This document shows, in pieces, positions 1 to 64,000 of a stretch of DNA of 64,000 bases. The notes under the pieces were generated by a model. That model had not been told where the DNA came from. It saw only the letters and a list, made by a program, of their open reading frames with translations, and did not search any database. This DNA is from a virus. The translations under genes and the position numbers were made by a program. Positions within the stretch are counted from its first letter, which is position 1. Every line of letters starts with the position of its first letter. Location of the stretch: the IMG/VR virus record IMGVR_UViG_3300017716_002595, positions 41,693 through 105,692 of that record. The stretch is one strand, 5' to 3'.

Positions 1-3000
1 GATATACTGTATTGTTTGAAATGGGATGGGATTATGCTAAAGCAAATGGTGTATTACCTCGATATAATATATTAACTCCTACAAAAATACCTTTAGTATT
101 AAATGATGCTTTTAAAGATATACATACCTTAATAGAAAAAAGTAAAGGAAGCTACAGTGCTTTATTAGGATATGTAAAAAATTATAGCTGGTCAGCTCGT
201 GATGATGGTGGATATGATTGTACTACATCTATTATATCTTTAGGAGAAGTATTAGAATCTTTAAAATGTAACTGGGTTCCTATTAATACTAAAGCATTTG
301 ATAGAAGCAATAGGGGTTTATTAGGACTAACGGCATCACCTGAAATACCAGAATCATACAAACAAGGCATAATCCCAGGATTGCTTCGTGAAATATACCA
401 GTATGTAAGACCAGGAAGTAATACAGGAGTTATAGGTATTAATTTTAAAGTACCTGATAATGATATATCTTATGATGTTTTTCGAAAAAAAGTAGGTAGT
501 GCTAAAAAGAATAATAGAGGAGGTTTAGCTAAAAATTTAAATAAAGGAGAAACAAGTTATGAGCATTATATAACCTTACAAAGTTTTTGTGATTTAATAA
601 ATAAACATGTTCTATTAAAAGATGGCTCTAAAGAAGATAATCCTTTAGTTCAAATTACTACTAACGAGCAAGCTCCTAATGGTACTTTAACTAATGTTCC
701 TCTTAAATGTATTGCTAGTCCTTTATCATTATCTACAAATTTAGGAGTATGTTATGTTGAAAACCCTAATTGGGAAAGTTTAGAGGTACAAACACCACAA
801 GTATCATCAACTGTTGAAACTACTATTGTTGGAGATATATCAACTGCTGTAAATGCTGAAACATTTGGGTGGGGTTTTGGAGATTATCCTAATAATGTAT
901 TTAAAAGATTTGCATCAAATATAACTAAAACAGAACTTGATTCTATAACAACTGGTTTTAATTTAATAGATGTAGCATCAGCACTTCTTAATAGAAAAAA
1001 ATTCTATACTTATAAATCTTCATTAGGACTTCAAGGAGATATAGATAAACTAGCATCTGATTTAGGAAACGCTTTAACTAAAGTAGAATATGTTCCTGTT
1101 AAAGATCAAGATGGAAATATTAGTTTACGTCCTAAATTTTTCTTTTTTAATGGGTCTTCTTTTATATCTACAACTTCTAATAATAGTAATATTGATGTTC
1201 TAGATTATTTTGGAACTGCTGAAGCTGTATATCTTCAACTTTTTCGTTATGATTATGATAAAAATGGAAAATTAAATACTAACGCTAATGAAGGAAGACC
1301 TGAAGATCCTTTTCTTGAAAGTAATTCTATTGTAAAAGATAATAAAGGAACAAGTTGGACTAAACAAGGTGTTGTTAGTGCTATTCAAAAAGCATTATCT
1401 AATATACCTATAAATCCTGTATTGAAAAAAAGTCTTGAAGACCAATTACCAGAAGTAGCTCAACAAATAGCAGAACAAGCAGAACAAGCTGGAAAAAGTG
1501 AAGCCTCTAAACAATTTTTAGTAGATGTAAAAGGAGTTAATGAAAAACAACTTGGAATTATAGGGAATATATATGTTAATTTAGAATATCTTTATGATAA
1601 AGCTATATCTAGAAATCTAGCAGCTAATGATAATCAAACTAAAAATGTTATTTCTTTAAGAGATTATTTACAAGAAATATTAAGAGATGTTCAAAATAGT
1701 ATTGGTAATTTAAATACATTTGATCTTCAAGTAGATGATAGAAATTCTATAGGAAGAATAATAGACATTAATTCTACTCAAGACCCTTTAAATGTAAAAG
1801 ATGAATTATTTACACTACAGATACACAACCTGAGCTCATGCGTAAGACAATATAATTTTCAATCAAAAATATTTCCAGAAATGGGATCAATTATAGCTAT
1901 TAGTGCTCAAGATCCTGCAGGTGTTGGTACGTTAGGGTATGATAATGCTACGTTAGTTGCTTGGAATCAAGGTATTTCTGATAGATTAATACCTAAAAAA
2001 TTAACTAGTAAAAATGATTTATTAGATCAACAAAATAAAGTAGTAACTTATATATTACCATTTTTAACTCAAATGTGGAAATATTTTAAAGTTATCTCAG
2101 ATGGATCTTCTGAAGATGATATCAATCTAGTATATGGTGGTTTAAATTTTGCTTTTAGAGATTTTTTAGCACACCTAGATAAAGAAAATGTAGGAAGTAA
2201 TAGATTTAAAACAATTATACCAACAGAACTAAGTGTTACTTTAGATGGTATCGGAGGTATAATTATAGGAAATTTATTTAAAATCAATGAAGATATTGTA
2301 CCTAAAGGATATAGAGGTGTAGCTGGTAGAAAATTAGCATATATTGTTACAAGATTAGGACATACTATAACGGATAATGATTGGACTACACAAATAAGTG
2401 CTTACCCAATAATATTTGAACCATCTATAGGAAGTGAAGTTTGGAAACAATGGAATAACGAACAATACCCCGGAGATGCTACTATAATTAGAGTAGGAGG
2501 GAGAGGAATTGGTGCTATTTATTCAAACCAAACTGAAGCTTATCTTGAAGCTGTTAAGAACGAACCAAATTTTGCAAATAAATTAAAATCAGTAGCACAA
2601 AACATAGGAGTTAGTGAATCTGATTTGCTAACAGTAATGTATAAAGAAACAGCAGGAACTTTAGATCCTTCAACTACTAATTCAATAGGATGTGTAGGTT
2701 TAATTCAATTTTGTCCTGATGTATCTAGAGGATCTATTAAAACTATTAGTGGTAAACAATATACTTTATCTAACTTAAGTCAAATGACAAGAGATCAACA
2801 ACTAGATGTTGTTGAATCTTATTACAAATCATTAGGATTTAGATCTGACAAACCTAGAACACTTACTGATCTTTATGTAGCAACATTCTATCCTGCTGCT
2901 ATAGGAAAACCTAGTACTTATATAGTAGGAAGTGATAATTCTATAAATTTCCAACATAAATTAGCAGAACAAAACCCAGGCATAGCTAAATATAGTAATG

Positions 3001-3062
3001 TATTTGTAAATGGAAAAAAAGTAATAAATTTAGACGCTGTTAGAGCATTTATACAATCATAA
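1..3062 (+). CDS. Virion tail/baseplate hub-like protein with C-terminal lytic transglycosylase (SLT-like) domain; 5'-truncated by window
   Basis: Frame is open from window start; C-terminal LLTVMYKET..LDP...GCVGLIQF resembles SLT motifs I/II. Confidence 0.6.
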   Translation, partial: YTVLFEMGWDYAKANGVLPRYNILTPTKIPLVLNDAFKDIHTLIEKSKGSYSALLGYVKNYSWSARDDGGYDCTTSIISLGEVLESLKCNWVPINTKAFDRSNRGLLGLTASPEIPESYKQGIIPGLLREIYQYVRPGSNTGVIGINFKVPDNDISYDVFRKKVGSAKKNNRGGLAKNLNKGETSYEHYITLQSFCDLINKHVLLKDGSKEDNPLVQITTNEQAPNGTLTNVPLKCIASPLSLSTNLGVCYVENPNWESLEVQTPQVSSTVETTIVGDISTAVNAETFGWGFGDYPNNVFKRFASNITKTELDSITTGFNLIDVASALLNRKKFYTYKSSLGLQGDIDKLASDLGNALTKVEYVPVKDQDGNISLRPKFFFFNGSSFISTTSNNSNIDVLDYFGTAEAVYLQLFRYDYDKNGKLNTNANEGRPEDPFLESNSIVKDNKGTSWTKQGVVSAIQKALSNIPINPVLKKSLEDQLPEVAQQIAEQAEQAGKSEASKQFLVDVKGVNEKQLGIIGNIYVNLEYLYDKAISRNLAANDNQTKNVISLRDYLQEILRDVQNSIGNLNTFDLQVDDRNSIGRIIDINSTQDPLNVKDELFTLQIHNLSSCVRQYNFQSKIFPEMGSIIAISAQDPAGVGTLGYDNATLVAWNQGISDRLIPKKLTSKNDLLDQQNKVVTYILPFLTQMWKYFKVISDGSSEDDINLVYGGLNFAFRDFLAHLDKENVGSNRFKTIIPTELSVTLDGIGGIIIGNLFKINEDIVPKGYRGVAGRKLAYIVTRLGHTITDNDWTTQISAYPIIFEPSIGSEVWKQWNNEQYPGDATIIRVGGRGIGAIYSNQTEAYLEAVKNEPNFANKLKSVAQNIGVSESDLLTVMYKETAGTLDPSTTNSIGCVGLIQFCPDVSRGSIKTISGKQYTLSNLSQMTRDQQLDVVESYYKSLGFRSDKPRTLTDLYVATFYPAAIGKPSTYIVGSDNSINFQHKLAEQNPGIAKYSNVFVNGKKVINLDAVRAFIQS

Positions 3063-3065
3063 AAT

Positions 3066-3563
3066 ATGAGACCAATACCAAAAAGCAAAATAGTAGAAAA
3101 TCAATATACTAATGGAACCGGTTTTGGGAAAAATATCTTATTACGTTTTCCTAATACTAAAAAACCATACATTGGATCATACTCAGTAATAAATGGTTCT
3201 AAGTACTATAGTGGGAAAGAATATATAGAAAGTTCACAACTTTTAGAACGATATACTCTACCCATAAACCCTAGTGCTGTAGCATCGGCTGGTTCCATTC
3301 CAACTCTAGCAGCTATTTCTGCTGCAGGGGTTATACTTTCCGGCAATAAAAATTCACCTTCAACTGCTTCCCCAGTTCGTTACTTTTATAAAGATTTAAC
3401 TTCATCTAATAATCTAATTAAACAAATTGATAAAAAGGCATACGACCAATTATCAGGTAAATTAAGTAATAATTATCAAGTAATATCATATAATAAAAAT
3501 ACTCAAACTTTAGAAGAGGTAAATAAACAAATGCCTGGATTAACTGCTTTCTTGGGTACCTAA
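3066..3563 (+). CDS. Hypothetical protein (probably structural)
   Basis: 165-aa ORF 3 nt after the previous stop. Confidence 0.6.
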   Translation: MRPIPKSKIVENQYTNGTGFGKNILLRFPNTKKPYIGSYSVINGSKYYSGKEYIESSQLLERYTLPINPSAVASAGSIPTLAAISAAGVILSGNKNSPSTASPVRYFYKDLTSSNNLIKQIDKKAYDQLSGKLSNNYQVISYNKNTQTLEEVNKQMPGLTAFLGT

Positions 3564-3582
3564 AATTTTATTCGTATATTTA
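3551..3582 (+). promoter_or_regulatory. Bacteroidota-type sigma70 promoter
   Basis: CTTGG-N19-TATATTTA; same spacing at 14 sites. Confidence 0.65.
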
Positions 3583-3602
3583 ACGAATAAATAAATAAGG
3601 TT

Positions 3603-4880
3603 ATGTTTTATATAATTGAAAAAGAAGATCAATTACCCCACTTACCGCACTTCGATAAATGTTTTATTCATGTTATAGCAAATAATGACAACTATCATCC
3701 TGCTATATCTGAAGTATCATTAATTTATGTTAAACCCTTTGATGATAAAGGATATATATTTTGTATAAATCATACAGAGTCATTAGGTTTAAAATGGCAA
3801 TCTCTTAAAAAATTCTTATCGGAAAAAGAATTATATGCCATAGATGCTAAACACACTAAATACTTCTTAGGAGGAAAAATAAATGATATAACATTTAACT
3901 ACATAGATAAACATGGAACCAAACCAGACTTATCATCTTGTACCCCTAACATAAATTCAGATTTCTATACACGATACGGAGAATTAAAAAATATAAATAC
4001 TTTAATTCCTATATCTAAACATTACGAATATTGTGAAAATTTATACGAATTACTACAGAATTATATGATTAAAAATACTGAATATTCACATAAATTAACT
4101 ACTGTATTCTTTAAAATAGAAAAAGAAGGCATAAGGTTAGATAAAGAATGCTTTATTAAGTATCATAAAGATCATAACACACCTCAATTTTCAATTAGTA
4201 AAGGAAGAGCTTATACTCAATACAATTTATATACATTAACCGGTCGTCCTTCTAATTCATTTAACAACATAAATTATGCTGCTTTAAATAAAGAAAATGG
4301 TGAAAGAACTTGTTATATTCCTAATAATGATATATATTTAGAGTTTGATTTTAATGGTTACCATCCACGATTATTAGGAACTTTAACTGGATATGAGTTT
4401 GATAAAGAAATAAATGTTTATGCTCAAATAGCAGAAATATTACAAACTGAAGACATATTAAAAGTTAAAGAAACAACATTTCAAAATTTATATGGTGGTA
4501 TTAGATACGAATTACAAAGTAAACCATTTTTTAAGAATGTACACATGTTCACTGATAGTTTATGGGACGAAATTCAATATGGTGGTTCAATAACAACACC
4601 ATCAGGAAAAACATTTCGTTTAAAAGATATTGATAATCCTAATCCTCAAAAAGTATTAAATTATCTTATACAAAATTTTGAAACATCACAAAATGTTGAA
4701 CAAATATTTGATTTATATAACGATTTTCGTTCATTAAAATCAAGAATTGTACTTTATACTTATGATGCTATATTAATAGATGCCGTGCAAGACGAAGTAA
4801 ATCAAATAAAAGAGATTATACATAAATTAAAATACCCAACCAAAGTAAAAATAGGAACTAACTATAACGAATTAACATAA
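3603..4880 (+). CDS. Divergent family A DNA polymerase-like protein
   Basis: TLTGRPS, motif A-like EFDFNGYHPR, motif B-like KETTFQNLYGG, motif C-like YTYDAILID. Confidence 0.75.
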   Translation: MFYIIEKEDQLPHLPHFDKCFIHVIANNDNYHPAISEVSLIYVKPFDDKGYIFCINHTESLGLKWQSLKKFLSEKELYAIDAKHTKYFLGGKINDITFNYIDKHGTKPDLSSCTPNINSDFYTRYGELKNINTLIPISKHYEYCENLYELLQNYMIKNTEYSHKLTTVFFKIEKEGIRLDKECFIKYHKDHNTPQFSISKGRAYTQYNLYTLTGRPSNSFNNINYAALNKENGERTCYIPNNDIYLEFDFNGYHPRLLGTLTGYEFDKEINVYAQIAEILQTEDILKVKETTFQNLYGGIRYELQSKPFFKNVHMFTDSLWDEIQYGGSITTPSGKTFRLKDIDNPNPQKVLNYLIQNFETSQNVEQIFDLYNDFRSLKSRIVLYTYDAILIDAVQDEVNQIKEIIHKLKYPTKVKIGTNYNELT

Positions 4881-4888
4881 GATACCTA

Positions 4889-5350
4889 ATGGTTATGACA
4901 GAAAGCCCGATATTTATCACCAGTTATGAATTTAATGACATCATTATAAATGACATGGTAGGAAATAAACTTTTTTGCACATTTGTTGCACCCTCTAAAT
5001 TAGACGAAACTCTAAATATACTTACAAATAAATATTCTATATTGTATGATAAAATATTTGTATTGGAATCAACCGATACAGATGAATTAATCTTAACATA
5101 TAACATAGACGTGGTAAATACTAGTTCTAAAAATGCTTTACCTAATACTATTTTACTTCACAGAAAAAAAGAATCTAACACATTATATACTATTAACGCC
5201 CTTAATGCTCTTATAAAAGAATTAAATGGAGGTGTATTAGATACTAATTATAAGGTTAAATGGGAAGACCATCGTAACGTTATATTACTTACCCAAGAAG
5301 GAGGACTAAGAAAAGTTCACACTAAAATTCACAATATTATTAAAGTATAA
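4889..5350 (+). CDS. Conserved phage hypothetical protein (true start may be ATG 4955)
   Basis: ORF between PolA-like gene and SSB; TATTTAT motif at 4911 lies upstream of the in-frame ATG 4955. Confidence 0.7.
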   Translation: MVMTESPIFITSYEFNDIIINDMVGNKLFCTFVAPSKLDETLNILTNKYSILYDKIFVLESTDTDELILTYNIDVVNTSSKNALPNTILLHRKKESNTLYTINALNALIKELNGGVLDTNYKVKWEDHRNVILLTQEGGLRKVHTKIHNIIKV

Positions 5351-5382
5351 TTTGGATATCCCAAATTTCTTTCTTACATTTA
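5351..5382 (+). promoter_or_regulatory. Bacteroidota-type sigma70 promoter
   Basis: TTTGG-N19-TACATTTA. Confidence 0.7.
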
Positions 5383-5417
5383 CCTAAAACAAGTTATAAA
5401 CAAATTTAAAAAACGTT

Positions 5418-6251
5418 ATGGATTTATCTTTAATCAAGCAGACGTTGGCCACCTTTAACAACAAAGGCCAGTCTAGAGAAAAAACAGATTACACAAAAAT
5501 TTTTTGGAAACCAAAAGTAGGAAAACATCAAGTTCGTATTGTTCCTTCTAAGTTTAACAAGTCTACACCGTTCCGTGAGATTTATTTTCACTACGGGTAC
5601 ACTAAAGGACCTATTTTAGCATTAACCAATTGGGGTGAAGCTGATCCTATTGCTGAAGCAGCACAAAAACTTCGCAAATCAGACAATCCAGATCATTGGC
5701 AAATGGCTAAAAAAATTACTCCTAAAATGAGAGTATTTGCACCCGTTATTGTTCGTGGTGAAGAAGACATGGGTGTTCGTTTATGGGAATTTGGTAAAGA
5801 AATTTACACTCAATTAATGAACATTGCAATGAATGAAGATTACGGTGATTACACTGACATTCAAGATGGTCGTGACTTTATTGTAGAAGGTACTGATGAT
5901 ACAGTAGCAGGTCGTAAAGTAGTAAAATGTATTCTTACACCAAGAGTAAAAACTACACCTATTACAGAAGATGCAGTAGCATTACGTTCATACTTAGATG
6001 AACAACCTGATATCTTTGCTATCAATAAAAAACACACTTACGAAAGCTTAAAAGAAATTTTTGAAAAGTGGGCTAATCCTGAAGAAGAAGAAGACAATAC
6101 TCCTATTGCTTCTACTACTGATGATGAAGATGAAACACCAAGTATGGGAGACTTACCTTGGGAAAAGAAAGAAGAAAAAGCATCTCCATACACACTACAA
6201 ACAAAACAACCAAAAGCTGACAAGTTCGAAGATTTATTTGATAAAGAATAA
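5418..6251 (+). CDS. Single-stranded DNA-binding protein (T4 gp32-like)
   Basis: FWKP..GKHQVRIVP, GVRLWEFGKEIY, D.TDIQDGRDF, acidic tail ending FEDLFDKE; next to recA. Confidence 0.8.
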   Translation: MDLSLIKQTLATFNNKGQSREKTDYTKIFWKPKVGKHQVRIVPSKFNKSTPFREIYFHYGYTKGPILALTNWGEADPIAEAAQKLRKSDNPDHWQMAKKITPKMRVFAPVIVRGEEDMGVRLWEFGKEIYTQLMNIAMNEDYGDYTDIQDGRDFIVEGTDDTVAGRKVVKCILTPRVKTTPITEDAVALRSYLDEQPDIFAINKKHTYESLKEIFEKWANPEEEEDNTPIASTTDDEDETPSMGDLPWEKKEEKASPYTLQTKQPKADKFEDLFDKE

Positions 6252-6253
6252 TT

Positions 6254-7354
6254 ATGGCCAAAAGAAACACTATAAATGATGCAGCATCTGTTGCCATCAG
6301 GTCATCTTCTAACAAAGGATTTGATTTAGATTCATTCAAAAAATCTAAAAATCTATCAGAATCATCAAAGTTTAAAAAACAAAGATGGATCCCATTCTCA
6401 CATGCAGTAGCCGAAGCACTCTCTATCCCGGGAGTGCCAATGGGACAAGTAACTATAGCTAGAGGAGGATCTGATACAGGAAAAACTACACTAATGATTG
6501 AAGCAGCAGTTTCTGCTCAACAACTTGGAGTGTTACCTGTGTTTATCATTACTGAGATGAAATGGGATTTTGCCCATGCTAAAAAGATGGGATTAGAAAT
6601 TGAAGCTGTATCTAATGCCGAAACCGGAGAAGATGTTGATTATAAAGGATTTTTCCTATATGTTGACCGTTCTTCATTAAACACTATTGAAGATGTATCT
6701 GCATTTATTGCTGATATACTTGATGAACAGAAAAAAGGTAAATTACCTTACGACTTATTATTTCTTTGGGATTCAGTTGGATCGATTCCATGTGATATGA
6801 GTGTTAAACAAGGAAATAATAATCCTATGTGGAATGCTGGTGCTATGGCTACTCAATTTGGTAACTTTATTAACCAACAATTCCCACTATCACGTAAAGA
6901 GAAATATCCTTACACAAATACATTCTTTGTAATTAATAAAACTGGAGTACAACCAGCATTAACACCAATGTCACAACCAAGAATGACAAATAAAGGTGGG
7001 AATGCAATGTATTGGGATGCTGCCATTGTAATTACATTTGGAAACGTTACAAATAGCGGTACTTCTAAAATTAACGTACAGCATAAAGGTAAAAAAGTTG
7101 AATTTGCTAAACGTACTAAAATAGCAATTGATAAAATTCATGCTGATTGCGGTATTGCTACAGCTTCAACTGTAATTGTAACACCACACGGATTTATTCC
7201 TGATACACCAGAAGCTGTAAAAGAGTATAAGAAAACGTATGCTCACGAATGGTTTGAAGAAATAACAGATGTAGACAGTTTACAAATTACTGAAGATGCT
7301 AGTGAGTGGAATGAAAGTCAAAATATATCACCAATGTTAGAAATTGAGGAATAA
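6254..7354 (+). CDS. recA: RecA/UvsX-like recombinase
   Basis: Walker A GGSDTGKT, Walker B FLWDSVG, KGGNAM motif. Confidence 0.8.
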   Translation: MAKRNTINDAASVAIRSSSNKGFDLDSFKKSKNLSESSKFKKQRWIPFSHAVAEALSIPGVPMGQVTIARGGSDTGKTTLMIEAAVSAQQLGVLPVFIITEMKWDFAHAKKMGLEIEAVSNAETGEDVDYKGFFLYVDRSSLNTIEDVSAFIADILDEQKKGKLPYDLLFLWDSVGSIPCDMSVKQGNNNPMWNAGAMATQFGNFINQQFPLSRKEKYPYTNTFFVINKTGVQPALTPMSQPRMTNKGGNAMYWDAAIVITFGNVTNSGTSKINVQHKGKKVEFAKRTKIAIDKIHADCGIATASTVIVTPHGFIPDTPEAVKEYKKTYAHEWFEEITDVDSLQITEDASEWNESQNISPMLEIEE

Positions 7355-8382
7355 TGTTTGACAAAAAATTTCTACTCCAGGTATTAGACTCAATAGTAGA
7401 AGATAAACCTACTAAAAATAGTCGTATTCTTATCATAGATTCTATGAATACGTTCATGAGAAATTTCTCATCAGTTAATACACTTAACCCAGCGGGCCAC
7501 CATATAGGTGGTCTCGTAGGTTATTTACGAAGTATCGGATATGCTATAAAATCATTTCGTCCTACTAGAGTAATATTAGTGTTTGATGGGCATGGAAGTA
7601 CAGTTAATAAGAAAAATCTATACCCTGGATATAAAGGTAATAGAAGTATATCTCGTATTACAAATTGGGATATATTTGATGATAAAGATGATGAAAGCGA
7701 AGCAATGAGCAATCAAATGACTCGCCTTATTCAATATTTAAAGCAACTACCAGTATCTTTAGTATCAATAGATAAAATTGAAGCTGATGATAGTATAGGT
7801 CTTATAGCAAACCATTATGCTGCTGATGAAGATTGTAAAACAGTAACGATAATGTCGGCTGATAAAGATTTTTATCAATTAATTAGCGATAAAATTCAAG
7901 TTTATTCACCAATTAAGAAAAAAGTATATAAAGTTAATGATGTTCTTGAAGAATTTAATGTACATCCTAATAACTTTTTAATTTACAAAGCACTATTAGG
8001 AGACAACTCTGACAATCTTCCAGGAGTTAGAGGATTAGGTCCTAAAAAAATAGTTAAGTTGTTTTCTTTAGAAAGTGCAGATGAATACAAATTAGAAGAT
8101 ATTTACAAGATAAGCGCAGATAACGCAAAGAAAAGTCCAATGTACGCAAGTATATTAGAAACGAAAAATCAATTAAATATCAACTATCAATTAATGAATA
8201 TACGCGAACCTAATATATCAGACGATAGCAAAGAAGATATAATTAATCTATTAAATGAAGAAATTACTTCATTAAATGTTGGTGGGTTTATGGTGTTATA
8301 CGAGTCAGATGGATTAGTAAATTCTATACCAAATACTCACGGATGGTTATCAGAAAATTTTGGCTCTCTCATATTAAGATAG
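7354..8382 (+). CDS. 5'-3' exonuclease / RNase H (FEN family)
   Basis: IIDSMN, VFDG, YPGYKGNR, EADD, SADKDFYQL, GDNSDNLPGVRGLGPK. Confidence 0.9.
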   Translation: MFDKKFLLQVLDSIVEDKPTKNSRILIIDSMNTFMRNFSSVNTLNPAGHHIGGLVGYLRSIGYAIKSFRPTRVILVFDGHGSTVNKKNLYPGYKGNRSISRITNWDIFDDKDDESEAMSNQMTRLIQYLKQLPVSLVSIDKIEADDSIGLIANHYAADEDCKTVTIMSADKDFYQLISDKIQVYSPIKKKVYKVNDVLEEFNVHPNNFLIYKALLGDNSDNLPGVRGLGPKKIVKLFSLESADEYKLEDIYKISADNAKKSPMYASILETKNQLNINYQLMNIREPNISDDSKEDIINLLNEEITSLNVGGFMVLYESDGLVNSIPNTHGWLSENFGSLILR

Positions 8383-8390
8383 TATATTTA
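8359..8390 (+). promoter_or_regulatory. Bacteroidota-type sigma70 promoter
   Basis: TTTGG-N19-TATATTTA. Confidence 0.65.
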
Positions 8391-8426
8391 CAAAAATAGG
8401 TTATTAACAATTAAATAGGTTATATA

Positions 8427-9785
8427 TTGACAACTTTATCAAAACTGTCCCAATACGGACCAGCATTTCAAATCAAAGTAATAGGCGCTCTATTAACAGA
8501 TAGAAATTTCTTAATTACTATATCCGATGCTTTAACTGAAGATTATTTTGAAAATACTTCACACCAATGGATTATTAAGGAAGTTTTAAGTTATTTTCAT
8601 AAATACCATACTGTGCCTTCAATGGAAGCACTAAAGGTAGAAATACAAAAAATTGAAAATGATGTATTACAAATAGCAGTTAAAGAACAATTAGTACAAG
8701 CATATCGAGATTCGGAACAGACAGATGCTCAATACATTAAAGATGAATTTTTAGGATTTTGCCGAAATCAGCAAATGAAAAAAGCTATTATTGCTTCTAC
8801 AAATTTATTAAGTATTAATGACTTTGATTCAATTAGACAATTAATTCTTAATGCACTTAAAGTAGGTGAAATAAGATCTATTGGTCATGAGTATGAAAAA
8901 GATGTTGAAACTAGATATCGTGATGATAATAGATCACCAATTCCATTCCCTTGGGATGTTATGAATAATATTACACAAGGTGGTTATGGTAAAGGTGAAT
9001 TAGTCATTATATTTGGTAATCCTGGTGGTGGTAAATCATGGGCTATTATTGATATGGCAACACATGCTGCTAAATTAGGATTTAATGTATTATATTATAC
9101 TCTTGAATTAAGTGAAACTTATGTAGCAAGACGTATGGATGCTAATTTATTACATATTCCTGTAGACAAAATTACAGCACATCGTGAAGAAATTGAGAAA
9201 ATGGCTCAAGAAATACCTGGTAAAATTAAAATTAAAGAATTTCCTGCAGGTAAAACTACATTAGACAATATTGAACAACATATTGAGCAATTAAGAATGC
9301 AATATGAATTTGTACCTGATGTTATTTTTATTGATTACATTGATTTACTTAAAAATTCATCACGAGATAGATTAGAAGGTACTGAAGATATTTACACCAG
9401 TATTCGAGGATTAGCAACAGAATTAGGTCTTCCAATTGTAACTCCATCACAAGCTAATAGAACAGGTGCTAAAAGTGATATTATTGAAGGAGATAATATA
9501 GCAGGTTCATATTCTAAATTAATGATTGGTGATATTGTTTTATCATTAGCTAGAAATAGAAAAGATAAATTAGAAGGTACAGGCCGTTGGCATGTTATGA
9601 AAAATAGATTAGGAGGAGATGGTATGACATTCGCATCAACCATCGATACTTCCATGGGTAAAATCGAGATATTCGAAGACTTCCTAGAAATCGATACCTC
9701 ATCCACAGACAAAAAGCCAGGCGATTATAACGCAGTAGATAGAGATGAAAAAGACTTTTTGAGAAATTTTATTCTTAATTCGTAA
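8427..9785 (+). CDS. Replicative DNA helicase (DnaB/gp41-like), TTG start
   Basis: GNPGGGKS, YTLELS, IFIDYIDLL, TPSQANR, KNRLG. Confidence 0.9.
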   Translation: MTTLSKLSQYGPAFQIKVIGALLTDRNFLITISDALTEDYFENTSHQWIIKEVLSYFHKYHTVPSMEALKVEIQKIENDVLQIAVKEQLVQAYRDSEQTDAQYIKDEFLGFCRNQQMKKAIIASTNLLSINDFDSIRQLILNALKVGEIRSIGHEYEKDVETRYRDDNRSPIPFPWDVMNNITQGGYGKGELVIIFGNPGGGKSWAIIDMATHAAKLGFNVLYYTLELSETYVARRMDANLLHIPVDKITAHREEIEKMAQEIPGKIKIKEFPAGKTTLDNIEQHIEQLRMQYEFVPDVIFIDYIDLLKNSSRDRLEGTEDIYTSIRGLATELGLPIVTPSQANRTGAKSDIIEGDNIAGSYSKLMIGDIVLSLARNRKDKLEGTGRWHVMKNRLGGDGMTFASTIDTSMGKIEIFEDFLEIDTSSTDKKPGDYNAVDRDEKDFLRNFILNS

Positions 9786-9828
9786 TGTTACCTATTTATA
9801 GACCCATCTTTAAAATTTAAAAAGAAAC

Positions 9829-10809
9829 ATGAGAGACATTACAAAAGAAAGAGTAGTTTACAAGCCATTCGAATACCCCGAAGCACATGATTATTGGTTA
9901 AAACAGCAACAAGCACATTGGTTACATACAGAAGTTCCTATGATGTCTGATGTAAATGATTGGAAGCAAAATTTATTAGAAACTGAAAAAAATATTATTG
10001 GTTCTATTTTAAAAGGTTTCGCACAAACAGAAACAGTAGTAAATGATTACTGGACAAATTTAGTAACATCTTGGTTTAGAAAACCAGAAATTATTAAAAT
10101 GGCTGTTACTTTTGGAGCATTTGAAACTATTCATGCTGAAGCTTATTCATTATTAAATGAAGAATTAGGACTAGATAATTTTTCTGAATTTTTAGAAGAT
10201 GAAGCTACAATGGCTAAGATTCAGGGATTAATGGATGTAAGAGATTCACACAATGGTGAAGTTGATTGGAGTAAAAGAGCAAAATCATTAGCTATATTTT
10301 CAGCATTCACTGAAGGAGTTAATTTATTTTCATCATTTGCAATTTTATTGTCTTTTAAATTAAGAAATTTATTAAAGGGAGTAGGACAGATTGTAGAATG
10401 GTCAATTAGAGATGAATCATTACATTCAGAAGCAGGATGTTGGTTATTTAGACAATTAATGTTAGAAAAACCAGAATTAAACACACCTGAACTAAAAAAA
10501 TCAATTGAAGAAGCAGCTTTATTATCTTTAAAATTAGAATTAGACTTTATTGATAAAGTTTATGAAATGGGAGATTTAGATGGTTGTTCAAAATATGATT
10601 TAGTTAGCTTTATTAAATATAGAGTTAACACTAAAATGCAAGATTTAGGTTACGAGTCTATAGTAAATGGAATTGATGATGCTTCAATAAAAAGAATGAA
10701 ATGGTTTGATAGTTTATCAGCTGGTAAACAACATACAGATTTCTTCGCATCAAGAGTAACAAATTATTCAAAAGGAGTTCAAAACTGGGACGCAAACGAT
10801 TTATTTTAA
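9829..10809 (+). CDS. nrdB: Ribonucleotide reductase class I beta subunit
   Basis: YKPFEYP, W.HTEV, ETIHAEAY, EGVNLFSSF, RDESLH, DFF..RVTNY. Confidence 0.95.
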   Translation: MRDITKERVVYKPFEYPEAHDYWLKQQQAHWLHTEVPMMSDVNDWKQNLLETEKNIIGSILKGFAQTETVVNDYWTNLVTSWFRKPEIIKMAVTFGAFETIHAEAYSLLNEELGLDNFSEFLEDEATMAKIQGLMDVRDSHNGEVDWSKRAKSLAIFSAFTEGVNLFSSFAILLSFKLRNLLKGVGQIVEWSIRDESLHSEAGCWLFRQLMLEKPELNTPELKKSIEEAALLSLKLELDFIDKVYEMGDLDGCSKYDLVSFIKYRVNTKMQDLGYESIVNGIDDASIKRMKWFDSLSAGKQHTDFFASRVTNYSKGVQNWDANDLF

Positions 10810-10812
10810 TAT

Positions 10813-12528
10813 ATGGACAACAATAGTTTAATAGCAGATTACACGCAATGGGAAAGGGGTAAAGATTATCCTGAATATTTCGACGAAATATCATTAGCAA
10901 CAATTAGCAAGGGATACTTGCTACCTGGAGAAACACCTAGAAAAGCATACAGAAGAGTAGCAATTGCTACTGCGACAAGATTAAACCGACCTGATTTAGA
11001 GAATAAATTCTTTAAAATATTATGGAATGGTTGGTTAGGATTAGCATCTCCTGTATTATCAAACATGGGTACAGATAGAGGTTTACCTATTTCATGTTTT
11101 GGTGTAGATACACCGGATTCTATACGAGGAATCGGTTTAACTAACGCAGAACTAATGAAATTGACATCTGTTGGTGGAGGAGTAGGTATTAGTTTATCTC
11201 GCATTAGACCACGTGGAAGAGAAATTAAAGGTAATGGTAAATCTGAAGGAGTAGTACCATGGGCTAAAATTTATGACTCAACTATTATCGCTACTAATCA
11301 GGGTAATGTTAGAAGAGGAGCAGCATCTGTTAATTTAGATATTAACCATGCAGATATTGATGAATTCTTAGAAATCAGAAGACCAAAAGGAGATCCAAAT
11401 AGACAATGTTTAAATTTACATCAATGTGTTGTTGTAGATGATGTGTTTATGAGAAAATTAGAATCAAGAGATCAACCATCAATGGAGCGTTGGGCTAAGA
11501 TTTTAAAAGCTAGAATGGAAACTGGAGAACCATATATTATGTTTAAGGATAATGTAAATAAAGCAAATCCTATTGCTTACATGATGCATAATCTTGATGT
11601 TTCAATGACTAACATTTGTACTGAAATTACTCTTCATACAGATGAAGAACATTCATTTATTTGTTGTTTATCTTCATTAAATTTAGCTAAGTATGATGAA
11701 TGGAAAGATACAGACACCGTTCAATTATCTATTTACTTTTTAGATGGGGTAATGCAAGAATTTATTGAAAAAACAAGTGGTAAAGAAAGTATGACTAGAA
11801 CAAATGCTCACGCTAAAAAAGGTAGAGCATTAGGATTAGGAGTAATGGGGTGGCATACATTCCTACAACAAAAAGGATTACCATTTAATTCAATTGCTTC
11901 AACTGCTCACACTCACAATATCTTTAGTAAAATTAAAAACGAAGCAGAAGCTGCATCTCGTCAATTAGCTGTAGAATATGGAGAACCATTATGGTGTCGT
12001 GGAACTGGTATGCGTAATACGCATTTACTTGCGATAGCTCCGACGGTATCTAACAGTGTCATAACAGGCGGTATTTCAGCAGGAATTGAGCCGTTACCCG
12101 CAAATATTTACACATTTAATGGTGCTAAAGGTACATTTATTCGTAAAAATAAGGTATTAGAAAACTTATTAGAAGAAAAAGGTCAAAATAAAGATAAATA
12201 CTGGGATCAAATGTTAAGAGATAATGGTAGTGTTTTAGGTTTACCTGACACTATATTATCACCAGATGAAAAAGAATTATTTTTAACATTCCCTGAAATT
12301 AATCAGTTAGAATTAGTTAGACAAGCAGCAATTAGACAAAGATATATTGATCAAACTCAATCTTTAAATCTATCATTTGATCCTCAAGATTCACCAAAAT
12401 GGATTAACCAGGTTCATATGGAAGCTCATAAATTAGGAATTAAAACATTATATTATTTAAGAACTGATTCAGTAATTAAAGGTGATTTAGGATCACGTCA
12501 AGCTGAATGCGTAAGTTGTGAAGGTTAA
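10813..12528 (+). CDS. nrdA: Ribonucleotide reductase class I alpha subunit (no ATP cone)
   Basis: ASPVLSN, PISCF, TNICTEI, AIAPT, KTLYY, C-terminal CVSCEG. Confidence 0.95.
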   Translation: MDNNSLIADYTQWERGKDYPEYFDEISLATISKGYLLPGETPRKAYRRVAIATATRLNRPDLENKFFKILWNGWLGLASPVLSNMGTDRGLPISCFGVDTPDSIRGIGLTNAELMKLTSVGGGVGISLSRIRPRGREIKGNGKSEGVVPWAKIYDSTIIATNQGNVRRGAASVNLDINHADIDEFLEIRRPKGDPNRQCLNLHQCVVVDDVFMRKLESRDQPSMERWAKILKARMETGEPYIMFKDNVNKANPIAYMMHNLDVSMTNICTEITLHTDEEHSFICCLSSLNLAKYDEWKDTDTVQLSIYFLDGVMQEFIEKTSGKESMTRTNAHAKKGRALGLGVMGWHTFLQQKGLPFNSIASTAHTHNIFSKIKNEAEAASRQLAVEYGEPLWCRGTGMRNTHLLAIAPTVSNSVITGGISAGIEPLPANIYTFNGAKGTFIRKNKVLENLLEEKGQNKDKYWDQMLRDNGSVLGLPDTILSPDEKELFLTFPEINQLELVRQAAIRQRYIDQTQSLNLSFDPQDSPKWINQVHMEAHKLGIKTLYYLRTDSVIKGDLGSRQAECVSCEG

Positions 12529-12712
12529 TATGGATACATCAAATAAAATACTAAAATATTTGGAGACTGTTGAAAAAGATATTAAATTTATAGAAGAACA
12601 GATAAAAGCCAATCCAAATAATATAACACAATATGAAGAACAACTAGATTCGCTTTTAGCGAATTTAGGTTCTGAATTATTATTACTAAGTAAAGAAGAA
12701 GAAACAGAATAA
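12518..12712 (+). CDS. Hypothetical coiled-coil protein
   Basis: Short ORF filling the nrdA-queD gap. Confidence 0.55.
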   Translation: MKVNMDTSNKILKYLETVEKDIKFIEEQIKANPNNITQYEEQLDSLLANLGSELLLLSKEEETE

Positions 12713-12715
12713 GTT

Positions 12716-13225
12716 ATGGGAAAGTACCAATCAACAAAATTATTCGATAACTACTCAGTAGCTATCAGACAATGGAAAGCACAACATTCACACTGTCAAT
12801 TATTACACGGTTATGCATTAGAATTCAAAGTATGGTTTGAATCAATTGAACCTTTAGAGGAAAATCAATTAGATGAAATGAACTGGATTATGGATTATGG
12901 TGGATTTAAACCACTTCCAAAAGGAGGAGAATCAGTCGAAGAATTAAAGAAAACCGGTAACGGTTTAAAAGATTGGATGGACTATATGTGGGACCACACT
13001 CTATTAATTGAGAAAGATGACCCACAATTAGAAACATTCCAATATATGCAAGAATTAGGATTATGTCATTTACGAGTTATGGATAAAATTGGAGCTGAAT
13101 CAGCTGCTAAAATGGTTTATGACAAGTTTAATGATGTAATGTCTAAGAGTGGTGGTGGTAGAGTAAAAGTAGTAAAAGTAGAGTGTTGGGAAGCACCTAA
13201 AAATTCAAGTATTTACCAAGAATAA
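12716..13225 (+). CDS. queD: 6-carboxytetrahydropterin synthase (QueD-like)
   Basis: HCQLLHGY, WIMDYG, WDHTLLI, GAESAAK, VECWE; context with queC. Confidence 0.85.
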   Translation: MGKYQSTKLFDNYSVAIRQWKAQHSHCQLLHGYALEFKVWFESIEPLEENQLDEMNWIMDYGGFKPLPKGGESVEELKKTGNGLKDWMDYMWDHTLLIEKDDPQLETFQYMQELGLCHLRVMDKIGAESAAKMVYDKFNDVMSKSGGGRVKVVKVECWEAPKNSSIYQE

Positions 13226-13233
13226 ATTATATT

Positions 13234-13485
13234 ATGAAAAAAGTCATTAGATTTACAGCAGCATGGTGTGGACCATGTAAATTATTTGCTCCTACATTTA
13301 ACCAAGTAGCAGCAGAAACTTCAGGAGTACAATTTGAAACAGTTGATGTTGATTCAGGACATCAATCTATTATGGAAAATGGAATTAGAAACGTTCCTAC
13401 TACTGTAGTAATTGAAGCAAATGGTACTATAAGAAAACAAAGTGGAAACATGAGTGCAAGCGCACTAAAAGCCTTTATTGGATAA
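13234..13485 (+). CDS. trxA: Thioredoxin
   Basis: FTAAWCGPCK, IRNVPT. Confidence 0.95.
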   Translation: MKKVIRFTAAWCGPCKLFAPTFNQVAAETSGVQFETVDVDSGHQSIMENGIRNVPTTVVIEANGTIRKQSGNMSASALKAFIG

Positions 13486-14273
13486 TGAAAATATCACACG
13501 AATTACCGTTATCATTACTTCCATATAGTTTTGGGTGGAATGATTATGAGTACTGTTTACCTCACTTATTAGATAAACATAGTGATTATAGACAATTTTT
13601 CTTAGATTCAAGAGAAAGAAATCGTTTTATTATTATGGATAATGGGTTATTTGAAGGTGTAACACACACAACTCAAGACCTATTAGAAAAAATCAATTTA
13701 ATCGAACCAGATATCTTTATTGTACCTGATGAATGGAATGATAAAGCAATAACGGCTAAAAATGCTAAACATTGGTTACAATATGACTTACCAGAACGCA
13801 CTAACTTAATGATAGTGATGCAAGGTAGAACTATAAGTGAAATGCATCAATTATACCAACAGTGTGTTGATTTAGGTTATACTCACTTCGCATTTAATCA
13901 TTCTTCTGTATTATATCAAGAATTATGCCCTACAGAAAATAAACTAGCTAATCAAACAGTTGGAAGGGTATTACTTTTAGAAAATATGAAAGATGAAAAA
14001 TTAATTAAACCACATCACTATATCCATTTACTAGGATGTTCGGTACCTCAAGAATTTACTCACTACAGAGATAATTGGGAACCAGGAATGATTAATTCAG
14101 TAGATACTTCAAACCCAATTATATGTGGTGCCTTAGGTATTAGATATGATGAAGTAGGTTTATTAGAAAAACCATCAAACAAAATTGAAGAATTTATGGA
14201 GTCTAATTTAGATGAACAATTAGAAGACATCAAATATAATATACAAGGCTTTAAAAACTTCTGCAATAAATAG
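13485..14273 (+). CDS. Divergent TGT-fold / DpdA-like deazaguanine transglycosylase
   Basis: Motifs in TGT order: MDNGLFE, VPDE, VMQG, IHLLG, SVDTS; lies between queD and queC. Confidence 0.6.
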   Translation: MKISHELPLSLLPYSFGWNDYEYCLPHLLDKHSDYRQFFLDSRERNRFIIMDNGLFEGVTHTTQDLLEKINLIEPDIFIVPDEWNDKAITAKNAKHWLQYDLPERTNLMIVMQGRTISEMHQLYQQCVDLGYTHFAFNHSSVLYQELCPTENKLANQTVGRVLLLENMKDEKLIKPHHYIHLLGCSVPQEFTHYRDNWEPGMINSVDTSNPIICGALGIRYDEVGLLEKPSNKIEEFMESNLDEQLEDIKYNIQGFKNFCNK

Positions 14274-14304
14274 TTGGAAAACTAATATAAATTTATTATA
14301 TTTA
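14273..14304 (+). promoter_or_regulatory. Bacteroidota-type sigma70 promoter
   Basis: GTTGG-N19-TATATTTA. Confidence 0.65.
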
Positions 14305-14324
14305 CATAAATAAAATTAAACGTT

Positions 14325-14468
14325 ATGAGCAAAACATCTGCAAAAAGTAAGTACGAGCAATTAATGGCTTGGCTACCAACTTTAGGACAATCTAAAAAGT
14401 CTAAAGTAGAAAAACAATCCACAAAATTCAGCAAAGCTGATTATTATAAAGAAAGAGGAGCTAAATAA
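14325..14468 (+). CDS. Small basic hypothetical protein (47 aa)
   Basis: MSKTSAKSKYEQLMAWLPTL...RGAK read manually; follows promoter, TAATG overlap with the next gene. Confidence 0.6.
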   Translation: MSKTSAKSKYEQLMAWLPTLGQSKKSKVEKQSTKFSKADYYKERGAK

Positions 14469-14641
14469 TGATTGAAGCATTAAGACATGCTTTTGGTCTT
14501 TGTGGAGAACATTGGCACCCTAACATACTAAATATATCAGCCGCTTCTTTAGGATTTGTAGGATTATCTTCATATATTAAATACAAGTTTAACATTTTAA
14601 AAAGTTATGTAACATGGAACAAGAACAAAAACCGTACATGA
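14468..14641 (+). CDS. Small membrane protein (57 aa)
   Basis: MIEALRHAFGLCGEHWHPNILN plus hydrophobic stretch; coupled start. Confidence 0.55.
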   Translation: MIEALRHAFGLCGEHWHPNILNISAASLGFVGLSSYIKYKFNILKSYVTWNKNKNRT

Positions 14642-14877
14642 TGTCTCTTTATGAGTATCTAGGTAAAGCTGCTGGATCTGAATTAGGTAAAGAAGTAGCA
14701 GAAACTGCTGTAAAGTTAAAAGAAACTATACATAAAAAGTATATAGAAAATACTCGTTATAAAGGGGAAATATTAATGTATCGTAGAGAATTTCTTGATA
14801 CTTACTTCGGGAATATAGTATATGAGGGTGAAGTAAAACCTTCTAATGGAGATCCTGAAAATTATGTTCAATTATAA
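14614..14877 (+). CDS. Hypothetical protein
   Basis: 87-aa ORF with SLYEYLGKAAG. Confidence 0.7.
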   Translation: MEQEQKPYMMSLYEYLGKAAGSELGKEVAETAVKLKETIHKKYIENTRYKGEILMYRREFLDTYFGNIVYEGEVKPSNGDPENYVQL

Positions 14878-14930
14878 TAATAACGTTTGCCTATACGTTT
14901 CAAATACCTGGTACAAATAAAAAATAAATT

Positions 14931-15881
14931 ATGTCTAAAAAACATGTTGTAGTATCCTTAAGTGGAGGAATGGACTCAAGTACATTATTACTTAGATGTC
15001 TAAAAGAATATGATAGTGTAACAGCTATTTCATTTGACTATGGTCAAAAACATAGTGTAGAGCTACAAAGAGCTCAATCATTGGTAGATTATGTTAATTC
15101 TACTTTAAGTAATTTAAGTTTTGAAGAAAAAGTTCAATGGGTTATGAAAAACCGAGATATTGAATTAGAAAACTTAGCTATTACTGAAGCAGCATCAAAT
15201 TTATCTCCTATTACTTATCGTCAAATCCAATTAAATGGGTTAGTTGATTTATTAGATTCAGCCTTAGTAACAGGAGGTGAAGATGTACCAGAAGGTCATT
15301 ATGCAGAAGATAATATGAAAGCAACAGTTGTTCCTAACAGAAACAAAATATTTGCTTCTATTACTCAAGCAGTAGCCTTATCAATTGCAAATCGTACAGG
15401 AGAGAATTGTGATATTGCTTTAGGTATTCACGCTGGAGATCATGCTATCTATCCAGACTGTAGACAAGAATTTAGAGATGCAGATGATGCAGCTTTTAGA
15501 ATTGGAAACTGGGAAGCTGAAAGAGTAGGTTATTTTACACCTTACTTAGAAGGAGATAAATTTACTATCCTTCAAGACGGAGAAGTGTTATGTAAAGAGT
15601 TGTACTTAGACTTTGATGAAGTTTATAAAAGAACTAATACATCTTACAAACCAATCCTTCTAGATATTGAAACTACATATTCAAAAGATGGAGTAACTTA
15701 TTGGGATAATAAAAAAGAATGGTTTTCAGATTATAAATCAGCTTCATCAGTTGAAAGAGTAGAAGCATTTATTAAATTAGGAAGACCTGATCCAGCTCCT
15801 TACGCAGACGAAACAGGACCAGTAACATGGGAATATGTAGTAACAGAAGTAACAAAAGTATTAGATAATCATAATAAATAA
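14931..15881 (+). CDS. queC: 7-cyano-7-deazaguanine synthase
   Basis: SLSGGMDS, FDYGQKH, TVVPNRN, HAGDHAIYPDCR. Confidence 0.92.
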   Translation: MSKKHVVVSLSGGMDSSTLLLRCLKEYDSVTAISFDYGQKHSVELQRAQSLVDYVNSTLSNLSFEEKVQWVMKNRDIELENLAITEAASNLSPITYRQIQLNGLVDLLDSALVTGGEDVPEGHYAEDNMKATVVPNRNKIFASITQAVALSIANRTGENCDIALGIHAGDHAIYPDCRQEFRDADDAAFRIGNWEAERVGYFTPYLEGDKFTILQDGEVLCKELYLDFDEVYKRTNTSYKPILLDIETTYSKDGVTYWDNKKEWFSDYKSASSVERVEAFIKLGRPDPAPYADETGPVTWEYVVTEVTKVLDNHNK

Positions 15882-15885
15882 GATT

Positions 15886-16227
15886 ATGGACAAAACAGTA
15901 AGCAGTCTCACAATTTCAGGTATATCCACTATAAACGGATATTCAGGAACAACACTTAACACAAATTTAAACGGAACAAATAACACATACTTAACAGATT
16001 ACACATTTAATCCAAATAACATGACACCAAAACAAGTACACGTAGCAGTATTCACAATCAAAAGAGATAAAGATACAAATGAAATCAATTCAACAACATT
16101 TGTAAAAGAATTATGGGTTGAGCAAAAGAACGGAACATCAATTGATTTACTAGTTGCTAAAAAATTAGATAAAGATTTTGATCCAGAAACAACTATTATT
16201 AAAGTACTTTCAACAGTAAGTTTCTAA
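15886..16227 (+). CDS. Hypothetical protein
   Basis: 113-aa ORF. Confidence 0.65.
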   Translation: MDKTVSSLTISGISTINGYSGTTLNTNLNGTNNTYLTDYTFNPNNMTPKQVHVAVFTIKRDKDTNEINSTTFVKELWVEQKNGTSIDLLVAKKLDKDFDPETTIIKVLSTVSF

Positions 16228-16234
16228 TAAAAAG

Positions 16235-16266
16235 TTTGGAGAACCAAAAAATTATTCATATATTGA
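16235..16266 (+). promoter_or_regulatory. Bacteroidota-type sigma70 promoter
   Basis: TTTGG-N19-TATATTGA. Confidence 0.55.
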
Positions 16267-16288
16267 ATTAACTTAAAAAAATAAAATC

Positions 16289-16450
16289 ATGAAAAAAGTA
16301 TTTTTAGTATTAGCATTAGTAGCTGGTTTAACAGTTACAAGTTGTAAACAAGCAGGAACAGCTGAAACATCAACAGTAGACTCAACAGAGGTAGCGGTTG
16401 ATTCAGTTCAAGTAGATTCAACATCAGTTGACACTACAATAGTAGAATAA
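16289..16450 (+). CDS. Small lipoprotein (53 aa) with D-S/T repeats
   Basis: MKKVFLVLALVAGLTVTS-C lipobox; mature part contains DST, DSV, DST, DTT. Confidence 0.75.
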   Translation: MKKVFLVLALVAGLTVTSCKQAGTAETSTVDSTEVAVDSVQVDSTSVDTTIVE

Positions 16451-16459
16451 ATTACCAAG

Positions 16460-16545
16460 AATCGGTTAGTGTAATCAGTGTAATGCTGGCAGAGGGTAAC
16501 ACCGCTTCTATGCGGGATGAGGGTTCGAGTCCCTCACCGATTCCA
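16460..16545 (+). ncRNA. Aberrant tRNA-like RNA (expanded D-loop, short anticodon arm with loop TTCTAT)
   Basis: Acceptor AATCGGT/ACCGATT; canonical T arm GAGGG-TTCGAGT-CCCTC; CCGC/GCGG stem with 6-nt loop. Confidence 0.7.
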
Positions 16546-16554
16546 AATTTTAAG

Positions 16555-16913
16555 ACTACCGTTCTTTGAAATAAAACTTATAAATTATGGAACAAATTTT
16601 AGCATTTGTTTTAGGTGTTAGTGGAGCTCTTCTTGTATGGGGAGTTGTGGTAGCGTTTAAGACAGCAAAGTTAGCAAAACAAAATGAACAAAGTATTCTA
16701 AATATAGAACAATGGGTTCATAGAAACGATGAATTAGTAAATCGTAGAATTGATCAAGAAATTGATCGAGTAGATCGTCTACATCAAGACAGTATTTCAT
16801 TTACTGACTCTAGAGTAGATAAATTAGAAGCAAAAATCTTATTAGTTGATAAGGATGGTTGTGAACCAACTAAAAAATTATTAAAAGGATAAATTAACCC
16901 AAAGAACGGTAGT
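16555..16913. repeat. 14-bp perfect inverted repeat bracketing ORF 16587-16892
   Basis: ACTACCGTTCTTTG (16555-16568) / CAAAGAACGGTAGT (16900-16913). Confidence 0.85.
16587..16892 (+). CDS. Membrane-anchored coiled-coil protein
   Basis: N-terminal TM helix followed by heptad-like region. Confidence 0.75.
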   Translation: MEQILAFVLGVSGALLVWGVVVAFKTAKLAKQNEQSILNIEQWVHRNDELVNRRIDQEIDRVDRLHQDSISFTDSRVDKLEAKILLVDKDGCEPTKKLLKG

Positions 16914-16945
16914 AAAAATATTATTAATTTAAAATCAGAGTTATT

Positions 16946-17173
16946 ATGACAAAAAGAACAAAAACCAAACAATTGAACAGAACAGCTAAATTAGCTTTCT
17001 ACATGGCTCGTCAACAAAAAGGTGACAACACTACTTTAGCAGAACAAACAGGATTTACTCCTAGCTTTGTTAGTTATGTTAAAAGAGGACAAAGAAGAAT
17101 AAATGAAACATTAGCAACTGCTATGTATGATTTATCTAAAAAAAGAGTAAAAAACAGTGTTTTAAGCGCATAG
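16946..17173 (+). CDS. Cro/C1-type HTH DNA-binding protein
   Basis: TLAEQTGFTPSFVSYVKRGQR. Confidence 0.7.
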   Translation: MTKRTKTKQLNRTAKLAFYMARQQKGDNTTLAEQTGFTPSFVSYVKRGQRRINETLATAMYDLSKKRVKNSVLSA

Positions 17174-17175
17174 TT

Positions 17176-17364
17176 ATGGGACACCACTTAATCGATGATG
17201 CTTTAGAAAATCAAGAACAATTAGAATTAGTTTCTTATAGTGAAGAATTAGGTATGATTGATTATGTTAAAGTATCATACCATACTATCTTAACTACTCC
17301 TAACGATGCTGAATTAGGAGAATTAGTGAGAAATACATTACACAAATTGCAAAAAAATAGATAA
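17176..17364 (+). CDS. Hypothetical protein
   Basis: 62-aa ORF with TPNDAELGELVR. Confidence 0.65.
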   Translation: MGHHLIDDALENQEQLELVSYSEELGMIDYVKVSYHTILTTPNDAELGELVRNTLHKLQKNR

Positions 17365-17382
17365 ATTTTTATATTTATCGAT

Positions 17383-18657
17383 ATGAAACTTGGTCTGCAA
17401 CATATCAAAAAATGGTTATACCCCCTTATTCTCACTATAGGGGGTATTTTTTTGTCCTATGGACAAAATTTTACATACTCTGGCTACATTTATGGAACCA
17501 AAGAAATAGGAGTACAAGGGATAGCAGTAAAATTATTCACTAGAACATCAGGTAATTCAGCTGTAACAGCAGGATCAGAACAATTCGGTGTTACTAATGG
17601 ATCTACATTTCTAGCTCGAAATGTATTTAATGCCTCTCCAAACAACAGTACAACCTATAACTATATTACTACAAACGCTTTTATAGTAACTACTGCTGCT
17701 GGATCAGCAACAATAGCTCCATTTTCATCAAACATACCTGCTAATAGAAATAGAGGAACATCTGTATTGTATTCTTCTCAAGCAGATGAAGCTTCAGTAG
17801 CTATAACACTCCCTGCAGGATTTACAACTTCTTTCTTAGGAAGCACTTATTCAAGTGGACACGTAAATGCAAACTCTTGGTTTACTTTTGGAACGGCAAA
17901 TAGTAGTGGGTATCAAGGAAATGCAACAAACCCACCAGCGCCTACAATTCACATAGGATCCGTTGATAATAGTTTTTCGGATAATAATATGACGTTTGTA
18001 TCAACTGAAGCATATACTGATCCTTTTTGGGGAGATGTATTTAGAGTGAGATATGAAGGTAATTCAAAATATACCCAATCAGGAGTTGATACTATTTGGG
18101 ATTTATATTTTGTAAAAAATCAGCCTAATATAAAATTAGTAGTTTGGAGACAATTCGTAACAGATGGTTCTAGTACAAGTATATCAGGAACACCCGCAGG
18201 ACCTTGGACTTTAAACACAACATCTACAACAAACACATCAGGGTATTATAATTTTAATACTGCGTTAAGCACAACATCAAATGAGTTTTATATTCAAATA
18301 GATACACCAACATTAACTAACGCATTAGCTGTATTAGATGCTACTGATAGTAATAATAAAGTATTAAATGGTGGATTAACTTCTTTAGATTATTATAGAT
18401 ATGATGTTAACAATACTAATAATATAACAGTATCTGATGTATATTCAATTTTTATGAGACGAAACGGAGTATTACCATCTTATAGTGGAACATTACCCGT
18501 ATTAAGAATATTTACACCCGTAGAATTTAACGCTTTAAAAACATCGACTACAGATTTAAGAACAACGTATCCTGGAGTACAATCAATAACAATAAATAAT
18601 CCAACATCTGGTGGAACTTCTAATTACTATATAACACGATTAGGGTATAGTAATTAA
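17383..18657 (+). CDS. Secreted protein: split Ig/carboxypeptidase-regulatory-like domain, inserted NIDO-like passenger, dockerin-like C-terminus
   Basis: Signal peptide ending SYG-Q; DEASVAITLP..F.SFLGSTYS..HVNANSWFTFG; YDVNNTNNITVSDV. Confidence 0.6.
   Translation: MKLGLQHIKKWLYPLILTIGGIFLSYGQNFTYSGYIYGTKEIGVQGIAVKLFTRTSGNSAVTAGSEQFGVTNGSTFLARNVFNASPNNSTTYNYITTNAFIVTTAAGSATIAPFSSNIPANRNRGTSVLYSSQADEASVAITLPAGFTTSFLGSTYSSGHVNANSWFTFGTANSSGYQGNATNPPAPTIHIGSVDNSFSDNNMTFVSTEAYTDPFWGDVFRVRYEGNSKYTQSGVDTIWDLYFVKNQPNIKLVVWRQFVTDGSSTSISGTPAGPWTLNTTSTTNTSGYYNFNTALSTTSNEFYIQIDTPTLTNALAVLDATDSNNKVLNGGLTSLDYYRYDVNNTNNITVSDVYSIFMRRNGVLPSYSGTLPVLRIFTPVEFNALKTSTTDLRTTYPGVQSITINNPTSGGTSNYYITRLGYSN
17418..17453 (+). 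terminator. Intrinsic terminator-like hairpin within the signal-peptide coding sequence
   Basis: ATACCCCCT/AGGGGGTAT stem followed by a T run. Confidence 0.55.
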
Positions 18658-18734
18658 CTATCATATTTATCTATAGACATGAAAGTGTAAAAACACCTGG
18701 TTTTTGAATTAATAATTACTTAAACAAAAAAGAA

Positions 18735-27749: not shown

Positions 27750-29027
27750 ATGTCTAAAAAAAAGGTTTCCGATGAAACTATATTTGTGCAAATTGCATCG
27801 TATAGAGATCCTGAATTATTACCTACTTTAGAAAGTTGTATATCTAATGCTAAATACCCAGAAAACTTACGTTTCTGTATTGCTTGGCAACATTCTAAAG
27901 AAGATGAATGGGATACTTTAGACCAATATAAAAACGATCCTCGCTTTAATATATTAGATATAAACTACAAAGATGCAAAAGGCGTATGTTGGGCTAGAAA
28001 TAAACTTCAACGACAGTATAACGGAGAAAAATACACATTACAGTTGGATTCTCATCACCGATTCGATAAGAATTGGGATGAGACTCTAATTGATATGTTG
28101 AAAGGTCTTCAAGCTAAAGGTCATAAAAAACCATTATTAACTGCATATTTGCCTGGATATTTCCCTAAAAATGATCCTGAAGGTAGAAATATAGAAATAT
28201 GGCATACGAATTATGACAGATTTATGCCTGAGGGTCCTATATTCATTACTCCTGACTACGTACCAAATTGGAGAGACATTAAAGAACCAATACCTGCCAG
28301 ACTATACTCAGGACACTTTGCCTTTACTTTAGGTAGTTTCGTACATGAAGTACCACACGATCCTGATTTATATTTCCATGGAGAAGAAACATCAATAGCT
28401 GCTCGTGCTTATACACATGGGTATGACTTGTTTCATCCTCATATTCCTGTTATATGGCATGAATATACTAGAGAAGGAAAACAACGTCATTGGGATGATC
28501 ATCAATTTTCACCTTTAGATAAACGTTCATTTAAAAAATATCGAGCATTATTTGGTATAGATGATGAAAGCAGAGAAGATTTTGACTTTGTAGGATATGA
28601 TCTAGGAACTGAACGCACCTTAGCAGAATTTGAACATTATATAGGTGTTGATTTTAAAGGAAAACGTGTTCATATTTACACATCTCAACACAAATTACTA
28701 CCAGTACCATATACAACTGAAGAAGAATGGGAAGCTAATATGACTCGACGTTTTAAATATTGTATTAACGTTTATAAAGGTTCACTTACTGAAGAAGATT
28801 ATGATTGTTGGGTGATAGCCTTCAAGGATAAAAACGGTGTTGAAATTAATAGACAAGATGCTGATGCTGATGAAATCAAACGAATAAAACTTGGAAGTCC
28901 AGGACAATTTTATGATATTTGGCGAGAATTTGATTGTGTAGAATATCCAACAAGTTGGTTACTATGGCCTCACAGTCCATCTAAAGACTGGAATCACGAA
29001 ATAATACAAAACGAAATACCTTATTAA
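27750..29027 (+). CDS. GlcNAc-transferase (GT60 / Gnt1-like)
   Basis: IFVQIASYRDPEL, GVCWAR, QLDSHHRF, FHGEE..AARAYTHGYD. Confidence 0.82.
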   Translation: MSKKKVSDETIFVQIASYRDPELLPTLESCISNAKYPENLRFCIAWQHSKEDEWDTLDQYKNDPRFNILDINYKDAKGVCWARNKLQRQYNGEKYTLQLDSHHRFDKNWDETLIDMLKGLQAKGHKKPLLTAYLPGYFPKNDPEGRNIEIWHTNYDRFMPEGPIFITPDYVPNWRDIKEPIPARLYSGHFAFTLGSFVHEVPHDPDLYFHGEETSIAARAYTHGYDLFHPHIPVIWHEYTREGKQRHWDDHQFSPLDKRSFKKYRALFGIDDESREDFDFVGYDLGTERTLAEFEHYIGVDFKGKRVHIYTSQHKLLPVPYTTEEEWEANMTRRFKYCINVYKGSLTEEDYDCWVIAFKDKNGVEINRQDADADEIKRIKLGSPGQFYDIWREFDCVEYPTSWLLWPHSPSKDWNHEIIQNEIPY

Positions 29028-30313
29028 TGAAAAAAGCAGAAAACCGCAAAATATTCATTCATCTACCAGCGTATAGAGAACCTGAATTAATTCCTACAAT
29101 AGAATCTGCATTAAATAATGCAAAATATCCTAAAAGATTAGTATTCGGTATATGCCGTCAATACAATAATGAGGATGGATTTGATAATATTGATGCTTAC
29201 AGAAAAGACAAGCGCTTTAAAATTATTGATATACCATATACAGAAGCTAAAGGATTACCTTATGCTCGTTATCAAATCAATACTTTAATTACAAATGAAG
29301 ACTACATTTGTCAATTAGATTCTCACCATAGATTCGCACAAGATTGGGACGTTACATTAATTGAAATGCATGATCAATTAAAAGCTAAAGGACATAAAAA
29401 ACCTATACTAGCTGCTTATTTACCTTACTATAATCCATTTAATGATCCTACAGAGCGTACTATGGAACCTTGGCAACAAACATTTGCCTCATTTTACCCA
29501 CATGGAACAATATTCATTAGACCAGGATTATTACATGGATGGCAAGATATGATAGAACCAGCACCGTCAAGATTCTTATCAGGACATTTCTGTTTTGCTG
29601 ATAGTCATTGGGCTAAAACTGTTCTTCATGATGCTGATATATACTTTAGTGGTGAAGAATTAAATTTAACTGTACGTTCATATACTCACGGTTATGATAT
29701 GTTCCATCCACATAAATTAGTTGTATGGCATGCTACAATGCGTGAAGAACGAGATGGTATTTTAGTATGGGATGATCAATCTAAACGTGGAGAAGATTGG
29801 TGGACTCAGCAAAATATAGCTAGAGCTAAAATTAGACAATTACTTCAAACAGAAGATAATGGATTTAATTTAACTGGTTATGATTTAGGAACTGAGCGTA
29901 CATTAAAAGATTATGAGAAATATGCTGGTATTCATTTTAAGAAACGTGCAGTACAACGATATACATTAGAAAATCAGTACCCACCAAATCCATTTATTGA
30001 AGATGATCAAGAATGGGAAGATTCATTTATGTTCTCATTTTATCATTTATTACAATTTAATAAAACTACTTTTAAACATACAGATTATGATTTTTGGGTT
30101 GTAGCATTTGATGATGAAAATGGAAATGAAATATGGAGAGAAGATTATAATGAGCATCAAATTAAACAAATAATGAGTCTTCAAGGAGATTGGTATAATG
30201 AAGAAAAATTCTTCTTAACAGATAGAGTACCAACAAAATGGGTTATTTGGGCTCATAGTAAATCTCAAGAATGGGCAGAACGAATAGAAGGACCAGTGAA
30301 TTATGGAAACTAA
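29027..30313 (+). CDS. GlcNAc-transferase (GT60-like), tandem paralog
   Basis: PAYREPEL, QLDSHHRF, FSGEE..TVRSYTHGYD. Confidence 0.82.
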   Translation: MKKAENRKIFIHLPAYREPELIPTIESALNNAKYPKRLVFGICRQYNNEDGFDNIDAYRKDKRFKIIDIPYTEAKGLPYARYQINTLITNEDYICQLDSHHRFAQDWDVTLIEMHDQLKAKGHKKPILAAYLPYYNPFNDPTERTMEPWQQTFASFYPHGTIFIRPGLLHGWQDMIEPAPSRFLSGHFCFADSHWAKTVLHDADIYFSGEELNLTVRSYTHGYDMFHPHKLVVWHATMREERDGILVWDDQSKRGEDWWTQQNIARAKIRQLLQTEDNGFNLTGYDLGTERTLKDYEKYAGIHFKKRAVQRYTLENQYPPNPFIEDDQEWEDSFMFSFYHLLQFNKTTFKHTDYDFWVVAFDDENGNEIWREDYNEHQIKQIMSLQGDWYNEEKFFLTDRVPTKWVIWAHSKSQEWAERIEGPVNYGN

Positions 30314-31220
30314 AATTGTAACATCATATTATCCATTTCACAATGGAGAGCCTTACTGGGGTCAATTAAATAGAGATAGATGGTACAAATACTCCTTAGC
30401 TACAATTTGTGGCTTGGGAGTAAATACTGTATGTTACACTGATCCTGAAGATAAAGGATATAATCAATTAGTAGAATTAAAAGAGAAATTTAATCTTAAA
30501 AATTTAACTATTAAAATATATAATATTGAAAATAATCCTTATCAAGATAGAGTACATACAATAAGAACAAACAAATCAGAATTATATAATAATCCTAAAA
30601 ATGTTAGATTTTATACTAGACCTACTGTTATATATTGGATGAAATATTCATTTTTAGAAATGGAATACGAAGCTAATACTCAACTGTATTGGATTGATGC
30701 TGGTTTATCTCATAGTGGATTATTTCCTTCTTCGGCCAATCAATATAGTGCCGAATCTGAGTTTGCTACGTTTTATGGAAATGAATATATGGCAAACGAG
30801 TATAAAGTATACAATTACAACAAAGCATTCACACTAGAAATATTAGACAAAATAAATGTGTATGCTGAGGATAAAATCATTAACTTACATAGACATTCAA
30901 CTGATGATAATTTACATGAATTTAATGAAAAATTAAATCTAGATACAAATTATGAATCTATCTACCCTATAGCAGGAATATTTGGAGGAAACTCAGATTT
31001 AATGCTACAATATATTAATAAATCTAAAGAAGTAATAGAACAAATACTTCAAGTAGATGAAATATGTACAGAACAGGAGATAATGGCTTACATAAATGCC
31101 ACTAATAAAGAATGGTTTAAAAATTGGTATTTTGATACTTTTTATCATGAAGATTGGAGTAACATATTCACACCAGGACAAATATCCTTTTCACATTTCT
31201 TTTTAAAACCTTTAACTTAA
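30303..31220 (+). CDS. HtrL/YibB-like (WlaTC) glycosyltransferase
   Basis: YWIDAGL, AGIFGG, CTEQEIM. Confidence 0.6.
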   Translation: METKIVTSYYPFHNGEPYWGQLNRDRWYKYSLATICGLGVNTVCYTDPEDKGYNQLVELKEKFNLKNLTIKIYNIENNPYQDRVHTIRTNKSELYNNPKNVRFYTRPTVIYWMKYSFLEMEYEANTQLYWIDAGLSHSGLFPSSANQYSAESEFATFYGNEYMANEYKVYNYNKAFTLEILDKINVYAEDKIINLHRHSTDDNLHEFNEKLNLDTNYESIYPIAGIFGGNSDLMLQYINKSKEVIEQILQVDEICTEQEIMAYINATNKEWFKNWYFDTFYHEDWSNIFTPGQISFSHFFLKPLT

Positions 31221-31221
31221 T

Positions 31222-32838
31222 ATGGCAAATATAGCTTTTTACGGTTCCCACAACGCCGCTTATGTTGTGGAAGAAAATAATGAGATACTCTTAGTATTGG
31301 AATTAGAAAGATTTCTTAATTATAAAAATAGTGGTTTAGCTCAATATAAATGTCCTAAAACAGAAGATTTATTATTTTATGCTCAATATATTCCTAAATG
31401 GATAATGGAAAAATTAAATATAACAGAATTTGAAAACTGTTATCATTTAAATACTGATGTTATTATATATGAAAAACATGATTTAGAAAAATATATACCT
31501 GCTAAAAATTACGTACATTGTTTACATCATGAAGGACATGCTGCTGGGTGTTTTTATCAATCTCCACATAATGAAATGTTAATTTTTTCATTTGATGGTG
31601 GAGGAAATGATGGAAAATTTAATGTATATCACTGTGTTAGAGGTGAATCACCAAGATTATTAGAATGTGTAACAAGTCCATTATCTGATAGTCCTCATAT
31701 TCATTATGATTTAGGATTTCCTTATATGATGTTAGGTCATTATCTTAAAGACATTAATTTTGAAGATTTAGGAACAGGTAATCTTGTATATCCTGGTAAA
31801 ATGATGGGTTTATCTTCATACGGTAAAGTAAAGAAAAAATGGTTACCTGCTTTTATGGATTTTTATAAAAGTAATCTTAATGGTTTAGATTTTCAACAAC
31901 ATGTAGATGAATTAGGAGAAAAAATAGGTGTTAAGTTTGATATAAATGATAGAATAGAAGGTAAGTTAGGTTGGGATATAGCAGCAACAACACAGAGAGC
32001 TTTTGAAGATAGCTTTTTAGAAGTAACACTACCATATATGAACCAGTATTCTGACTTACCAATTGGTATAACAGGAGGATGTGGTTTAAATATATTATTA
32101 AATACACGTTTAGTAACTGAGTTTAAGAGAGACGTATTTGTAGCTCCTGACCCAAATGATTGTGGCATTGCTTTAGGTATACTTTTAAACCATTTAAAAC
32201 CAGAAAAAGCATTTGATAGTACTTACTCAGGTACAACGCTCTTAGATCTAGATAATTTATCTTATTATATACAAAACAGTAATACTAGATTTTTATCTAG
32301 CTTTTTAGATCAAGATACATTAGTTAATGATTTAGCTGATGGAAAAATAGTAGGAGTAGCTAGAGGAAGATCAGAACATGGAGCTAGAGCTTTAGGAAAC
32401 AGAAGTATACTTTGTAACCCATCAATACCAGAAATGAAAGATGTTTTAAATGCTAAAGTAAAACATAGAGAATGGTATAGACCATTTGCCCCAGTAGTAC
32501 GTTTAGAAGATATATCTAAGTATTTTGAATGGGAAGGTGAATCTAGATGGATGAGTTTCTGCCCTACAGTAAAACCAGAATGGAGAAAAAAATTAGCAGC
32601 TATCACACATGTAGATAATACTGCACGAGTTCAAACTGTAACTCGTGAACAAAATGAATGGTTATACGATTTATTAACTAAATTTGAAGAAAAAACGGGT
32701 GTTGGGGTGTTATTAAATACATCATTTAATGTAGATGGAAAACCTATATTATCTACTTGTAAAGATGCTTTTACAATACTTGAAAAAACAGAGATGGATT
32801 GTTTAATTATAGAAGATTATTATTTTAAAAAATATTAA
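31222..32838 (+). CDS. Carbamoyltransferase (CmcH/NodU family)
   Basis: ELERF, HHEGHA, FDGGG, GKMMGL, GGCGLN, SEHGARALGNRS, RPFAP, NTSFN. Confidence 0.92.
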   Translation: MANIAFYGSHNAAYVVEENNEILLVLELERFLNYKNSGLAQYKCPKTEDLLFYAQYIPKWIMEKLNITEFENCYHLNTDVIIYEKHDLEKYIPAKNYVHCLHHEGHAAGCFYQSPHNEMLIFSFDGGGNDGKFNVYHCVRGESPRLLECVTSPLSDSPHIHYDLGFPYMMLGHYLKDINFEDLGTGNLVYPGKMMGLSSYGKVKKKWLPAFMDFYKSNLNGLDFQQHVDELGEKIGVKFDINDRIEGKLGWDIAATTQRAFEDSFLEVTLPYMNQYSDLPIGITGGCGLNILLNTRLVTEFKRDVFVAPDPNDCGIALGILLNHLKPEKAFDSTYSGTTLLDLDNLSYYIQNSNTRFLSSFLDQDTLVNDLADGKIVGVARGRSEHGARALGNRSILCNPSIPEMKDVLNAKVKHREWYRPFAPVVRLEDISKYFEWEGESRWMSFCPTVKPEWRKKLAAITHVDNTARVQTVTREQNEWLYDLLTKFEEKTGVGVLLNTSFNVDGKPILSTCKDAFTILEKTEMDCLIIEDYYFKKY

Positions 32839-32841
32839 AAA

Positions 32842-35139
32842 ATGGATTTATTTGAATTAGTAGAAAAATATGGTACTGATAAAACATTAAGTGGTTATAC
32901 TCACACTTATTCTGATTTATTTAAACCAATAAAAGACCAAGTAACAACAGTACTAGAAATAGGTTTAGGAACATTAAATCCAGAAATACCTAGCTCGTTT
33001 GCAGGAAATGTTCGACATTTTGATTTTTACAAACCAGGAGGATCATTACGTGTATGGCGAGATTATTTTTCTAAAGCTCAAGTATATGGTATTGATATAG
33101 CTAAAGATTGTATGTTTAGTGAAGAAAGAATTAAAACATTTTTATTTGATTCTTCTGAAAAAGAATATTGTGATTATTATTTAGACACTTTAGAATTTGA
33201 TATTATTATAGATGATGGAAATCACGATCCTAAATATCAAGTTAAAACATTAAGAAATTTATTCCCTAAATTAAAAGAAGGAGGAATATATGTTATTGAA
33301 GATTTAGGAGGATACCCAGGTACTGAAGAGTTATTAATTGAATATCGTGACGAATTTGAAGAATTAACTAAAGGGTATGATGTTGTAAATAAAGGAAATC
33401 ATATTGTTATACAAAAGACAAAAGTAGAAACAGTGGAAACAATAGAAATTGAAAATAAAGAATTAACAGTAGTTACAGGACTATGGGACATTAGTCGCGC
33501 AGGTAGAAGTTTTGAGCATTATATTGAAAATTTTAATAAATTTTTAGAAATGCCTGTAAATATGTTCATTTATGTTCCTAAAGATTTAGAACATTTAGTT
33601 TGGGCAAAACGTAGCAGATCAAATACTCATGTTAGAATATTTGAATTAGAAGATATTAAAAATAATTTTTATCAACAATTCTGGGATAAAACCCAAGAAA
33701 TCAGAACAAACCCAGAATGGCTTAATCAAGCAGGATGGTTAGCAGGTTCACCACAAGCATCAAATGAATGGTACAACCCAATTGTACAATCAAAAATGTT
33801 TATGCTGCATGATGCTAAACTACTAAATATGTTTGACACAGATTATTTTATATGGTTAGATGCAGGAATAACAAATACAGTATATGAAAAATACTTTACA
33901 GAAAATAAATGTTTAGATAAATTAATACCCCATTTAAATACATTTTTATTCTTAAGTTATCCATATCAAGCTGATAGTGAAATTCATGGATTTGATTTTA
34001 AAGCTATAAACAAATATGCTCGTGAAGAAGTAAAATATGTTTGTAGAGGTGGATTATTTGGTGGACATAAAGATTTCTTATCACAAGCCAATGGAACTTA
34101 TTATCATTTACTTCAAGATACATTAACATCTGGATTAATGGGAACCGAAGAATCATTATTTAGTATAATGGCTCATTTAGAACCACACATTTATAGAAGA
34201 TATGCTTTAGAGGGAAATGGTCTTATAGTTAAATTTGTTCAAGATTTGATAGAAGATAATGTAAGATTAGAAAATAATGGAGGTAGATCTCATGTATTAC
34301 CAAAAGGAATCTATAATGCAAATACTTCTAAAACATCTCTATACATGCTGACATTTAATTTCCCAGAACAAATAGAACATACTGTTACTACTTGGGAAGC
34401 TAATTCATCTGATTGGATGTCTAAACCTAGAAAAGTATTATTAGACAATTCAACTGATGAAAACGCCAGAGTAAAAAATCAAGAATTAGCTAAAAAATAT
34501 AATTTCGAATATATACCAATGGAAGGAAATGTAGGTATAAATGGTGGTAGATTATTCGCTGCTAAACATTTCCAAGAATCAGATAGTGATTATTATTTCT
34601 TCTTTGAAGATGATATGGGATTATATCCAAGTACAGAACAAGGATTCTGTAGAAATGGATTTAAAAATTATATTCCTAATTTATACAAAACTATTCATGA
34701 AATAATGGCTAAAGAAGACTTTGATTTTCTAAAACTATCATTTACTGAAGTTTATATGGATAATAATATTCAAGTATCTTGGTATAATGTGCCTCAATCT
34801 GTTAGAACATATATGTGGCCTGATTATGATCAACTACCAATAAGTGGTCTAGACCAGTATGCCCCTAGAACTAAATTTGATAAAATAGATGTTCATAATG
34901 AATTATCTTACATCTCAGGAGAAGTATATTATGCTAACTGGCCTATGATTGTAAATAAAAAAGGTAATCAAAAAATGTTTTTAGATACTCAGTGGGAACA
35001 TCCATTTGAACAAACTTGGATGAGTTACATGTTCCAAGAAACAGTTAAAGGAAATATAAAACCAGCAGTATTATTAGCTTCACCTGTACTTCATGATAGA
35101 ATAGTTTTTTATAAACCTGAAGAAAGACGTGAGAATTAA
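32842..35139 (+). CDS. Fusion: SAM methyltransferase + HtrL/YibB-like GT + GT2-like domain
   Basis: YGTDK, LEIG, IIDDGNH, YVIEDL; VVTGLWDI, WLDAG, GGLFGG, GTEES; FFEDD. Confidence 0.7.
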   Translation: MDLFELVEKYGTDKTLSGYTHTYSDLFKPIKDQVTTVLEIGLGTLNPEIPSSFAGNVRHFDFYKPGGSLRVWRDYFSKAQVYGIDIAKDCMFSEERIKTFLFDSSEKEYCDYYLDTLEFDIIIDDGNHDPKYQVKTLRNLFPKLKEGGIYVIEDLGGYPGTEELLIEYRDEFEELTKGYDVVNKGNHIVIQKTKVETVETIEIENKELTVVTGLWDISRAGRSFEHYIENFNKFLEMPVNMFIYVPKDLEHLVWAKRSRSNTHVRIFELEDIKNNFYQQFWDKTQEIRTNPEWLNQAGWLAGSPQASNEWYNPIVQSKMFMLHDAKLLNMFDTDYFIWLDAGITNTVYEKYFTENKCLDKLIPHLNTFLFLSYPYQADSEIHGFDFKAINKYAREEVKYVCRGGLFGGHKDFLSQANGTYYHLLQDTLTSGLMGTEESLFSIMAHLEPHIYRRYALEGNGLIVKFVQDLIEDNVRLENNGGRSHVLPKGIYNANTSKTSLYMLTFNFPEQIEHTVTTWEANSSDWMSKPRKVLLDNSTDENARVKNQELAKKYNFEYIPMEGNVGINGGRLFAAKHFQESDSDYYFFFEDDMGLYPSTEQGFCRNGFKNYIPNLYKTIHEIMAKEDFDFLKLSFTEVYMDNNIQVSWYNVPQSVRTYMWPDYDQLPISGLDQYAPRTKFDKIDVHNELSYISGEVYYANWPMIVNKKGNQKMFLDTQWEHPFEQTWMSYMFQETVKGNIKPAVLLASPVLHDRIVFYKPEERREN

Positions 35140-35159
35140 ATAAAAGGTTATTATATTTA
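35128..35159 (+). promoter_or_regulatory. Probable sigma70 promoter (degenerate -33)
   Basis: CGTGA-N19-TATATTTA upstream of polB. Confidence 0.45.
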
Positions 35160-35174
35160 CAAAAAATTAAAGTT

Positions 35175-37760
35175 ATGTACCAAAGTATCTATTATAATAG
35201 AACTACTAAACAATATCATGTGCGCGACGATAAAAAGGGATGGGTTACCTTCCCTTATCGTGCTACATGTTATATACCCAATGAGGGAGGTGAATATAAA
35301 ACATTAGATGGACAACGCGTATCTCCTACATTACAATATGGGTATAAAGACCCAAATGTATTTGAAAGTGATGTTGACAAATATACTAGAATACTAGTTG
35401 ATGCCTATTATGAGTCTGATGATGTTCCTACTTACCAAAATATAGTTTATTTAGATATTGAGTGTGAAATAGCAGGAGCACTTACTCAAGATAGTGTTCG
35501 TGATCCTCAAGGTAAAATAACTTCTATTGCTGTGTATGATAACACTACTAAAGAGTATTATTGTTATGTATTAGATGAAGCTAAAAAATTACCATCATCT
35601 AAAACAGATAACAAACATATTATATCTTGTACATCTGAAAAAGACTTATTATCCCAATTTCTTAATAAATGGGAAGAATTAGACCCAATAATTATATCCG
35701 GTTGGAACAGCGAATTCTTCGATATACCGTACTTATATCATAGGATCGCCAAGGTATTGGGAAAAGAAGAGGCCGTGCGTTTATCGCCGTTAAAACAAGT
35801 AGATAGCAATGAATTTTTAGGAGTTAAAACAACAACTATAGCTGGTTTAAATCATTTGGATTATATGTTACTATTTAAAAAATATGTAACAACTCAAGAA
35901 CCATCTTATGCCTTAGGAAACATAGGTGAAAAATATGTTAATTTAGGAAAAATAGAATACTTAGGTTCACTTGATAAATTATTCCAAGAAGATGTTCAAA
36001 AGTTCATTGATTACAACATTCGAGATGTTGAAATTATAATTGAACTAGAGAAAAAACTTAAATTTATCGATTTAACAGTTACTGTATGTCATTTATGTCA
36101 TGTTCCATATGATCAAATTTATATGTCAACTATGCTAAATGAAGGTGCTATTTTAACTTATTTAAAGCGTAAAGGTATAATATCACCAAATAAACCTACA
36201 ACCTATAATCCTGAATTACGAAACATTAAAGAAGAGTATGCTGGTGGATACTTAAAAGATCCTGTACCTGGTTTATATGAGTGGGTTATTGACTTAGATT
36301 TTACATCATTGTATCCTTCTATTATTAGATCCTTAAACATGGGTATTGAGACTTTAGTAGGTCGTATTGTAAATAGAGACAAATATGATAATCAGTGGTC
36401 ATTAAAAGAATTAAAACTACTAAACCCAGAAATGGATCTTACTATTGAAAAAGTAAATGAAAATAAAAGCATTACTAGATCAACTGTAAAAGTAAGTAAA
36501 ATAATAAAGTTTATTGAACAAGGAAACTACATAATATCAGCACCTGGGGTTATCTTCAGAAAAGATAAAGAAAGTGTAGTATGTGAAATATTAACTGACT
36601 GGTTTAATAAGAGAAGTGAATATAAAGCATTAATGAAAGATGCATTTAAAGTTAAAAAAGACCCAATATTAGGAGACTTTTATAATAGACGTCAACATGC
36701 CTATAAAATTAAATTAAATGATGTTTACGGATGTTATGCTATTAATGGTTGGAGATATACTGATGGTCATAAATTTATATCAAAAGCTATTACACTTACA
36801 GGACAACGCTTAATTCAAGAATCTATTAAACATGTGAATAAATGGATGAACAACCAAATTAATACAGAAGGTATAGATTACATTGTAACATCTGATACAG
36901 ATTCGCTTTTTATTCAAGTTAAAGATTTACTTAGACAAAGATATCCTGATCTAGATTTAAACAATAGAGAAGAAACAGTTAAGTATGTTTTAGAAATTGC
37001 TACTGAAGTACAACAAATTGCAAATGATAATTTACATAGTTTAGTAGTTGAATTATTTAATCTACATGATAGAGAACATTATTTCGATTTAAAACAAGAG
37101 GTTGTACTTGAACGAGGATATTTTGCAGGTAAAAGACGTTATGCTCAATTTATTGTAAATAAAGAAGGTGTTCCTGTAGAAGAACTAGATATTAAGGGAT
37201 TAGATTTGATGAAATCAAATTTTCCACCGTATTTCCGAAACTTTAGTAAACAACTACTTCAAGACATAATGTTTGGAAAACCTAAACCAGATATAGATAA
37301 ACAAATACTAGCATTTAGAGAAAGTATAGATACTGTAGATTGGAGATTACTGTTAAAACCTACAGGTTTAAAAAACATAGGAGGATACATTGCTTCTCCT
37401 CCTAAAGCCGGTGAAATATTCTCTAAATTAGGATTAAAATGTCCAATTAACACTAAATCGGCTATATATTACAATGATATATTACGTTTTAAAAAACTAG
37501 ATAAACAATACAATACATTTCAGATAGGAGATAAAATGTTTATAGCTTATTTAAAAGACAATCCATACAATATAGAAGTTATAGGTTTTAATGGATATGA
37601 CGATCCTCCATTTATTACTGAGTTTATAGAAAAATACCTAGACAAAACACAGTTATTTGATTCTGTGTTAAGGAATAAATTAGAAAGTTTATATGATGAT
37701 CTAAAATGGGGTAAACCTATCTTTAATAGTAATATAAATAAATTCTTTAAATTTGGATAA
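35175..37760 (+). CDS. Family B DNA polymerase
   Basis: LDIEC, GWNSEFFDIPY, YNIRD, DLDFTSLYPSII, KIKLNDVYG, SDTDS, KRRYA. Confidence 0.96.
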   Translation: MYQSIYYNRTTKQYHVRDDKKGWVTFPYRATCYIPNEGGEYKTLDGQRVSPTLQYGYKDPNVFESDVDKYTRILVDAYYESDDVPTYQNIVYLDIECEIAGALTQDSVRDPQGKITSIAVYDNTTKEYYCYVLDEAKKLPSSKTDNKHIISCTSEKDLLSQFLNKWEELDPIIISGWNSEFFDIPYLYHRIAKVLGKEEAVRLSPLKQVDSNEFLGVKTTTIAGLNHLDYMLLFKKYVTTQEPSYALGNIGEKYVNLGKIEYLGSLDKLFQEDVQKFIDYNIRDVEIIIELEKKLKFIDLTVTVCHLCHVPYDQIYMSTMLNEGAILTYLKRKGIISPNKPTTYNPELRNIKEEYAGGYLKDPVPGLYEWVIDLDFTSLYPSIIRSLNMGIETLVGRIVNRDKYDNQWSLKELKLLNPEMDLTIEKVNENKSITRSTVKVSKIIKFIEQGNYIISAPGVIFRKDKESVVCEILTDWFNKRSEYKALMKDAFKVKKDPILGDFYNRRQHAYKIKLNDVYGCYAINGWRYTDGHKFISKAITLTGQRLIQESIKHVNKWMNNQINTEGIDYIVTSDTDSLFIQVKDLLRQRYPDLDLNNREETVKYVLEIATEVQQIANDNLHSLVVELFNLHDREHYFDLKQEVVLERGYFAGKRRYAQFIVNKEGVPVEELDIKGLDLMKSNFPPYFRNFSKQLLQDIMFGKPKPDIDKQILAFRESIDTVDWRLLLKPTGLKNIGGYIASPPKAGEIFSKLGLKCPINTKSAIYYNDILRFKKLDKQYNTFQIGDKMFIAYLKDNPYNIEVIGFNGYDDPPFITEFIEKYLDKTQLFDSVLRNKLESLYDDLKWGKPIFNSNINKFFKFG

Positions 37761-37783
37761 CCAAAAAACAATTATTACATTTA
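37752..37783 (+). promoter_or_regulatory. Bacteroidota-type sigma70 promoter
   Basis: TTTGG-N19-TACATTTA. Confidence 0.7.
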
Positions 37784-37787
37784 AAAT

Positions 37788-38525
37788 ATGATTCAAAAAT
37801 TAGACTTAGTAGCAAGTATTGAAAAATATTACCTTGGAGGTATTATTGAAAGCGTTAAATGGAATGTGTCCGGAGGTAAATTACATACAAATTTTGTATC
37901 TCCTTATCAAGACTTAGTAGGACATATAGAATGTGATCTTAATATAGAAGATGGAACTATAGGTATATTTAATACTAGTGCTCTATTAAAAATGTTAAGC
38001 ATATTAGAACATGATATATTAGTTAATATAGAAACAACTCATAAAATTCCAACTAAACTACTTATTGAAGATTCTAATTTTTCTCTCCAATATACTTTAG
38101 CAGATCCATACATTATACCACCATCACCTTCTATTGATGAACCTGAATACAATACTGAGTTTGATATAGATGCTGAGTTTATTCTTAGATTTACCAAAGC
38201 TAAAAATGCTTTAGGTTCTAATACTAAAGACATAGTGCGAATAACTAATTTCGTTCATGAAGATGGAGTTAAACAAGCTAAATTTATATTAGGAGATCCT
38301 ACATCTCATTCAAATAAAGTAGAATTTACATGTGATGCTTCTTATGAAGTATTTCATAAAGAATTACTTACCTTTAATTCATCTCATATAAAAGAGATCC
38401 TATCAGTAAATAAAGAAAATATTCAAAGTGCTAAAGGATACATCAGTATGCAAGGGTTACTTAAATTAGAATTTATTACAGGAGTAGGAAAATCAGTATA
38501 TTACTTACCGGAATTAAAATTTTAA
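37788..38525 (+). CDS. Probable sliding clamp (gp45/PCNA-like)
   Basis: 245 aa, follows polB; GIFNTSALLKML, YTLADP.II, ISMQGLLKLEF...YYL. Confidence 0.65.
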   Translation: MIQKLDLVASIEKYYLGGIIESVKWNVSGGKLHTNFVSPYQDLVGHIECDLNIEDGTIGIFNTSALLKMLSILEHDILVNIETTHKIPTKLLIEDSNFSLQYTLADPYIIPPSPSIDEPEYNTEFDIDAEFILRFTKAKNALGSNTKDIVRITNFVHEDGVKQAKFILGDPTSHSNKVEFTCDASYEVFHKELLTFNSSHIKEILSVNKENIQSAKGYISMQGLLKLEFITGVGKSVYYLPELKF

Positions 38526-38546
38526 TATATTTATAATAAACAAAAG

Positions 38547-39030
38547 ACTTTAGGGCAATACAGTTTTTAAATTATTAACGCGATCTTAGGACGCACAAAA
38601 CGTAAATCAAAATGAGTACACAATTCAACGAATGGGATATCCTATTTCACAATTTTTTCTTTCCAACAAGCGGATTCGGATCAGCATCCACAACCAAACA
38701 ACCACATCCATTAAACATCTATTATGACGAAACAGGCCTTCACTTTGAGGTAGCATGTACTGGTCTAACTAAAGAAGATGTTAAAGTAGATATTGAAGAC
38801 GATATCTTAAAAATCAGTTATGACAAACCTGAAGAACTTTTACATCCTGGTACAATCCATAGAAGTTTATCTAAAAAATCCTTTAATTTAGGTTACAAAA
38901 TTTCAAGTAAATATGATTTAAGTAAATCTGATGGTAAACTAGAAAATGGTTTACTAACAATCTTTATTCCTATTACTGAAAAAGCTAAACCTAAAACTAT
39001 TAAAATCAAATAAAAATATTGCCCTAAAGT
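38547..39030. repeat. 14-bp perfect inverted repeat bracketing the Hsp20 gene
   Basis: ACTTTAGGGCAATA (38547-38560) / TATTGCCCTAAAGT (39017-39030). Confidence 0.85.
38612..39013 (+). CDS. Small heat-shock protein (Hsp20)
   Basis: HPLNIY, EVACTGLTKEDV, LENGLLTIFIP, KPKTIKIK. Confidence 0.92.
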   Translation: MSTQFNEWDILFHNFFFPTSGFGSASTTKQPHPLNIYYDETGLHFEVACTGLTKEDVKVDIEDDILKISYDKPEELLHPGTIHRSLSKKSFNLGYKISSKYDLSKSDGKLENGLLTIFIPITEKAKPKTIKIK

Positions 39031-39061
39031 TAGGTTTTCTCAAAAATATTTTATACATTAC
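39030..39061 (+). promoter_or_regulatory. Probable sigma70 promoter
   Basis: TTAGG-N19-TACATTAC. Confidence 0.5.
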
Positions 39062-39065
39062 AGTT

Positions 39066-39245
39066 ATGAATCAAATAATTAAAATAAACGACGAATTATT
39101 TTTAGTAAAACGCGTTACAGGCGAACATTACGGACGATTTGCTCATTTATGGAACGAATTGTCTCCCACTAACAAAGTATTTAAAAAAGATAACCAAATG
39201 TACTTTTGTGAAGTGATAGAGGATGCAAACATTATAGAAAATTAA
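39066..39245 (+). CDS. Hypothetical protein (59 aa)
   Basis: MNQIIKINDELFLVKR...YFCEVIEDA read manually. Confidence 0.6.
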   Translation: MNQIIKINDELFLVKRVTGEHYGRFAHLWNELSPTNKVFKKDNQMYFCEVIEDANIIEN

Positions 39246-39270
39246 TATTAATATTTAAACCAAGAAGTTT

Positions 39271-39567
39271 ATGATCAAAGCCGTTTGGGACGCCATTATT
39301 GTAAAGGTGGACGAAAAAGCAGAAAAAATGCATGGTAAGTTTATTATCCCTGACTTATCTCAAGAAAAAGCAATTATAGGGAATGTTATTGATGTTGGGC
39401 CTGGAAGATGGAACAACGCTGGAGATGCCCTTATACCTATGTCTTTCAAAGTAGGGGATAGAGTAGTATTACCTCAAGTAGGACCTACTAAATTAGAATG
39501 GGATGGTGTAGAATACATCGCCGTTTCTGAAGCACAAGTATTAGCATTAATTGTAGAACAAAATTAA
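39271..39567 (+). CDS. groES: Co-chaperonin GroES
   Basis: IIPD..QEK, VIDVGPG, KVGDRV, DGVEY. Confidence 0.92.
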   Translation: MIKAVWDAIIVKVDEKAEKMHGKFIIPDLSQEKAIIGNVIDVGPGRWNNAGDALIPMSFKVGDRVVLPQVGPTKLEWDGVEYIAVSEAQVLALIVEQN

Positions 39568-39569
39568 AT

Positions 39570-41201
39570 ATGAAAACAGCTTTTAATCAAGAAGTAAAAG
39601 AAAAATTAGCTAAAGGAATTAAAACAGTAGCAGATGCTGTTGGTTCTACTTTAGGTCCATATGGACGAAATGTATTGTTTATCGATGAATTTGGGGGTGT
39701 ACGTAGCACAAAAGATGGTGTTACTGTAGCAAAAGAACTAAAAGAGCTTGAAGATCCATTAGAAAACATGGGAGCACAAACAGTAAAGCAAGCATCTATT
39801 AAAACAGCAGAAAAAGCTGGGGATGGTACTACAACTTCAACTGTAATAGCAAATGAATTAATACAAAAAGCATTTAGTAGTATTACACCAAATACAAATG
39901 TTGTATTAGTTAAAAAAGGAATTGAAGCAGCCATGACAGAAATTGTTTCAGGTTTAAAACAAATTAAACGTGAGATTAGCTCTGAAGAACAAATTAGACA
40001 AGTAGCAACTATATCAGCTAATAATGATGAAGAATTAGGAACACTAGTAGCAGAAGCTATGAATTTAGTAGGACAAGACGGTGTTGTAACTGTTGAGGAA
40101 TCTAAAACAGGTGAAACTTCATTAGAAACAGTTGAAGGTATTCAATTTGACAGAGGATACAAATCAATGTACTTTGTTACAGATAATAACTCAATGTCAT
40201 CTACTCTACAAGACCCAGTAATTTTAATATATGATGGTCGATTAGTAGCGGTTAAAGAATTACTTCCAATTCTTGAAGGTGCTTCTCAAGCAGATAGCTC
40301 ATTATTAATTATTGCTGAAGATATTGATGGTGAAGCATTATCTACATTAATTGTAAATAAAATGAGAGGTTTACTAAAAGTAGTAGCTGTTAAAGCTCCT
40401 GACTTTGGAGATAGACGTACTGCCGTTTTAGAAGATATCGCTACTGTAACGGGAGGTACTGTTGTGTCACCTGAAAAAGGAATGAAACTAGATCGTTTTA
40501 ACTCAGACTGGTTTGGTAAAGCACGTGTTGCTACCGTAACTAAAGATACTACTACAATTGTAGATGGTACTGGAGCTACAGGTGATATTGAAAATAGAGT
40601 AGCTGAATTAAAAGAGCAAATTGGAAAAGCTAATTCATCATTTGAAAAAGAGCATTTACAAGAGCGTTTAGGTAAATTAGTAGGTGGTGTAGCTGTAATC
40701 AATATTGGTGGTGCTACTGAAACTGAAATTAAAGAGAAAAAGGACCGTATTGATGATGCTCTTCAAGCAACAAAAGCTGCTTTAGAAGAAGGATTATTAC
40801 CAGGTGGAGGTATTGCTTTACTAGAAGCTAGAGAAGGAATTACTCAAACTAAAACAGATAACGACGATTTTAATTTAGGAAAAAGAATAGCATATTCTGC
40901 ATGTAGTGCTCCTTTCTTAAAAATCCTTACCAACGCTGGTATTGAAAATACTTCTGATATTTTATTTAACTTAAGACAAGCTAGATTGGATAACGGGGAA
41001 AAAGGTCGTACATTTGGGTATGATATTAAAACAGAAACTGTAACAGATATGTTTGAAGCTGGAATTATTGATCCTATGAAAGTAGTGAGAACCGCATTAT
41101 CAAACGCAGTATCAGTAGCAGGAACTATTTTATTAACTGAATGTGCAATTTATAACGAACCTAAAAAAGACAAAGATGATCAACAACAGTTTATGGGTTG
41201 A
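39570..41201 (+). CDS. groEL: Chaperonin GroEL
   Basis: TLGPYGRNV, TKDGVTVAKE, AGDGTTT, GIQFDRGY, KAPDFGDRR, GIIDPMKV. Confidence 0.97.
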   Translation: MKTAFNQEVKEKLAKGIKTVADAVGSTLGPYGRNVLFIDEFGGVRSTKDGVTVAKELKELEDPLENMGAQTVKQASIKTAEKAGDGTTTSTVIANELIQKAFSSITPNTNVVLVKKGIEAAMTEIVSGLKQIKREISSEEQIRQVATISANNDEELGTLVAEAMNLVGQDGVVTVEESKTGETSLETVEGIQFDRGYKSMYFVTDNNSMSSTLQDPVILIYDGRLVAVKELLPILEGASQADSSLLIIAEDIDGEALSTLIVNKMRGLLKVVAVKAPDFGDRRTAVLEDIATVTGGTVVSPEKGMKLDRFNSDWFGKARVATVTKDTTTIVDGTGATGDIENRVAELKEQIGKANSSFEKEHLQERLGKLVGGVAVINIGGATETEIKEKKDRIDDALQATKAALEEGLLPGGGIALLEAREGITQTKTDNDDFNLGKRIAYSACSAPFLKILTNAGIENTSDILFNLRQARLDNGEKGRTFGYDIKTETVTDMFEAGIIDPMKVVRTALSNAVSVAGTILLTECAIYNEPKKDKDDQQQFMG

Positions 41202-42087
41202 GAAATATCGTAGTCAAACACTAGATACATACGTGGGGAATGAAGGCATTAAAGCCTTCATCTCCAAATGTATTACAAAAAACGATATACCTCATTTATT
41301 ACTTTATGGTAAAGCCGGAACCGGAAAAACCACTTTAGCTAAATTAATTACTAAAAACATTAAATGTGATGTAATGTACATTAATGCGTCTGATGAAAGA
41401 GGTATTGATACTATTAGAGATAAAATTGTAGATTTTGCCTCTGTAAATAGTTTTAACCCAATCAAGGTTATTATATTAGATGAAGCAGACTATATAACGT
41501 CTCAAGCTCAAGCGGCTTTAAGAAATGTTATGGAAACATATTCTGCTAAAACTAGATTTATATTAACAGCAAACTATGCTGAGCGTATAATTGAGCCATT
41601 AAAAAGTAGATGTCAATCATTTCATATTGAACCACCTGCAAAAGGAGAAGTTGCAAAACATCTAGCAGGGATCTTAGATCAAGAGAATATGACATATGAA
41701 CTATCAGTACTAGCAAGCTTAGTAAAAGCATACTACCCAGATATTAGAAAAATAATAAATGCATCTCAACAATCTATAGATGATAATAATAATCTAAATC
41801 CTAATGCTTTAATTGCTGATATAGAAAATACATTAAATAATGTTATCCAATATTTAAAATCACCAAATAAACAAAGTTGGGCTAATATACGTCAAACTGT
41901 AGTAAATGATGATATAAATGATTTTATTCCTTTATTTACAGGAATATATGAACGAGCATCAGAATTTAGCGAATCACCAGCAGATGTATCAATCCACGCT
42001 GCTCAGTATATGTGGCAAAATAATTCAATTGCTGATCGTGAATTGAATTTTATGGCTTTTATTTCACAACTATTAAAAATTAAATAA
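41176..42087 (+). CDS. Clamp loader ATPase (RFC/gp44-like)
   Basis: LWVEKYR, GKAGTGKT, NASDERG, ILDEAD, SRC; likely start ATG 41176. Confidence 0.92.
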   Translation: MINNSLWVEKYRSQTLDTYVGNEGIKAFISKCITKNDIPHLLLYGKAGTGKTTLAKLITKNIKCDVMYINASDERGIDTIRDKIVDFASVNSFNPIKVIILDEADYITSQAQAALRNVMETYSAKTRFILTANYAERIIEPLKSRCQSFHIEPPAKGEVAKHLAGILDQENMTYELSVLASLVKAYYPDIRKIINASQQSIDDNNNLNPNALIADIENTLNNVIQYLKSPNKQSWANIRQTVVNDDINDFIPLFTGIYERASEFSESPADVSIHAAQYMWQNNSIADRELNFMAFISQLLKIK

Positions 42088-42308
42088 TGAATCAAAAAGA
42101 ATTAAACATGAATGTATCTTTACAAGATACTACACCTATTACTTGTGATGAATGTGGTCATGAAGTGTTTATAGAAGGCGTTATACTGCGTCAAGTATCA
42201 AAATTCCTAACAGGTACTGCACAAAATGCTTTAATGCCTATACCTGTATTTACTTGCGCTAAATGTGGACATGTAAATGAGCATTTTATGCCTAAAGATA
42301 AAGAATAA
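42087..42308 (+). CDS. Small zinc-ribbon protein
   Basis: CDECG...CAKCGH. Confidence 0.75.
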   Translation: MNQKELNMNVSLQDTTPITCDECGHEVFIEGVILRQVSKFLTGTAQNALMPIPVFTCAKCGHVNEHFMPKDKE

Positions 42309-42760
42309 TGACAGTTTGGGATTGGTTAAAACAGGTTACGTACATAAGGGAGCCTTGGGATAATTTTAGTGAAGAAGATAAAGAAAGTTTTAATGTCTAC
42401 ATGCTTCATAAGGTTATCTCAATGCATGAACCTTACATTGAATTAGCAAACTATTTACAAAAGTTCTGGTTGTTAACTCCAAAACAAGTATATGACGTAT
42501 ATTGTGGTTATTTACCTAAAACCTCTATATATGCTAAATACATTAAATCAAATCAACCAAAACCAAATCAAGAATTAGTTACTATATTAGCTAATCATTA
42601 TCAATTATCAACAAGAGAGATAAAATCTTATCTACATATATTAAGTGAAGATGAAATAAAAAATGTTTTAATTGGTAGAGGAGTAAATGAGGAAGAAATT
42701 CAAAAATTATTAGGTTATGAAAAAAGTACCAAAGCATCTAAAACCTCTTCTAGAGCATAA
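42308..42760 (+). CDS. Probable clamp loader small subunit (gp62-like)
   Basis: SFNVYMLHKVISM...ANYLQ...YLPK..YAKYIK; position after the gp44-like gene. Confidence 0.55.
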   Translation: MTVWDWLKQVTYIREPWDNFSEEDKESFNVYMLHKVISMHEPYIELANYLQKFWLLTPKQVYDVYCGYLPKTSIYAKYIKSNQPKPNQELVTILANHYQLSTREIKSYLHILSEDEIKNVLIGRGVNEEEIQKLLGYEKSTKASKTSSRA

Positions 42761-43658
42761 AGCTGAAGAAATTAATTGGGAAACAGATAAAATTGTATCT
42801 TACTCTCAATTTTCAACTTGGAAACAGTGTCCCCATAAATGGAAACTTCAAAATGTAGATAAACTTAAAAATCCACCAAGTATTCATTTAATATTTGGAA
42901 CTTCAATGCATACTGCTATACAACATTATTTAAAAGTAATGTATGAACAAAGTGGGGCAGCTGCTGATAGAGAAGATATAATTAAATTATTTGAAGATAC
43001 TCTTAGAGAAGAATACAAAAAAGGTTTTGAGCAAAATAAACAAGTCCATTTTTCAAATGCTGAAGAGATGGCTGAGTTTTTTGAAGATGGAAAGACAATA
43101 CTAGAATACTTTAAAAGAAAAAAAGGAGGTTATTTTTCAACTCGTAAAACACATCTTGTAGGAATAGAATTTCCTTTATCTTATTCACCACATGAAGGGT
43201 ATCCTAATGTTAAATTTAAAGGATTTATTGATCTTATATTTTACAACGAGAATACAGAAAAATTATACATCTATGATATAAAAACTTCAACTCGTGGGTG
43301 GAAAGACCAAGATAAAAAAGATGAAACCAAAACATCCCAAATCTTACTCTACAAATCATATTTCAGTAAAATATTTAATTGGGATGTAGATAAAATAGAT
43401 GTTGAGTTCTTCATTGTAAAACGAAAAATATGGGAAGAAAGTGATTTCCCCATTCCTCGAATTCAAGAATTTATCCCTCCATCAGGAACAAGAAAACGTT
43501 TGAATGCTACAGAAGCTTTTCGTACATTCATTGAAGATTGTTTCAATACAGAAGGTAAACCACAAGAAAAGGAATTTACAAAAATTGTAAGTCCATTATG
43601 TAAATGGTGTCAATTTAATGATAAACCTTCTCTCTGTAATAAAATCAATTCTTTATAA
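42717..43658 (+). CDS. PD-(D/E)XK exonuclease (AddB/Cas4-like Fe-S staple)
   Basis: SYSQ...QCP, FGTSMH, GFIDL, YDIKTS, CKWC...C. Confidence 0.85.
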   Translation: MKKVPKHLKPLLEHKAEEINWETDKIVSYSQFSTWKQCPHKWKLQNVDKLKNPPSIHLIFGTSMHTAIQHYLKVMYEQSGAAADREDIIKLFEDTLREEYKKGFEQNKQVHFSNAEEMAEFFEDGKTILEYFKRKKGGYFSTRKTHLVGIEFPLSYSPHEGYPNVKFKGFIDLIFYNENTEKLYIYDIKTSTRGWKDQDKKDETKTSQILLYKSYFSKIFNWDVDKIDVEFFIVKRKIWEESDFPIPRIQEFIPPSGTRKRLNATEAFRTFIEDCFNTEGKPQEKEFTKIVSPLCKWCQFNDKPSLCNKINSL

Positions 43659-43692
43659 ATTTACATATATTTATATCCAAATATATAACATT

Positions 43693-43896
43693 ATGGCAAG
43701 TAAAAACGAAAAATTAACTTTAACAAGTGTAAAAGTACACGAAGATCTATTTGATGAGTTTAAAGTAGCAAGTATTAAAAACAAATTTAATTTACAAAAA
43801 TTAACAAACCGAGCAATGCATCTTTATTTAAATAATGATGAATTTCGCAAACAACTACACAACCACACTGAATTAGTGTTGAGTGGCAGTCTTTAA
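43693..43896 (+). CDS. Ribbon-helix-helix DNA-binding protein
   Basis: LTSVKVHEDLFDEFK...LQKLTNRAMHLY; start ATG 43693. Confidence 0.6.
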   Translation: MASKNEKLTLTSVKVHEDLFDEFKVASIKNKFNLQKLTNRAMHLYLNNDEFRKQLHNHTELVLSGSL

Positions 43897-43913
43897 AAGT
43901 TTTAACAAACGTT

Positions 43914-45356
43914 ATGAAAAAACATTACATCCCTCAGGAGCAACGAAAAAAAATCCTTATTCTATCTGATGACATCAGAACAACATCCGGGATTGCTACT
44001 ATGACAAGAGAAATGGTTTTAGGAACATGTCACCATTTCAATTGGGTAAATTTAGGAGCAACAATCAAAAACCCAGATGAAGGTAAAAAAATCGACTTAA
44101 GTGGAGATTCAAACAAATTTAATGGTATAACGGATGCTAGTGTTTTCCTCTATCCATCATCCGGATATGGTACTATTGAAAGAGTAAGAGAATTACTTAA
44201 AATAGAAAAACCAGATGCAATAATGCTATTCACTGATCCCCGTTATTGGGAATGGTTATGGGTACATGAAAGAGAAATACGTTCTCAAGTTCCAATCTTA
44301 TATCTTAATATTTGGGATTCATTACCTTATCCAATATATAATAGAGGATATTATGATTCATGTGACTTATTAATGGCAATTTCTAAACAAACTGAAAATA
44401 TAAACAGAGTTGTATTAGGAGAAAAAGCTAAAAGTAAAGTAATTACTTATGTTCCTCATGGTATTAATGAAGATATTTTCTTCCCTATCGATGAAAATCA
44501 TGAAAAATGGGATGAATTACAACAATTTAAAAAACAATTATTTAATGGTAAAGAATATGAATTTACATTAATGTTTAACTCAAGAAACATTAGACGTAAA
44601 TCATTTCCAGATACATTATTAGCTTGGAAAATGTTTGTAGATGGATTACCTGAAGATAAAAAAGATAAAGTAGCATTTATTGCTCATACTCAACCCATAG
44701 ATGAAAATGGTACTGATTTAAATGCTGTTATTGAAATGATTTGGGGTAAAACACCACCAAACGTATTCATTACTGGTTTAAATAGATTCGTACCTGAACA
44801 AATGAACTTACTATATAATTGCTCAGATGCGGGTATATTAATATCTTCAAATGAAGGATGGGGATTATCTTTAACAGAAGCAATGATGTGTGGTAAACCT
44901 ATTATTGCTAATGTAACTGGAGGTATGCAAGACCAAATGAGATTCGAAGACGAAAATGGCGAATGGGTTCAATTTACAGAAGAATTTGGTTCTAATCATT
45001 TTGGAAAATATAAAAAACATGGTGAATGGGCATTTCCTGTATTCCCTAGCAACATGAGTTTAATTGGTTCCGTACCAACACCTTATATATTTGATGATAG
45101 AGCAGATTTTAGAGATGCTGCTGATCAAATTAAAGTACTCTATAATTTAGGGAAAGAAGAAAGAACAAATAAAGGAAAAGCGGCTAGAAAATGGGTAATG
45201 TCTGATGAAGCTATGATGACTTCTAAAAATATGTCTATCAATGTTATAAATTCTATTAATAAGACTTTAGAAACATTTACACCAAGACCATCTTACGATT
45301 TTATCCACATTAATGAACTACCAGCAAAACAAAACAAACATATAATTTCGTTATGA
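43914..45356 (+). CDS. Glycosyltransferase family 4
   Basis: VPHGI, RNIRRK, NEGWGLSLTEAM..GKPII. Confidence 0.88.
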   Translation: MKKHYIPQEQRKKILILSDDIRTTSGIATMTREMVLGTCHHFNWVNLGATIKNPDEGKKIDLSGDSNKFNGITDASVFLYPSSGYGTIERVRELLKIEKPDAIMLFTDPRYWEWLWVHEREIRSQVPILYLNIWDSLPYPIYNRGYYDSCDLLMAISKQTENINRVVLGEKAKSKVITYVPHGINEDIFFPIDENHEKWDELQQFKKQLFNGKEYEFTLMFNSRNIRRKSFPDTLLAWKMFVDGLPEDKKDKVAFIAHTQPIDENGTDLNAVIEMIWGKTPPNVFITGLNRFVPEQMNLLYNCSDAGILISSNEGWGLSLTEAMMCGKPIIANVTGGMQDQMRFEDENGEWVQFTEEFGSNHFGKYKKHGEWAFPVFPSNMSLIGSVPTPYIFDDRADFRDAADQIKVLYNLGKEERTNKGKAARKWVMSDEAMMTSKNMSINVINSINKTLETFTPRPSYDFIHINELPAKQNKHIISL

Positions 45357-46654
45357 GTAAACCACTTTGCATAATCAGTAGCCCAGTAGACACTTTTAGT
45401 GGGTATGGAGCTAGATCACGTGATTTTATAAAATCTCTTATTAAAGTTAAAGGAGAAGAATGGGATATTAAACTATTATCTCAACGTTGGGGACAAACTC
45501 CATTTGGAGCATTAGATCCAAATATAGAAGAAGAAGCAGATCTAAAAAATCGCATCATAGGACAAGTAACTATGCAACTACCAGCAAGACCAGATGTATG
45601 GATTCAAATTACAGTACCTAATGAATTTCAACCTGTTGGAAGTAAATTTAATCTTGGAGTAACAGCTGGAATTGAGACTACCATCTGTGATCCTTCTTGG
45701 ATAGATGGTTTGAATAAAATGGATTTAAATTTAGTTTCATCTGAACATTCAAAACAGGTATTTACATCTAGTAAATTTGAACAAAAAAATCAAGTAGGAC
45801 AAGTTACTAATATTATTGAATTAAAAAAACCTATAGAAATTTTATTTGAAGGTGCAGATTTAACTAAATACTTTAAAATAACTGAAAAGAACGATTTTAA
45901 TATTTATAAAGATTTAGATTCTATTAAAGAAAATTTTGCATTTTTATTCGTAGGTCATTGGTTACAAGGTGATTTTGGTGAAGATAGAAAAAATGTGGGT
46001 TATTTAATTAAAGCATTTTTAGAAACTTTTAAATATAAAAAAGTTCAACCTGCCTTAATTTTAAAAATATCACAAGGAGCTACCTCTATATTAGATAGAG
46101 ATAGAATTCTTAATAAAATAGATGATATTAGAAAAACTGTTCATGGGGGTAAAAAAGCTAATATTTACGTAATACACGGCGATTTAACCGATGAAGAGAT
46201 AAACGCCATATACAACCACCAAAAAGTAAAGGCAATGGTTAATCTTACAAAAGGAGAAGGATTTGGAAGACCATTACTTGAATTTAGTGTAGTAGGTAAA
46301 CCTATTATTGCTTCTGGTTGGAGTGGTCATTTAGATTTCTTACCTTCAGAATTCGCAGGTTTAGTAGGAGGTACATTAAATAATGTTCATCAAAGTGCGC
46401 ATGTTCAAAATACTATTCTACTAGAAAGTCAGTGGTTTAAACCAGATGATAATCAAGTAGGACATGCCCTTACTGAAGTTTTTGACAAATATAAAACATA
46501 TCAAGAAAAAGCAAAACGTTTAGCATTTAAAAATAAACAAGAATTTTCGTTTGATAAAATGACAGAAAAACTAGACGAATTGTTAAAACAATATGTTCCT
46601 GAATTTCCTAAACATGTTGAAATTAAATTACCAAAATTAAAAAAGATAGAATAA
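45353..46654 (+). CDS. Glycosyltransferase family 4
   Basis: SGYG, DRKN, GEGFGRPLLEF..GKPII. Confidence 0.88.
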   Translation: MSKPLCIISSPVDTFSGYGARSRDFIKSLIKVKGEEWDIKLLSQRWGQTPFGALDPNIEEEADLKNRIIGQVTMQLPARPDVWIQITVPNEFQPVGSKFNLGVTAGIETTICDPSWIDGLNKMDLNLVSSEHSKQVFTSSKFEQKNQVGQVTNIIELKKPIEILFEGADLTKYFKITEKNDFNIYKDLDSIKENFAFLFVGHWLQGDFGEDRKNVGYLIKAFLETFKYKKVQPALILKISQGATSILDRDRILNKIDDIRKTVHGGKKANIYVIHGDLTDEEINAIYNHQKVKAMVNLTKGEGFGRPLLEFSVVGKPIIASGWSGHLDFLPSEFAGLVGGTLNNVHQSAHVQNTILLESQWFKPDDNQVGHALTEVFDKYKTYQEKAKRLAFKNKQEFSFDKMTEKLDELLKQYVPEFPKHVEIKLPKLKKIE

Positions 46655-46655
46655 C

Positions 46656-47087
46656 ATGAACGATAATTTAGTAAAATGTCCTCATTGTGAAGCCGAAATG
46701 TGTTATGAGTACCATAATCCACAATACATCCAATGGATGTGTTTTAACTGTGGGTATGGTAGTACATCACATATGGTTAAAGATAGTGACTTTGTAAAAT
46801 CATCTAAAGAAGTATTACCTGAATTAATTAAAGATTTAGAATTTACAGATGAGAACGATTTTGTATGGTACCCAAGTACTATTAACATTCCTGAAAAAGG
46901 AATATTATTTCCTAATGGGAGTAATAAAGATAATTGGATGTGGGCTGTTGCTCCGTTAACTCTTATCACAAAGGAAGAAAAATCTCGTTTTCCTAAAAAA
47001 CAAACACATAAAGTTGATTTGAGTAACATGCAATATTTTCCTAAAGAAGAATTTGCTAGAGCAGTTACTACCTTAAACGAGTTGTAA
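46656..47087 (+). CDS. Zinc-ribbon hypothetical protein
   Basis: CPHC...CFNCG. Confidence 0.7.
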   Translation: MNDNLVKCPHCEAEMCYEYHNPQYIQWMCFNCGYGSTSHMVKDSDFVKSSKEVLPELIKDLEFTDENDFVWYPSTINIPEKGILFPNGSNKDNWMWAVAPLTLITKEEKSRFPKKQTHKVDLSNMQYFPKEEFARAVTTLNEL

Positions 47088-47089
47088 AA

Positions 47090-47707
47090 ATGAAAATTAG
47101 TTATGCTATAACAGTTTGTAATGAATTGGAGGAAATTAAACGTTTAGTTTCTTTCCTCCTTTCAAACAAACGAAAAGAAGATGAGATAATAATCTTGTTT
47201 GATGATAAAGGTACTGAGGAAGTTTGGAATTATTTAATCCAAGTAGAAGGAGACATAGCGCTACTTCACAAAGCTCAATTTAAGAATGACTTCAGTGAAT
47301 GGAAAAACAAACTGTCCAAATTATGCTCAGGAGATTATATCTTTCAAATAGACGCAGATGAAATCCCTAACTTAACCTTAATTGAACATCTCCCAGAAAT
47401 ACTTGAAATGAATCAAGGAATAGATGTACTTCTAGTTCCTAGAGTAAATACTGTAGAAGGACTAACCCAAGAACATATACAAAAATGGGGATGGGTAGTA
47501 GATAATCAAGGATGGGTTAATTACCCTGATTTTCAATGGAGAATCTACAAAAACACACCAGACATTAAATGGATAAACAAAGTACATGAAAGATTAATAG
47601 GGTACAAAACTATATCAAATTTACCTCAAATGGAAGCCTGTTCTTTATATCATCCTAAAACAATTGAAAGACAAGAAAAACAAAACGATTATTACGAAAC
47701 ATTATGA
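47090..47707 (+). CDS. Glycosyltransferase family 2
   Basis: ISYAITVCNE, IFQIDADE, YPDFQWR, VHE. Confidence 0.88.
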   Translation: MKISYAITVCNELEEIKRLVSFLLSNKRKEDEIIILFDDKGTEEVWNYLIQVEGDIALLHKAQFKNDFSEWKNKLSKLCSGDYIFQIDADEIPNLTLIEHLPEILEMNQGIDVLLVPRVNTVEGLTQEHIQKWGWVVDNQGWVNYPDFQWRIYKNTPDIKWINKVHERLIGYKTISNLPQMEACSLYHPKTIERQEKQNDYYETL

Positions 47708-48702
47708 AAATACTAATTACAGGAATAGCAGGATTACTTGGAAGTAGATTAGCAGATTGGATTATTATTAATCATCCTGAAGTTGAAATTATTGGGATAG
47801 ATGATTTAAGTGGAGGTTATATTGATAATGTTAATTCTAAAGTACAATTTCACCAAATTAATATAGCAACAGAACCTCATAAACTTAACACATTATTTCA
47901 AAATACACATCCTGATTATGTATATCATTTTGCTGCATATGCTGCTGAGGGATTATCTCCTTTTATTAGACACTACAATTATACTAATAATCTGTTATCT
48001 ACAGCTAATATTGTAAATAATTGTATTAACTATGATATTAAACGTTTAGTATTTACATCTACAATGGCCGTATATGGACATGGTGAAGGAGGTATATTTC
48101 ATGAAGATATGCGCCGTAACCCAATCGATCCTTATGGAGTTGCTAAAGCAGCTTGTGAACGTGATATTGAAATTGCTAATGAACAACATGGATTAGATTA
48201 TTGTATTATTCGTCCTCATAATGTATTTGGAGCTAATCAAAATATTTGGGACAAATACCGAAATGTATTAGGAATTTGGATGTATTATCATATGGAAGGA
48301 AAACCTATTACTATTTTTGGTGATGGAACTCAAAAACGAGCTTTTAGTTATATTGATGATTCTTTAGAACCATTATGGAATGCTTCTATTAGACCTGAAG
48401 CATCTAAACAAATAATTAATTTAGGAGGAATTCATGAGTATAGTATAAATGAAGCCGCTCAAACACTTTCTGAAGTATTAGGTGGTGCTGAAAAAATCCA
48501 CTTAGAAGGGAGACATGAAGTCCACACAGCTGTTCCTACATTCCAAAAATCTATAGATATTTTAGGTTTTGAACATAAGACTGATTTAAAAGAAGGATTA
48601 GAAAAAATGTGGAAATGGGCTCAAAATCAACCAAAAAGAGAAAGATTTGTATGGGATGATTATGAAATCGAAAAAGGAATTTATACATTCTGGAAAAAAT
48701 AA
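47704..48702 (+). CDS. NAD-dependent sugar epimerase/dehydratase
   Basis: TGIAGLLGS, TSTMAVYG, YGVAK, RPHNVFG. Confidence 0.9.
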   Translation: MKILITGIAGLLGSRLADWIIINHPEVEIIGIDDLSGGYIDNVNSKVQFHQINIATEPHKLNTLFQNTHPDYVYHFAAYAAEGLSPFIRHYNYTNNLLSTANIVNNCINYDIKRLVFTSTMAVYGHGEGGIFHEDMRRNPIDPYGVAKAACERDIEIANEQHGLDYCIIRPHNVFGANQNIWDKYRNVLGIWMYYHMEGKPITIFGDGTQKRAFSYIDDSLEPLWNASIRPEASKQIINLGGIHEYSINEAAQTLSEVLGGAEKIHLEGRHEVHTAVPTFQKSIDILGFEHKTDLKEGLEKMWKWAQNQPKRERFVWDDYEIEKGIYTFWKK

Positions 48703-48710
48703 AAATTATT

Positions 48711-49340
48711 ATGGCAAACGGAATATATAAAATAACAGAAGACTTTGAAAAAGCATTAGCTGATTACACAGGTGCTCCTTATGTAGTAACTGTAGATAAT
48801 CAAAGCAATGCTCTGTTTTTAGCATTAATGTATGAAAATGTAAAGGGACAAGAAATAACTATCCCATCAAGAACCTACCCATCAGTACCATGTGAAATAA
48901 TCCATGCTGGAGGAAAAGTAAAATTTAAACCTGTAAAAGGGAAAACAATAAAAGGAGCTTATCAACTAGAGCCAACGAACGTTTGGGACTCAGCATTAAG
49001 CTTTACAGCAGGTATGTATAAACCAGGAACACACGCATGTATTTCTTTTACAGGTCCTTACAAACATTTTAAACTAAGTAAAGGTGGAGCTATATTAACT
49101 GATAATTATGAGGCTTATCTTTGGTTTAAACGAGCTAGATATAGTGGAAGAAGAGAATGCTCTTATCATGATGATCATTTTGACATGATTGGGTGGAATT
49201 TTTATATGATGCCTGAATTAGCAGCTAGAGGAATGCTTTTAATGAATCAATTTTACAACACTGATGGTACTCCTAAACATAATGAAGATTTAGAACTACC
49301 ATACCCAGATTTATCTAAATTTGAAATTTATAAACAATAA
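48711..49340 (+). CDS. Short DegT/DnrJ-family PLP sugar aminotransferase
   Basis: FEKALADYTG, WDSA, SFTGPYKH...GGAILT, GWNFYM. Confidence 0.8.
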   Translation: MANGIYKITEDFEKALADYTGAPYVVTVDNQSNALFLALMYENVKGQEITIPSRTYPSVPCEIIHAGGKVKFKPVKGKTIKGAYQLEPTNVWDSALSFTAGMYKPGTHACISFTGPYKHFKLSKGGAILTDNYEAYLWFKRARYSGRRECSYHDDHFDMIGWNFYMMPELAARGMLLMNQFYNTDGTPKHNEDLELPYPDLSKFEIYKQ

Positions 49341-49960
49341 TGAAAAAGATTAAAAAACTATTTACGTGGCCAACTGAAAAACCAAATGTTTCCGAAAGTA
49401 ACTATAATTGGTTTGGTGAGGGTAATGCATCAATATTACATCGGGTAATAAGTGAAAGAAATCCTAAATATATTTTAGAGATGGGAAGCTGGAATGGTTC
49501 TGGGTCGACAAAATTTATTTTACAACATGCGCCTGATGCTTATCTTGTGTGTATTGATCATTGGAGTGATGATGAAAATGATTATGTTCAAAAAGAATGT
49601 GGTATTGAAGAAATAAAAAAGTTATGGTATCAAATTGAGATTTTATTTGATACATTTTTAGTAAATACTTGGGAATATCAAGATCGTTTAACACCTTTTA
49701 AAGTTAAAACTGAAATTGGTTTACCACAATTAGGTAAATTGAATATACCATTTGATTTAATTTATATCGATGCACACCATGATTATGAAAGTGTATTACA
49801 TGATTTAGAGGTTTCTTATAAATTATGGCCTAATGCTACTATAGTAGGAGATGATTATATGTGGGCTGGTGTAAAACGAGCTGCTCATGAGTTTGCAGAA
49901 AAAAACAATTTAGAAATAGTAGTAGAAGATAATTGCTTTTATTATAAAAATAAACTATGA
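49340..49960 (+). CDS. Class I SAM methyltransferase
   Basis: LEMGSWNG, DLIYIDAHHDY, GDDY.W.GV. Confidence 0.85.
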   Translation: MKKIKKLFTWPTEKPNVSESNYNWFGEGNASILHRVISERNPKYILEMGSWNGSGSTKFILQHAPDAYLVCIDHWSDDENDYVQKECGIEEIKKLWYQIEILFDTFLVNTWEYQDRLTPFKVKTEIGLPQLGKLNIPFDLIYIDAHHDYESVLHDLEVSYKLWPNATIVGDDYMWAGVKRAAHEFAEKNNLEIVVEDNCFYYKNKL

Positions 49961-50529
49961 AAAGAGCATTAATAGGTTATGGAGGTCATGCTCGTGAAGT
50001 AATGGCTCAAATAGGAGAAACTTTACCTTGTTTTGTAGATGATGTCTATGTAACTCAAAATTTATTATCTCTTTCATCATTTGATCCAACAAAGTATGAA
50101 GTTATGATAGCTATTGGATCTTCTAAAGCTAGGTATGACGTTATTCAAAGACTTCCTAAAAATACTAAATATTTTACATTTATTCACCCTACAGCTTTAT
50201 TAATGAATGATATAGAAATAGGTGAAGGAAGTTTTATAGGAGCTTATTCAATATTAACTACAAATATAAAAATAGGAAAACATGCCTTATTAAATAGGGG
50301 AAATCAAATAGGGCATGATTGTACAATAGGGGATTATTTTAGTGCAATGCCTGGAGCTATAGTATCAGGAAATGTAGTTATAAATGATTGTGTTTATATG
50401 GGAAGTAATTCTACTATTAAAGAAAAATGTACAATACATAGTTTTGCAACAATAGGGATGAATGCATGTGTTGTAAAATCTATAAATAATTCACAAACTT
50501 ATATTGGAACTCCTGCTAAAAAATTATGA
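49957..50529 (+). CDS. NeuD/PglB-type sugar acetyltransferase
   Basis: GYGGHAREV, IHPTA, hexapeptide repeats, IGHD, GTPAK. Confidence 0.9.
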   Translation: MKRALIGYGGHAREVMAQIGETLPCFVDDVYVTQNLLSLSSFDPTKYEVMIAIGSSKARYDVIQRLPKNTKYFTFIHPTALLMNDIEIGEGSFIGAYSILTTNIKIGKHALLNRGNQIGHDCTIGDYFSAMPGAIVSGNVVINDCVYMGSNSTIKEKCTIHSFATIGMNACVVKSINNSQTYIGTPAKKL

Positions 50530-51200
50530 TACACGTCATATATAGACATACAAGTAATGTAAGTGGATTTGGAAAAAATCGACCTACATGGTTTTCTTAT
50601 GAAAAAAGTTTAAATAATATTTTATCAACAATTGAGGGGGTAGATTTTGTAAAATTTCATCTGCTTTATGATGGTGTATTTACAGGAAAAGATGATAGAA
50701 TTCACTGCCATACAAACTTTAGTGGGGGTTCAGATTGGAATTCGTATGTTTATGCCTGGAATTATATTAAAAAGTTAGAGTTACAAGATGATGATCTGAT
50801 TTATTTGGCAGAAAATGATTATGCTTTTGTAGATGGATGGCCTTATAAAATAAAAGAATTATTTGAAACATATGATGAGTTAGATTATGTTACCCTTTAT
50901 GATCATCCTGATAAATACAATACTAATATATACCCTGACTTACCAGCGTACTTATTTGTAACTAAAACTCATCATTGGAGATTAACACCAAGTACAACAG
51001 GTAGTGTTATATTTGGAAAAAGAATATTAAATGAAGATTTTGATGTTCATACATCTAATCCAAGTGATTTTTGGAGATTTAAAGAATTACATGATAATAG
51101 GTCTAGAACCGTTTTATCACCTATACCTAGCTTAGCTACTCATTGTGAAATAGAGCATTTAGCTCCTATAATAAATTGGGAAAAATTAAATAAAAAATGA
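50526..51200 (+). CDS. Putative glycosyltransferase (GT-A)
   Basis: IYLAENDY, LYDHPDKY, PSLATH. Confidence 0.6.
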   Translation: MIHVIYRHTSNVSGFGKNRPTWFSYEKSLNNILSTIEGVDFVKFHLLYDGVFTGKDDRIHCHTNFSGGSDWNSYVYAWNYIKKLELQDDDLIYLAENDYAFVDGWPYKIKELFETYDELDYVTLYDHPDKYNTNIYPDLPAYLFVTKTHHWRLTPSTTGSVIFGKRILNEDFDVHTSNPSDFWRFKELHDNRSRTVLSPIPSLATHCEIEHLAPIINWEKLNKK

Positions 51201-51928
51201 AAACATTAGTAGTAATATTACAATACAATACCCATGAACTTACAGATAGTTTATACCAAACATTAAAACCATATGAAGAAGATGTATATGATCTTGTTGT
51301 AATTGATAATGGATCCGATAAGGAAAAAATTAGTCAATATGCAACATATGCTCTTGAAGAAAATGGTTATTATGGTGGAGGATTAAATGCCGCTTTAGGG
51401 CTTATTATGGAATCACCTCAATATGATTCTATTATGGTACTTAATAATGATATATTATGCCATGGTAAAGATTATGTAAAAACATTAAGACAAGAAATGT
51501 TTGATAATGATCTTATGATTATATCACCTTGTGTTTTAGAACCACATACTGGAGAACAAACATTATGGAAACCAATGAGACCATGGCATACTGGTTTAAC
51601 TAGACTAGCTCCTTTTGTCGATTATCAAGCTCCATTATTAAAACGAGAATTTGTGGAAAAAATTTACCCTTTTAACGATAAATTAAAATATGGTTGGGGA
51701 CAAGACCATCTATCAGGAATAATATGTGAACAAAATAACTGGAAAATAGGTGTATGTGATAAAGTACCAATAATACATCTAATTAGCCAAACTATAGAAC
51801 AAAATCCTGAAACTTTATCTAGTGTAAATAATTTAGCTGAAAAGAATATGTTTGAATATTTTCAACAAGAAAATTTATTCAATGAATTTATTAGTATAAG
51901 AACTAAATCAATGACATATGAAGTATAA
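51197..51928 (+). CDS. Glycosyltransferase family 2
   Basis: VIDNGS, N.YYGGGLN, VLNND, GWGQD. Confidence 0.82.
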   Translation: MKTLVVILQYNTHELTDSLYQTLKPYEEDVYDLVVIDNGSDKEKISQYATYALEENGYYGGGLNAALGLIMESPQYDSIMVLNNDILCHGKDYVKTLRQEMFDNDLMIISPCVLEPHTGEQTLWKPMRPWHTGLTRLAPFVDYQAPLLKREFVEKIYPFNDKLKYGWGQDHLSGIICEQNNWKIGVCDKVPIIHLISQTIEQNPETLSSVNNLAEKNMFEYFQQENLFNEFISIRTKSMTYEV

Positions 51929-52793
51929 TACATTAGCAACGTTACATATAATGTGGTATGAAAGTCAAATGATTAATGAAACTCTTGACTCTATACAACA
52001 AGCAATATCAAATGCTCAACATCCCGTACAACTGATTTTATGTTTAAATTCACAAACATATATTGAAAAACCAGATGAAGGGTTTACTCCAGAACAAATG
52101 TTTGATGTGTTTTTAAATCATCCTGTATTAAAAGATGCAATTATATTTAAAAAAACAGATAATGATCCTTTTTACAACATTGGAGATTGGACCAGAGAAA
52201 TTTACGGACCCGAATATGAAGCAAAGTACACTGTTTGGTTAGAAAGTGATTGTTTAGTACCTGAAGATTATTTCTTCTTATTAGAAAATATTAATATAGA
52301 TCACCCACACCTTATATCTTTATCAAATAGAAAAATGTGGGATTCTACTTGGGATGAAATAGAACACCCTTACATACAGCAAATTCCAAGAACTGGGCCT
52401 CCTGAAGAACCTCAAAGAAATACTCCTGAACCTTTTGGTGTAGGACATTATATAAATCAAGAAGATTTAAATAAATTTAATAAACAATATGAACCTGTTT
52501 TAATTAAATTATCTCAACCTAAAGTAGATGGGGCTATGGCTGCTGTATCTAATAACTTTCCTTATCCGTTTATAGCTGAAGGTGTTCATTTAGGAGGTCA
52601 TGATTATTATATGGAATTGTTTATGAAAAAGAATAATATCCCTCAATATCATATGCCTACTAGATTAAAAGGACATAATTGTTCACATCCTAAAAAACGA
52701 TTAGGAACAAGCACACCAAGAGGAGGAGAAGTATATAAAAAATACGAAAAACAATGCAAAGAACTTATTCATAAATTAATATTTAATACTTAA
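51918..52793 (+). CDS. Putative glycosyltransferase-like protein
   Basis: WLESD DxD-like motif; lies within the glyco island. Confidence 0.45.
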   Translation: MKYNTLATLHIMWYESQMINETLDSIQQAISNAQHPVQLILCLNSQTYIEKPDEGFTPEQMFDVFLNHPVLKDAIIFKKTDNDPFYNIGDWTREIYGPEYEAKYTVWLESDCLVPEDYFFLLENINIDHPHLISLSNRKMWDSTWDEIEHPYIQQIPRTGPPEEPQRNTPEPFGVGHYINQEDLNKFNKQYEPVLIKLSQPKVDGAMAAVSNNFPYPFIAEGVHLGGHDYYMELFMKKNNIPQYHMPTRLKGHNCSHPKKRLGTSTPRGGEVYKKYEKQCKELIHKLIFNT

Positions 52794-52794
52794 A

Positions 52795-53721
52795 ATGGAC
52801 AAAAATTCAAAAATATTAATAACAGGATCCACAGGAATGGTAGGATCGGCTGTTGTTAGAATGTTAAGAGAATTAGGGTATAATAATTTATTAACACCTC
52901 CTAGAAAAGAAGTAGATTTAGTAAATCCCCAAGATGTACAAGCATACTTCGCATATCATAAACCAGAATATGTTTTCTTAATAGCTGCTAAAGTAGGAGG
53001 AATACATGCTAATATGACTTACAGAGCTGATTTTATTTTTGATAATTTAATGATGCAGAGTAATACTATAAATGCTTGTAAAGAAAATAATGTTAAAAAA
53101 GTATTATTTGTTAGTAGTGGTTGTGTTTATCCAAAATATGCCGAAAATCCTATTAGTGAAGAGGCAATGTTAACAGGATTATTAGAACCTTCTAATGAAC
53201 ATTATTCAATAGCTAAAATAGCAGGTATAAAAATGTGTGAAGCTTACAATATGCAATATGGTTTAGATTATGCTGTTGTAATACCAAATAACATTTATGG
53301 TCCTGGAGATAATTATCATCCTGAAAATTCTCATGTTATGGCTTCTTTAATTAGAAAATTTCATGAAGCTAAGCAAAACGGAACTGATGTTGAGATATGG
53401 GGAAGTGGAAAACAAATGAGAGAGTTTGTTTATGTAGAAGATGTTGCAAAAGCATGTGTCTCTTTAATAGATAGTTCGTACATTGGGGCTTACAATTGCA
53501 GTAGTGAATATGAAATTACTATAAAAGATTTAGCTGAATTAGTAGCTGAAATTTTAGAATTTAAAGGTAATATTGTGTATAATACTGATAAACCTGAAGG
53601 ACATCCAAGAAAAGGATTTTCATGTGCTAAACTAAAACAAACAGGATGGGATGCCTCAACATCATTAAGAGAAGGTATTCAATTAGCATATGAATGGTAT
53701 AAACAAAATTTAAATAAATAA
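52795..53721 (+). CDS. fcl: GDP-L-fucose synthase
   Basis: GSTGMVGSA, AAKVGGI.AN, YSIAK, NIYGPGDNY..SHV, WGSG..REF. Confidence 0.95.
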   Translation: MDKNSKILITGSTGMVGSAVVRMLRELGYNNLLTPPRKEVDLVNPQDVQAYFAYHKPEYVFLIAAKVGGIHANMTYRADFIFDNLMMQSNTINACKENNVKKVLFVSSGCVYPKYAENPISEEAMLTGLLEPSNEHYSIAKIAGIKMCEAYNMQYGLDYAVVIPNNIYGPGDNYHPENSHVMASLIRKFHEAKQNGTDVEIWGSGKQMREFVYVEDVAKACVSLIDSSYIGAYNCSSEYEITIKDLAELVAEILEFKGNIVYNTDKPEGHPRKGFSCAKLKQTGWDASTSLREGIQLAYEWYKQNLNK

Positions 53722-53722
53722 T

Positions 53723-54598
53723 ATGATAACTTACGCATTATCAACATTTAACACATTAAACTATTTAAAATTAGCAGTACATTCGGCAAGAGAAAATGGA
53801 TACTATAAAGATGCTCCGTTTGTAATACATGCTGAAAATTGTACTGATGGTACTGATGAATGGTTAGAAGAAAACAAAGAACGATATAATTTAGAAATTT
53901 ATATTGAAAAAAATGAAATACCTCGAGGAATAGGTGGTGGAATGAATTTCTGCGCTAGTAAAGTTAAAACAAAATATATTGGATTCTTATCTTCAGATTT
54001 CTACATGGCCCAAAATTGGGATAAAGAATTAGTAGATGTATGTGAAAATAACCCACAAGATAAAATATGGTCGTTTAGCTACAGAGTAGAACCAGACATA
54101 TTTAATGATCCTAACAGTAGACCAGGAGTAATAAAAGTTCCAGTTGATGCATTTGGTGAATTTTATCATAACTTTAATGGTGATTTCTTTACAGAATGGA
54201 GTAATGAATTCGCTGCTTCAAATGATATAATATTTGATGTTCCTCAAGGAGTAAGTGGTGTTATTAAAAAAGAAGATTGGGACTATATTGGTGGAAACGA
54301 CGACAGATTTGCACCAATGTATTGGGAAGATGCAGATATCTTTATTAGAATGTTAAATGAAGGGTTTAAATTTAAACTAACCAGTAAATCAGTATTATAT
54401 CATTTTGCTTCTAGAACTAGCAGATTCCCAGACGATGATTTAAAACAAAGACCTGCTCATTTAGCAGCATATGAACAAAGAAGTTTACAACGTTTTGTAG
54501 AAAAATATGGTAAATTACCTAATCATGGGCCTTTAGGAGAATATATAGCTATGCCTATTATGGATGGTTCACCAAACAGAATAAATCAAAATAACTAA
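53723..54598 (+). CDS. Glycosyltransferase family 2
   Basis: NCTDGT, GIGGGMN, GGND..F...WEDAD, YHF. Confidence 0.82.
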   Translation: MITYALSTFNTLNYLKLAVHSARENGYYKDAPFVIHAENCTDGTDEWLEENKERYNLEIYIEKNEIPRGIGGGMNFCASKVKTKYIGFLSSDFYMAQNWDKELVDVCENNPQDKIWSFSYRVEPDIFNDPNSRPGVIKVPVDAFGEFYHNFNGDFFTEWSNEFAASNDIIFDVPQGVSGVIKKEDWDYIGGNDDRFAPMYWEDADIFIRMLNEGFKFKLTSKSVLYHFASRTSRFPDDDLKQRPAHLAAYEQRSLQRFVEKYGKLPNHGPLGEYIAMPIMDGSPNRINQNN

Positions 54599-54599
54599 T

Positions 54600-55565
54600 A
54601 TGAGTAAAGTTGCATTAATAACCGGAATAAACGGAATGGATGGGAGTCATTTGGCTGATTTCTTATTAAAAAAAGGATATACCATTTATGGTTTAGAAAG
54701 ACGTAGTTCTGGAGAAAACAGAAATAATGTTATCCATATTGAGGATAAAATTAATTTTATTAAAGGTGATCTAACAGATCAAAACTCATTACTTAGAGCA
54801 TTAAAAGAATCTCAACCTGATGAAGTATACAATCTAGCCGCTCAATCATTTGTTGGAGAAAGTTGGAATACACCTGAACAAACAAGCGATGTAACAGGAT
54901 TAGGGGTATTAAGAATGTTAGAAGCAATTCGCGAATATGGTTCTGATAAAATTAAATTTTACCAAGCATCATCCTCAGAGATGTTTGGACGTATGGTTGA
55001 AAATCCTGCTAAAGAAACTACTCCATTTTATCCACGTTCACCTTATGGTGTTGCTAAATTATACGGACATTGGATAACTAAAAATTATAGAGAATCTTAT
55101 GATATGTTTGCTTGCTCTGGAATACTATTTAATCATGAATCAGAAAGACGTGGTTTTGAATTTGTAACTAGAAAAATAACTAATGGTGTTGCTAAAATTC
55201 ATTTAGGATTAGCAGATTATATTTCATTAGGTAATCTAGATGCAAAACGTGATTGGGGTTATGCTCCTGATTATGTTGAAGCAATGTGGTTAATGTTACA
55301 ACAAGATACTCCTGAAGATTATGTTATAGCAACTGGTGATACATGGTCTATTAGAGATTTTTTAGATGAAGCATTTTTAGTAGTAGGGATAGCAGATTGG
55401 GAACCATATGTTAAAATTGATCCTAAGTTTATGAGACCTGCTGAAGTAGATATATTAATTGGAGATTGCACTAAAGCAAAAACAGAATTAAATTGGAACC
55501 CTAAAACTAGTTTTAAAGATATGGTTCATACAATGGTTAATAACGACATAAAATTACTCCAATGA
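54600..55565 (+). CDS. gmd: GDP-mannose 4,6-dehydratase
   Basis: TGINGMDGS, LAAQSFV, YQASSSEMFG, PRSPYGVAK, FNHES, RDWG. Confidence 0.96.
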   Translation: MSKVALITGINGMDGSHLADFLLKKGYTIYGLERRSSGENRNNVIHIEDKINFIKGDLTDQNSLLRALKESQPDEVYNLAAQSFVGESWNTPEQTSDVTGLGVLRMLEAIREYGSDKIKFYQASSSEMFGRMVENPAKETTPFYPRSPYGVAKLYGHWITKNYRESYDMFACSGILFNHESERRGFEFVTRKITNGVAKIHLGLADYISLGNLDAKRDWGYAPDYVEAMWLMLQQDTPEDYVIATGDTWSIRDFLDEAFLVVGIADWEPYVKIDPKFMRPAEVDILIGDCTKAKTELNWNPKTSFKDMVHTMVNNDIKLLQ

Positions 55566-56599
55566 TATCATTAATAATCCCAGCAACTACCTCTAACCAA
55601 CATTATACAAATAATATAATTCGTAATATTAGAGATTTATATCCTAATGAAGACGAGGTTGAAATTATAGTTGAAGTAAACGATCAAGTCAATTTAGGTA
55701 CTAATTACAATAATGCTGTTGCTCGTGCTAAAGGTGAAAAAATAATATTATTACATAATGATATGGTTTTGCCTAAAGGTTTTATAGAAACTATGGATAA
55801 ACATATAAGTAAACGCGTAATAACGACGTATACTCGCATAGAACCTCCTATTTATATGGACACGTACCCTGGTAAAATTATTAAAGATTGTGGCTCGGAT
55901 TTAGGTACGTTTGATGAAAGATTATTTAGTCAACTTCAATTTGAAGAAAGTTTAATCGATGGAGGTTCGCAATTATTCTTTGGATGTATGAAAGAAGATT
56001 ATATTGGTATTGATGGAGATACTTTTAAAATGTTCTGTGAAGATGATGATTTACATTTAAGATATAAATTAGCAGGATTTGAACATAAAGTAAGTTCAGC
56101 TCATGTTTATCATTTTGTAAGTAAAACATCACGTGTTGGAGATTATCAAAATATTGAAAAAAACTCAAATCGTAATTTTATACGTAAATGGGGGTCAAGA
56201 ACACCATCCGTAAAATATAACATTGCCTATATAGTTCATAATTGTCAATTACCTGCTTTAGAAACATTAGAGTTATTCTGTGATAGAATATATGTTAATG
56301 AGCGATTTGAAGTTGGTAGAATGTGGGATTATGTTGAATTAGAACAAGAAAATACGTCATTTGATTTATCTAAACGAGTATTAACTATAGAGAATAATGA
56401 TCCATTATTAGAAAATGATATTGTAGTTGAATTCGATTTATTAAAATTTTCTCCTGAATCCTTTAATATTCTTCAACAATTACCTCAAATACTTAAAGAA
56501 AGTGGTGAACCTGGTACATTTGAGTTAGATATATTTAAGATTACTATTGCTTCAATGCCTGAATACCAAAATGATTTAATATTTATATCAAAACAATAA
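55562..56599 (+). CDS. Glycosyltransferase family 2
   Basis: YNNAVARAKGE, LHNDM, CEDDD, YHFVSKTSR. Confidence 0.8.
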   Translation: MISLIIPATTSNQHYTNNIIRNIRDLYPNEDEVEIIVEVNDQVNLGTNYNNAVARAKGEKIILLHNDMVLPKGFIETMDKHISKRVITTYTRIEPPIYMDTYPGKIIKDCGSDLGTFDERLFSQLQFEESLIDGGSQLFFGCMKEDYIGIDGDTFKMFCEDDDLHLRYKLAGFEHKVSSAHVYHFVSKTSRVGDYQNIEKNSNRNFIRKWGSRTPSVKYNIAYIVHNCQLPALETLELFCDRIYVNERFEVGRMWDYVELEQENTSFDLSKRVLTIENNDPLLENDIVVEFDLLKFSPESFNILQQLPQILKESGEPGTFELDIFKITIASMPEYQNDLIFISKQ

Positions 56600-56601
56600 T
56601 A

Positions 56602-57015
56602 ATGGAAAGTATTAGTATATTAGACGAATTAAAATTATTCTTAGAAGCAGAAGGAGAAGATGCAATTACACCTGAAGAGGCAGCAATTGAATCGGATATG
56701 CAAAACCCAAAAACACCTAAGTTAAAACTAGATGTTAATCCAAACCCAACTAAAAAAGGTATTAAAGTACAATTTATATTACCTAAAGGGTATAGTGTAT
56801 CTCAAAAAGAAGAGTTAACACAAAAACTAAAAACTAAGTTAAATAACGGATTAGAACCTCACATGTTAAGTGTAGATGTAGACTTAGATGTACCTTACGA
56901 AAATGTAATAGGATTCTTAATTAGATTAAGTAATATAAAAATGCTAATAAAATCAGCATTAGAAGGGGGAACACAAGCACCTAACGCAAGTGATACTCTT
57001 CCAGAAGAAGTATAA
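56602..57015 (+). CDS. Hypothetical protein
   Basis: 137-aa ORF after a TATTTAT motif. Confidence 0.7.
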   Translation: MESISILDELKLFLEAEGEDAITPEEAAIESDMQNPKTPKLKLDVNPNPTKKGIKVQFILPKGYSVSQKEELTQKLKTKLNNGLEPHMLSVDVDLDVPYENVIGFLIRLSNIKMLIKSALEGGTQAPNASDTLPEEV

Positions 57016-57017
57016 CC

Positions 57018-57368
57018 ATGGCTAGAAGAAAAATTCCTAATTTAAATGTACGTTTAGGATTTGGAGCTAATATAAATACACTCCATGAAAATCCTCAAGT
57101 ACAAGAATTAATTTATAATAATCTGGTTTCAGGAATAAAAGATGCAAATGCATCTAAAAAGAATGAAGCTACTATTGTTGAATTACATTCAAGTGGGAAT
57201 TATGTTCAAATTCATAGAAATGATTGGGTAAAATCATTAGAAAAAGCACAAAGATACTATTCTAACTTAGAACAATACGAAACATGTAGTGATATACAAA
57301 AATTAATTGAAGCTATTAATAGTTATGGAAGTAAACGAACATATAACACACCTTCAAGAACAAATTAA
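57018..57368 (+). CDS. Hypothetical protein
   Basis: 116 aa; C-terminal EQYETC..I UvrB/C-like helix. Confidence 0.7.
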   Translation: MARRKIPNLNVRLGFGANINTLHENPQVQELIYNNLVSGIKDANASKKNEATIVELHSSGNYVQIHRNDWVKSLEKAQRYYSNLEQYETCSDIQKLIEAINSYGSKRTYNTPSRTN

Positions 57369-57756
57369 TCAAATAATAGGTGTTAAAAGTACTTTAAAAC
57401 GTCGTAAAAAAAATAGAGAAGATATCCAAAAAGGTATATTTCTTAATGTTATTCCTTTAATAGATCATGTTATTAATAGAGGAATAATATTAGAAGGTGA
57501 TTTTGGTATTAATCCTACAAAATATGACGAATTATTCTTTCAAATTATAGATAGTTTACTTTATCTACATTTTGAACCTAAAGCAGCAGAGGTTATATTA
57601 TTTTATCTTTATGAACGATATAATCCGGATGGGACTAATAACCCTATAGTAGATGCTAATGGAAATGAAGTTATGTTGGAAACCACAGAAGACTTATGGA
57701 ACTTAGTACAATTTATTGAAACTAATCCTAAAAGAAAAAATAATGCCCAAAGCTAA
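57325..57756 (+). CDS. Hypothetical protein
   Basis: Likely start ATG 57325. Confidence 0.7.
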   Translation: MEVNEHITHLQEQINQIIGVKSTLKRRKKNREDIQKGIFLNVIPLIDHVINRGIILEGDFGINPTKYDELFFQIIDSLLYLHFEPKAAEVILFYLYERYNPDGTNNPIVDANGNEVMLETTEDLWNLVQFIETNPKRKNNAQS

Positions 57757-58393
57757 ACCATTAAGTAAGGAAGATATTGTCCGTGCGATGAAATATACTA
57801 AATCAAATCGTGCTGCCGCTCGTTATTTAGGTGTATCATATCAACATTATAAACCTTGGGCTAAAAGATATAAAATTGATGATGGTGATATAGAAGCACT
57901 TAATCTATTTGATTTACATAAAAACCAATCTGGAAAAGGAATACCTAAATATCTTCCTAATAAGCGAAAAGATCCAAATGTTAGGAATATAATAGAAACA
58001 GGAACAGGATGGGAATCATTCACACCAGAAAAAATAAAATCTAGATTAGTTGCTGAAGCTTTACTATTAGATGAATGCCATAGTTGTGGGTTTCATGAAC
58101 GTAGGATAACAGATTATAAAACACCACTATTGTTGAATTTTAAAGACGGTAATAAATGTAATTACCTTTTAGAAAATTTAGAATTAGTATGTTACAACTG
58201 TTATTTCTTATATGTAGCAGACCCACTAACAGCAAATCAAGTTAGACATATTGAAGATAATACTGAAGTTAAAGAAGTAGCTCATGATTGGGATTTAAGT
58301 CCTGAACAAATAGAAAATATGAAATCTTTAGGATTATGGACAAAAGAAGAACCTAAAGAACCTGGTTCTGAATTTATAGCATACAAACATTAA
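57743..58393 (+). CDS. HTH + degenerate HNH-like zinc-binding protein
   Basis: SNRAAARYLGVSY; CHSCG...LLLNFKDGN..N..LENL..VCYNC. Confidence 0.7.
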   Translation: MPKAKPLSKEDIVRAMKYTKSNRAAARYLGVSYQHYKPWAKRYKIDDGDIEALNLFDLHKNQSGKGIPKYLPNKRKDPNVRNIIETGTGWESFTPEKIKSRLVAEALLLDECHSCGFHERRITDYKTPLLLNFKDGNKCNYLLENLELVCYNCYFLYVADPLTANQVRHIEDNTEVKEVAHDWDLSPEQIENMKSLGLWTKEEPKEPGSEFIAYKH

Positions 58394-58417
58394 TATTTAT
58401 AAACACAAATTAAGATT

Positions 58418-58630
58418 ATGAACGAAAACAAGTATTACATCGTTAAAGTTGAATTTCAATCTATTGACGATAAAGGAAAAACAAAAAGACAAAAATTAGA
58501 TTATTTAGTGGATGCTGTATCTGTAACAGAAGCTGAAGCAAAAATAACAGGATGGTTAGTGGAAAGAAACGAAAGAAATTTTGAAATCAAAGCAGCGATA
58601 ACATCTCCTATCGTATATGTAATAGAGTAA
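58418..58630 (+). CDS. DUF4494-like protein
   Basis: YLVDAVSVTEAEAKI. Confidence 0.75.
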   Translation: MNENKYYIVKVEFQSIDDKGKTKRQKLDYLVDAVSVTEAEAKITGWLVERNERNFEIKAAITSPIVYVIE

Positions 58631-58631
58631 A

Positions 58632-58781
58632 ATGGAAGAAAATTTATGTGATAACTGTAAAACCCATCTATCTTGTGGGTGTCAAAGACGAACAGCATCT
58701 AATGGACAATCATGTTGTGACGGATGTATAGCCGATTATGAAGCAAGATTAGTAGCTACTAAACCTATTTCTCCAAGATAA
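58632..58781 (+). CDS. Small Cys-rich protein (49 aa)
   Basis: MEENLCDNCKTHLSCGCQRRTASNGQSCCDGC..., 7 Cys. Confidence 0.65.
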   Translation: MEENLCDNCKTHLSCGCQRRTASNGQSCCDGCIADYEARLVATKPISPR

Positions 58782-58813
58782 TTTGGCTACCTAAAAGAAG
58801 GTTCATATATTTA
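58782..58813 (+). promoter_or_regulatory. Bacteroidota-type sigma70 promoter
   Basis: TTTGG-N19-TATATTTA. Confidence 0.6.
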
Positions 58814-58869
58814 CAAAAGAAGTTAAGGTTTTTAATTTCTGTATATATTTATAGACATAAAATAATAAA

Positions 58870-59016
58870 ATGACAACGATTCAAAACATGCATCAATTTA
58901 ATAGCGCAACGCTGAGACCAATACAAACGTGGTCGGATTCGTTATGTGGTGATGTCATTTTAGGCTTTAGTGCGTATAATAACGAACCGAAACAAGGAGA
59001 CCGAGATCTGGTATGA
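58870..59016 (+). CDS. Small ORF (48 aa) or sRNA upstream of the tRNA array
   Basis: MTTIQNMHQFNSATLRPIQTWSDSLCG...; between promoters and a terminator. Confidence 0.4.
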   Translation: MTTIQNMHQFNSATLRPIQTWSDSLCGDVILGFSAYNNEPKQGDRDLV

Positions 59017-59045
59017 TATAGTTAAACACATATATAACATAAATC

Positions 59046-59084
59046 AAGACTCGGATCAAAATAAAAGATTCGAGTCTTTTTTTT
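59046..59084 (+). terminator. Intrinsic terminator
   Basis: AAGACTCGGATC/GATTCGAGTCTT stem followed by a T run. Confidence 0.8.
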
Positions 59085-59092
59085 AAAATAAA

Positions 59093-59153
59093 TTTGATTA
59101 CCTAAGACAGTAATCGTAATTTTACAAAAGAGTTCATTGACATATTGGATAAA
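59093..59153 (+). promoter_or_regulatory. tRNA-array promoter with rrn-type boxA-like leader
   Basis: TTTGA-N19-TAATTTTA, then AGTTCATTGACATATTG. Confidence 0.6.
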
Positions 59154-59161
59154 GTTAAAAG

Positions 59162-59245
59162 GGAAGACATCCGGCTGGATCAGGAGCGACTCTTGAAAAG
59201 TCGTAGCAGGTAACACTGTTGTGGGTTCGAGTCCCACGTCTTCCT
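59162..59245 (+). tRNA. tRNA-Ser(TGA)
   Basis: CGACT-CT TGA AA-AGTCG, long variable arm. Confidence 0.9.
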
Positions 59246-59251
59246 CAATAT

Positions 59252-59323
59252 TGGCTTATAGTGTAACGGTTAGCACAAAACACTTTGACTGTTTTAGTCT
59301 AGGTTCGAATCCTAGTAAGCCAA
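59252..59323 (+). tRNA. tRNA-Gln(TTG)
   Basis: AAACA-CT TTG AC-TGTTT. Confidence 0.9.
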
Positions 59324-59332
59324 CAATAATTT

Positions 59333-59408
59333 CTGGTAGTAGAGGAGTTCGGTTTATCTCGCTCGCCTTGGACGCGAGAGCACGCAAGTTCGAATCTTGC
59401 CTACCAGA
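59333..59408 (+). tRNA. tRNA-Pro(TGG)
   Basis: CTCGC-CT TGG AC-GCGAG. Confidence 0.9.
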
Positions 59409-59414
59409 CAAATT

Positions 59415-59486
59415 GCCCCTATAACTTAACGGCTAAAGTACTATACTTTTAATATAGGAATCCAAGTTCGATTCTTGGTGGGGGTA
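59415..59486 (+). tRNA. tRNA-Lys(TTT)
   Basis: CTATA-CT TTT AA-TATAG. Confidence 0.9.
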
Positions 59487-59494
59487 CAAAAATT

Positions 59495-59565
59495 GCCTCG
59501 TTGGCGTAATGGAAGCGTATTTCTTTTACATGGAAATGGCAGTAGTTCGATTCTACTACGAGGTA
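59495..59565 (+). tRNA. tRNA-Val(TAC)
   Basis: TTTCT-TT TAC AT-GGAAA. Confidence 0.85.
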
Positions 59566-59570
59566 CAAAA

Positions 59571-59651
59571 GGGATGCTTCAGTCACTGGTGTGATAAGCG
59601 GTCTGTAAAATCGTTCTGTAAGAAGGTGTGGTTCGATTCCACAGTGTCCCA
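59571..59651 (+). tRNA. tRNA-Tyr(GTA)
   Basis: GCGGT-CT GTA AA-ATCGT. Confidence 0.85.
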
Positions 59652-59656
59652 CAATT

Positions 59657-59729
59657 GGACCTTTGGTATAGCTGGTGCGTACGCTAGTCTGAAGAACTAG
59701 AGGAGTAGGTTCGATTCCTACAGGGTCCA
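59657..59729 (+). tRNA. tRNA-Phe(GAA)
   Basis: CTAGT-CT GAA GA-ACTAG. Confidence 0.9.
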
Positions 59730-59734
59730 CAATC

Positions 59735-59806
59735 GGGTTTGTCGTATAAAGGCTATTACGGAGAGCTGTTAACTCTTTTATGAAGGTTCGACTCCTTCCA
59801 AGCCCG
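59735..59806 (+). tRNA. tRNA-Asn(GTT)
   Basis: GAGAG-CT GTT AA-CTCTT. Confidence 0.9.
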
Positions 59807-59813
59807 CAAAATT

Positions 59814-59885
59814 GCTCCTATAGTAGAATGGTTAGCACACATCTCTGATAAGGATGAAATGGAAGTTCAATTCTTCCTAGGAGTA
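59814..59885 (+). tRNA. tRNA-Ile(GAT)
   Basis: CATCT-CT GAT AA-GGATG. Confidence 0.88.
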
Positions 59886-59891
59886 CAAAAT

Positions 59892-59976
59892 GGAAAGTAA
59901 ATCAACATGGTGTTGAGTCCGCCTGCTAAGCGAGGCGTTCGGGTAACTGGATTCAGTTCGATTCTGATTCTTTCCT
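59892..59976 (+). tRNA. tRNA-Ser(GCT)
   Basis: CGC-CT GCT AA-GCG, long variable arm. Confidence 0.8.
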
Positions 59977-59981
59977 CAAAT

Positions 59982-60051
59982 ACCGACTTGATCAGGTGAT
60001 CGAAAATATCTCATAAGTATTTTCAGAGTGGATCGTTACCACTAGTCGGTA
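59982..60051 (+). tRNA. tRNA-Met(CAT), atypical T loop
   Basis: AATAT-CT CAT AA-GTATT; T loop ATCGTTA. Confidence 0.75.
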
Positions 60052-60054
60052 CAA

Positions 60055-60161
60055 AATTATACGGGTAGGTAGGAAGTTAAGAAACGTTACTCAAAAAACG
60101 ACTTAACGAGGTAAAGCGTTAGAATAGTAAAATTGAGTAAGCGTTATTAAAGTAGTATAAT
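60055..60161 (+). ncRNA. Putative rod-like structured RNA in tRNA spacer
   Basis: Nested pairings AATTATAC/GTATAATT, TTACTCAA/TTGAGTAA, TAACG/CGTTA. Confidence 0.45.
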
Positions 60162-60167
60162 TTATAT

Positions 60168-60240
60168 GGTGTTTCTAGCTTATTGGTAAAGCGCTTGACT
60201 GTGAATCAGGAGAACAGGGTTCGATACCCGGTAACACCCA
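60168..60240 (+). tRNA. tRNA-His(GTG)
   Basis: CTTGA-CT GTG AA-TCAGG; G-1:C73. Confidence 0.88.
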
Positions 60241-60244
60241 AAAT

Positions 60245-60324
60245 GCCCCTGTGGTGAAAATGGTAAACACACCAGGCTTAAAACTTGGCGCTCAGGCTTG
60301 CTGGTTCGACTCCAGTCAGGGGTA
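60245..60324 (+). tRNA. tRNA-Leu(TAA)
   Basis: CCAGG-CT TAA AA-CTTGG. Confidence 0.9.
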
Positions 60325-60338
60325 CAAAAATATATGTT

Positions 60339-60524
60339 ATGACTATTGAATACTTAAAAGAACACGGAAAGGATGTTTGTGGTGTATGTGAGCCAGCTAA
60401 TATTGGTGGAAAATACGTAAATCAAACTGTTGATGGTTTAAGACTTTGGAAATGTGAAGGTAGATATTATTGGGTTGAATCCGATAATGTTTCAATAGTT
60501 TATGATACTTTATTAGATGGTTAA
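60339..60524 (+). CDS. Hypothetical protein (61 aa) inside the tRNA array
   Basis: ATG 60339 downstream of tRNA-Leu. Confidence 0.6.
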   Translation: MTIEYLKEHGKDVCGVCEPANIGGKYVNQTVDGLRLWKCEGRYYWVESDNVSIVYDTLLDG

Positions 60525-60540
60525 AAGGTGTCCTGCATCT

Positions 60541-60612
60541 GGTCTTATAGTTTAATTGGAAAAACTTATCGCTACGAACGATAGAACAAAGGTTCGACTC
60601 CTTTTAAGACCT
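60541..60612 (+). tRNA. tRNA-Arg(ACG)
   Basis: TATCG-CT ACG AA-CGATA. Confidence 0.9.
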
Positions 60613-60617
60613 CAACC

Positions 60618-60689
60618 GCCCTATTAGTTAAACGGATATAACAAATCTCTTCTAAAGATTAATTCTAGGTTCGATTCCTGGATGGGGTA
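60618..60689 (+). tRNA. tRNA-Arg(TCT)
   Basis: AATCT-CT TCT AA-AGATT. Confidence 0.9.
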
Positions 60690-60696
60690 CAAAAAA

Positions 60697-60772
60697 ATCG
60701 CTGATGTCCTCATAAGTTCGACATTAAAGGTATGTAATGATATCAATACCCGTAGGTTAAGCGATATCCTAC
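60697..60772 (+). ncRNA. Putative pseudoknotted RNA in tRNA spacer
   Basis: ATCGCT/AGCGAT crossing GTAGG/CCTAC, enclosing two hairpins. Confidence 0.45.
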
Positions 60773-60776
60773 AAAT

Positions 60777-60845
60777 GCGTCACAGGCTAAGGTAGCCAAA
60801 TGGATTCCAACCCCATAGGACAGAGTTCGATTCTTTGGTGGCGCG
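60777..60845 (+). tRNA. tRNA-Trp(CCA)
   Basis: ATGGA-TT CCA AC-CCCAT. Confidence 0.85.
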
Positions 60846-60877
60846 CAAATATATTGTTTCATTAAAAAAAGTAAATC

Positions 60878-61384
60878 ATGAGTAAGTATCAAAAAACACT
60901 AGTAGTGGATTCAAGCTTTATCGCGAGATCAGTTATAAGCGCAGAAAGGGCATTTGTGATTTCTTACAAAGGTAATGCTGAAATAATAGCTGAACACCCA
61001 GAAACATTTGGGTTAGTAAATCCTAAATTAGAAATTTATAAACCTTCTATTATTAGAGTGTTTACATATGTTAAACAACATATTCATAAAGTGCCTCTAA
61101 CAAGAGAAAATATTTACAAAAGAGATAATTATGAATGTGTTTACTGCGGATGTTCAAATCAAAGAATATTGACATTGGATCACGTAGTTCCCCAATCAAA
61201 AGGAGGAAAAGATTCATGGGATAATTTAGTAACAGCTTGTAGACCTTGCAACCATGAAAAAGCAGATTTAACACTAGAAGAATATGGAAAAGACATCCCA
61301 GAACCTAAACGACCACATTATTTAATGTTACTAAGACAGGTTCAAGATATTCCAAAAGAATGGGAATCATTTTTATTCTTTTAG
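60878..61384 (+). CDS. HNH endonuclease (McrA-like)
   Basis: TRENIYKRD.YECVYCG, TLDHVVPQSKGG.DSWDNLVTAC.PCN.EK. Confidence 0.92.
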   Translation: MSKYQKTLVVDSSFIARSVISAERAFVISYKGNAEIIAEHPETFGLVNPKLEIYKPSIIRVFTYVKQHIHKVPLTRENIYKRDNYECVYCGCSNQRILTLDHVVPQSKGGKDSWDNLVTACRPCNHEKADLTLEEYGKDIPEPKRPHYLMLLRQVQDIPKEWESFLFF

Positions 61385-61415
61385 TTGGAAAACCAAAAAT
61401 AATTTCTTATATTTA
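61384..61415 (+). promoter_or_regulatory. Internal sigma70 promoter in the tRNA array
   Basis: GTTGG-N19-TATATTTA. Confidence 0.65.
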
Positions 61416-61430
61416 GGTATAAGAAAATAA

Positions 61431-61500
61431 GGGCAGGATGGTCTTGGAGGCCGGCTGGATTGCAAACTCAGCGGAGTAAGTTCGATTCTTACCTTGCCCT
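61431..61500 (+). tRNA. tRNA-Cys(GCA)
   Basis: TT GCA AA loop, U73. Confidence 0.82.
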
Positions 61501-61508
61501 CAATAATA

Positions 61509-61582
61509 GCCCGAGTGGTGGAATTGGCAGACACGGCGGCCTTAGAAGTCGTAAACTGAGAGTTCGAGTCTCTCCTTGGGTA
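61509..61582 (+). tRNA. tRNA-Leu(TAG) lacking the long variable arm
   Basis: GCGGC-CT TAG AA-GTCGT; variable region AAACT. Confidence 0.85.
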
Positions 61583-61586
61583 CAAA

Positions 61587-61653
61587 TTAGAGTTAGCTTA
61601 TAGTAAAGCAGCAGGGGCTAACCTGCAGAACGGATACGAAAACCGGCTCTAAT
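61587..61653 (+). ncRNA. Aberrant tRNA-like RNA with 6-nt loop GGCTAA
   Basis: Acceptor TTAGAGT/GCTCTAA, D stem GCTT/AAGC, GCAGG/CCTGC stem, T loop TACGAAA. Confidence 0.65.
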
Positions 61654-61658
61654 TATTT

Positions 61659-61732
61659 GCTCCCGACGCACAAATGGTGGTGCACCGGATTTGTAACCCG
61701 GAATAGAGCCAGTTCGATCCTGGCCGGGAGCT
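61659..61732 (+). tRNA. tRNA-Thr(TGT)
   Basis: CCGGA-TT TGT AA-CCCGG. Confidence 0.88.
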
Positions 61733-61736
61733 CAGC

Positions 61737-61883
61737 AGTCATTTGAATTAGCACTAGGACAATGACTATCAACGGAGGAAGCTAATCTCACGGTTGATCC
61801 TGTAGGTTGCGACTGGTACGCATAAAGAAACTCCTACCAGGTAAAGTAGGTGTATGGCACTTTTCAATAGCCTAAGCTTTACC
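61737..61883 (+). ncRNA. Putative multi-hairpin RNA with kissing loop
   Basis: AGTCATT/AATGACT, ATCAAC/GTTGAT, loop-loop ATTAGC/GCTAAT, GTAGG/CCTAC, GGTAAAG/CTTTACC. Confidence 0.55.
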
Positions 61884-61888
61884 AAACT

Positions 61889-61960
61889 GCGACTATCGTA
61901 TAATGGTCATTACTTTAGACTTCCAATCTAAAGATGAGAGTTCGATTCTCTCTAGTCGCT
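61889..61960 (+). tRNA. tRNA-Gly(TCC)
   Basis: TTAGA-CT TCC AA-TCTAA. Confidence 0.9.
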
Positions 61961-62011
61961 CAAGGGTGTGTGGGAACCCAAGAATATGTGATGAACATAT
62001 ACCCACAATCT

Positions 62012-62083
62012 GCTGCGTTAGTGAAGGGGTTAACACGTATCACTTTCTATGATAAGGCACGGGTTCGAATCCCGTACGCAGTA
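62012..62083 (+). tRNA. tRNA-Glu(TTC)
   Basis: TATCA-CT TTC TA-TGATA. Confidence 0.88.
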
Positions 62084-62089
62084 CAATAA

Positions 62090-62162
62090 GGGGTCATAGC
62101 TCAACTGGCTGAGCGCTATCCTTGCACGGTAGAGGATGTGGGTTCGAATCCCATTGGTTCCA
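62090..62162 (+). tRNA. tRNA-Ala(TGC)
   Basis: CTATC-CT TGC AC-GGTAG; G3:U70. Confidence 0.9.
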
Positions 62163-62216
62163 CAATAGCTTAATCGACTTTGACAGATTTGACAACTTGG
62201 AATAGACAAGTAATTT

Positions 62217-62290
62217 GGTCTGTCAGTCCAGTTGGAGTGGACGCCTGCCTGTCACGTAGGAGATCACGGGTTCGAGTCCCGTACGGACCG
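62217..62290 (+). tRNA. tRNA-Asp(GTC)
   Basis: CCTGC-CT GTC AC-GTAGG. Confidence 0.9.
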
Positions 62291-62299
62291 CTTATAAAC

Positions 62300-62369
62300 T
62301 GCGTTAAGGTGTAAAGGTTGCATCCTGGTCTCATAAGCCAGGGGGGTGGTTCGAGTCCACGCTACGCTA
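62300..62369 (+). tRNA. tRNA-Met(CAT), initiator-like, imperfect acceptor stem
   Basis: CTGGT-CT CAT AA-GCCAG; 1:72 mismatch. Confidence 0.7.
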
Positions 62370-62374
62370 CAAAG

Positions 62375-62473
62375 GACTAAATGGCGGTGTCAGGCACCCA
62401 CTGCAGAGGGTACAAAGAAGAACCTGCTTTATATGCCTGCGAGATATCATCTCGCCGGATAACACATTTAGTC
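62375..62473 (+). ncRNA. Putative multi-stem RNA in tRNA spacer
   Basis: GACTAAATG/CATTTAGTC closing CAGGCA/TGCCTG, GCAG/CTGC and CGAGAT/ATCTCG. Confidence 0.55.
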
Positions 62474-62478
62474 TATTT

Positions 62479-62552
62479 GTCCTTTTAGCTTAGTTGGTTA
62501 GAGCAGCTCGCTCATAACGAGAAGGTCACAGGTTCGAGTCCTGTATAGGACA
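62479..62552 (+). tRNA. tRNA(CAT), probably Ile2 (lysidine type)
   Basis: TAGCTTAGTTGGTTAGAGCAG...CT CAT AA, resembles bacterial ileX. Confidence 0.8.
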
Positions 62553-62576
62553 CAAAATTTTATCCAATATTTTAGT

Positions 62577-62615
62577 AAAAAGACTTGTATACGCAGGTCT
62601 TTTTTTATATCTTTA
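62577..62615 (+). terminator. Terminator of the tRNA array, overlapping the next promoter
   Basis: AAAAAGACTTG/CAGGTCTTTTT stem followed by a T run; CTTGT-N19-TATCTTTA. Confidence 0.75.
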
Positions 62616-62633
62616 TACATTAAATAAAAAGTT

Positions 62634-63284
62634 ATGAAACTAGTATTAGAAAAAGGACAACAATTGTTCTTTACATCAGACACACATTACTCACACTCAA
62701 ACATTTGTAGTGCTACTACAAACTGGTCAGTGAATGATGGATATGCTCGTAAATTTGATTCATTAGAAGATATGAACCAAAGACTAGTTGATAACATTAA
62801 CAACATGGTCGGTGAAGATGATATCTTAATACATTTAGGTGACTGGTCATTTGGAGGGTTTGATAAGATTGAAGAATTCAGAAGTCAAATCAACTGTAAA
62901 AACATTCACTTGACATTTGGAAACCATGATCACCACATTGAAAGAAACAAGGAAGGAGTACAGAGACTATTTTCTTCAGTACAACATTACTTAGAACTAG
63001 AAGTTGTAAGACCACTTACTAAGTCAATGAATGAAAAGTTTAAATTCGTTTGTATGCACTATCCAATTGCGTCATGGCATGATATGAACCAAGGAGTAAT
63101 TCACTTACATGGTCACGTTCATTTACCTTCACACTTACGAATAGCAGAGGGTAAAGCAATGGATGTAGGAGTAGATGGAAATGGTTTAGATCCAATTTCA
63201 TTAGACGAGATACTTTCAATTATGAAAGATAGAGAAGTTAAAAAATTAGCCTTACCAAAGGATCACCACGAAAAAAGAATATAA
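62634..63284 (+). CDS. Calcineurin-like metallophosphoesterase
   Basis: FTSDTH, HLGD, GNHD, MHYP, HLHGHVH, DVGVD. Confidence 0.9.
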   Translation: MKLVLEKGQQLFFTSDTHYSHSNICSATTNWSVNDGYARKFDSLEDMNQRLVDNINNMVGEDDILIHLGDWSFGGFDKIEEFRSQINCKNIHLTFGNHDHHIERNKEGVQRLFSSVQHYLELEVVRPLTKSMNEKFKFVCMHYPIASWHDMNQGVIHLHGHVHLPSHLRIAEGKAMDVGVDGNGLDPISLDEILSIMKDREVKKLALPKDHHEKRI

Positions 63285-63285
63285 T

Positions 63286-63504
63286 ATGAACATAATATTT
63301 TCATACACTCCATCCAAGGTAAAAGAACCTAAATGGTATAAATTTTATAATACTGAAGAGTTTAACATAACTACTCAGAGAGATTATACAGTAAGAGCAG
63401 CAGCAAGTCTGGATTTAATACCAGAACCTAAATGTTTTAGTCTAGAATTTTTAAGTAAACATGGAGATCATAGTAATGTAATGTTAAAAAAGAAATTAAA
63501 ATGA
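63286..63504 (+). CDS. Hypothetical protein
   Basis: 72-aa ORF, coupled to neighbours. Confidence 0.6.
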   Translation: MNIIFSYTPSKVKEPKWYKFYNTEEFNITTQRDYTVRAAASLDLIPEPKCFSLEFLSKHGDHSNVMLKKKLK

Positions 63505-63644
63505 AAGAGTTATTATGTTATTTAGGGTTTCATAAATGGACTAAATGGGAATTTACATATAATGGATATAAAATTTTGAAAATACCTCATCAAAGAAGAG
63601 AATGTAAAATATGTGGTAAAATCAAAATAAAGCAAATAATATGA
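63501..63644 (+). CDS. Small zinc-finger-like phage protein (DUF1660-like, 47 aa)
   Basis: LLCYLGFHKW...RRECKICGK. Confidence 0.65.
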   Translation: MKELLCYLGFHKWTKWEFTYNGYKILKIPHQRRECKICGKIKIKQII

Positions 63645-64000
63645 AAGAGTTATTTTTATTAAGAGGATTACCTGGAGCAGGTAAAACAACATTAGCAAAT
63701 TCAATAGGAGGATCATGGTTTGAAGCAGATCATTTCTTTCTTAACGAGAAAGGTGAATATGAATTTAATCCTTCAAATTTAAAAGCAGCCCATAAATGGT
63801 GTAGACTAGTAGTTGAAGAATCAATGTCAAAATGGAATGGAATAAACCCAGATGAAAAGATTATAGTATCAAATACATTTACTCAGGAATGGGAAATGCA
63901 ACCATACTATGATCTAGCAGAAAAATACGGATACAGAGTTTATTCTTTGATTGTAGAAAATAGACATGGAGGAGTAAACGAGCATGGAGTACCAGAAGAA
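63641..64000 (+). CDS. P-loop kinase (AAA_33 / polynucleotide-kinase-like), 3'-truncated
   Basis: LRGLPGAGKTT, EADHFF, AHKWC, VSNTFT.EWE, N.HGVP. Confidence 0.85.
   Translation, partial: MKELFLLRGLPGAGKTTLANSIGGSWFEADHFFLNEKGEYEFNPSNLKAAHKWCRLVVEESMSKWNGINPDEKIIVSNTFTQEWEMQPYYDLAEKYGYRVYSLIVENRHGGVNEHGVPEE

Follow-up and report, generated by a model that had tools for sequence, protein, structure and literature searches.

Large phages commonly carry tRNA arrays of several kilobases, and the means by which transcripts so long, untranslated and highly structured avoid Rho and undergo processing are, to our knowledge, not established. The window analysed here, i.e. a stretch of 64,000 nucleotides from an IMG/VR virus record, comes from a large freshwater phage of Flavobacterium type and raises this question with a tRNA block of 3.4 kb. 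The block holds about 25 tRNA genes, preceded by a predicted promoter of Bacteroidota type and followed by an intrinsic terminator. A first-pass annotation had proposed that it mimics a host rRNA operon, with a boxA leader and a long-range stem joining its two ends. We consider it likely that the whole array forms a single transcription unit, about 3.5 kb long, whose layout is that of a pseudo-23S precursor with a boxA and a closing helix.

Architecture of the array and its closing helix

Twenty-two tRNAs were identified by ARAGORN at 59162-62553 (+), together with two extra cloverleaves within the array (60777-60848, CCA; 62298-62372, CAU) and a Ser(GCU)-like element (59889-59981). The array also holds several spacer RNAs without assignment. 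A small ORF of 61 aa (60339-60524, +) gave no family match, and an HNH endonuclease gene was found at 60878-61384 (+) (Pfam HNH_5 7.7e-14, HNH 2.1e-13). RNA-library cover of relatives is absent at 60364-60487, a gap that is uninformative by itself.

Upstream, a terminator-like hairpin with a T-run (59046-59084, +), in which AAGACTCG (59046-59053) pairs with CGAGTCTT (59071-59078), appears to close the preceding unit and so would set the array apart as a transcription unit of its own; it was read by eye and from the inverted-repeat listing, its loop being over the limit of the terminator pattern scan, where it went uncalled. The predicted promoter (59093-59124, +) is composed of TTTG (59093-59096), a 20-nt spacer and TAATTTTA (59117-59124), the Bacteroidota promoter consensus being -33 TTTG / -7 TAnnTTTG, and from this consensus transcription would be expected to start at about 59128-59136. 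Contigs from the RNA libraries of two studies start at 59136 and 59128, and depth across 59000-59123 is zero, contigs as such being unable to prove a start. In metatranscriptome contigs the leader runs on into tRNA-Ser, Gln and Pro, the first three of the array; these contigs come from relatives, carry neither strand nor end information and may reflect DNA carry-over. Downstream, the intrinsic terminator (62577-62610, +), i.e. a 12-pair hairpin (62577-62604) followed by a T-run, is the only plus-strand terminator-like site called within 58000-64000. A calcineurin-like phosphoesterase gene (62634-63284, +; Pfam Metallophos 1.3e-08) lies outside the RNA unit and shows 83% nucleotide identity to Flavobacterium phage immuto.

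The two arms of the proposed stem, ATATTGGATAAA (59142-59153) and TTTATCCAATAT (62559-62570), are indeed exact 12-nt reverse complements, and the only exact copies of either in the window and in the whole viral contig of 105,692 bp. The three further pairs announced by the first-pass annotation were likewise found (59154-59156 with 62556-62558, including the wobble G59154-U62558), giving 15 bp. Beyond one C-U mismatch, 59136-59140 pairs with 62572-62576, which brings the helix to 20 bp and -18.4 kcal/mol, and this helix is compatible with simultaneous formation of the terminator hairpin at 62577-62604. The 5' arm thus spans 59136-59156 (+; core 59142-59156, extension 59136-59140) and the 3' arm 62556-62576 (+; core 62556-62570, extension 62572-62576), the former ending 5 nt before the first tRNA (59162), the latter beginning 2 nt after the last (62553) and ending 6 nt before the terminator as counted from its core. 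When the 35-nt leader and the 23-nt trailer were shuffled with their composition preserved, a Watson-Crick run of at least 12 appeared 11 times in 20,000 trials; random window pairs gave one in 20,000.

The flanks of the array are therefore complementary in the manner of an rRNA-type leader-trailer helix. No rRNA was detected by Rfam within the arms, which enclose tRNAs, two ORFs and spacer RNAs, so the array helix is a variant of this type and not a member of it. It is AU-rich and, at 15 bp perfect or 20 bp with the mismatch, shorter than host 23S stalks (25-30 bp); as an RNase III substrate its length is borderline.

The boxA-like element and the host pre-23S frame

The putative boxA, AGTTCATTGACATATTG, occurs at 59131-59147 and is overlapped by the 5' arm, as had been claimed; the 17-mer that we compared with host rrn operons is GTTCATTGACATATTGG (59132-59148, +). 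This 17-mer is present, identical, in at least 120 genome stretches, mostly of Flavobacteriaceae and other Bacteroidota, and lies 41-179 nt upstream of the 23S gene at 86 of the 105 decidable genome sites and between tRNA-Ala and 23S in all six Rfam-annotated host loci (6/6). The resemblance to flavobacterial rrn operons thus amounts, for the 17-mer, to identity with their putative boxA. What had been called an operon-leader likeness needs to be shifted, since host 16S leaders carry the related GTTCATTGA, not the identical 17-mer, and the exact match is with the spacer element before 23S. There, the host 17-mer is the 5' strand of the pre-23S leader-trailer helix; in Flavobacterium, ATTGACATATTGGGATAAGAAAA pairs with CTTTATCCCAGTATGTTAA across 23S.

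The 17-mer is a candidate boxA by its position, with one copy in the 16S leader and one in the spacer, and by its agreement at 9 of 11 positions with GYTCTTTAANA, a consensus that is gamma-proteobacterial (PMC5725501) and not that of Bacteroidota themselves. RNase III and NusB families were found in the Bacteroides thetaiotaomicron control genome and not in the phage contig, which is 64% complete.

Conservation, covariation and function of the helix

Relatives were retrieved with the phosphoesterase gene as syntenic anchor, yielding 45 related loci. They keep AGAGTTCATTGACATATTGGATAAA before the first tRNA despite a divergent promoter region, in which an analogous TTG...TAnnTTTA pair precedes the motif within otherwise different sequence, and in most of them AAATTTTATCCAATA(T) comes immediately behind the last tRNA-Met regardless of what stands next, be it a terminator, a CDS or another RNA. 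The frame is also widespread: at least 119 IMG/VR viral stretches contain the 17-mer, and in 87 of them a tRNA on the same strand begins no more than 400 nt downstream, the identity of that first tRNA varying. Exceptions were recorded, i.e. array L114 has no trailer adjoining its last tRNA, about half of the arm classes have none within 420 nt, and some arrays have the motif or the trailer within them, not at their ends.

The bases following TTGG differ among arrays and the trailer varies in step, giving nine arm/trailer types: GGATAAAGTT/AATTTTATCC, GGTTATAAA/TTTATAACC, GGTTTAGA/TCTAAACC, GGTTA/TAACC, GGTATTTTAAT/ATTAAAATACC, GGCCATA/TATGGCC, GGATAG/CTATCC, GGTAAA/TTTACC and GGATAATTTTGTAAT/ATTACAGAATTAACC. 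Position N of ATNTTGG occurs in three Watson-Crick pair types (A with CCAATAT, T with CCAAAA, C with CCAAGA). By permutation, leaders fit their own trailers better than those of other arrays (p = 7.5e-4 and 1.8e-4 in two tests; p <= 2e-5 for host 23S helices by the same method), while a comparison of own and other trailers by energy did not reach significance (p = 0.13). The close family supplied 19 distinct and valid arm pairs, two of the 21 rows having been dropped as false anchors. Read in the tRNA sense, their cores deviate by six G-U/U-G pairs and by two mismatches that share a position, and A-C is absent. The arms are thus kept in relatives and co-vary where the variable segment differs, with the compensatory changes of a leader-trailer helix, which was what the first-pass annotation had suggested examining.

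The array block is probably made and trimmed by the host rRNA machinery. At the extreme 5' end of the transcript, the copy of a Bacteroidota rrn boxA-type element would load the host Nus complex (NusB-S10, NusG, NusA, SuhB) onto RNA polymerase, and the modified polymerase would make the long untranslated structured transcript fast and escape Rho. The bases overlapping and following boxA would pair with those just past the last tRNA as the trailer emerges, closing the precursor into a loop whose double-stranded stalk joins the 5' end of the first tRNA to the 3' end of the last. Leader-trailer stalks are classical RNase III substrates, and this one may be cut by RNase III or would at least shield both ends; meanwhile RNase P and 3' processing enzymes would free the individual tRNAs, and the intrinsic terminator would end the unit. 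Mimicry of a host rrn operon is accordingly upheld as a pre-23S frame; of its further components, we infer Nus loading, Rho resistance, RNase III cleavage and a full-length precursor. Leader-trailer helices and boxA are both known to matter for rRNA biogenesis in E. coli (PMC10250234).

Alternatively, the helix could be a real RNA structure serving neither RNase III processing nor classical antitermination, i.e. an exonuclease end-clamp or a reset device in which the trailer, by pairing with the 3' half of boxA (ATTGACAT), would strip the Nus factors and free the terminator 6 nt downstream. We hold this to be unlikely, even if several features fit it: the helix is short for RNase III, the terminator adjoins the 3' arm, and the pairing in the window takes in bases of boxA, ATTGA(C) at 59136-59140, as it also does in relatives (GTCAAT past a 3-nt bulge) and in hosts (TGTCA or TGTTAA). 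However, a terminator-reset role cannot be general, because many relatives have a CDS or another RNA and no terminator after the trailer, and leader-trailer helices are described as general in bacterial rRNA operons (PMC10250234).

The flanks might also be left over from a captured segment of host rrn (spacer boxA to 23S trailer) in which tRNAs took the place of 23S, being inherited with no function in the phage. The closeness of the arms to Flavobacterium pre-23S arms makes such a capture plausible as an origin. As a full account it is very improbable in our view, since the arms are kept in many diverged arrays while promoter and spacer sequences turn over, the two arms change together with deviations skewed to G-U, which points to selection on pairing and not to decay, and upstream of the motif one finds tRNAs of many kinds, not the host spacer tRNA-Ala. 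Finally, that the arms act as DNA, i.e. as inverted-repeat ends of a mobile or invertible tRNA cassette for a recombinase or nuclease, is scarcely credible. A 3.4-kb segment with 12-15-bp inverted repeats does have the geometry of invertible segments, and it holds an HNH endonuclease gene, but beside the arms no gene for a recombinase was noticed, the HNH endonuclease being the ORF inside that has a Pfam match. At the 45 phosphoesterase-anchored loci, the array lies on the strand of the phosphoesterase gene in every relative with upstream tRNAs. The arms vary yet stay complementary, tolerating G-U and not A-C, and in the chromosomes of hosts the same arms stand on either side of 23S rRNA genes.

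Significance and comparison with known systems

A host-type boxA combined with a leader-trailer helix, read as a pseudo-23S frame, offers a testable answer to how phage arrays escape Rho and are processed. If it is correct, the phage uses the machinery of rRNA synthesis and maturation and not the translation apparatus alone. In annotation, the frame would show where the array transcript truly begins and ends; it appears to be specific to the host lineage (Flavobacterium-like arms here) and may thus help host assignment, and engineers would gain from it a compact natural cassette with which to express long non-coding arrays in Bacteroidota. A wider reading, doubtful when all its parts are taken together, is that Bacteroidota phages systematically disguise long non-coding blocks as pre-23S rRNA. 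Such blocks would draw on the rRNA production line of the host, with its fast Nus-modified polymerase, its pairing of ends during transcription and its rRNA nucleases. Since one helix strand overlaps boxA, the Nus factors would be stripped once the trailer is transcribed, and the result would be a self-limiting antitermination unit insulating neighbouring genes. Arm sequences following the host's 23S frame could then assign hosts to uncultured phages.

We found no published account of a phage tRNA array framed by boxA and helix in this way. The nut sites of phage lambda combine boxA with a boxB hairpin and the phage's own N protein and act on mRNA operons. They resemble the present case in that a host-type boxA would be used by a phage to obtain a termination-resistant polymerase; only 13 nt separate the 17-mer from the first tRNA, and no boxB hairpin was found among them. 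Another comparison is with CRISPR arrays, for which Stringer and colleagues reportedly described boxA-dependent antitermination in 2020, the host-type boxA stopping Rho from cutting transcription short. There too a host-type boxA precedes a long non-coding array, but those arrays are chromosomal and have no closing leader-trailer helix, whereas here a phage tRNA array is closed by one.

Like the phage unit, the rrn operons of E. coli have a leader-trailer helix and, close to where a long untranslated transcript begins, a boxA-like element (PMC10250234, PMC5725501). Unlike their boxB-boxA-boxC leader and spacer boxA, served by Nus factors and SuhB, the phage leader has no evident boxB hairpin or separate boxC, its boxA-like element itself overlaps the helix strand, and 2 of the 11 consensus positions differ. 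The rrn operons of Bacteroidota (Flavobacteriaceae) also come close. The 17-mer is identical, and in both cases TTGACATATTGG with the variable run after it supplies the 5' strand of a long-range helix, the 3' strand coming directly after the RNA that is enclosed. At the fifth base of ATATTGG both show the same irregular spot, and the arms of Flavobacterium are near-identical to those of the phage. The phage helix differs in its length (15-20 versus 25-30 bp) and in enclosing about 25 tRNAs, two ORFs and several unassigned RNAs instead of 23S, and the phage unit, located on a phage genome, has its own promoter and terminator and is not part of a larger operon.

The array and its closing helix

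The tRNA array is closed by a conserved, covarying, RNA-sense helix. ARAGORN identified 22 plus-strand tRNAs spanning 59162-62553 in a viral contig of 105,692 bp whose completeness is rated 64% (window, 41693-105692). Rfam and folding added two cloverleaves, with anticodons CCA (60777-60848) and CAU (62298-62372), and a Ser(GCU)-like element (59889-59981). The array also contains an ORF of 61 aa with no family match (60339-60524), a gene for an HNH endonuclease (60878-61384; Pfam 7.7e-14) and five spacers that are neither ORF nor tRNA by ARAGORN/Rfam (60053-60167, 60691-60776, 61584-61658, 61734-61888 and 62373-62478). Apart from tRNAs, Rfam gave no meaningful score on 58800-63000; a DUF2693 RNA at 59132-59214 was discarded (22 bits vs a threshold of 81).

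Upstream of the array lie a hairpin and T-run resembling a terminator (59046-59084) and a predicted promoter, i.e. TTTG (59093-59096), a 20-nt gap and TAATTTTA (59117-59124), called on the Bacteroidota consensus. A terminator at 62577-62604, the sole plus-strand call within 58000-64000, lies 6 nt 3' of the 3' arm. The gene 3' of the array (62634-63284) encodes a calcineurin-like phosphoesterase and shares 83% DNA identity with Flavobacterium phage immuto. Matches to the stretch are contained in freshwater and lake metagenomes.

The first-pass annotation had claimed exact reverse-complementary 12-nt arms flanking the array, extended by three pairs with one G-U, and both features are present. 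The 5' arm ATATTGGATAAA (59142-59153) has its exact reverse complement at 62559-62570, with no further exact copies of either arm in the window or across the entire contig. The core duplex pairs 59142-59156 with 62556-62570 (15 bp including one G-U), and beyond one C-U mismatch the helix resumes between 59136-59140 and 62572-62576. The resulting 20-bp arm duplex (-18.4 kcal/mol) is compatible with the terminator hairpin forming too. The 5' arm ends 5 nt ahead of the first tRNA and the 3' arm lies 2 nt past the last. Among 20,000 shuffles, 11 gave a Watson-Crick run of at least 12 between the 35-nt leader and the 23-nt trailer; an equal number of random window pairs gave one.

Elsewhere in the window, ACTTTAGGGCAATA and its complement (38547-38560 / 39017-39030) flank an Hsp20-type gene as a perfect 14-nt inverted repeat (chance expectation 0.07 matches), so that at least one mRNA of the same phage is also closed by a long-range stem.

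A host pre-23S element in the leader

The 5' strand of the helix overlaps an exact copy of a host pre-23S boxA-type element, which bears out the reported resemblance to flavobacterial rRNA operons. The boxA-like bases GTTCATTGACAT are a candidate antitermination motif. Among prokaryote genomes (one per species), the 17-mer GTTCATTGACATNTTGG occurs in at least 120 stretches, mostly from Flavobacteriaceae and other Bacteroidota, many of them short, high-coverage rrn contigs. Rfam on six host loci placed it between tRNA-Ala and 23S in 6/6. Of the 121 sites listed, 86 precede a 23S gene by 41-179 nt (median 132), 16 are on loci too short to decide, and the other 19 are for the most part variants from other phyla with C, T or G at N. 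In the 16S leaders of these operons, GTTCATTGA is found with different bases behind it; leader and spacer therefore have one copy of the element each, like the E. coli boxA. It agrees at 9/11 positions with GYTCTTTAANA, the boxA consensus published for gamma-proteobacteria (PMC5725501).

In the hosts, TTGACATATTGG and the variable bases behind it form a helix of 25-30 bp with the 23S-5S spacer, G-U pairs included, and base 5 of ATATTGG is a bulge, wobble or mismatch, the same spot as in the phage. The Flavobacterium pre-23S helix (ATTGACATATTGGGATAAGAAAA / CTTTATCCCAGTATGTTAA) has its counterpart in the phage array helix (ATTGACATATTGGATAAAGTT / AATTTTATCCAATATTTTAGT), and in the phage the array thus takes the place that 23S rRNA has within the host frame. 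After comparison with host rrn leaders, the proposal that the array mimics an rRNA operon stands for the 23S spacer and helix frame, the 16S leaders being only related through GTTCATTGA.

Conservation, strand and covariation

Relatives were fetched via the phosphoesterase gene, yielding 45 viral loci (L and G numbers denote related or motif-bearing loci fetched for comparison). Every relative whose locus includes the array start has AGAGTTCATTGACATATTGGATAAA ahead of the first tRNA-Ser, and this motif is retained despite divergence of the promoter region 5' of it. Directly after the last tRNA-Met comes, in most relatives, AAATTTTATCCAATA(T), then a terminator, a CDS or a structured RNA. For L015, L022 and L031 the contigs yielded no leader, and some arrays, such as that of L114, have no trailer. 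In G003 (L289 ~1500-1525), a relative whose complete genome of 161,982 bp has terminal repeats, the leader motif is GATCTTTGACATATTGGATAA; its first half is nearer the classical boxA consensus (..TCTTTGA..), the helix strand is the same and the trailer pairs with a U-G wobble.

In many relatives the terminator is replaced by a conserved element that looks structured (..GAGGTCAATTCCTTCGTCTCCAATGTAGG.. hairpin ..TTGGAGAGTAGTCCC), which stands behind the trailer in L019 (4330-4500), for example. It is also found in L005, L015, L017, L022, L031, L069, L080, L120, L130, L150 and L154, and had no match in Rfam. Pairing of its opening bases GTCAAT with ATTGAC of boxA lengthens the leader-trailer helix.

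Counts of G-U versus A-C in the ungapped flanks of all helices were uninformative, the flanks being mostly unpaired, and an in-register table of the close family was therefore used (19 valid distinct arm pairs; 2 of 21 rows were left out as false anchors). Core deviations comprised six G-U/U-G pairs (L132 with two, L051, L289+L018, L058+L032, L060+L027) and zero A-C, and the two core mismatches, U-U and U-C, both fell at base 5 of ATATTGG. G-U without A-C is the pattern expected of a tRNA-sense RNA helix and is ill-suited to repeats acting as DNA or to an antisense RNA; with about five events, this is supportive rather than decisive. Of the 45 anchored loci, all those with upstream tRNAs carry the array on the phosphoesterase's strand, and this constant orientation speaks against an invertible segment.

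Many phage tRNA arrays share this design. GTTCATTGACATNTTGG occurs in at least 119 IMG/VR stretches, and in 87 of those listed a tRNA on the same strand lies no more than 400 nt downstream, the identity of the first tRNA varying widely. The variable bases 3' of TTGG are matched by complementary sequence downstream, mostly directly past the last tRNA: the leader / trailer pairs are ATATTGGTTATAAA / TTTATAACCAATAT in L084 and L124, ACATATTGGTTTAGA / TCTAAACCAATATGT in L101, ACATATTGGTTA / TAACCAATATGT in L079, TTGGTATTTTAAT / ATTAAAATACCAA in L141, TGACATATTGGCCATA / TATGGCCAcAATATGTCA in L109 (one bulge), ACATATTGGATAA / TTATCCAATATGT in L077, TTTTGGTAAA / TTTACCAAAA in L164, TTTTGGATAG / CTATCCAAAA in L078 and TCTTGGATAATTTTGTAAT / ATTACAGAATTAACCAAGA in L063. 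Depending on the array, the N of ATNTTGG forms an A-U, U-A or C-G pair.

Permutation tests compared the fit of each leader to its own trailer with its fit to trailers from arrays of a different arm type. Trailers tracked leader arm types, as arm covariation in related phages would have it, both by anchored extension (p = 7.5e-4, 26 classes) and by local alignment against the 420 nt past the last tRNA (p = 1.8e-4, 25 classes); the latter method gave p <= 2e-5 on host 23S helices. An energy test (best duplex of 30-nt leaders vs 8 kb downstream, own vs other arrays) was non-significant (p = 0.13) because tRNA stems dominate duplex energies; owing to this confounding by GC-rich tRNA stems and by acceptor bases of the first tRNA within the leader, the anchored and end-restricted tests were used instead. 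GU-aware local alignment over whole loci recovered the same trailers and was dropped as a statistic because a reversed-leader control scores almost equally in AT-rich DNA.

The motif or trailer also sits inside some arrays. In 17 viral loci (including L054, L096, L143, L056 and L164), a tRNA (Phe, Ala, His, Pro, Thr, Asn or Cys) ends 5-58 nt 5' of the 17-mer, and L139, L140 and L141 have a matching trailer in mid-array. Internal 17-mers apparently split arrays into sub-arrays.

Transcription, proposed mechanism and known systems

Logan contigs from four metatranscriptomes containing relatives were placed on the window. Contigs of 140-280 nt link the leader to tRNA-Ser, Gln and Pro (two span 59136-59417 and 59128-59267), and further contigs link adjacent tRNAs. 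Three of the runs had zero depth over 59000-59123, and the remaining one had 0.39. These data fit a start at ~59128-59136 and co-transcription; the contigs show neither strand nor ends, and DNA carry-over is possible. The relatives' contigs skip 60052-60163, 61733-61885 and 62373-62477, and these three spacers are therefore variable insertions. The uncovered 60364-60487 and 60984-61107, as well as many joints, reflect the relatives' differing array content and say nothing on the window phage.

In rrn operons, Nus factors and SuhB act on boxA, and leader-trailer helices are essential for subunit biogenesis (PMC10250234). By analogy, the phage boxA would recruit host Nus factors, which could allow processive, Rho-resistant synthesis of a 3.5-kb untranslated transcript. 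The helix may serve as a stalk, cleaved by RNase III or protecting the ends, and the terminator would close the unit. More speculatively, the 3' half of the boxA-like element lies within the helix, so that Nus factors might be released once the trailer pairs. No phage-encoded RNase III or NusB was found in the 64%-complete contig; the same searches found both in a Bacteroides control genome.

Among cultured phages, the 17-mer is absent from immuto and from Cellulophaga phage phi17:2. The syntenic site of immuto holds four annotated tRNAs (ARAGORN calls three) and neither leader motif nor trailer element, and no cultured phage was found with the tRNA-array frame. A short-query scan of phage records returned the motif only in Cellulophaga phages phi46:3 and phi13:2, at an mRNA operon. 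There, the exact 18-mer AGTTCATTGACATATTGG (phi46:3, NC_021792.1 21081-21098; L291 3001-3018) occupies a divergent intergenic region, heading a small-early-gene operon; neither tRNAs nor a matching trailer are present within 3 kb. The arrangement suggests that these phages use the host boxA much as lambda does, and phi46:3 offers a cultured system for the boxA part. Separately, GTTCTTTGAAAT, similar to the classical boxA consensus, occurs ahead of a gene start in the window (16561-16572) and directly 3' of tRNA-Cys in immuto (L003 5986-5997), with identical flanks (..ACTACC GTTCTTTGAAAT AAA..).

No description of boxA or a closing helix framing phage tRNA arrays emerged from a full-text literature search. 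The closest parallels in print are rrn operons, lambda nut sites and boxA ahead of CRISPR arrays, the last reportedly described by Stringer and colleagues in 2020 (cited in PMC13753749). What appears new here is that a combination known from rrn operons, i.e. leader-trailer framing and, presumably, rRNA-type antitermination, is placed on a phage tRNA array.
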